The position numbers were made by a program, and so were the translations under genes. Positions 1 to 64,000 of a stretch of DNA of 64,000 nt are shown piece after piece. Location: contig NIVC01000267.1 of assembly GCA_002269645.1 (NCBI GenBank), forward strand, positions 186,001 through 250,000, in the 5' to 3' direction. Source of the stretch: Macrostomum lignano. Lineage: Eukaryota. Within the stretch, counting starts at the first letter, position 1. Every line of letters begins with the position of its first letter. Under the pieces are notes generated by a model. The model was not told the DNA's origin. It did no database searches and worked only from the letters and a program-made list of their open reading frames with translations.

Positions 1-128
1 TGAGAGTGACAGATCAGAGAGAGTGACAGATCAGAGTGAGTGACAGATCATGGTGAACGACAGATCAGAGTGAGTGACAGATCATGGTGAGTGACAGATC
101 AGAGTGAGTGACAGATCAGAGTGAGTGA
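1..128. repeat. Minisatellite, gagtgacagatca-type units (15-19 bp)
   Basis: Visible tandem copies; truncated by the window edge. Confidence 0.85.
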
Positions 129-1024
129 GAGCTCAAAGTGACAGTAACAGAGTAGAGTAACAACGTGGCAGATTTTTCGGCGTGAAGACGGGAGAAAGGC
201 TCGCACAAGAGCTGTAGTGAGCTTGTTGCAGAAGCTGATTAACACGGTTATTAAGCAGAAGAATGCCAGTATTTGGTTGTGCACGCGGGCCTCTGTCTAC
301 TTACTACAAATCGGTATATTTAGTTTCACACACGATGCCATTAAAGAGGGGGGCAACAGACAGGTTCAGCTGCTCAATGCTGACAAAAGTCAATTTTACA
401 ATACAATCTTGCATAAGAAGCAGCCAGCTCGAGCTTATAACAGTTAGATGTGTGCAACTGCCGAGTGTACTAAAACATTGTTAGAAAAGTGCAAAACAAA
501 ACTGAGACAAATTGTTGTGCACTTGCAAATTCTCTAAGCTAAACAGTCTGTTGTGCTTTCCAGAATTGTGCATTGCTATAAGGTAAAATACACAGAGGAA
601 CTGGGCCGAATTTAGTCTAAAGTTTGTCGAAAAACTGATTTGCTTAAATAACTACTTCGGTGCAGAACATTGATTGATTCGATTTTCTTCTCTACTATAA
701 GTAGCTTGACTGTACGGATTTTATGAAAATAGAGGGCCGCTTAATGAACAATCGGAGCAATAGAGTTCTAAACTGCTTCATCAAGTTGTGGGGAGGGGGC
801 TCCTTGGAGCACGAAGTACGCGTACTAATACTTTGACAGCGCGATAAGGTTACGAAGATAGAAGCAGACCTGCAAACAGAAACTGACTAAGTCCTAATAG
901 ACCAAAAAGAGGACGAATGGACAAAGTTGATGCCAGTATAACAACAAATAACAGCAATATGTGATGCTAAGCGAAATGACGGTTGCGTCTCCACTTGTGT
1001 TCCGACAGTGCAGCCAGTCACAGC

Positions 1025-1416
1025 TCAGTACACTTCCACGTGACTGCCACCGTAGGGATTGTCAGAGCCATCTCCCAGAAATTGCTGCTGCTGCTGCTGC
1101 TGCTGAGGCGGCGGCGGCAGCTGCGACTGCTGCTGCGAGAGAATCGGCGGCGGCGGCAGCGGGCCTCCAGCCGGCAGGAAGCCTCCGCTGGCCAGCGACA
1201 TCGGCGGCGGTGGTGGTGGTGGCGGCGGCGGCACCCAGGCCAGACCGACTGCAGCAGCTGCAGCCGCCGCAGCTGCTGCCGCAGCCGCCGATGCTGACGA
1301 AGCAGCGGCTGAGGACGTCGGTGCGCCGGCAGCGGCGGCGGCGGCTCCCGGCGTGAGCTCCAGCAGTGTGGTCGACCCGTTGCCATAGTGATACTCGGAG
1401 CCGGAGTCCAGGTCGC
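1025..1416 (-). CDS. Lhx3/4: Lhx3/4 last coding exon (poly-Ala/Pro/Gln tail, ends ...GGSHVEVY*)
   Basis: Acceptor attattag at 1417, phase-1 compatible; 392 bp open to the stop at 1027-1025. Confidence 0.8.
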
Positions 1417-1423
1417 CTAATAA

Positions 1424-1492
1424 TTTGATTGGTTGATTGGTTGGTTGATTGATTGATTGATTTTTTGATTGATTGATTGACTGATTGATTGG

Positions 1493-1529
<37 letters not shown>

Positions 1530-1558
1530 TGATTAATTAATTGGTTGGTTGGTTGATT
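1424..1558. repeat. (GATT/GGTT)n microsatellite in Lhx3/4 intron
   Basis: Direct reading. Confidence 0.9.
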
Positions 1559-1652
1559 CGATAAATTCCAAAGAGGAATTCGCGTTACTCGTACACTACT
1601 GCGAGAAGTAAAAAGTAACGGATTTTGATGGTTAATAAAAGCGACGGCTTAC

Positions 1653-1816
1653 TCTGGTAGGACATGTCATGCGGATCGTTGCTGATTTGATCGTCGCTGC
1701 CGATGTCGCTCTCGCCGATGCCTTTGCCGCCGGGACTTTTGCCACCGCCGACGCCGCGAAAATACGGGCTCCAGCGCTGCCTACCGGCGTCCTTCTTCAG
1801 GCGCTTCTCCTTGGCG
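1653..1816 (-). CDS. Lhx3/4: Lhx3/4 exon: end of homeodomain plus family signature
   Basis: R-AKEKRLKKDAGRQRW is the Lhx3/4-specific post-homeodomain motif. Acceptor cccgcag, donor A|gtaagc. Confidence 0.92.
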
Positions 1817-1875
1817 CTGCGGGTGGCAGAGTGGATGAGATTTTCGATGTGGCAAAGCGGATTGAGGAGATGAGA

Positions 1876-1949
1876 GAAGGGGAGGATGGGAGGATGGGAT
1901 GATGGGAGGATGGGATGATGGGAGGATAGGAAGATGGGGATGATGGGAT
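1876..1949. repeat. gggaggat/gggatgat short repeat in Lhx3/4 intron
   Basis: Direct reading. Confidence 0.75.
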
Positions 1950-1968
1950 GTGCTGTCTCGTCACTCAC

Positions 1969-2146
1969 CGCCTGTTCTGGAACCAGACTTGGACCACTCG
2001 CATGTCCAGCCCGGTCTCCGAGCTGAGCTGCTCCCGGATGTGCCTGGCCGGCTTGGAGGACTCATTGTAGGCCCGCTTGAGGGCTTCCAGCTGCTTGGCC
2101 GCGATGGTCGTGCGGGGCCGCTTGCTGCCGGACTCCAGCTCGGCCT
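1969..2146 (-). CDS. Lhx3/4: Lhx3/4 homeodomain exon
   Basis: [51 protein letters not shown]. Acceptor ccccag, donor CG|gtgagt; 178 bp keeps the frame. Confidence 0.95.
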
Positions 2147-2339
2147 CTGGGGATGCGGGCGGCGGAAAAGGAGGTCCGTTTTTTGGGGATTCTCTGGGAT
2201 TTCGAACTAGCTATAGCTGGATAATCCTGATTGGTTTTTTTCAACTAAGGCAACCCAATTTTTTTGGCTTCTAAAATTTCTAAAATTTTTATTTTTATTC
2301 TTCAATTTGCAAAATCCGTTAGTTTTGATGGGAATCTTG

Positions 2340-2617
2340 AATTTCTATGGGAAACTGGGGAGTTTCTATGAGAAACTGGGGAGTTTCTATGGGAAGCTGG
2401 GAAGTTTCTATGGGAAACTGCGAAGTTTATATGGGAAACCGGGAAGTTTCTATGGGAAACTGGGAAGTTTCTATGGAAAACTGGGAAGTTTCTATGGGAA
2501 ACTGGGAAGTTTCTATGGGAAACGGGGAAGTTTCTATGGGAAACTGGGGAGTTTCTATGGGAAACTGGTAGTTTCTATGAAAAGCTGGGGAATTTCTATG
2601 GGAAACTGGAAAGTTCC
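2340..2617. repeat. 21-bp minisatellite GGGAAACTGGGAAGTTTCTAT
   Basis: About 13 copies. Confidence 0.9.
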
Positions 2618-2915
2618 AATGGAATCTGAGGTGAATTTCAATGGGGATCTGAGGGAATTTCAATGGGAAACTGGAAAGTTCCAATGGAATCTGAGGTGAA
2701 TTTCAATGGGGATCTGAGGGAATTTCAATGGGGATCTGAGGGAATTTCAATGGGGATCTGAGGGAATTTCAATGGGGATCTGAGGGAATTTCAATGGGGA
2801 TCTGAGGGAATTTCATTAGGGATCTGAGGAAATTTCATTAGGGATCTGACGGAGCTTCAATGGGATCTGAGAGAGTTTCAATGGGGATCTGAGGGAAGTT
2901 CGATGGGGATCTGAG
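2618..2915. repeat. 22-bp minisatellite GGGATCTGAGGGAATTTCAATG
   Basis: Tandem copies abutting the LIM exon donor. Confidence 0.9.
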
Positions 2916-2928
2916 GCACGTCTCTCAC

Positions 2929-3300
2929 CCCTGGACTTGGCCGCCTCGTAGTCCTGCTTGCACATGAGCTTCTTGTCCTCCAGCAGGTAGAACTCATCTC
3001 CAGTGTTCAGCTGCCGGGCGCAGGTCTGGCAGGCGAAGCAGGCCAGGTGGTAAACGCTGTCCCCGGCCTTGCGGATCACCTGAGCCGGCGGTATGCCCTC
3101 GTTGCAGCCCGAGCACTTGGTGCCGAAACGGCGGAAGAAGTCGGCCTTGCACAGCAGCAGGCTGTCCTTGGTGAAGCACTTGCTGGTCAGGGGCGCCTTG
3201 CAGTCGGCGCAGCGAAGGCAGCGCGAGTGCCAGCAGCGCTCCAGGACGCGCAGGATCACCCGGTCCAGGATTCGCTCGTTGCAGCCGCCGCAGAACGGAG
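2929..3300 (-). CDS. Lhx3/4: Lhx3/4 exon encoding two LIM domains
   Basis: [33 protein letters not shown]...[72 protein letters not shown] matches the Lhx3/4 LIM1-LIM2 pattern. Acceptor ctctctcag at 3301; donor G|gtgaga at 2928. Confidence 0.95.
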
Positions 3301-3336
3301 CTGAGAGAGGGGCGGGGCCGGTTGCGGGTGTGTGAG

Positions 3337-4190
3337 AGTCTGATCTAATCTAGTTAGTGTCTGATCTCACCTAGCTAGTGTCTGATCTCACCTAGCTAGT
3401 GTCTGATCTCACCTAGCCAGTGTCTGATCTCACCTAGCTAGTGTCTGATCTCACCTAGCTAGTGTCTGATCTCACCTAGCTAGTGTCTGATCTCACCTAG
3501 CTAGTGTCTGATCTCACCTAGCTAGTGTCTGATCTCACCTATTTTGTGTCCAATCTCACCCAGTAAAGTGTCTGATCTCATCCAGTTAAGTGTCTGATCT
3601 CATCCAGTTAAGTGTCTGATCTCACCCAGTTAAGTGTCTGATCTCATCCAGTTAAGTGTCTGATCTCACCCAGTTAAGTGTCTGATCTCATCCAGTTAAG
3701 TGTCTGATCTCTTCCAGTTAAGTGTCTGATCTCATCCAGTTAAGTGTCTAATCTCATCCAGTTAAGTGTCTAATCTCATTCAGTTAAGTGTCTGATCTCA
3801 TCCAGTTTAGTGTCTAATCTCATCCAGTTAAGGGTGTGATCTCATCCAGTTAAGTGTCTAATCTCACCCAGTTAAGTGTCTAATCTCACCCAGTTAAGTG
3901 TCTGATTTCACCCAGTTAAGTGTCTGATTTCACCCAGTTAAGTGTCTGATCTCATCGAGTTAAGTGTCTGATCTCATCGAGTTAAGTGTCTGATCTCATC
4001 CAGTTAAGGGTCTGATCACATCCAGTTAAGTGCCTGATCTCATCCAGTAAAGTGTCTAATCTCATCCAGTTAAGGGTCTGATCTCATCCAGTTAAGGGTC
4101 TGATCTCATCCAGTAAAGTGTCTAATCTCATCCAGTTTGGTGTCTAATCTCCTCCAGCTGAGTTTCTGATCTCACCCTGTTAGTGTCCAA
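3337..4190. repeat. 21/22-bp minisatellite GTGTCTGATCTCACCTAGCTA grading into GTGTCTGATCTCATCCAGTTAA
   Basis: Direct reading; two sub-arrays. Confidence 0.92.
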
Positions 4191-5080
4191 TCCCAATTTA
4201 ACTGAGACACTTGAATCGAAACGGGATCCAACCCTTCACGAGCTCGCCTGACCCCCTGCCGGCTCGCTGCCCGGATGCGGGAGAAAATCCGCCTGGTCCT
4301 CTCCATCCCCTATCGAATCCCAGGTATAGGGAGGAAATATGGATGAAAAAGAGTCCAGCGCGACCCCGGGCGTTCTGGGAGGGGATTTGGGGATAAATTC
4401 TCTGTATAAGCTTGACCGCAGCGGGAGCTCAATAAAAATAAAAAAACTCCCATTCCCAGTCTGATCCACCTCTCCCCGGACCGGAGCTAACTCAATTATC
4501 CAGTCCAGCCTCCCATAATTCTGTCTCTCTCAGATGGCGGGGTTGGATAAAAAAGGGCCTGGCAGCAGCTACCCAACCACTTTGCTCACTTTGAGTCCGC
4601 TGCTCAACTCAAACTCATCTGCCCGGTGGAGAACAATAGCATAGGCACGGGGCAGGTCATCGGTAGCTTTGATCCGCTGCGGCCTCTACAGTCTCTCAAA
4701 GCTTCCCCATCAGTTACCGGAAGGAAGCCCGTGGCGGTCGGTCCCCTCTCATGCTTAACCCGATCTGCGTTAACACTTTGACAGGCCAATAACAGTCAGC
4801 TATGGGGTTTGCTGCGCTGACTCTGCAATTGTCTTTTTGGCTCGGTGACGAATGCTTGCAGACAGGCCGTCAGCATCGGGTTTACAGCCACCGCCTCTAT
4901 TGAACAACGGCGGTTACATTATAGAGATTGGTGTACACTTTTGCCGATTGGAGCTCTACTTAGCGACATTGAAAGGAAGATTTTAGTAGTTAGTGTAGAA
5001 AGATTTTCGGAATGACAATCAGAAATTGGTTGAGTAAATGCAGATTGGATGAATAGAATGTCAGATAAGCAGGGGTAGTT

Positions 5081-6330
5081 TCGCAGATTGGGGGGGTAGA
5101 ATCGATTGGAGGGTAGAATTGCAGATTGGAGAGTGGAATCGCAGTTTGGAGGATAGAGTCGTAGATTGGAGGGTTGAATCGCAGATTGGAGGGTAGAATC
5201 GCAGATTGGAGGGTAGAATCGCAGATTGGAGGGTAGAATTGCATATTTGAGGGTAGAATCGCAGATTGGAGGGTAGAATCGCAGATTGGAGGGTAGAATT
5301 GCAGATTGGAGAGTGGAATCGCAGTTTGGAGGGTAGAATCGCAGATTGAAGAGGTAGAATCGCAGTTTGGAGGATAGAATCGCAGATTGGAGGGTAGAAT
5401 CGCAGATTGGAGGGTAGAATCGCAGATTGGAGGGTAGAATCGCAGATTGGAGGGTAGAATCGCAGATTGGAGGGTAGAATCGCAGATTGGAGGGTAGAAT
5501 CGCAGATTGGAGGGTAGAATTGCAGATTGGAGAGTGGAATCGCAGTTTGGAGGGTAGAATCGCAGATTGGAGGGTAGAATTGCAGATTGGAAGGTAGAAT
5601 CGCAGATTGGAGGGTAGAATCGCAGATTGGAAGGTAGAATTGCAGATTGGAAGGTAGAATTGCAGATTGGAAGGTAGAATTGCAGATTGGAAGGTAGAAT
5701 CGCAGATTGGAAGGTAGAATTGCAGATTGGAAGGTAGAATTGCAGATTGGAAGGTAGAATTGCAGATTGGAAGGTAGAATTGCAGATTGGAAGGTAGAAT
5801 TGCAGATTGGAGAGTAGAATCGCAGATTGAAGAGGTAGAATCGCAGATTGAAGAGGTAGAATCGCAGATTGGAGGGTAGAATCGCAGATTGGAGGGTAGA
5901 ATTGCAGATTGGAGAGTGGAATCGCAGTTTGGAGGATAGAGTCGTAGATTGGAGGGTAGAATCGCAGATTGGAGGGTAGAATCGCAGATTGGAGGGTAGA
6001 ATCGCAGATTGAAGAGGTAGAATCGCAGATTGGAAGGTAGAATTGCAGATTGGAAGGTAGAATTGCAGATTGGAGGGTAGAATCGCAGATTGGAAGGTAG
6101 AATCGCAGATTGAAGAGGTAGAATCGCAGATTGGAAGGTAGAATTGCAGATTGGAGGGTAGAATTGCAGATTGGAAGGTAGAATTGCAGATTGGAGGGTA
6201 GAATCGCAGATTGGAAGGTAGAATCGCAGATTGAAGAGGTAGAATCGCAGATTGGAAGGTAGAATTGCAGATTGGAAGGTAGAATCGCAGATTGGAGGGT
6301 AGAATCGCATACTGGAGGGGTAGAATCGCA
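5081..6330. repeat. 21-bp minisatellite GGAGGGTAGAATCGCAGATT(G)
   Basis: About 58 copies; explains ORFs 4919..6310 and 5061..6398. Confidence 0.95.
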
Positions 6331-7813
6331 GAAATAGAAACCTGTTTATGAGGGAGCAGAAGCTGAGCTCCGAGTAGCAGAAATTTGAGTGCAGTCAAGC
6401 AGAAACAAATCAGAAACTAATTTGCTATCCCGCAGAAACAGTAGACATTTTCTCCTGCAGTTCCCGGAAACTGAGAATCTTCATCAAATCCAGTCAGTAT
6501 TCCCAGGCGAATCGCCGAGCCAGCCCGCTAACCGGCTGTCCTCTTCATCATCATCAGTCGCAGGATTCCCCGTTTCTGAGCCAAGATTGCAGTTGCACGC
6601 CACGCAGCTCGGGGGATTAAAAGACTCGCCGCAGATTAAAGATGGGAGAAAAGCGCTCATCGCACCCCCTCCTTCGCCTGCCAGCCACCTTGGGGAAGAT
6701 TTCTAATCGGGAAGACGCTGCGTTTCAAGCGAAACCTGCCCTCCACTGGCCATCTGGCATCTCTGTAAGCCTCGCCTTACTAAGAAGCTGACAAGGAAGC
6801 CACTTAACCGATATTCAACCGCAAAGCAGTTGAATATTTTTATTAAAAAGTAAACTGGGTTTTCACAACCGGTTTAGAGATGCGAAAGAGCGAGCGATGT
6901 CTGCCAACCCAGGCCATCTCGATCTCTTCTATGCTCAAAGCAAACAGTGCGCTAAAAACCTCCAACCCGCCCAGTGATTTTCACCTCTCCCTGACCAAGC
7001 AAATATGGCCCGGGCATGCAGGCTTCATCACAGGATCCGTGAGCTCTGGTGTTAGCATGGTGGCCGTATGGTGATATTATTATTTTTTCCTTAGTCAAAT
7101 ATGGCTCTGTGAACGCGTGCCCAACCCGCGCGGGGGCACCTTCAGTCATTGATCAAATATTGATGCCTATTTGGGCTCCTGTTACAGTGAAACATTTGGG
7201 TCTGGGGGGCCCAGCAGAACGCAGTACCCGTATATGGAATCGCTCCCTCACTCTCGCTCTCATCGCGGGTCAGGTTGTTGGCCTAAATTTTCAATAGAGG
7301 AACACGGGCACTTGCTGCTTCTACTGCCCCTGCTGCCCCTGCTCTCACTTTCATCTCTGCTTCTATTCTAGTGCTTTGGAGTTAAATTGAAGCTGTTGCA
7401 TGTGTCAAGAGGAAGTCTAGTATAGCTAGGCGGGTTTTTCTACACCCCCAAATATCCCCTTACTCTCAGATCCCCTGAGTCAGCTGAAGACTCTGGGGGG
7501 GGGGTTTGCTTTTAACTGTTGCAACTTTTTATGAGTTTTCCAGCGCTTTGGTAGATGGAGATCAGCTGCAGGGACCCTCCCGGCACTTAATGGAGCTGCT
7601 TGACAGAATCACTTAAGCTGCTGGTCACGCGCCCACAAATTTAAAGCAATATATATTTTTTTCCAAAGCCGAGAGATAATCTCGCGAACGAAAAGTTTTA
7701 ATTAGTGCAGATACGGGGGGAGCATTTAGTCTCAGCTAAACTGCAGAAATATTTATAGCACACTGATATGGGAATAAAAACCGCAGTTGATTGATTATTG
7801 CCATGCATTTCCT

Positions 7814-8340
7814 TACCTGTGTGATCCCTCTATGCCTCTGTGATCCCGCTATACTTGTGTGATCCCTATCTACCTGTGTGATCCCTCTATACCTGTGTGA
7901 TCCCTCTATACCTGTGTGATCCCTCTCTATACCTGTGTGATCCCTATCTACCTGTGTGATCCCTCTCTATACCTGTGTGATCCCTATCTACCTGTGTGAT
8001 CCCTCTCTATACCTGTGTGATCCCTCTCTATACCTGTGTGATCCCTCTATACCTGTGTGATCCCTCTATGCCTCTGTGATCCCTGTCTATACCTGTGTGA
8101 TCCCTCTCTATATCTGTGTGATCCCTCTCTATACCTGTGTGATCCTTCTATGCCTCTGTGATCCCTCTCTATACCTGTGTGATCCCTATCTACCTGTGTG
8201 ATCCCTCTATGCCTCTGTGATCCCTCTCTATACCTGTGTGATCCCTATCTACCTGTGTGATCCCTCTATGCCTCTGTGATCCCTCTCTATACCTGTGTGA
8301 TCCTTCTGTACCCGTGTGATCGCTCAAACCTGTGTGACCC
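7814..8340. repeat. About 21-23 bp minisatellite TACCTGTGTGATCCCTCT(CT)A
   Basis: Direct reading; starts just past the candidate exon-1 donor. Confidence 0.92.
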
Positions 8341-8386
8341 CCTAATCTCTTTCTGTGCTATCCCCCAGCACGCATAATCCTCTCAC

Positions 8387-8483
8387 CTTCAGTGATCCTG
8401 GCCAGCGGGCCACCCCTGGAGGCAGTCGACCCGGCGGCTTCCAGCTGCTGCAGCTGCGGCTCCACCGGACTCGGTTCGCTCAT
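8387..8483 (-). CDS. Lhx3/4: Lhx3/4 candidate first coding exon (MSEPSPVEPQLQQLEAAGSTASRGGPLARITE-G)
   Basis: ATG at 8483-8481 in an open frame, GC-rich codons, ends GAA G|gtgaga. This phase-1 donor matches the phase-1 acceptor of the LIM exon at 3300. No homology support for the peptide. Confidence 0.55.
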
Positions 8484-8659
8484 GCTGAAGTCCTCCGCGC
8501 TGCAGATGTCTGCCTGCTCAAAGTCTGACAATCGCTGCTCTAGCTCGATCGGGAAAATAATCCCCACTCAGATTTTAACGGCCCAGCTCTGGCGGGAGAC
8601 GCGGAAAAAAATGGGAGGGGAGGCAGGCAGGATTGAGACCGGGGATCTGGTGAGGGAGC

Positions 8660-8703
8660 TGGGATTGGCTCCGCGCCTCCTTGCTGCCAGGCTGGCCAAT
8701 CAG
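8660..8703 (-). promoter_or_regulatory. Two CCAAT boxes upstream of the candidate Lhx3/4 first exon
   Basis: ATTGG at 8664-8668 (agCCAATccc on minus) and CCAAT at 8696-8700, about 180-215 bp before the ATG. Confidence 0.3.
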
Positions 8704-8939
8704 TGCGAAAAATCTCCCAGCCAGCTTCTGAAATCAGTCATTTCTGAAACAGGGAATTTTTCAATTTGCAAAATGGGATCAAATCCCCAGAAGCAACCCG
8801 AGGCAAAAGGCATTGAGGAGAGTTGGAAAACAGAGCCGGAGCGAAATGGGAGCGACAGGAGAGGGGAAAGTGAGTTCAGAAAACGTAGAAAATGCAGAGG
8901 AGAGGAACGAGGGGATATAAGAGATTAAAGATCCAATAT

Positions 8940-9560
8940 TAGAGGAGATGAGAGAAGACAGAAGAGAGAAGAGAGAAGAGAGAAGAGAGGAGAGAGGAGA
9001 GAGGAGAGAGGAGAGAGGAGAGAGAAGAGAGAAGAGAGAAGAGAGAAGAGAGAAGATAGAAGAGAGAAGAGAGAAGAGAGAAGAGAGAAGAGAGGAGAGA
9101 GGAGAGAGAAGAGAGAAGAGAGAAGAGAGAAGAGAGAAGAGAGAAGAGAGAAGAGAGAAGAGAGAAGAGAGAAGAGAGAAGAGAGAAGAGAGAAGAAGGA
9201 GGAGAGAGGAGAGAGGAGAGAGGAGAGAGGAGAGAGAAGAGAGAAGACAGAAGAGAGAAGAGAGAAGAGAGAAGAGAAGAGAGAGGAGAGAGGAGAGAGA
9301 AGAGAGAAGAGAGGAGAGAGAAGAGAGAAGAGAAGAGAGAGGAGAGAGGAGAGAGAAAAGAGGAGAGAGGAGAGAGAAGAGAGAAGAGAGGAGAGAGGAG
9401 AGAGAAGAGAGAAGAGAGGAGAGAGAAGATAGAAGAGAGAAGAGAGAAGATAGAAGAGAGAAGAGAGAATACAGAAGAGAGGAGAGAAGAGAGAAGAGAG
9501 TAGAGAGTAAAGTAGGGAGTAGAGAGAAGAAAAAAGAGAGTAGAGAGTAGAGAACAGAAA
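8940..9560. repeat. Purine-rich (AGAGA/GGAGA)n
   Basis: Direct reading. Confidence 0.95.
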
Positions 9561-10099
9561 GAATTAAAAAGAGGGGATAAGAGACAAGAACGGAGAACAG
9601 GGAGATAAGAGAATGCAAGAACGGCAGTCACAGTTTCATGATACAAAACATTATCAAATTACGCTCGCATCAGCAGACCCGAGCAAAAGTCGGGGAAAAA
9701 CAGGCGGGGCAAGTCAAGTGGGACCCCATGAGCAAATTATTCGGGCAGTTGGTGCAACATGAGCCCTCAGCCAGGGCTGGTAATGTTTGCAGAAAAGAAT
9801 TTCTGTACATAGCTATAGGTTATTGGGTGCTGGTTAACAGTTCGGCTGTCTGAGTGGCTCCTATGTTTACATTGTCCGGAATCTGTCCATCACTCCCTGC
9901 CCTTTGCTTGTCGTTTCTTTCAGCCAATTTTAATTAAATTAAATTTTTTATTCGCCAAATTTCAATAACATGCTGGACTCAGTGCATGAGTCTGTCTTGA
10001 ATGCACTGTTAAGATTGACTTTCTAGAATTTTTTTTTTGATACCTGGCAGTCTTCTACCAGGAGCAATCAAAATGTATTGATGTCCTAATCGGCAGATA

Positions 10100-11548
10100 C
10101 GGACAGTGAGATAGACAGACAGACAGTGAGATAGACAGACAGTGAGATAGACAGACAGGGAGATAGACAGACAGGGAGATAGACAGACAGTGAGATAGAC
10201 ATGCAGACAGTGAGATAGACAGACAGTGAGATAGGCATGCAGACAGTGAGATAGACAGACAGTGAGATAGACAGATAGTGAGATAGACAGACAGTGAGAT
10301 AGACAGATAGTGAGATAGACAGACAGTGAGATAGGCATGCAGACAGTGAGATAGACAGATAGTGAGATAGACAGACAGTGAGATAGACAGACAGTGAGAT
10401 AGGCATGCAGACAGTGAGATAGACAGACAGTGAGATAGACAGATAGTGAGATAGACAGACAGTGAGATAGACAGATAGTGAGATAGACAGACAGTGAGAT
10501 AGGCATGCAGACAGTGAGATAGACAGATAGTGAGATAGACAGACAGTGAGATAGACAGACAGTGAGATAGACAGACAGTGAGATAGACAGACAGACAGTG
10601 AGATAGACAGACAGACAGGGAGATAGACAGACAGTGAGATAGACAGATAGTGAGATAGACAGACAGTGAGATAGACAGACAGTGAGATAGACAGACAGTG
10701 AGACAGACAGTGAGACAGACAGTGAGATAGACAGACAGTGAGATAGACAGACAGTGAGATAGACAGACAGTGAGATAGACAGACAGTGAGATAGACAGAC
10801 AGTGAGATAGACAGACAGTGAGACAGACAGTGAGATAGACAGACAGTGAGATAGACAGACAGTGAGATAGACAGACAGTGAGATAGACAGACAGTGAGAT
10901 AGACAGACAGTGAGATAGACAGACAGTGAGATAGACAGACAGTGAGACAGACAGTGAGATAGACAGACAGTGAGATAGACAGACAGTGAGATAGACAGAC
11001 AGTGAGATAGACAGACAGTGAGATAGACAGACAGTGAGATAGACAGACAGTGAGATAGACAGTAAGATAGACAGACAGTGAGATAGACAGACAGTGAGAT
11101 AGGCAGTGAGATAGACAGACAGTGAGATAGACAGACAGTGAGATAGACAGACAGTGAGATAGACAGACAGTGAGATAGACAGACAGTGAGATAGACAGAC
11201 AGTGAGATAGACAGACAGTGAGATAGACAGACAGTGAGATAGACAGACAGTGAGATAGACAGACAGTGAGATAGACAGACAGTGAGATAGACAGACAGTG
11301 AGACAGACAGTGAGATAGACAGACAGTGAGATAGACAGACAGTGAGATAGACAGACAGTGAGATAGACAGACAGTGAGATAGACAGACAGTGAGATAGAC
11401 AGACAGTGAGATAGACAGACAGTGAGATAGACAGACAGTGAGATAGACAGACAGTGAGATAGACAGACAGTGAGATAGACAGACAGTGAGATAGACAGAC
11501 AGTGAGATAGACAGACAGTGAGATAGACAGACAGTGAGATAGACAGAG
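10100..11548. repeat. 17-bp minisatellite AGACAGTGAGATAGAC(A)
   Basis: About 85 copies. Confidence 0.95.
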
Positions 11549-11934
11549 ATTGACATAATTCCACCGGCAAGATGCAGTCGCGACAGACAGGCAGTTCAAG
11601 ATCACTAAAAAGATATTAGTAATAGCAAATGATGCGGCCGGCTCAGTGACTGAAGCCTCGCGACCCAATCTCCGCTTAATTAACACGTATATCTCTCGCT
11701 CTCATCTCCGCGTATCCAAGGCCGGCCTCGGGGATTTTTATCAGGCAAAGGAGTTTTTTATCCGCATTTTAACTTTTAACTTCTCCCATGCGTGCAATAA
11801 AACAAGCCTTCACCGCCTCCCCCCTCCCAGCCGCAGAACTGAAGACCCACTCGGCTCTTTACATGGCGGTCGCAAGCCAGAAATCTGGGCATGGGAAACG
11901 GAGCTCCGGCTAATAGGCATCCAGAGCGGTGGTC

Positions 11935-12114
11935 CAGGGGGTCAAAGGGGGTCAAGGGTTGTCAAGGAAGGGGTCCAGGGGGACAAGGGGGTCAAGGGTG
12001 GCAAGGGTGGTAAAGGGAGGTCAAGTAAGGGGTCAATGGAGCGGTTAAGAGGGGTCAAGGGGGTTCAAGGGGGTCAAGGGGGTCAAGAGGGTCAAGGGGG
12101 TCAAGGGGGTCAGG
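11935..12114. repeat. 9-bp repeat GGGTCAAGG
   Basis: Direct reading; degenerate at the 5' end. Confidence 0.85.
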
Positions 12115-12626
12115 TGACTCCCCTGAAAGGGAATAGTCTTAGATCAACTCTCTTCAACCTTGCAACCATTGTACAGAGCAGTGCGGAAAATATGAATAGT
12201 TGAAATGTTTTGATGCAAAAAGACGCGAAAATAAGAGTCGAACCTGCCGCTCCGGACTCTCTGTTCGTCTGGGACTCTCTGGCCAGAGGTAGGAGAAGAA
12301 GCCGCAAAAAAGCAGAAGAGGAAGCCTGGAGGAGCAGCAGCTTAGTGGGGAGCACCTGTAATTATCTCCCGTTCTGAAAGATAATTAGAGCAGAATTGGC
12401 CTGCCGGCAGCTTCCCCGCCTCATGGCAACCAGGTTGAAGGTAATAAGGGGCGGCCCGGACTCAAATTATCCCGGGGGTTGCAGATGTGGGATAAACTGA
12501 GACTATCGAACGGGAGCGGATCAAGCCAACAGCAACCAACAAGAAGCTGATGTTTCTTTTTGTTCATTTTTCGATTCCTAACAGCAGCCTTTGGTGCTTT
12601 CTAGACTTCGATAGCCATTGATAGAT

Positions 12627-29505: not shown

Positions 29506-30214
29506 ATATTAGATCCCATCTGTCTAACCAGGCTGTCTGACAGGCTGTCTAACCCCCCTCCCCAGTTTTATCCCAAATTGATTTTTCAGTCGCGGGTTCA
29601 CTGTGATGCAAGGACCAACAAGCAGGTAAAGCCTCCCATTGTTAACCTGATCCCTCTGTGCCAACTTTAGCCTCAAACTCAAGATTCCTCTCTCTCTTCC
29701 TTCAGCATCCCGCGCTGCATCCTGAGCAGCATTCCCCATCAACTCTCAATAGGGGATTTGTTTAGCTGCAAGCTGCAATCCCCTTAGAAAAATCTTACTT
29801 CTGTCTGCCGTCTAGGCCCCAGAATCAGTTTTTGCTCAGGTGAGCTTGAAGGTGTCGGATTGCACTGGGGCACCCAAAAACACGGAGGACCGGAGGGATT
29901 CTGGGGTGGCTGCCCCCCCCCCCCGGTGCAGCGCTGTATTTGCTTTGATTTCCTTCTACCAAGGGCTGGTTTGATGGCCCCTGTTTGAACTAATTAATTT
30001 TAAATGCGCCAACTGAAGTTGTGGCTGCTGCCTGAGCAATTTGTCCAGCTGTCGGGGGGGGGGGGTGGTGAATCCAACAGCCCTTGTAAATCAGCGACAA
30101 CTTTAAAAACTTGTTTCTGTTTTGCATTGAAGAACATGAAATATTTGTGACTGAAGCTTTTGTTTAACTAGCGATAGCTTGGACCTGACAACTTTGCATT
30201 CCTGCTGGCCTAGC

Positions 30215-30925
<711 letters not shown>

Positions 30926-31454
30926 CATCATTCGACTATCAGTCTATCTGTTTCTGCCTGCTTTCCTGCCAGGCCGTCTCTTCCATCCCCACCACTTTCA
31001 CGCTCCCCAATCCTCATTCAGACTCAGCCATCGGCAGTCCCGCCGCGCCATCGCAGGAAGCTGTTTGCGCAGCCCGCACCTGCTCGGCAACCCGACACCG
31101 CAGCGCCATCCAACGCAGGCAGCAAAACTCTGTTGAATGAGAAATTTGAGCACCGTCTGGTTTGAGTTGGTGGTGAGGGGAGGGGGGCGATGCTGTGGTT
31201 GCGCCAGATTTGCCAAACTCTGGTGTTGTTGCTGAGTTGACAAACGGCTGACGGAAGCAATCGGGCGGGCGGTCTCTAAACTGCCGCTATGCCAGCAGAG
31301 CTTTTGTTAAAAGCAAACGAAGGAAATGTTGAGTTAAGCAGCTGAAGCTGACTGTGTTGGAGGCGATTTTTTCGTTGGGAAAAATCTGATGGTTGGTGGT
31401 AGGAAGAGAATTGAAATGAGGGAGAGAGTGGTGGGAATAGGGAAAGTAGGGGAA

Positions 31455-31905
31455 GCTGAGAGGGGGAAGCGGAGAAGGGGAAGCGGAGAGGGGGAAGCGG
31501 AGAGGGGAAAGCGAAGAGGGGGAGCGGAGAGGGGGAACCGGGGAGGGGAAGCGGAGAGGGGGAAGCGGGGAGGGGGAAGCGGAGAGGGGAAAGCGGGGAG
31601 GGGAGCGGAGAGGGGGAAGCGGGGAGGGGGAAGCGGAGAGGGGGAAGCGGAGAGGGGAAAGCGGGGAGGGGGAGCGGAGAGGGGAAAGCGGGGAGGGGGA
31701 GCGGAGAGGGGGAAGCGGGGAGGGGAAGCGGAGAGGGGAAGCGGAGAGGGGAAGCGGGGAGGGGAAGCGGGGAGGGGAAGCTGAGAGGGGGAAGCGGAGA
31801 GGGGAAGCAGAGAGGGGAAGCGGAGAGGGGAAGCAGAGAGGGGAAGCGGAGAGGGGAAGCAGAGAGGGGAAGCAGAGAGGGGGAAGCAGACAGAGGGGAG
31901 CGGAG
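31455..31905. repeat. G-rich minisatellite GGGGAAGCGGAGAG
   Basis: Direct reading. Confidence 0.92.
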
Positions 31906-33364
31906 GGGGTGATGAGGACTCAGATGCTGACAGACAAAAAAACTTCGAGAGAAATCAATCTAACGGAAGAAGAAATACTTCCAAAATCAATCTGCGCCGC
32001 AAAGGAACCACGAGACGAACCATACCGGTACAGGTGAAAAAGTCAGTATAGGCAGGCCCAAGACATTCCGAGCCAGCTTTTGCAGTCTCCAGTAGGAGAT
32101 TTTCCACTGATACAGGGAGCAAGGCAGCGGCAGAGATGAAGCGAAGGAGATGAAGAGACGGGAAGATTCGGGCGGACCGATATGACAAAATGTATCGGCG
32201 TAGCGGACAGACGGAGCAAAGCGGAGAGGCTGGGGCTATTGGGTTTCAGTGAACCCCCGGTGCGTTTTTTGCGTCTGATCCCCTCTAAAAAAAGCGGCCC
32301 AACTCACGGCGCATGTTGGCTCGGGGCCGAAGACCCATAATGTAATCTTTTGTCGGTGGGAGAGGGGGGGGGTAGCGATCTCAGGAATCGAGCGGGGGAC
32401 CCTCCGGGGAGGGACTCCGCCTATGAAATCTAAAATAAAGCGAACCCAAAACCCCATTGTGACATTTTCATTCGAGATGTAAAGAATTCAACCCTGCCCC
32501 CCCCCCCCTAAGAAGTGGCGGATCATTAAAGCAGATTTGTTGTGTTTTTTTCCCGCGCTCTCTTTCAGCACTGGGGCTTCACCCGTTGCCGCAGGCAGAC
32601 ACAGTCAGCGGCGATAATTAATTTGCTGGAGCAGCCGGAGCTGCAAGAATAATAACACACAAGAGAAGCAAACTGAAGCACTCGAATATGAATGGCAGGT
32701 TTTGAGTTCTCTGGCTTGGAGCAACAATGGAGAGATGAAGTTGGGAGTTTGGCCGAACGCTTTGGTGGAGGCGGAGGCGGCAGCCACTCAAGTCCGGCTC
32801 CCGCCAGCTCAAATGTCAGAGGAGGGTGGGGAGGCGTCTCGATCTCCGGTCATGCATTCATAATTAGCCGTTAATGACATCTCATTCATACAGTTGATGA
32901 AGCGATTGGGGAGGCTGCAAGGATTTCTTCGCGTGTCTCTTCGTATCTTATCAATTTGGTGGATTTTTTTTCAGTAATTCTCTCCAACATCTTTTATCCC
33001 CGACGCCGCTAAAATTCCGCTCCGTTAATCCCATCGATAATTCCTTGCCCGCCTCCGCCGGCCCCCCCGCTGTCCGCCAGGACTCGCTAATTCAATGAAG
33101 CGCCTCCCCCACCTGAGTTTGGCGCCCCACACGGAATCGAAGCTCAGGCAACATTTTTTGCTATTCTTCTTTCTGCCTGCTTTTCTAAAGCAATTGTTTG
33201 GGAAATCTCTGCTTCAAAGATCTGTCTTCTTTTTGTCAAGGACGACTAAAGTCGTCTACTTAAGTCGTCCTTGCTTTTTGTCTGCATCCTGCGCGTTTCG
33301 ATTCGGGTTCTTCACTGCCTGCGTGTGCCTATCTGTGTCTTTAGATTGTTTTAATATTGCTTTT

Positions 33365-33640
33365 AGTGTATCTCACATTTATTCTCTCCATTATCTCACC
33401 CTTAATCTCACGATTCTCTCACCCTTACTTTCACAATTATCTCACCCTTATTATCAAGATTATCTCACCCTTATTCTCTCGATTATCTCACCCTTATTAT
33501 CAAGATTATCTCACCCTTATTCTCTCGATTATCTCACCCTCATTATCAAGATTATCTCACCCTTATTCTCTCGATTATCTCACCCTCATTATCAAGATTA
33601 TCTCACCCTTATTCTCACGATTATTTCATCCTTAATCTCA
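33365..33640. repeat. Alternating 24-bp units TTATCTCACCCTTATTCTCTCGA / TTATCTCACCCT(T/C)ATTATCAAGA
   Basis: Dimeric 48-bp pattern. Confidence 0.85.
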
Positions 33641-33796
33641 CGACTCTCTCGCCTCTTCACTCAAATGGTGCAGTGTAATCTTTTTGCTTCAGCATTAAAT
33701 CAAACTGCAATATCTGCCATCTTTCTCCCTCCCTCAAAGCAATGGAGCCTTCCTTCCTGTAGTGCTGCTTCGCAAACTGTGGCGTCCCCTGCCCCC

Positions 33797-33825
33797 AGCC
33801 AATCAGCTCTCTATCAGCCAATCCC
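33797..33825 (+). promoter_or_regulatory. Tandem CCAAT boxes upstream of Six1/2
   Basis: cagCCAATcag at 33799 and cagCCAATccc at 33818, about 280 bp before the ATG. Confidence 0.4.
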
Positions 33826-34096
33826 TTTCGCTCTCTCCTCTCCATTTCTTTCTCCTGCAGCGGAGCCGCCCCCCTCCCACCAACCTCCGGTCCCGAGCGC
33901 GAAGAGCAAAAACTTTTAAAATCCAAGCGTTTACGCCGGCCATTGAAAAGCCTTGCAAACAAACCTGATAGCCTTCGCTTTGAAACTCGAGACAGCCGCT
34001 CTCTCGATCCTCAGGCTTAGACCAGGTAATCTTATCCTCTCGGTGCTTGACAATAGCAACTAGGGTTGTCTGTCTGGCCGTTGCACAGGTGGAATA

Positions 34097-34170
34097 ATGA
34101 TACAGGAGTTCGCTGGACCTGCGGTGCCCTACCACCATCAGCAGCAGCCGCCGCCTCCACCGCCGCCACC

Positions 34171-34209
<39 letters not shown>

Positions 34210-34779
34210 TCAACTGTCTCTGGGCTCTGGCGGATCCTTCGGCTTCACCCAGGAGCAGGTCGCCTGCGTTTGCGAAGTTCTTCAACAGAGCGGCAGCGTC
34301 GACCGTCTGGCCAGATTTCTCTGGTCGCTGCCGCAGTGCGACCAGCTGCACAAGAATGAGAGCGTCATCAAAGCCAAGGCCATGGTGGCCTTCCACAGGG
34401 GCAACTTCAAGGAGCTCTACAGGCTGGTGGAGAGCTACAGCTTCGCGCCGCAGAACCACGCCAGGCTGCAGGAGCTGTGGCTCAAGGCGCACTACATCGA
34501 GGCTGAGAAGCTGCGCGGCCGGCCCCTCGGAGCTGTAGGCAAGTACCGAGTCCGCAAGAAGTTCCCGCTGCCCCGGACCATCTGGGACGGCGAGGAGACC
34601 TCCTACTGCTTCAAGGAGAAGTCCAGAAATGTGCTGCGCGAGTGGTACACGCACAACCCCTACCCGTCACCAAGGGAGAAGCGAGAGCTGGCCGAGGCAA
34701 CCGGCCTCACCACCACCCAGGTGTCCAACTGGTTCAAGAACCGGAGACAGCGGGACCGGGCGAGTGACGTGAAGGACGG
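34097..34779 (+). CDS. Six1/2: Six1/2 (sine oculis) exon 1: SIX domain plus homeodomain
   Basis: [17 protein letters not shown]...[15 protein letters not shown]...[11 protein letters not shown]. The ETSY tetrapeptide assigns the Six1/2 class; K50 homeodomain; donor GG|gtgagt at 34780. Confidence 0.97.
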
Positions 34780-34807
34780 GTGAGTTGGGGATCCTTGTGG
34801 GCTCTCA

Positions 34808-35275
34808 TGTCTCTGTTCATTCCCACTCCCACCCGTCTGTTCATTCCCGCTCTCTCCCGTCTGTTCATTCCCGCTCCCAACCGTCTGTTCATTCCCATTC
34901 CCACTCTCTCCCGTCTGTTCATTCCCACTCCCACCCGTCTGTTCATTCCCGCTCTCTCCCGTCTGTTCATTCCCACTCCCAACCGTCTGTTCATTCCCAC
35001 TCCCTCCTGTCTGTTCATTCCCGCTCTCTCCCGTCTGTTCATTCCCACTCCCAACCGTCTGTTCATTCCCACTCCCTCCTGTCTGTTCATTCCCACTCTC
35101 TCCTGTCTGTTCATTCCCGCTCCCAACCGTCTGTTCATTCCCGCTCTCTCCCGTCTGTTCATTCCCGCTCCCAACCGTCTGTTCATTCCCGCTCCCAACC
35201 GTCTGTTCATTCCCGCTCTCTCCCGTCTGTTCATTCCCACTCTCTCCCCTCATCTCCGTTTCTTCATTCCCATTC
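34808..35275. repeat. 27-bp minisatellite CCGTCTGTTCATTCCC(A/G)CTC... in the Six1/2 intron
   Basis: Starts about 30 bp after the donor. Confidence 0.92.
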
Positions 35276-35894
35276 TCTCAGTCCCTATAACATTTGCACT
35301 TTGAGATGTGAACAATAGTTGAATATTCAATAAAGAAAATTGAATGTTTTATATAGCAAATTGGCTACGGTGCCAAAAGAAAAAGCGAGTGAGAGAGAAA
35401 GAGAGTGGGAAATTGCTGAGATGAACCGGTAAAATTTATGTTGCAAATATTTCATACGCCCCCCTGTATAACAAACGGCTTAAATCGGCATGGCAAGCAA
35501 GTATAACAAATGTCGCTTTTGCCGCGCCATTACTTTCATGTGTTTTCTGTTTTGCTAACGCCTTCCCGTTAACTTTTTCAATCGGTTACAGTTGCTCCAG
35601 CGGCAGCTTAGTAGCGCCTAAGGTTTTTTGTAGCAAACTTACTTCTTTTGGTTATAATAATGTTAATGCGACTTCTCCATTTCTCCGCTCGTTCTTGTCG
35701 CTTCTGAAAGCAGAATTTCTGCCTCAATTTTTCGTTGCAACAATTAAATATTCATTTGTTTATTTGCTTGCCTTCATCTATTGCCCAATATTTTCTTCAT
35801 ATAACTTTGCTTGTACGAGTGGAAGAGGTGAGAATGCACTAGAAGATTAAGACAACCCAGAAATTGCATCAGTGGAGAATCCCAAGGAGAAAAA

Positions 35895-37308
35895 TACAGG
35901 GGAGAGATAGACAGGGGAGAAATAGACAGTGGAGAGATAGACAGGGGAGAGATAGACAGGGGAGAGATAGACAGGGGAGAGATAGATAGGGGAGAGATAG
36001 ACAGAGGAGAGATAGACAGGGGAGAAATAGACAGTGGAGAGATAGACAGGGGAGAGATAGACAGGGGAGAGATAGACAGGGGAGAGATAGACAGTGGAGA
36101 GATAGACAGGGGAGAGATAGACAGGGGAGAGATAGACAGTGGAGAGATAGACAGGGGAGAGATAGATAGGGGAGAGATAGACAGGGGAGAGATAGACAGG
36201 GGAGAGATAGACAGGGGAGAGATAGATAGGGGAGAGATAGACAGGGGAGAGATAGACAGGGGAGAGATAGATAGGGGAGAGATAGACAGGGGAGAGATAG
36301 ACAGGAGAGAGATAGACAGGGGAGACATAGACAGGGGAGATATAGACAGGGGAGAGATAGACAGGGGAGAGATAGACAGGGGAGAGATAGACAGGGGAGA
36401 GATAGACAGGGGAGAAATAGACAGTGGAGAGATAGACAGGGGAGAGATAGACAGGGGAGAGATAGACAGGGGAGAGATAGACAGGGGAGAGATAGACAGG
36501 GGAGAGATAGACAGGGGAGAAATAGACAGTGGAGAGATAGACAGGGGAGAGATAGACAGGGGAGAGATAGACAGGGGAGAGATAGACAGGGGAGAGATAG
36601 ACAGAGGAGAGATAGACAGGGGAGATATAGACAGGGGAGAGATAGACAGGGGAGAGATAGACAGGGGAGACATAGACAGGGGAGAAATAGACAGTGGAGA
36701 GATAGACAGGGGAGAGATAGACAGGGGAGAGATAGACAGGGGAGAGATAGACAGGGGAGAGATAGACAGAGGAGAGATAGACAGGGGAGATATAGACAGG
36801 GGAGAGATAGACAGGGGAGAGATAGACAGGGGAGAGATAGACAGGGGAGAGATAGACAGTGGAGAGATAGACAGGGGAGAGATAGACAGGGGAGAGATAG
36901 ACAGTGGAGAGATAGACAGGGGAGAGATAGATAGGGGAGAGATAGACAGGGGAGAGATAGACAGGGGAGAGATAGACAGTGGAGAGATAGACAGGGGAGA
37001 GATAGATAGGGGAGAGATAGACAGGGGAGAGATAGACAGGGGAGAGATAGACAGGGGAGAGATAGACAGGGGAGAGATAGACAGTGAGAGATAGACAGGC
37101 GAGAGATAGACAGGCGAGAGATAGACAGGGGGAGAGATAGACAGGGGAGAGATAGACAGGGGAGAGATAGACAGGGGAGAGATAGACAGGGGAGAGATAG
37201 ACAGGGGAGAGATAGACAGGGGAGAGATAGACAGGGAGAGATAGACAGGGGAGATAGATAGACAGGGGAGACAGGGGAGAGATAGACAGGGGAGAGATAG
37301 ACAGGGAA
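35895..37308. repeat. 15-bp minisatellite GACAGGGGAGAGATA
   Basis: About 94 copies. Confidence 0.97.
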
Positions 37309-37917
37309 GAGATGGCCAGAGGCCTGTCTCAAGCCAGGATGAAGACCCCAAACAAGCAGGCAGCAGCACGAAGAGCAGAATCAAGTAGTGGCATGGAGTG
37401 AATCGGAGAAAAGGAAGCGCGCTACAATATTAACGAAAAAATGTTAATCAATTAACAGCCCCCACCCGGCACAAGCGAGGCCGCAGTCCCGACTGTCACT
37501 CTATACAATAAATAAAGCTGCGTGTTGAAGGCACCAACCGTTTCTCTGCCTGGCGCAGAGTGGCACGAAGTGGTCAAAATGCTCTCTTATATTACGAGCC
37601 GTTGCTTGCGGTTACCGCAGCTCATTAATAAGGCTGAAATCGAGCAACCGACCCACGGCTGAACTCGGCAAGATGACACCGGGAGGGTAGCCTGAGTTGT
37701 AAGGGGGGGGGTCATCCGAAACCGCGTAGGAGCAATCAGAGTGTTTAAAGTGATTAAACTGTTTAATTAGCTATTTAAATTAGTGCCTTTTTATAACAAA
37801 TCTGATATGCGAGTAGAAAACTTACTATGAAATAACTTTGTTTTGGGCACATTGGTTCGTTTTTCGACTACTTGGATGGCCGACCATAATTAGTAACGAG
37901 TTTAGTATTAGTAATGC

Positions 37918-39078
37918 ATATTCTATCTCTCCTCCGGCCATTATCTATCATTCATTCTATTCTATTCTATCTCTCCTCCGGCCATTATCTATCATTCATT
38001 CTATTCTATTCTATCTCTCCTCCGGCCATTATCTATCATTCATTCTATTCTATTCTATCTCTCCTCCGGCCATTATCTATCATTCAGTCTATTCTATTCT
38101 ATCTCTCCTCCGGCCATTATCTATCATTCAGTCTATTCTATTCTATCTCTCCTCCGGCCATTATCTATCATTCATTCTATTCTATTCTATCTCTCCTCCG
38201 GCCATTATCTATCATTCATTCTATTCTATTCTATCTCTCCTCCGGCCATTATCTATCATTCAGTCTATTCTATTCTATCTCTCCTCCGGCCATTATCTAT
38301 CATTCAGTCTATTCTATTCTATCTCTCCTCCGGCCATTATCTATCATTCAGTCTATTCTATTCTATCTCTCCTCCGGCCATTATCTATCATTCAGTCTAT
38401 TCTATTCTATCTCTCCTCCGGCCATTATCTATCATTCATTATATTCTATTCTATCTCTCCTCCGGCCATTATCTATCATTCATTCTATTCTATTCTATCT
38501 CTCCTCCGGCCATTATCTATCATTCAGTCTATTCTATTCTATCTCTCCTCCGGCCATTATCTATCATTCATTCTATTCTATTCTATCTCTCCTCCGGCCA
38601 TTATCTATCATTCATTATATTCTATTCTATCTCTCTTCCGGCCATTATCTATCATTCATTATATTCTATTCTATCTCTTCTCCGGCCATTATCTATCATT
38701 CATTCTATTCTATTCTATCTCTCCTCCGGCCATTATCTATCATTCAGTCTATTCTATTCTATCTCTCCTCCGGCCATTATCTATCATTCATTCTATTCTA
38801 TTCTATCTCTCCTCCGGCCATTATCTATCATTCAGTCTATTCTATTCTATCTCTCCTCCGGCCATTATCTATCATTCAGTCTATTCTATTCTATCTCTCC
38901 TCCGGCCATTATCTATCATTCAGTCTATTCTATTCTATCTCTCCTCCGGCCATTATCTATCATTCATTATATTCTATTCTATCTCTCTTCCGGCCATTAT
39001 CTATCATTCATTATATTCTATTCTATCTCTTCTCCGGCCATTATCTATCTATCATTCATTCTATTCTATTCTATCTTT
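37918..39078. repeat. 45-bp minisatellite TTCTATCTCTCCTCCGGCCATTATCTATCATTCA(T/G)TCTATTCTA
   Basis: About 25 copies. Confidence 0.96.
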
Positions 39079-39894
39079 ATTTCTGCCATTGTATCTCACT
39101 GATTGTATTCCATTTCACCTCTATTCCTGCCACTATATTTCATTCTATTATTCAATTTTCTTCAATCCAATTTCCCCTGTTCAGAAGCCACAGTTACTGA
39201 CCCTGTTTCGCATAGCATAGGTTATTCTGAATATTTAGATTTTGTTCAGGGCTGAATAAGGCAGGCTGGAAAGAGAAATACCTATAAATCAGATCATAAA
39301 TCAGGTCAGAAAGCTTGACAGGCGCACACACAACAGCACACAATAGCAAACAGCACGCAGTCAGAGGACGGTCCCAGCGGTAACCGATGTCCGGGTCAAT
39401 CTCAGGACAAAACCTCTACAGGAGGAGGAGAAGGAAAGTGAGAGAGCGAGAGAGGCGACCCAGATCCCGGACCCGGTTGGCTGGCTTCTCCTAGGGGATC
39501 CTCAGTCTGATTGCTGCGCCGTAGGCTGTGTGGCGCGGGGCTCAGCAATGCCACGGAAGTGAAACCTGAGCTCACAGCAATGCGCAGACCCAACCCCAAT
39601 TACTCCCTGTATTTTTTCGCTAACTCCCTATCGCAATTTTTTTCTAGAGAGAGAGAGAAAACAGGGATTGAAAGACAGGGGGGGGACTGCGGCGCTTCTG
39701 CTTTGCTGGTCCCGCTATTTCCTGACACATTGTCCTCCAACCAAAGCCCCAACCCGCCTGAACACCACCATTTCCGGACTTCTGGTGTTGGAGCAACTTC
39801 TGAGCTGATTTATCACTTCTTTAATGGATTTCGGGAGCTTAAATTGGGATATTAAACGCGAATGTTAACTGACTGGCTGCATGAACTGGCTGTG

Positions 39895-40370
39895 AGGATC
39901 TGAGGATCTGAGGGATCTGAGGGAGCTGAGGGATCTGAGGATCTGAGGGATCTGAGGGATCTGAGGGATCTGAGGGATCTAAGGGATCTGAGGGATCTGA
40001 GGAATCTGAGGGATCTGAGGGATCTAAGGGATCTGAGGGATCTAAGGGATCTGAGGGATCTGAGGGATCTAAGGGATCTGAGGATCTGAGGGAGCTGAGG
40101 GACCTGAGGGATCTGAGAATCTGAGGATCTGAGGATCTGAGGGATCTGAGGGATCTGAGGGATCTGAGGGATCTGAGAATCTGAGGATCTGAGGGATCTG
40201 AAGGATCTGAGGGATCTAAGGGATCTGAGGAATCTGAGGGATCTGAGGGATCTGAGGGATCTGAGAATCTGAGGATCTGAGGGATCTGAGGGATCTGAGG
40301 GATCTAAGGGATCTTAGGATATGAGGGATTTGAGGGATCCGAGGGATCTGAGGGATCTGAGGAATCTGAG
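39895..40370. repeat. 9/10-bp repeat G(G)GATCTGAG
   Basis: Direct reading. Confidence 0.93.
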
Positions 40371-41329
40371 TATCAGAAAAAATAGTCCCGAGTAATGAAA
40401 GGCACCCAGCGCAGTCTACAGGAAGTTGCTGATACACAAAAAGCCGAGCACTGGATGAAGTTGCGCTCTTTTATTGGAAAAGATCAGCAAGGAGACCTGT
40501 CAGCTCGGCTCTCTTGGCCTGTCCGCACCACACAGATTTGAGGGACGCGGAGGGAAATACGGGAAGCCAAAAGGAGAGAGAAAGGGGAAGAGAAAGCGGG
40601 CAAACAGTGCGAAGCCCCTACGGTGGCGCAAGTTGTGTATTTTTGTGGCCCCAGTGGCCTGCCGTCACCTGGGCCTCTTCTGTTTGTGTTCCATTCGCTC
40701 CGCCCCAGCCTCCGCGCCTCATCTCCGTCTCCATCTATCCCCGCACCCGGTCTCTGCGTCTCTCAGCTCTATAAGTTACGGTAGCGGGACACAGTTTATG
40801 CTGATCCCAAGGATTCCAAGGGGATTCCAGTGGCCTGGGGAAGCCGTTAAAAATTGGCATCCCGGTCAGTTCCGGGAGCTCCTCCGCCTTTGCTGGCCGG
40901 GGGGGGGGCGGCAGGCCACCACAAATAATCATTGCTGCATTGATGGGCGCAGGGAAAGCAGATAGAGGCCAGATTAAACGGATGCTGACGGTATTTTCTG
41001 GTGATTATGATGGGGCGGGAAAGAGTTTGGATTCTGTTTGGTATCTGGGTTGTGGATCGAGGCAGCCAGTGCCGCTCGTCCTTCAAGCCTAGTGGTGAAG
41101 GCTTGATTGAAATTTCCAGCCAGTGCAGCACCTGCGCCTGCATTTGCCTGTTCTTTCTAAGAAAAAAGTTTCTAAGAAATTCTAAGAGAACTCAGGCACT
41201 CATTCACACGCTCACAGAGAGTGTACAGCGGCCCTGACTTCCTAATCGTCAGGCATGTACAGTCACTCTGTGGCTCGGGAGCTGGCCACCAGCGCCTTCC
41301 TCACCCAACCCAACCGTCCACGATTTCAG

Positions 41330-42056
41330 CAGAGACGCGGGCAGCATGCTGGGCTCCGGAGGTGGCGGCGTAGGCGGCGGCCTGGCTTCCATGTCGGCCG
41401 ACATGAAACGCGCCGACAGCCGGTCGTCCGAAAGCGGCGGCGGCGGCGGCGGCGGATGCGGCGGTGATGGCGGAGGCAGCGAGGAGGCCGCCAGCCCCCC
41501 AAGCTACCACCAGTCAGCTGCCGCCTACCTGGATTACGGCCTCATGGGCCAGCCGCCGCCTCCGCAGCATCAGCAGCTTCATCTGCACTCCCAGCATCCC
41601 CAGCTCAGCTCAACTAACGCCAACCTGTCAATCAGCGGCTCCTTCAGCAGCCCGAGTCCTTCGCAACTCGGACTGGGCAGCGGCAGCGGCGGCGGCGGAG
41701 TTGACTGCTATTCCAAGAATCTGCAGCAACAGCAGCAGCATCCCCAGCATCTTCTGCATCATCATCATCATCCCTACGGCGAGCCGGAGTCGCCTAGCGG
41801 CTACAAGAAGGCCGATAGCGGCGGCTGCTTGGAGTCGCCGAACTCGTCGGCAACTTCGGCTGGAGCGGCCGCAGCAGCCGCCGCCGCAGCCGCCGCCGCA
41901 GCAGCCGCCGCAGCGTCCGCCTTTGGCAACGGGGCGCACCACGGGATCGACCACTTCCTGCCCGGAGGTCAGCATCACCACCCTCATCATCAGGCCCATC
42001 ATCACCAGCCCCATCACCATCATATGCTGCACCCCGTGCACCTCAGCGATTTTTGA
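41330..42056 (+). CDS. Six1/2: Six1/2 exon 2: low-complexity Gly/Ser/Gln/Ala/His C-terminal region
   Basis: Acceptor tttcag (or cag 3 nt later) is phase-2 compatible with exon 1. GC-rich ORF to TGA at 42056; no other candidate exon seen in between. Confidence 0.8.
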
Positions 42057-42224
42057 CAGCTTGAAAAATGCAATGTTGTTGTCGGTCTTGAATATCTGTT
42101 GCGGTTTAAATGTTCTTCTCCTCTCGTGCACCATTGTTAAACTGTGAAAATGGCTGCCTCTGTTCATTTCAGGCTGCGCCATCTGCAGCCCTTTTGTACT
42201 GCTTAATGGGTGTCGCTTTCATCC

Positions 42225-43168
42225 GCTCTAAACTTCATCCACCAGCTCTAAACTTCATTCACCAGCTCTAAACTTCATCCACCAGCTCTAAACTTTATTC
42301 ACCAACTCTAAACTTCATCCACCAGCTCTAAACTTCATTCACCAGCTCTAAACTTCATTCACCAGCTCTAAACTTCATTCACCAGCTCTAAACTTCATTC
42401 ACCAGCTCTAAACTTCATTCACCAGCTCTAAACTTCATTCACCAGCTCTAAACTTCATTCACCAGCTCTAAACTTCATTCACCAGCTCTAAACTTCATTC
42501 ACCAGCTCTAAACTTCATTCACCAGCTCTAAACTTCATCCACCAGCTCTAAACTTCATTCACCAGCTCTAAACTTCATCGACCAGCTCTAAACTTCATCC
42601 ACCAGCTCTAAACTTCATTCACCAGCTCTAAACTTCATCGACCAGCTCTAAACTTCATCCACCAGCTCTAAACTTTATTCACCAGCTCTAAACTTCATTC
42701 ACCAGCTCTAAACTTCATTCACCAGCTCTAAACTTCATTCACCAGCTCTAAACTTCATTCACCAGCTTTAAACTTCATTCACCAGCTTTAAACTTCATTC
42801 ACCAGCTCTAAACTTCATTCACCAGCTCTAAACTTCATTCACCAGCTCTGAACTTCATTCACCAGCTCTAAACTTCATTCACCAGCTCTAAACTTCATTC
42901 ACCAGCTCTGAACTTCATTCACCAGCTCTGAACTTCATTCACCAGCTCTAAACTTCATTCACCAGCTCTAAACTTCATTCACCAGCTCTAAACTTCATTC
43001 ACCAGCTCTAAACTTCATTCACCAGCTCTAAACTTCATTCACCAGCTCTAAACTTCATTCACCAGCTCTAAACTTCATTCACCACCTCTAAACTTCATTC
43101 ACCAGCTCTAAACTTCATTCACCAGCTCTAAACTTCATTCACCAGCTCTAAACTTCATCAGCTCTGAA
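42225..43168. repeat. 20-bp minisatellite ACCAGCTCTAAACTTCATTC
   Basis: About 46 copies, 170 bp after the Six1/2 stop. Confidence 0.96.
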
Positions 43169-44156
43169 CTTCACCAAGACAGAAAATTTCACATATTACG
43201 ACTAGAAATCCCGAAAGTTCCCACATGGGAAGTTTCGAGACTACGAAAGCGACACGACTCTCTGTTCAATTGCAGTCAATTTTCGTCTCTCTTGTCTCTC
43301 AATCATTTCCCGCTCTCTCTCTCTCTACCATGCTTATCTCAGAACTTCAGAGGCGGACAAACTATTATTAATATTTTAACTTGTCTGTTTAGTTTTCTTT
43401 CCAACAAAGCATAAATTTCTGCTTTTGGCAACTGTGTAAATAGACAAATTAACTACAATTTAACTTGGAGCCTCATGTGCGGCATCTCACAACGAATCGT
43501 GTAAACCAGAGAATGAAAATTGATACAAAATCTGCTCTGCTAATGACAGCAAAGCATACAGTTTAGTGTCTATATGTATTGTAGTTTAACAAAATATATT
43601 GCAGTCAATAACGTTTCTCTTCATAGCAACTGCCTATTGTCCAAAATGATTTGCATTCTCTTGTCTCGCTTATCGATCTTGCGCCCGAAAAATGTATTGA
43701 TTTCTTGCATCGATCGGGCACAATCCTTAGTCAGGTATTGCTTTAATTTTTTCTCACAACGTCCTCCTTGCCTTCCTTTGCCTGGCTGTAGGCGCAAAGA
43801 GGGAAGGACCCGGACAAGCCCCGCACAGAATGAAGCTGGGGAGAGGGGGGGGGCAGCTAGTGCAGCTCAAGATGAAGACGAGACAGCTCACAGGAGTATC
43901 AAATGTCAAGAGTGGGCGAAAAATCCCCCCAGTGCAGCAGTGAGGGGATTTGCAAGGAGCGAAGGATGAGCAGACAAGTAGACATCACCCCTCACCCCTG
44001 AGCTTCTCAAGCGCAAAGTTGCCCAAATAAGAGTTGTTTGCTCACTTGAGCGAACTGCTGGGCTTGTGAGTCTAATCTGCTTTGTGAGCCTTTTGCTGAG
44101 GACAATCAGTGAGCATTCACGTCTGATAGGCAATGAAGCCGCTGTAGGGGAATCAG

Positions 44157-45205
44157 ATGTGTGTGTACTGGTGTGTGACAGAGGGTGTACTGGTGTGACA
44201 GTGGGTGTACTGGTGTGTGACAGAGGGTGTACTGGTGTGACAGTGGGTGTACTGGTGTGTGACAGAGGGTGTACTGGTGTGATAGTGGGTGTACTGGTGT
44301 GTGACAGAGGGTGTACTGGTGTGACAGTGGGTGTACTGGTGTGTGACAGTGGGTGTACTGGTGTGACAGTGGGTGTACTGGTGTGTGACAGTGGGTGTAC
44401 TGGTGTGTGCAGAGGGTGTACTGGTGTGACAGTGGGTGTACTGGTGTGTGACAGAGGGTGTACTGGTGTGATAGTGGGTGTACTGGTGTGTGACAGAGGG
44501 TGTACTGGTGTGACAGTGGGTGTACTGGTGTGTGACAGTGGGTGTACTGGTGTGACAGAGGGTGTACTGGTGTGTGACAGAGGGTGTACTGGTGTGACAG
44601 TGGGTGTACTGGTGTGTGACAGTGGGTGTACTGGTGTGACAGTGGGTGTACTGGTGTGTGACAGTGGGTGTACTGGTGTGTGCAGAGGGTGTACTGGTGT
44701 GACAGTGGGTGTACTGGTGTGCGACAGAGTGTGTACTGGTGTGTGACAGTGGGGTGTACTGGTGAGTGACAGTGGGCGTACTGGTGTGACATAGGGTATA
44801 CTGGTGTGACATAGGGTGTACTGGTGTGACATAGGGTGTACTAGTGTGTGACAGTGGGTGTACTGGTGTGACACAGGGTATACTGGTGTGACATAGGGTG
44901 TACTGGTGAGTGACATAGGGTGTACTGGTGTGTGACAGTGGGTGTACTGGTGTGACATAGGGTATCCTGGTGTGACATAGGGTGTACTGGTGAGTGACAG
45001 TGGGTGTACTGGTGTGACATAGGGTATACTGGTGTGACATAGGGTGTACTGGTGTGTGACAGTGGGTGTACTGGTGTGTGACAGTGGGTGTACTGGTGTG
45101 TGACAGTGGGTGTACTGGTGTGACAGTGGATATACTGGTGTGTGACAGTGGGTGTACTGGTGTGTGACAGTGGGGTGTACTGGTCTGTGACAGTGGGTGT
45201 ACTGG
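44157..45205. repeat. 20/22-bp minisatellite GGGTGTACTGGTGT(GT)GACAGT
   Basis: Direct reading. Confidence 0.95.
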
Positions 45206-47328
45206 TAACTGCAACTTGCATTTGAATACAAAGGGGAAAAAACTCTTTCAGCAGAAACGAATCAATTTAAAATCCAATTAGTAATTTGAAAAAGTGACCC
45301 TGAACCAATATTTTGACGCTGTCAGCATTCCAATATTTCAATTTGCTTTTAGAAGAAGCAACAGGCACAAAAACAGCCGGACGTCGTTAATCGAATTCAA
45401 CACGAGTCGCCGAAGCGGTGCACGCGAAAGAGTTGACGAGAGACATCTGGGCGAGATTTTTTTCAAACAAAACATTAAGTCAGTGAGCTTTTTAACTAAT
45501 TGTTTGAAGCTTAGAAATTTTTACATGCTTGGGCAGGTATAATTATCGAGAACAGTTTAAAACTGTTTCAGCAACATTCCATTCATTGTAGAAATTGAGT
45601 GTGCAGAGAGTATCGGAGAGTGAAATCCACACTCCAGATTCCGCTGATTGTTCCTCATCAGTTCCCGAACTGGCTACCTGAAGTGTTTATGGCTGCCCCC
45701 GGGGCGCGTCTGCTGCAGGTGGTAGACTGATTGCGCAATCGTGCAATCCAGCCAGCCAGTCAAAGCAAATCGGGGTGGCGGTGGCAGAGCAAACAGGCTG
45801 GCACGCGTCCGGCATATGGCGTCACCGCGGCTGAGGGCGAGCCAGCGAAAGTGATACACAGTTTTTAAAGAGCCTTTCAGAATCAAAATCCAGACCTTCA
45901 ACCTTGAAGCGTTGTTGGATGGAGAAAGTTTTTCAACAAAATCTCCCTCCTATATCGCTTGTGAAAGAAAATAAACAAGCAGACTAAGTTCGACACTGAA
46001 CTGGGAGGGTGGAGCTGACGGGGTGTTGGAATATCACAAGGACCCCCCGCTGAGCAAAAGCTGTTCAAGAGCCCCATTGAAGCGGCCGCCCTCTATTAAG
46101 AGCGCGATGAGCTGCAGAGCTATGAAATCGAGGGGGGAACAAGAGAAGCAAAGCGGGAGAGTTCGAGCGCGTGTCGCCTCGTGCTCGGCTCCTCAGAACA
46201 GCGGATGAGCGGGGAGATCTGCGACAGAGACAGGGAGAAGCGGGGTCACCTCGACAACAGGTTCGGTAAATTAGTTTTGGCCTTTCCTCCACTTTCTCCT
46301 TTGTCAGGCAGGCGTGGGCGCCGTTTAAACTCGATTTGAGCTGAGCAGCGTGTGAGCTGAACAGCTTCTCGTTTATCCTCACCTCCCCCCCCTGTCGCTT
46401 TATCCACTCAATCCCGCGTGTGTGTTTTTTGGTTACCAGCCCTCACAGCTTGTGTGTCACTGGTGGGGGACGAAGGCAGAATGGGCAGGCCTGGGAATCG
46501 AACACGCGACCGATAGAAGACAGAAACTGATGCTTGCAGCCATTCAACGAATATTTAGACGTGATGATGATGTGATGAGGATGATGACACAGTTTTCAGC
46601 CGCGTGCGCGCCGGGGGCCGGGCAAATGTCGCAGACAGACAGACAGACGGAGCGGCGAGCGGTGTCATGTTGCTCTCTGCATGCTCAAAAACTGTTTTGT
46701 GTTGCATAATTTATCTGATTAATGCCTCCATCCACGGCTTCACTGCACGCGGCATGTCGTGTTAAAAATAGAAAGTTAAAAAGAAGCTGCTTTTTCGTTA
46801 AATAGCAGACAGAAAACCAACTGCATGCAGTGGTTTTGTCGAGTAGAATGAGGCAACTCCCAGCGGAGCTTTACTTCCTCTCTGTGACCTTTGCTTTTCT
46901 GCGGTTCGAATGCGCGTCTGTTGCTTTTATTTGTCTTCGGGCAGTTTTTTTTCCTGGCCGGCACCCGCCGATCCCTTGGAGACGGCGGCGGCAGCTCGCC
47001 TTGGCCCCCCCTGGCAACCAAATGCTCCAACGATCCAGCACGACCTTCTTTGCATTCTCTGGCGTCATAAAGAAGACGCAAGGCGTTTAAAGATGTTTGA
47101 CAGACAGAAGAAGCGCCGTTGCTTTAACGCGCAGTTGATTACCGGGGCTGGCTGACCCCGCACGCACTTGCTTGTCGTTCCTCTAAAAGCACGTTTAATT
47201 CGGAGGAAAAATTTCTGGCAATACACTTGGGTAGGACTAATAGTAGTTTCTCAGTTCAGCAGGAGTTTGGTCGCGGTTAGTCACTCCTGAAGGCACCCTG
47301 GTCTACAGCTAGTGCTAAAGTGCTGCAT

Positions 47329-48081
47329 CAAGGGTCAGCTAACTCCGGCCCGCGAAGCCTTTCTATCCGGCCCTCGGGTCCTTTGACACTTCACAATAGC
47401 AACCCGGCCCGCTCAGGGCTTGTGTCTGTTCTCAGCTCTCTTCTCTGTCTCCTCTCTTTTCTTCCCTCTTCTCTTTTCTCCTCTCGTGTCTCCTCTCACG
47501 ACTCTCTTGTCTGTCGTCTCTCCTCTTTCGACTCTCTCTCGTCTCTCCTCTCTCCTCTCTCGTCTCTCCTCTCTCCTCTCTCATCTCTCCTCTCTTGACT
47601 CTCTCTCCTCTCTCATCTCTCCTCTCTCCTCTCTGTCTCTCGTCTCTCCTCTCTCCTCTCTCGTCTCTCCTCTCTTGTCTCTCCTCTCTCTTCTCTCCTC
47701 TCTCGTCTCTCCTCTCTTTCTTTCGTCTCTTCTCTCTCTCCTCTCTCTCCTCTCTCATCTCTCCTCTCTCCTCTCTGTCTCTCGTCTCTCCTCTCTCCTC
47801 TCTCGTCTCTCCTCTCTTGTCTCTCCTCTCTCTTCTCTCCTCTCTCGTCTCTCCTCTCTTTCTTTCGTCTCTCCTCTCTCGTCTCTCGTCTCTCCTCTCT
47901 CCTCTCTTCACCTGTATTCCTTCGCCTCTCCTCCTATCTCTCTTCACCTGTATTCCCTCGCCTCTCCTCCTATCTCTCTTCACCCTTCTCTATTCCCTCT
48001 CCTCTCTCCACTCCCCTGGCCCGCAGTCATACGCTGGATTCTCTATCCGGCCCTTGAGGTAACAAAGTTTGCCGACCCCTG
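47329..48081. mobile_element. Non-autonomous hAT/Charlie-like element (MER58-type ends) with an internal CT microsatellite
   Basis: Left end CAAGGGTCAGCTAACTCCGGCCCGCG; right end AAGTTTGCCGACCCCTG (reverse complement CAGGGGTCGGCAAACTT); subterminal TCTATCCGGCCCT near both ends. No clear 8-bp TSD. Confidence 0.6.
47425..48000. repeat. CT-rich microsatellite inside the hAT-like element
   Basis: Direct reading. Confidence 0.92.
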
Positions 48082-48482
48082 TCCTGTTCTACATGCACAT
48101 CTAGATACTTTTCATACTGTTACTTGAATATTGAACCAATAGTACAGTTTACCACGTAGTAAACGTCGGTAAAAGTGCAAGTCTTGGCTCTTGTAAATGC
48201 CTAGATTGCATCATATAGCCATTAGGCAAAAAATAACATTGCGGTAAACTTCTGTATTTAATAAAAGACACAAGCGTGCTTTAGTATTCAGATCTGCTGG
48301 GACAGCTGCGATGGGGGAGTTACGGTGCTCAGGTTTAGCATGGCATCTTCATGGCTCTGTTCTACTCTTTTCTGAGTCTGGTCGAGTGGGGCACCGAAAT
48401 GAAGGATAAATTATTATAAATCACTCCTTGAAAACTGCTTCGGCGCTGTTAGAGAAGCTGCGTTCCTTCATCAACGACAGAT

Positions 48483-49250
48483 TTAGAAGTCTGGAAGCAG
48501 CGCGGCTCGCTCCCAATGGCTCCAGCCGCCGAAGTCCGGCATGGCGCCTCCGCCCCCGCCGCCGCATTCACCACTGTTGGCCCCCAAGCCGCAGTACATC
48601 GTTGAGGAGGCGCCACCGCCACCGCCGCCGCATCCGTTACTGTCACCGCCAAAGCCGCAGCACATCATCATTGCGGGGCCGCTGCCGCCGCAGCTGCCTC
48701 CGCCGCTGTCGCTGCCGAAACCGCAGCACATCTCGGAGCCGTTTGAGCAGCCCGGCTGCATGCCGAACTGCATGTCGCCTGACGCCAATGACATCTGCAT
48801 CGGCCAGCCGCTGACCTGCTGCTGCATGCCGTCCAATCCGGCCGACTGCGCCATACCGCAGCAGCCAAGTGCGCTGCACATTCCGCCGTTGCCGACGCCG
48901 CCGTCTCCGCCAAACATCTCATTGGCGTTCGACTGTTCTGATCGGTCCTGCTGCTGCTGCTGCTGGAACTGCATCATTAGAAAGTCGTTTGGCGTAGCCA
49001 TATTCATCTGGGGCATAAACTGCTGCTGTTGCTGCTGCTGTTGCTGTTGAAACTGCTCCATCATGTTTTGCTGCTGATAGTCAGAGCCATAGTAGAACTG
49101 CTGCGGAAGCATCAGGGTGCTGGCAGGGTACTGTTGCATTCCTTGCGACGGAAATCCGTCGTTATTATCCACGTTGCAGCCTCCTCCGCTGCAAGCCCCG
49201 TTGGCGCACTGAAAGCTCAGTCCCTGATTGAAGTTCCACGGCGGTTGCAT
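48483..49250 (-). CDS. Single-exon orphan, 255 aa Gln/Gly/Cys/Met-rich low-complexity protein
   Basis: ATG with an in-frame TGA 2 codons upstream; CAG/GGC-biased codons like the homeobox genes; three degenerate (M/Y)C(C)G(F/L)GxxSxxCGG repeats; possible ATTAAA signal at 48257-48262. Confidence 0.65.
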   Translation of the reverse strand: MQPPWNFNQGLSFQCANGACSGGGCNVDNNDGFPSQGMQQYPASTLMLPQQFYYGSDYQQQNMMEQFQQQQQQQQQQFMPQMNMATPNDFLMMQFQQQQQQDRSEQSNANEMFGGDGGVGNGGMCSALGCCGMAQSAGLDGMQQQVSGWPMQMSLASGDMQFGMQPGCSNGSEMCCGFGSDSGGGSCGGSGPAMMMCCGFGGDSNGCGGGGGGASSTMYCGLGANSGECGGGGGGAMPDFGGWSHWERAALLPDF

Positions 49251-50748
49251 AAATCAGCTGGCTGGGGCGTTTCGTCGAACTTTTAATCAACAGCTTTTCT
49301 TTCGGCTTTGGGCTTTCTTAAGAGCAGAGAGGCAAACTGGCAGAGGGTGCAGGCGGTGGTCAATTTAAATTTTTAATCTACACAACTACAATAGAGCTGT
49401 CAACGCAGATGAGCGCACGAAACAGGAGATGCAGAGATCTCGGCCTGCCATAGACAAAATGCGACAGTTGACAAGCATTATATGTAACTTAAGAGTGTAG
49501 ACTCTTCATAATTCTATTTACGATTAGAGATCAAATCACGTTGTCTAACGTAGATGTTAAATTGTGAGAACTCTGTCTCCTTAGTCTACTAAACCCTAAA
49601 GAAACACAAGTTAGTTAAACTAAAGTCAATTAACATGAAATAGCGTTTAGATGTCGAGAAATTATTACTTTCGGACGATATAAAATAAATGACAGAGAAA
49701 AACACTGTAGATGGCGACTGTACGTGCAAACGTCGATCTGGTATAATCAAAGCCAAATGTTCAGGTCCAAACTAATGATACAAATTAAATCCGCAGATCA
49801 GTTACCTTACACTCGAATATATAATTGAAATGATAGCAAATATTGTAGATATTGCAGATACTATAAGCATTAGCGAGTAACTAATCAATAAATAGTTGAT
49901 CCAAAAGTTTATTGTTAGACACAATCACAAAGGGCGCTAATACTATAAGCATTAGCGAGTAACTAATCAATAAATAGTTGATCCAAAAGACACAATCACA
50001 AAGGGCTTAAAAGCATTAGAAGCGCAGCAACAGCTCAATTTCAGAAACAGAATAATTCACCTAATAAAGGATATCGAAAAAAGGGAAGAACCTATCATTT
50101 TTAGAAAGGTTTAGTAAAATTAATTAGGCAAAAAAGTTTTAACTTTTTGTTAAAAGTTGTAAAAAGTTAAATTTTGCTTTTTCGAGAATTTTTTTACATC
50201 ATGGAACGTACTGTCAACTTAGGGTAGCTAGCCTAGCCTAACTTATGTCGAAGCATCACTACGTTGATTAGTTGACTAAGCCTTAGACATGACGGTATTT
50301 ATTGCTGATTCCTGATCACAAACTTTAAAAAACTTTTTTAATAGGCCTAACTACAAAAGTGGATAGAAAATAGGCCCGTGGCTTAATATAAAGTTCTCTT
50401 TTAATTTCATAAAAAGAAATTTGGCTTAGCACAAAGTAGCAAAGTATTGTATATGCTATAAAAACAAATTTTAGATAACTGACACTAGTAAGATATAGTT
50501 AATAGTGTGCAGTTAAGAAAATAATAAAGGTACAAGGAAATAAGTTCTTTTTTCATGCTTACTACTGCTTCAATTTTTTTAACCATGGTCAAAATTTTTG
50601 TATATTTGTACCATTTTTGCATCTAGTGCAAATTTGTGCTACACTACAGCCACTGAAACTAACCTAAGCTAAACTATAATTTAAACTAAGGCAATTATTA
50701 CTAAGCAAATATTTAATTTATAAAAATAATAAAACAAACTAAAGAATA

Positions 50749-52041
50749 CAAGGGGCACTATGAAAGTTTTTTGCTATATCTAAACAAAAGTAGCTATGTA
50801 GCTAAAATTTTCACAGCTTCTCAAAGTATTCTCCACCAGCCTGTATGCAGTGCCTTATCCTCTCAAACCAGGTGACAAAGCAGTGGTGCCACTTAGAAGT
50901 GGACACCCTTTTTACCATATTGTCAAATGCATCAGCAGCCTCCTCTGCAGTAAAAAATTGCTGGCCATGCAGCAAGTCCTTGACTTTAAGGAATAGAAAA
51001 AAGTCACATGGTGCTAAATTAGACAAGTATTGCAGGTGACTGGTCAGCTGCAGTCCCTGAGTCTGCAGAAACTGCATGTTGCCTAAGCCATGTGAGCACT
51101 TGCATTGTCCTGATGCAGTGTCAAGCCTTAGATACCTGACTTTGGATGTATCCTACTTAGACTATGGATGACCTATAGCAAGTAGACACCAGTATACTAG
51201 GCTGCAGTCACCGTGCATTGATCTAGCATCCGCACAGTTGCCACATGACCTGAGCAACAGAAAAAAGTTGCAACTATCTACTTGCCAGTGCTCCTGCCTT
51301 GCATAACCTTCATTGGTGGCACCTTGTCTAGAAACGCCCACACCTGCAACTGGCACTTGCACTCTAGCTTGTAGCAGTACACCTAAGTCTTGTCACATGT
51401 CACTATGTTGGCAACCACCTTTGACACTCCATTGCTATGTTTCTGTAGCATCTGGTAGCACTAATCAACCCTGGCCTGTTTCTGCTCAGGCTCTAACAGA
51501 TAGGGCACCTAGCAACTAGTCAGCTTGCATAAGCCAATGTGATTGTCAAGGATTTTGGCAATTGCTGGCAAATGGATGCCCAAGGATGCCTCAATCTTCT
51601 TGAAGGTTATCTGCCTGTCAGCTTCAACCAGCTGGCGAACACAAGCCACTGTTTCTGGTGTCGTGACAGTTGAAGGTTGGCCTGTATGCTACTCATCTTC
51701 CAATAAGTCTTGGCCATGACAAAACTTGTGGAACTAGTTGCTAATAGTTGCAAGCAATGCAGCTTCTGCAAAAGTAGCTGATAGCCTTTTGTGGCATTGG
51801 TGACATTCAAGGCTGCCGCAATAATCATGGCATGAAAATGCTTGCAAGTCAATTCTATGAGCTCTGCTAGAAAGTGGGCAGAGGTGCTGAAGTTATCTGG
51901 CTCTAGTGGCTAAAGGCTGCAAGATATTTAAGTGAAATTTTATCTAACATAGTCACATATATTGTTCTGTAAGCCTGTCAAAAATCAAGCTGATAAGACA
52001 AACAGCAGAGGTGTGGCTAAAAACTTTTATAATGACCCTTG
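50749..52041 (-). mobile_element. Full-length, inactivated mariner (Tc1/mariner, DD34D) DNA transposon, 1293 bp
   Basis: TA target sites at 50747-50748 and 52042-52043. TIRs CAAGGGGCACTATGAAAGTTTT vs reverse complement CAAGGGTCATTATAAAAGTTTT; transposase pseudogene inside. Confidence 0.93.
50811..51858 (-). pseudogene. Mariner transposase pseudogene
   Basis: Degraded motifs: IELTCKHFHAMI (MELTREHFRAMI type), C*VPY (RWVPH), VTCDKT*VY (TGDETW), HQDNASAH, YLSNLAPCDFFLF (YSPDLAPCDF), GEYFEKL*. 34 residues between the second and third Asp; 10 in-frame stops, 2 frameshifts. Confidence 0.93.
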
Positions 52042-53259
52042 TATAATTGCCAAACTAACATTGTTTTGAATAGGCTTAAATAAAAGCTATGATTATTATT
52101 TTATGTTTAATATAATATATGGCTATAAGAATTAAAAAAGTATAAAATTATCTTTCAACAGTTGTGTAGTTTTCTTGTTGCTTCTGGTCAAAGCATATTT
52201 TGCATTTTATTCTATAATATAAAATTCTAGTCAATACTCTAGACTTTAACCTAAGTTATATATATGATTTATAAATTATACATCAAAAAACATACACAAA
52301 GTCTACATATTTAGAATATGCTTAGGTTGCCTAAGTAATATCAATGCTTAATACCATAGCAAGAATATAATATTTCATTAGCTTCTAAAACAGTAAAGAT
52401 TAACTTATCTTGTACAATTATGGTATCTAAATTGATTTGAAATTCACTTAACTTTGGATAAAAGTTGAAATAAAAAGAGAAAACATTATATTGTTTAACA
52501 TAGTATTCAATTACTATTCAATTAGTACACAATAAGTCATGAAATATCTTTGCCAAATATATAAGTCAGCACTGCTCAGTGCAAGTAAGCTCTTTGTCTT
52601 TGAGAATTTTGTCTGGCCTTGAATTGGGGGGGGGGGCTTAAGCCCTCCCAATTCCAACCATGTAGTTTCAACACTGTCTTTGTTGCTTGAGTCCTTGATT
52701 CTATGGACTTAAGAGCTCCCCCTACATTGAAGGTTAAAATATTCACCTTAACATGAGCCCCCACCACCCAACCACAACGTGAATGTGGCATCAAAACTCT
52801 CTGTTGCTTAAGTCTCCAAATACATGTAGGGACTTAAGAGTTCCCCTCACTTTGAAACTGGCAACATTAATTCATCCCTACCCCATCAAATCAACAGCTC
52901 CAATGGCCTTTCAAGTCTCAGTTGAGAGGTATTACTAAATATGGAAACGGGATATGGCAAATATGTGTTCCCGTAACCAAATCTGTATCCGTATGCTTTG
53001 TCTAAAAACTTCCGTGTCTGCAACTTCCTGTAGTCATATCCATTGCTAGGGCGGAACTCTACTAACAATCTTGAAAAAAATTATTTTGTGTTCATGTTCA
53101 ACTATCAATATTTATACTTTGTAAATCTGAGAGTCTGCAAATTGAAGTCGAAACAAATAAGACAGAAAATTTCTTGAATAGAAGTTGATAGCAGCATAGA
53201 GAAGGCGGCGCTGCTGCTCTGCAGGTGTGAAGCAAATTGAAATTGGACTTGGAATTTGA

Positions 53260-53901
53260 ATGACGACCGCGGATGAGGCGGATGCCGAAGTCACGGCGCC
53301 ATCCAGCCAGTTCGCTGCCAGCATCAACGGCGACTCCGCTGTCGATGCCGATGCAGCCGACGAGGTGCAGCTCCGACAAAGACGGCGTCCTGACGAGAGC
53401 TCGCCCGCCGGCGACATCCCCTCGGCCGTCGAGGACATCAAGGCGGAGCGCGCATCGGCTGACGACAGCCAGCGCCAGGTGTCGATAACTCGGCCAGTGT
53501 CCATTCTGAAATCTCCGTCGCAGGCGTCGCTGCTGCTCGACTCGACATCGTCGCCGCCTTTGGCAGCCTCGCCGTCTGGCGCAACGACGCCTTCGTCAGC
53601 AGCGTCGGCCTCCAAGCGGGTTCGATTCGCCAAGAAGATCGAGCACCGCTACTGGTTCCGCCCGGATCCCAGCCAGCATGCGCACCATCATCAGTACTAC
53701 TATCAGCGGCAGCAGCAACAGGAGCTGGCCGGCTCGGTCGGCCTGCTGACCCTGCTGACTCTGGCGTTTGCTCTCGTGATGGCCCTGGCCATGACGGCCT
53801 CGTATTGTCGGGCCAAACCCGACCTCTGCGCCGCGTACGCCGGCGGGCCCTACTGGCCGGAGGCCACCGTGCGGCTTGCCAAAGGTTTGCGGCTGATCTG
53901 A
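53260..53901 (+). CDS. Membrane-anchored protein with SILK and KRVRF PP1-docking motifs, consortin-C-terminus-like
   Basis: GC-rich 213 aa ORF; VSILKSP, SKRVRFA, hydrophobic LLTLLTLAFALVMALAMTASYC followed by a second Cys. Could be the last exon of a longer gene. Confidence 0.7.
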   Translation: MTTADEADAEVTAPSSQFAASINGDSAVDADAADEVQLRQRRRPDESSPAGDIPSAVEDIKAERASADDSQRQVSITRPVSILKSPSQASLLLDSTSSPPLAASPSGATTPSSAASASKRVRFAKKIEHRYWFRPDPSQHAHHHQYYYQRQQQQELAGSVGLLTLLTLAFALVMALAMTASYCRAKPDLCAAYAGGPYWPEATVRLAKGLRLI

Positions 53902-54049
53902 CGCATTGGTCCCGCAGATCTTTTGCGTAACAGTTTGCAGTTCCTCTTCAATGCCTCTGTCTGCACCCTCTGTACTTTATGGGACCTGTTCGCGCCTGCC
54001 ATTCCCATGCTTTCTCCCGGGTCTGACAATTTCGGTGTAGCTGGAAACT

Positions 54050-54645
54050 TGTGTCTGACAATTGTGCTTGATGTGACTGACAATTGTGATTAATGTGACT
54101 GACAATTGTGATTAATGTGACTGACAATTGTGATTGATGTGACTGACAATTGTGATTGATGTGACTGACAATTGTGATTAATGTGACTGACAATTGTGAT
54201 TGATGTGTCTGACAATTGTGATTGATGTGTCTGACAATTGTGCTTGATGTGACTGACAATTGTGATTGATGTGACTGACAATTGTGATTGATGTGTCTGA
54301 CAATTGTGTTTGATGTGTCTGACAATTGTGATTAATGTGACTGACAATTGTGATTAATGTGACTGACAATTGTGATTGATGTGACTGACAATTGTGCTTG
54401 ATGTGACTGACAATTGTGATTAATGTGACTGACAATTGTGATTGATGTGTCTGACAATTGTGCTTGATGTGTCTGACAATTGTGCTTGATGTGTCTGACA
54501 ATTGTGATTGATGTGACTGACAATTGTGCTTGATGTGACTGACAATTGTGCTTGATGTGTCTGACAATTGTGATTGATGTGACTGATAGTCGTGACTGAT
54601 GTGACTGACAATTGTGCTTGATGTGACTGACAATTGTGACTGATG
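54050..54645. repeat. 22-bp minisatellite GACTGACAATTGTGATTGATGT
   Basis: Direct reading. Confidence 0.93.
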
Positions 54646-56081
54646 CAATTGAGAATTGACACACTAGCGTCAGTTCCTTCCTGGCGCCCCCCCCCTCAGA
54701 CATCCATTTCAGTCTTGTACATGTACTCAGTATTTCATAGCGCTATCCTGGCTAACCTTGAATTATCATTTAATTCCTTTTTAATTTAAGCTTTTTGATT
54801 GCAAAATAATTTCAATTTCAATTCACCAACACCACCATTAGCAATCAACTGGTGCCAAAACCTTACAAACCGCCCTGCTTCAAAGTGTATATCATTCTTT
54901 GTTTAGAAATCCAACTCACACGCTTCAGCCTCATTCTTGTGTGCATAAATTTGAATTGATTAGTTTATAACTATATATAGTAATTCTATTGTAAAGAAAA
55001 ACTGTAATACCTGACACTTCGCTACTAAGAATTGCGATTGTAATGCATATATTCCATTCGATTTGATTTTCTAATTGAAAACTTGCAATTCTGTGCGCTT
55101 ACTCGCTTGTCTATTCTGCCTGTGATAAACTGATTGGGATTGGGAACACGCATTGCTGCTATTTGTGCTGCTTCATCTGATTCCTTCTAATTATTATTTT
55201 TTATTTGCTTTCTGGGACAATCCTCAAAAATTGGCATCGGCTTTAGTGTTGAATGTTTTAAAAATTTGTTCTTTTTTAAATTAGTAAGAAGTAAGTAGAA
55301 TGTGCTTGTTATGCTACTGAAAAGAATCAGTAGCTTGTCAGTGTATGCTTAGATGTTTACTGTAATTATTTTTTGTCTATTTAAACTTAAAATATTGTTA
55401 TTAGCGATTTTTTGTTTTGTAGTTTAAAAGAAACAGATTATATTCGTGCCGTACTACTGAACTTTTGGAAATCAGTAGTATGATAAGGGTTAAGAGGTTA
55501 GAATGGTTGATTAATTATCATTTGCTTTCACCTTATATTGAGAGCCAAATGTTAGCGCTTGTCCCGTTGAAAGCGTTATCGCGACTTTGTAACGACTAAA
55601 ACGACTGGTCTGTAATGCGACCGAGAGGCGACTGTGGAGTCAGTGAGTTGAGTTGCAGAATCATAAAATAGTCGCAAAAATGCTATTTTACATGCAACGA
55701 TTTTGAAACCACTCTGTGGCGACACAAATGACGCTGGGACGCTTTTTTGTCTGGGTACCGGTTTCATCGGACTGTCCAATTGATTGCGCCATTAGCGGGG
55801 GCTGCGTATGTTGATTGCTAATTGTCTTTTTTGTTTTGTAATTAAATTTTATTGCTTGGCCTAAGTTATAGTTATTACAAGCCTATATTGGCACATTATG
55901 AAACAATGCGAAATCTGATTTCTGATTTAAAGTCATTATAACAATCGTAAAATAAGTTGTCAAGTTCAAGGCAAGCTGACAGAATCAGGATGCCCCGAGG
56001 CTGGCAGGTTGCCATGGGCATTGTTAAGACTCGGTTTGAAAGATATGGCCCAATCTTGAGTCCAATCCAGCGCAATATTGC

Positions 56082-56116
<35 letters not shown>

Positions 56117-56639
56117 CTGTTGTTTTATTATTTTCGATACACTGGAAAGCACTTATCAGGCTTGACAAGTTGTAATCTTGTTGAGCGCCTCTCAAATGGA
56201 CAAAGACCTGAACTAGTCTTTGTAGATATTTTTACACCATCGGGGCCCGCCGTCTTGCCCAGTGAGTGAGGATGCGGGGTGGGGGGAGGGTTATCGAGAA
56301 TTAAAAGTGTATAATGAGGGGTTGTGTCGGCATGCGGTGGGAGAAACTCATCGACAGAAGCCTCGCAGTCCTGAGCAGTCGGTGGGGGCGGTCCTGGCCG
56401 GGGCTCATTAGCTGGCCGAACCTCCACCGATGCTGGACTCTGATAAGCGGCTCAGTTTTCACTGATCGCCGCTGACAAACTGCCCGAGAGCTGCCGGGCT
56501 TGAGCTGGAGATTTTGAGACTTCAGCTGGTCGGGAGTCCTTCCTGCAGTGCCAACGATGGGATCAGCAACTGAGGGGGTTGGATAGTGTTGCGGGGACGG
56601 TCAGGCGGCTGGAATGAAGGTGGAGGACAAAGGACTGAC

Positions 56640-56945
56640 TGACCGACAGCAAGATAGACACTATTTATGGTACGGTATGCAGACAGACACTATGACATCC
56701 ATACAGACACTGTGACGTACAGACAGACAGACACTATGACATCCAGACAGGCACTGTGACGTACAGACAGACAGACGACACTATGACATACTGACACACT
56801 GACATGCATACAGACACTATGACGTACAGACAGGCACTGTGACGTACAGACAGACAGACACTATGACATACAGACAGAAACTATGGCAGATAGACAGAGA
56901 ACACTATGACATACAGACACTGACATACAGACAGACACTAAGGTA
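56640..56945. repeat. Degenerate CAGA(CAGA)CACTATGAC repeat
   Basis: Direct reading. Confidence 0.75.
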
Positions 56946-57647
56946 GACAAGACGCACAGTAATGACTGCTGGTACGAGGGTATATAAGTGACGACTGACT
57001 GATAGACAAATACATTTACATTGCTGACGCTCATTCTACAGAAAAGCGACAGGCGTGTAAAAAGCAGACCAACTAATTCAAAAATGCTAACAATGATTCG
57101 ATTACAAAATTCGATCCCATGCAAGGCGATTAAAAAGCGGCACCTACCAAGAAGTGGTCAAGATCCCCTGATCCCCTCATTTCAATCATAGATTGCATTA
57201 GCATGGCGGGGTTGAGCAGAAACTAACTCTCCGCTGGGGCAGTCAGTTTCTAGGAAAGTCCAGCTCTCGCCTGAGAGCGGCGGCTTCATTGAAAGCTGGG
57301 AGAAAAGCTCTCAAGGGATCTGGGAAGTGGGGGCTTTAGGGAAGACTGCTTGCAATCCGACACCTGAGAAACATTCTCACCTCTCCCTCCTCCACCTCTG
57401 TTCAAAATCAATTTCTAATCGCTTTCTCCTCCGCATCTTGGCATGGATTTTGCCGCAACGGCTGGTCGCTGAGTTTAGGATCGAGTTACGCCCCCCTAAC
57501 CCTGCCGCCTGGCGTCTCCTGTAGCCAATATCCGAGAGAAATTCTCCGAGTCTGAACCGACTTAAAAAAACTTCCTAAAGCAGTTCTCTCGCTTCATCAG
57601 CTCAAAAGCAGTGCAGTTGTTGAGATGTAGAAAAGGTTCAAATTTAG

Positions 57648-57935
57648 GAGAAGCTCATACAAAACAACATGATCACTGTGATTCTCATAAAAAACAGCAT
57701 GATCACTGTGATTCTCATAAAAAACAGCATGATCACTGTGATTCTCATAAAAAAACAGCATGATCACTGTGATTCTCATAAAAAACAGCATGATCACTGT
57801 GATTCTCATAAAAAACAGCATGAACACTGTGATGCTCATACAGAACAGCATGATCACTGTGATTCTCATAAAAAACAGCATGATCACTGTGATGCTCATA
57901 CAAAACAGCATGAACACTGTGATGCTCATACAGAA
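57648..57935. repeat. 32-bp minisatellite AAAACAGCATGATCACTGTGATTCTCATAA
   Basis: About 9 copies. Confidence 0.92.
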
Positions 57936-58061
57936 CAGTCTGACAACTGTCTGACTTCATTAAGCATGTAGTCGATGCAGTCATAAGATTTTATATGACT
58001 AATTTGACAGTGTTGACCACACTTCGCTCGTGTTCATTATTTACTGTCAAGAATCCATTCT

Positions 58062-58395
58062 GCTCATACCAATAATGGTCAATGACCCATTCTGCTCATA
58101 TCAATAATGGTCAATGACCCATTCTGCTCGTGCCGGTATTGGTCAGTGACCCATTCTGCTCATACCGATATTGGTCAATGACCCATTCTGCTCATATCAA
58201 TAATGGTCAATGACCCATTCTGCTCATACCAATAATGGTCAATGACCCATTCTGCTCGTGCCGGTATTGGTCAGTGACCCATTCTGCTCATACCGATATT
58301 GGTCAATGACCCATTCTGCTCATACCGATATTGGTCAATGACCCATTCTGCTCATACCGATAATGGTTAATGACCCATTCTGCTCATACCGATAA
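58062..58395. repeat. 32-bp minisatellite GACCCATTCTGCTCATACCGATATTGGTCAAT
   Basis: About 10 copies. Confidence 0.92.
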
Positions 58396-58989
58396 TTCTG
58401 AGGGTCACCCTCTGCTTATATTTTATGATCACTATCACATAGCTCATACTGATTATTATGACCGCGGTCATCATATGGCAGCGACATGGTGACTGACCGA
58501 CTTCTCCCAGTCAAATGCTAAGGAGGCACTCCCTCCAAAGCCGTCAGTCTCCATACTTGCAGCGTCTCCCTGTCAGACTGTCACAGCGCTGACAGAAACC
58601 CGATGCTCCTCGCAGATCGCCCCGGGGCTGCTCAAACAAAGGGAATTCGCGCCCGAACTGCAAATCGAACTGAGAAGACTAAAAAAGGCAGCCTCGATAA
58701 GAAGCGACTCCGAGAGCCCGGCAGTGTCTGGTTGATGCGGGACCAATCTGAATTTATAATTTTTCAATAGGGAAACTGCATGTCTGCTGCAATCCTTCAG
58801 CGATTCGAAAGGATTCTCAGTGAACTGGATAGCAGCGAGAGAAAAGGGTCAGGCCGGGGGGAGTCAGCTTCTAAAGAGTCAGGTTATAAGGAGTCAGAGC
58901 ATTGAGAGTCAGTTTATTGAGAGAGTCAGCGCAAAAAGAATCAGATGATGGATAGAGTCAGATCATAGAGACAGGTTATTATAGAGTGA

Positions 58990-59757
58990 GTCATAAGAGA
59001 GAAACTGGTCATAAGAGAGAAACTGGTCATAAGAGAGAAACTGGTCATAAGAAATCAAGAAACTGGTCATAAGAGAGAAACTGGTCATAATAGAAAACAT
59101 GTCATAAGTGCGAAACAGATCATATGAGAGAAACTGGTCATAATAGAGAAACTGTTCATAATAGAAAAAAAGGTCATAAGAGAGAAAAAGTCATAAGAAA
59201 TGAGAAAATGGTCATAAGAAATCGAGAAACAGGTCATAAGAAATCGAGAAACAGGTCATAAGAAATCGAGAAACATGTCATAAGAAATCGAGAAACAGGT
59301 CATAAGAGAGAAACAGGTCATAAGAGAGAAACTGATCATAAGAGAGAAACTGATCATATGTGAGAAACAGGTCATAAGAGAGAAACTGATCATAAGAGAG
59401 AAACTGGTCATAAGAGAGAAACAGGTCATAAGAGAGAAACAGGTCATAAGAAAGAAACTGATCATAAGAGAGAAACTGGTCATAAGAGAGAAACTGGTCA
59501 TAAGAGAGAAACAGATCATAAGAGAGAAACAGGTCATAAGAGAGAAACAGGTCATAAGAGAGAAACAGGTCATAAGAGAGAAATAGGTCATAAGAGAGAA
59601 ACTGGTCATAAGAGAGAAACAGGTCATAAGAGAGAAACAGGTCATAAGAGAGAAACTGATCATAAGAGAGAAACTGATCATATGTGAGAAACAGGTCATA
59701 AGAGAGAAACTGGTCATAAGAGAGAAACTGGTCATAAGAGAGAAACTGGTCATAAGA
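58990..59757. repeat. 18-bp minisatellite CATAAGAGAGAAAC(T/A)GGT
   Basis: Direct reading. Confidence 0.93.
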
Positions 59758-60844
59758 AAGGCTCAGCTCCAGAAGCGGTCATTAAGCCTCATCAAGCAAC
59801 GGTCAGCCTCAACGGCCACCCCCGTCAGGCACACTGAGGCGCCGCTCTCGAACCCCAAAAGTTGACAATCGCGGCCTGTGCTTCTCTCTCTTTCCACAGC
59901 GCTCGCCGCCGCTGACCCCAGAGCTGAACAGCGGCGGGAAAAACCTCCTCCTCATCCTCCTCCTCCGCCTTCATCCCCATTCAGCCTGCGTGTTTGCCGC
60001 TCTGGATTCGATTCGAGTGGGCGAAACTCCTCGAAAAAATCTCCCTTCGGACCCATATGAGCTCTCACTTGCCGCCCTTCAGTCCGCAAGCTTAGTCCAA
60101 GCCGTAGGGCCGTCTGTTTGTTCAATATCACATTTCCCACAGCCAGGGCGGCGTTGAATTGAGTTTTATATAGAGCCCCCCCCGCCAACTTTCCCTTAAG
60201 TAAAAAGTAAAGTGTATATACTGTGCAATAAATACGGTTGCGTGGGAGAGGTTGTAGACTAAAAGTTGACAATCAAAAACCAGTATAGAAATTAATTTGT
60301 TTGTGAAAATTCCAAGTCTAATGTTGAGTACTGCTCAAGTTAGAGATGGCAGAGTTTTCTTTGGCGAGTTATTTAACAAAAAAAATGAGCAGACAGAATG
60401 CAGACTACGATAGGGGAAGCGGGAGGGCTGTGAAAGAGGAAGCAGAAACCAGATCCCACTGCAAATATTGGGGTGGGGGGCAAGCCAACAGTCCAATATC
60501 CGTCAAGTTCCTCCCGCAGCTGAAGTGTGTGCATTAGACTTCTGTTGGTGCCACCGCGCGGGCCAGCGGGCTCCTGCAACCTCCGGCAGGAGACACGCGG
60601 GAATTGAGGCTCGAACCGAAAGCTCCGTTCGATATCAGCAGATGTTGGGCAGCGGTTGGGAGTGCGCTTGAATATAAATGACAGGACATGAGCCGCTGCT
60701 GTGACTGCACTGTCACTCACCCAAATCACTTTCTCGACTGTGAGAGTCCCTGCCTAGTGTGTGTTTTCTTTGTCATGAGCGGCATGTAGTATTCAGATTG
60801 CAATTTACTGGGGTTAGGAGCGATGATTACAGGAGTTATGGGCA

Positions 60845-61440
60845 ATATTTACTGGGATTGTGACCAATATCTACTGTAGGATTATGACCAATATCTACTG
60901 TGAGATTATGAGCAATATCTACTGTGAGATTATGAGCGATATCTACTGTAAGATTATGAGCAATATTTTCTGAGATTATGAGCGATATCTACTGAGATTA
61001 TGACCAATATCTACTGTGAGATTATGACCCATATCTACTGTGAGATTATGAGCGATATCTACTGTGAGATTATGAGCAATATTTTCTGAGATTATGAGCG
61101 ATATCTACTGTGAGATTATGAGCAATATCTACTGTGAAATTATGAGCAATATCTACTGTGAGGTTATGAGCAATATTTTCTGAGATTATAAGCGATATCT
61201 ACTGAGATTATGACCAATATCTACTGTGAGATTATGAGCAATATCCACTGTAATATGAGAAATATTTACTAGGATTATGAGCGATATATACATGGATTAT
61301 GAGCGAAAATTACTGGGATTATGAGCGATATTTACGTGGATTATGAGCGATATTTGCTGTGGGATAATGACAAATATCTACTGTGTGATTATGACCAATA
61401 TCCAGTGTGAGATTATGACCGATATCTACCTCTGTGAGAT
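60845..61440. repeat. 24-bp minisatellite GAGATTATGAGCAATATCTACTGT
   Basis: Direct reading; degenerate edges. Confidence 0.9.
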
Positions 61441-62312
61441 GATCAGCCAATTCGCTAATAGTTCAAGCCTTTAAACAGTTCAAACACCTGGTTTTTAGTT
61501 TCTAATCCTCTAGCTCGAGAACCGTTTTGCTCAAACTCTAAATCTATTCGAAATGATTTTATCCAGGTGTTACTTCACTCGATGTAAGATTTACAGTTCA
61601 TCGAATTCTTTAAACCAACCTTAATCTAAACCAACTCAACCCAGCCCTGAATACAGTGGGATGAATGCCTTCGGGGCTTGAGCACACCAGTCCAGCTGGT
61701 CATACGCCACCATCGCCGCTGTTCCTTGCTTTTTTTCCCCAACCGCTACCCCTCTCCCAAGTTTGAACTGTTAATCAAGGGGGACCCCCTTGTCCGTCAT
61801 TTGGCCATCAAACTTGTCACTGATAGCAGGGCGGGCAGGCAGTATCCACCTGGAGCTGCATACTGGAGACTGTCCTGCCCTGTTCCCATATGGACCCCGG
61901 GGATAGCCTCTGCTCATTAGCCTCGCGAGCATGTGATGCAACACCTTAACTAACCCGCGCCCCGTGCGCATTCTCGGTATCCTTGTAATTAAAATACTCA
62001 ACTATGTATGAGCTCATTGTAAAATTTGAATCCAATTTTGTTCGCTAATATAGAGTAAAGCTATTTTCCAGCTACTCGACAGATTGGGGGCGCGAGAAAC
62101 TCGACAGTTCGCCGAGCTTATCTGGGCGAATCATCTTGGCGGCTCGCCTTTCGGCTGGTCTGAAAGCGGACAAGAATTCACTGGGGCGCTGCTCGATGGG
62201 AGAATGCAAGGTCGTCAGCTTTCACCGGAACTGCAGGGCCATGCCAGCCCAGCAGATCCGGTTGCTTCCGGCTCTTGCAGATCCTGCGGCACCCCATCTG
62301 CTCAGGGAGCCT

Positions 62313-63385
<1,073 letters not shown>

Positions 63386-64000
63386 GCATAAAAATACTCC
63401 CATTTCAGTTGCAAACATTTCCCCAAATGGAGTTGCTACAATAATTTAAAATATGCAAATTTATGCGCCGTCAACAAGTCAGTGACTCGCTCCAGCCGCA
63501 CGCAGCCGCAGGCACTGAATGCACTGGACCCAGTCGCGAGCCTAATGACCCGGATACATGCAGAAAGTCGAACGCCCTTTGTTTCTCCGGCTCGGCGGAA
63601 GTCATAAACAAACAAGAAAGCCCCCAGCAGCTGCTGTAGAGGCGACCTGGGCACTGGGAGATCGGGGAGTCCCCAATCGGCTTCCCTCCGAAACCCGAGA
63701 ACCGCCTGCCCGGCCGCCCGGACTCCGGCAAGTTTTTAGCGGCGCATAGCAACTGAAAAAATCGAAAGTAGGAATTGATGAGGGGTTGGGGGTGGTGACA
63801 AACAATTTCGTCACACCTTGGCTCAGCCGCCTCGTCACTCGGGTGCTTCTGTCTCCATCGTCCGTCGCCAACCGACTGTCTCGCCTTTGCCCTCCTCAGC
63901 CACCCCAGCCCAGAGTCGTCGAATGGGTAAGCTGATACCCCCCCCCTCCCTAACTCGGAGATTTCCGAAGGGCGAAAGAAGAAGGCGCGATAGAGAGGGG

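What the first reader, a model, noticed from the sequence alone, without database searches (positions are those of the whole stretch)
50749..52041. Mariner transposon destroyed by RIP-like CpG and CpA transition hypermutation in an animal genome
Seen: one unbroken minus-strand frame (about 51810-51078) holds 10 stops at 51734, 51689, 51509, 51461, 51383, 51278, 51197, 51173, 51128 and 51083: 9 TAG, 1 TAA, no TGA. Five fall on conserved Trp positions (SN*F, C*VP, VD*C, KT*VY, A*Y), each TGG>TAG, i.e. CpA>TpA on the other strand. Other motif changes fit the same spectrum on both strands: start ATG>ATA, CAG>TAG, CCA>CTA, WVPH CAT>TAT, Arg CGN>TGN/CAN, YSPD>YLSN. I count only 6 CpG in 1293 bp, against very roughly 50-60 expected. 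TIRs, TSDs, length and D34D spacing are intact with only 2 frameshifts, so this does not look like ordinary ageing. Established: CpA>TpA hypermutation of repeats is the hallmark of fungal RIP (RID/DIM-2), and DNMT3-type enzymes also methylate CpA. Inference: a repeat-targeted methylation/deamination genome-defence system. I know of no description of RIP in animals. Ancestral codons are inferred from family motifs, not from a real consensus.
Basis: partly seen in the sequence, partly recalled or inferred. Interest (0 to 1): 0.9.

Follow-up and report, generated by a model that had tools for sequence, protein, structure and literature searches.

The report
Methylation-type C-to-T erosion of a mariner
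One copy of a mariner transposon in what is almost certainly the flatworm Macrostomum lignano has been wrecked by a local, still-running cytosine-to-thymine mutation process whose sequence preference (CG, then CAG) looks like the footprint of DNA methylation rather than fungal-style RIP.

Summary
The element at 50749-52041 has TA duplications, 6 CpG (63 expected from composition, 88 in the family consensus) and the ten listed stops.

Against 20 sibling copies from the same genome it carries 158 C>T/G>A changes, 9 A>G/T>C and 24 transversions. Equally old siblings keep 69-87 CpG.

The window's duplicated locus on contig C2178 lets the changes be timed. Since that duplication the two element copies have diverged 5.5% (65 transitions, 3 transversions). 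DNA 250-1500 bp to the left diverged about 1%, and transition excess tapers over roughly 1 kb of flank. So the process is local, ongoing, and independent in each copy.

Its preference is CG >> CAG > CTG ~ CAH > CC ~ CTH. It acts on both strands without strand runs. Unaffected copies show a flat spectrum.

Near-identical duplicated copies elsewhere are untouched, the RIP indices fail, and the only C5-methyltransferase genes found are DNMT1, DNMT2 and DNMT3. UHRF1-like SRA genes are also present.

Best reading: patchy, dense germline methylation of some transposon insertions followed by deamination. This is a known kind of decay, but it is undescribed in flatworms and has an unusual non-CpG component. 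Fungal-type RIP is not supported.

The parts
50749..52041 (-). Degenerate Tc1/mariner-type DNA transposon copy (transposase on the minus strand), C>T hypermutated
   Evidence: tblastn of the sibling ORF matches 50858-51909 at 66% identity. The sibling ORF hits Pfam HTH_48 and DDE_3. 20+ copies are present in the genome. 158 of 191 differences from the family consensus are C>T/G>A.
50747..50748 (.). TA target-site duplication, left
   Evidence: Read directly from the sequence.
52042..52043 (.). TA target-site duplication, right
   Evidence: Read directly from the sequence.
50749..50774 (+). Left terminal inverted repeat (CAAGGGGCACTATGAAAGTTTTTTGC)
   Evidence: 21 of 26 positions match the reverse complement of the right end. 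Mismatches are G/T, C/T, G/A, T/A and T/C.
52016..52041 (-). Right terminal inverted repeat
51078..51810 (-). Single former reading frame holding the ten stops (9 TAG, 1 TAA)
   Evidence: Ancestral codons were read from the aligned sibling L005.
50499..52750 (.). CpG-free patch: the element plus about 250 bp to the left and about 700 bp to the right. Transition-biased divergence tapers across the flanks.
   Evidence: 0 CpG in the flank parts. Transitions per G/C site between the two duplicated loci: 0.108 in the element; 0.048, 0.071, 0.034 and 0.028 in adjacent flank; 0.004-0.013 further left; 0.003-0.008 in the GC-rich stretch to the right.
48483..49253 (-). GC-rich, CpG-normal open frame to the left of the patch. 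It is unaffected and nearly identical between the duplicated loci.
   Evidence: 70 CpG in 48501-49300 and 0 differences between the duplicated loci there.
53260..53901 (+). GC-rich, CpG-normal open frame to the right of the patch, unaffected
   Evidence: 58 CpG in 53201-53650, with 1 transition.

Best explanation
This is one insertion of a mariner family in a genome that is almost certainly Macrostomum lignano. It lies in a small chromatin patch of about 2.2 kb whose cytosines are densely methylated in the germline, probably de novo by the single DNMT3 and maintained by DNMT1 with UHRF1. Methylated cytosines deaminate to thymine, so the patch loses C on both strands in proportion to how well each context is methylated: nearly every CG, then CAG, then other CA and CTG, and little elsewhere.

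Shown:
- the mutation spectrum;
- its confinement to some copies and their close surroundings;
- its continuation after the locus was duplicated;
- the presence of the methylation enzyme genes.

Inferred:
- that methylation is the cause;
- that it is present in the germline at these patches;
- that it is nucleated by the transposon, for example by small-RNA or heterochromatin targeting, as a genome defence.
For: Spectrum.
- 158 C>T/G>A against 9 A>G/T>C and 24 transversions. The strands are balanced, 75 to 83.
- There are no strand-coherent runs: 90 observed against 80 expected.

Context.
- Of 88 consensus CpGs, 71 became TG or CA, 7 became TA and 5 survive.
- Pooled over three hypermutated insertions, C>T per site is CAG 68/242 (28%), CTG 28/240 (12%), CAH 35/324 (11%), CC 24/412 (6%) and CTH 14/260 (5%). 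CAG against CAH gives Fisher p = 2e-7.
- Ten unaffected copies are flat at 3.4-4.7%, and their CpG is only 6.1%.
- This order matches published DNMT3 specificity: CpA is the next-best substrate after CpG, and DNMT3B prefers G at +1 in non-CpG targets (PMC7335073).

Local and ongoing.
- Window 30-64 kb is colinear with contig C2178.
- Between the two loci the element differs 5.5% (65 ts: 3 tv). The adjacent 49940-50711 differs 1.2% (5:4) and 52042-54050 differs 1.6% (18:14).
- Polarised with the family consensus, lineage-specific C>T since the duplication are: in the window copy CpG 10/30, CpA 17/245, CpC 3/117, CpT 3/189, with A>G 1/641; in the C2178 copy 4/30, 14/245, 4/117, 4/189, with A>G 2/640.
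- In ordinary DNA between the same two loci, CpG is barely more mutable than other C: 1-5% against 1.5-3%.

Copy-specific and not age-related.
- Hypermutated and clean copies occur in each of three subfamilies, with similar counts of non-C>T changes.

Enzyme genes.
- DNMT1 exon: PDB best hit DNMT1, E = 2e-64.
- DNMT3 exons with intact motifs IV, VI and VIII: PDB best hit DNMT3A, E = 9e-21.
- SRA-domain (UHRF1-like) genes are present.

Literature.
- M. lignano retains DNMT1 and DNMT3 and has low global 5mC (PMC11292947; PMC10658182).
Against: - No methylation data were available here, so methylation at this locus is inferred only from its mutational footprint.
- Global 5mC in adult M. lignano is reported as low, and reviews state there is no clear transposon targeting in Spiralia.
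- Germline non-CpG methylation strong enough to leave a footprint is not known in invertebrates (my own knowledge).
- C>T is also raised about 2-4 fold at CC and CTH, where DNMT3 activity should be very low.
- The estimated CpG rate excess (about 10-40 fold over ordinary C between the duplicated loci) rests on 14 events.
- What selects these insertions is unknown. A clean young copy (L004/L005) sits right beside a CpG-free AT-rich stretch.
- At the L021/L027 locus the transition-biased zone includes at least 740 bp of flank, so the transposon may be a passenger in a methylated patch rather than its cause.
Confidence: 0.62

Rival explanations
1. An enzyme-driven mutator aimed at heterochromatic or transposon patches: a RIP-like mechanism in outcome, but not triggered by duplication. 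A methyltransferase-fold enzyme, or a partner deaminase, actively converts C or 5mC to U or T at its target contexts.
For: - The preference is set by the 3' neighbour (CG, CAG), as for methyltransferases.
- All C contexts are raised, including CC and CTH.
- The CpG loss rate since the duplication is high: 14 of 30 sites against 1-5% elsewhere.
- The end products are AT-rich CpG-free blocks, which are common in the 328 kb I held: half of the windows under 35% GC have CpG O/E below 0.2.
- A review notes that RIP-like use of methylation 'may well have evolved' outside fungi (PMC9246332).
Against: - Intermediate copies (L006, L013, L016) and steady post-duplication accumulation fit a slow passive process.
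- The rate excess is within the range known for methylated CpG in mammals (my own knowledge).
- No extra methyltransferase class was found and there were no NAD1 or APOBEC_N hits.
Confidence: 0.17
2. True RIP as in Neurospora and other fungi: duplicated sequences are detected by homology before meiosis and both copies are riddled with C>T by a RID-type enzyme.
For: - C>T on both strands with a CpA component.
- TpA/ApT rises from 0.58 to 0.96.
- The mutation leaks into flanks.
Against: - Duplicated copies 99-99.5% identical stay clean, with ts:tv of 8:4, 11:2 and 2:4. Much of this genome is duplicated (PMC5730564).
- CpG, not CpA, is the main target.
- (CpA+TpG)/(ApC+GpT) is 1.69 and the composite RIP index is -0.73.
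- There are no strand-coherent runs.
- Only DNMT1, DNMT2 and DNMT3 were found.
Confidence: 0.03
3. Editing by an AID/APOBEC-like single-strand DNA cytosine deaminase.
For: Strong C>T excess with few other changes.
Against: - The specificity lies on the 3' side (CG, CAG), not at the 5' TC/CC/WRC positions.
- There is only a mild 5' effect: G disfavoured, and T>A>C>G at CpG.
- The strands are balanced and interspersed.
- A cut-and-paste DNA transposon has no obligate single-strand or cDNA stage, and the mutations arose in place after the locus duplicated.
- There were no NAD1 or APOBEC_N matches. This is a weak negative, because the search is exon-by-exon and the NAD1 model had no positive control.
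Confidence: 0.04
4. No special process: an older copy, or a regionally AT-biased mutation regime, or an assembly or contamination artefact.
For: - The element lies in AT-rich DNA.
- C>T is the commonest change in all copies.
Against: - Non-C>T changes give the same age as the clean copies.
- Ts:tv is 65:3 inside the element against about 1:1 outside.
- The control copies have a flat context spectrum.
- The same insertion, with 116 shared and 59 private C>T changes, is present on two separate contigs flanked by animal genes: Six1/2-type and LIM-homeobox exons.
Confidence: 0.04

Closest known systems
Methylation-driven CpG decay of transposons in vertebrates, and of methylated transposons in some invertebrates (cnidarians, PMC8857917)
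   Same: - CpG>TpG/CpA on both strands.
- CpG O/E falls towards zero in silenced copies.
- DNMT1, DNMT3 and UHRF1 genes are present.
- Accumulation is gradual.
   Different: - Here most of the genome's CpGs are not hypermutable.
- Only some insertions and small patches are affected.
- There is a clear non-CpG (CAG) component, and all cytosines are raised.
- It has not been described in flatworms. Reviews say methylation patterns in free-living flatworms are unknown (PMC9246332).
Repeat-induced point mutation (RIP) of ascomycete fungi (RID/Masc1, DIM-2)
   Same: - C>T on both strands that destroys transposon reading frames with stop codons.
- It leaks into flanks.
- It produces AT-rich blocks.
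- A methyltransferase-type 3' context preference that includes CpA.
   Different: - It is not triggered by duplication.
- The order is CpG >> CpA, the reverse of Neurospora.
- The RIP indices are not met.
- There is no RID-like gene.
- It is slow and copy-specific.
CpG/TCG-targeted hypermutation of repeats reported in some basidiomycete fungi (recalled from memory, not checked here)
   Same: Transposon-directed C>T at CpG with a 5' T preference. Here TCG is 0.78 per site against GCG 0.28.
   Different: That is a fungal system of unknown enzyme. Here the 5' effect may simply decide which strand of a doomed CpG mutates first.
Non-CpG (CpA) methylation by mammalian DNMT3A/3B in oocytes, ES cells and neurons (PMC7335073)
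   Same: The context order CG >> CA, with CAG favoured and CT and CC low.
   Different: That phenomenon is known as an epigenetic mark in vertebrate cells. Here it is only inferred, from a germline mutational footprint in a flatworm.
Mos1/Himar1-type mariner transposons (Tc1/mariner superfamily)
   Same: - About 1.3 kb long, with TA duplication and short terminal inverted repeats.
- One transposase gene with an HTH_48 DNA-binding domain and a DDE/D catalytic domain.
- 34 residues lie between the D of HQDNA and the D of APCDFF in the sibling ORF.
   Different: This copy is dead, with 11 stops and 2 frameshifts. Pfam matched DDE_3 rather than Transposase_1, and the subfamily was not determined.

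Membership tests
Tc1/mariner DNA transposon | TA target-site duplication and terminal inverted repeats | tested here: met
   TA lies on both sides. The termini match at 21 of 26 positions.
Tc1/mariner DNA transposon | Transposase with a Mos1-type helix-turn-helix domain and a DDE/D catalytic domain | tested here: met
   The sibling ORF hits HTH_48 (E = 6e-9) and DDE_3 (E = 4e-7). The window copy aligns to that ORF at 66% identity.
Tc1/mariner DNA transposon | DD34D spacing of the catalytic residues | tested here: inconclusive
   Counting by hand in the sibling ORF gives 34 residues between the D of HQDNAS and the D of APCDFF, but only 29 to the D of YSPD. Which D is catalytic was not tested.
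Fungal RIP | Triggered by sequence duplication: all copies above about 80% identity are mutated | tested here: not met
   L004/L005, L007/L008 and L010/L011 are 99-99.5% identical pairs with CpG O/E 0.75-0.92 and normal ts:tv.
Fungal RIP | Dinucleotide indices: TpA/ApT > 0.89, (CpA+TpG)/(ApC+GpT) < 1.03, composite index > 0 | tested here: not met
   The values are 0.96, 1.69 and -0.73. Only the first is met.
Fungal RIP | RID/Masc1- or DIM-2-type cytosine methyltransferase gene | tested here: not met
   All 12 PF00145 matches fall into DNMT1, DNMT2 and DNMT3 groups. The search is exon-wise and could miss a divergent gene.
Fungal RIP | C>T transitions on both strands that create stops in repeats | tested here: met
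   75 C>T and 83 G>A, with 11 stops.
5mC-deamination decay of methylated DNA | Excess C>T at CpG on both strands with TpG/CpA enrichment | tested here: met
   Of 88 consensus CpGs, 71 became TG or CA and 7 became TA. TpG O/E is 1.65 and CpA O/E is 1.42.
5mC-deamination decay of methylated DNA | Maintenance and de novo methyltransferase genes present | tested here: met
   DNMT1, DNMT3 and SRA-domain genes are present.
5mC-deamination decay of methylated DNA | The locus is actually methylated in the germline | not testable with these tools
   No methylome data were available. The paper with bisulfite data (PMC4603488) is not held.
AID/APOBEC editing | 5'-neighbour motif (TC, CC or WRC) and strand-coordinated clusters | tested here: not met
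   The specificity is on the 3' side. The runs test shows no clustering by strand.

The most novel reading that the evidence does not exclude
A flatworm has an active, methyltransferase-linked cytosine mutator. It is directed at selected transposon insertions and their immediate chromatin and destroys them by C>T at CG and CAG, turning them into AT-rich CpG-free blocks. This would be a functional analogue of fungal RIP in an animal, but aimed by chromatin or small RNA rather than by duplication sensing.
Probability: 0.15. Interest if true: 0.85.

Novelty: new variant of a known kind. Interest (0 to 1): 0.52.

Why it matters
Reviews state that the genomic pattern of DNA methylation in free-living flatworms is unknown, and that spiralian animals show no clear targeting of transposons by methylation.

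This locus and its siblings give a sequence-only footprint that says otherwise. Most CpGs in this genome are not hypermutable, but small patches around some transposon insertions lose nearly every CG and many CAG. They are still losing them, independently, in duplicated copies of the same locus.

If methylomes confirm it, Macrostomum would be:
- a tractable regenerating animal in which transposon-directed de novo methylation can be studied by RNAi and transgenesis;
- possibly a case of germline non-CpG methylation outside vertebrates.

The duplicated genome also provides a built-in clock for measuring the mutational cost of methylation. The finding does not establish RIP in animals.

Tried and rejected
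- A wider random sample of the genome could not be fetched. Genome-wide statements therefore rest on about 328 kb of held sequence.
- The CpG-free flank beside the clean copy L005 proved to be mostly unique AT-rich DNA plus a 280-bp AT-rich repeat. That repeat has too few CpGs to be informative.
- I compared the two arms of a 569-bp palindromic MITE that sits 46 bp from the element in the C2178 copy, hoping to detect spreading. It gave differences in both directions and no conclusion.
- Pfam NAD1 and APOBEC_N searches of the genome found nothing. The NAD1 model had no positive control, so this is a weak negative.
- The paper with the only reported M. lignano bisulfite data (PMC4603488) is not in the library.
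- The three-homeolog locus L050-52 cannot be strictly polarised without an outgroup, so only ts:tv and divergence were used.
- A shared history of hypermutated copies was considered. L021, L024 and L027 are one insertion in three duplicated loci. L001 and L021 share more non-CpG C>T than chance (31 against 13 expected) and belong to one subfamily with the clean copy L003. Some of their mutations may therefore be shared or parallel. The post-duplication, lineage-specific counts do not depend on this.
- The family consensus was used only inside scripts to tabulate substitutions and was not printed.
Full report
**What is at the coordinates.**
- Window 50749-52041 is a 1293-bp Tc1/mariner-type element. 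It is flanked by TA on each side, and its ends begin CAAGGG and match at 21 of 26 positions.
- It holds 6 CpG where base composition predicts 63 (O/E 0.09). TpG (1.65) and CpA (1.42) are enriched, and TpA is not (0.79).

**Where the window comes from.**
- The window is G000:C267:186001-250000, in a 764,410,778-base, 5269-contig genome.
- It carries animal developmental genes: a Six1/2-type homeobox exon and a LIM-homeobox exon.
- The size and contig count match the published Macrostomum lignano assembly Mlig_3_7 (764,424,962 bp, 5270 scaffolds). That assembly is described as rich in simple repeats and highly redundant because of extra duplicated chromosomes (PMC5730564).
- I treat this identification as very likely but not proven.
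- It explains why most loci I looked at exist in two or three slightly diverged copies.

**A real consensus instead of inferred codons.**
- A search of the genome with the element found more than 20 copies.
- Full-length siblings have GC 53-57% and 56-87 CpG (O/E 0.63-0.92). This copy has GC 44%.
- One sibling (L005) has an uninterrupted 356-aa frame with Pfam HTH_48 and DDE_3 domains.
- Codon by codon against it, five stops are Trp TGG>TAG. The others are two Gln CAG>TAG, one Gln CAA>TAG, one Glu GAG>TAG and one Arg CGA>TAA.
- Against the majority consensus of CpG-rich copies, the window copy has 191 substitutions: 75 C>T, 83 G>A, 9 A>G/T>C and 24 transversions.
- Of 88 consensus CpGs, 36 are now CA, 35 TG, 7 TA and 5 remain.
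- By changes other than C>T, this copy (33-34) is no older than siblings that keep their CpGs (L003 38-39, L010 43-46, L007 60-61). Age is therefore not the cause.

**The duplicated locus dates and localises the process.**
- Window 30-64 kb is colinear with contig C2178, and the same insertion is present there (L002).
- Between the two loci the element differs by 5.5%, with 65 transitions and 3 transversions. On the left, 49940-50711 differs by 1.2% (5:4). On the right, 52042-54050 differs by 1.6% (18:14).
- In 200-bp bins the transition excess starts and ends at the element.
- Normalised per G/C site, the transition rate is 0.108 in the element and 0.048, 0.071, 0.034 and 0.028 in the next roughly 1 kb of AT-rich, CpG-free flank. 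It is 0.004-0.013 further left and 0.003-0.008 in the GC-rich stretch to the right. So the rate tapers rather than stopping dead.
- Polarising with the family consensus gives the changes since the duplication:

| Lineage | CpG | CpA | CpC | CpT | A>G | Transversions |
|---|---|---|---|---|---|---|
| Window copy | 10/30 | 17/245 | 3/117 | 3/189 | 1/641 | 3 |
| C2178 copy | 4/30 | 14/245 | 4/117 | 4/189 | 2/640 | 0 |

- The process is therefore cytosine-specific, acts in place, has continued independently in both loci, and leaves other mutation classes at background.
- In ordinary DNA between the same two loci, CpG sites are hardly more mutable than other G/C sites: 1-5% against 1.5-3%. Most of this genome's CpGs behave as unmethylated.

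**Only some copies are hit.**
- Adding fragments of further copies shows a bimodal pattern.
- Three insertions are fully hypermutated: L001/L002, L014, and L021/L024/L027 (one insertion at three duplicated loci). Their ratio of C>T to all other changes is 3.2-4.6.
- Three insertions are partly hypermutated: L006, L013 and L016/17/19 (ratio 1.3-2.1).
- About ten insertions are clean (ratio 0.4-1.1).
- Diagnostic non-C>T differences define three subfamilies, and each contains both hypermutated and clean members.
- Duplicated clean copies that are 99-99.5% identical (L004/L005, L007/L008, L010/L011) show only 0.5-1% divergence with ordinary ts:tv. Duplication as such does not trigger the process.

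**The signature.**
- C>T and G>A are interspersed at random along the element: 90 runs against 80 expected. This argues against strand-coordinated editing bursts.
CpA against CpC+CpT gives p = 6e-6, 5e-4 and 7e-3 in three insertions. It resolves into a CAG preference.
- C>T per site, (CG):

| Context | Three hypermutated insertions, pooled | Ten clean copies |
|---|---|---|
| CG | about 49% (window copy; saturated) | 6.1% |
| CAG | 28% | 3.4% |
| CTG | 12% | 4.2% |
| CAH | 11% | 4.3% |
| CC | 6% | 4.7% |
| CTH | 5% | 3.7% |

- The same order holds for the clean, lineage-specific post-duplication events: CAG 15/150, CAH 16/347, CTG 5/153, CC 7/237, CTH 2/235.
- At CpG the 5' neighbour order is T>A>C>G.
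- A preference set by the 3' neighbours is what cytosine-5 methyltransferases show. For mammalian DNMT3 enzymes, CpA is the next-best substrate after CpG, and DNMT3B favours G at +1 in non-CpG targets, that is CAG (PMC7335073).

**Enzyme genes.**
- All PF00145 matches in the genome fall into three groups, each present two or three times.
- DNMT1: a BAH domain plus the catalytic domain, with PDB best hit DNMT1 at E = 2e-64.
- DNMT2.
- DNMT3: PDB best hit DNMT3A at E = 9e-21, with motifs IV, VI and VIII intact.
- SRA-domain (UHRF1-like) genes and uracil/thymine glycosylase superfamily genes are present.
- No RID/DIM-2-like extra class appeared, and Pfam NAD1 and APOBEC_N found nothing. The last is a weak negative.
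- The literature agrees that M. lignano keeps DNMT1 and DNMT3 and has low global 5mC. It says methylation patterns in free-living flatworms are unknown and that transposon targeting is not evident in Spiralia.

**Wider context in the held sequence.**
- In about 328 kb of held DNA, half of the non-repetitive 500-bp windows under 35% GC have CpG O/E below 0.2. Windows above 55% GC all lie at 0.4-1.2.
- At the L021/L027 locus the transition-dominated divergence (39 ts: 12 tv) also covers at least 740 bp of AT-rich CpG-free flank.
- At another locus (L050-52), a distant mariner-like remnant and its AT-rich surroundings are CpG-free. They diverge 4.2% (ts:tv 2.2) between three duplicated copies, against 1.1% (0.4) in adjacent GC-rich DNA.
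- The phenomenon therefore looks like patches of a few kilobases, often containing transposons, that erode towards AT-rich CpG-free sequence.

**Interpretation.**
- The best-supported mechanism is dense germline cytosine methylation of particular patches, followed by deamination of 5-methylcytosine. DNMT3 would act de novo with its CG >> CAG > other preference, and DNMT1/UHRF1 would maintain the CG methylation.
- The spectrum, locality, timing and gene content are shown. Methylation itself, its germline presence and the targeting mechanism are inferred.
- Spontaneous deamination may suffice. The CpG excess of roughly 10-40 fold over ordinary cytosines is of the order known for methylated CpG in mammals (my own knowledge), but it rests on 14 events.
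- An active, enzyme-catalysed mutator cannot be excluded, and I give it about 0.15-0.2.

**Why not RIP.**
- Fungal-type RIP fails three defining tests: dependence on duplication, the dinucleotide indices (0.96, 1.69, -0.73), and a RID-type gene.
The claim of RIP in an animal does not.

**Verdict.** This is a genuine, well-delimited and still-active hypermutation patch. It is most likely the footprint of patchy transposon-associated methylation in a flatworm, with an unusual CAG component. That makes it a new variant of a known kind of decay. It is moderately interesting, and directly testable with a methylome.

Noticed in passing
window 34064-34783 (+) and 2816-3349 (-): Exons of a Six1/2-type homeobox gene (Six domain plus homeodomain) and of a LIM-homeobox gene. 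Both are GC-rich and CpG-normal.
   Followed up: no
window 12600-16300, 21000-24100, 30200-31000, 35800-37400, 62300-63400 and others: Very long mini- and microsatellite arrays make up a large share of the window. One of them (22001-24000) has no C at all on the + strand. They cause strong GC and AT skews.
   Followed up: no
C2178 counterpart of window 50702 and 50813 (L002:31-599 and about L002:716-1500): Two MITE insertions are present only in the duplicated locus. One is a 569-bp palindromic element with a 9-bp duplication (AAGCAAATA), 46 bp left of the mariner. The other is a roughly 790-bp AT-rich element with ends GGCTCATTCCATATAAG, inserted inside the mariner. So transposition has continued since the duplication.
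   Followed up: partly
L004/L005 (G000:C717 and C3075), flank next to the mariner copy: A young, CpG-rich mariner copy with an uninterrupted frame sits directly beside about 1.2 kb of unique AT-rich DNA with 1-3 CpG (O/E 0.03-0.1). This DNA is 97-98% identical among three duplicated loci. Proximity to a CpG-free block does not by itself deplete a copy.
   Followed up: partly
L021/L024/L027 (G000:C2979, C1742, C10): This is one hypermutated, internally interrupted mariner insertion present at three duplicated loci. C2979 and C1742 are 99.9% identical, but C10 differs by about 11%, mostly by transitions and also in 740 bp of flank.
   Followed up: partly
L050-L052 (G000:C608, C3046, C1018), locus positions about 2450-3200: A remnant of a distantly related Tc1/mariner transposase (24% identity, E = 1.6e-5) is also nearly free of CpG at GC 0.41-0.45. 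This suggests that a second family is affected.
   Followed up: partly
L001 versus L021 (alignment of copies): The two hypermutated insertions of subfamily A share 31 non-CpG C>T sites where 13 are expected, and 73% of their CpG outcomes agree. Either the context hot spots are strong, or a partly mutated copy was mobilised before both insertions.
   Followed up: partly
G000 C3325/C866/C112, C33/C2943/C2045, C305/C2545/C3236: DNMT1, DNMT2 and DNMT3 each occur at three loci, in keeping with the duplicated karyotype. Their introns are filled with minisatellites.
   Followed up: partly
G000, about 15 further loci (e.g. C1872:15321-16384, C373:12633-13694): A related mariner family, about 71% identical to this one, has many copies of about 1063 bp. 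They could not be fetched, so their CpG state is unknown.
   Followed up: no
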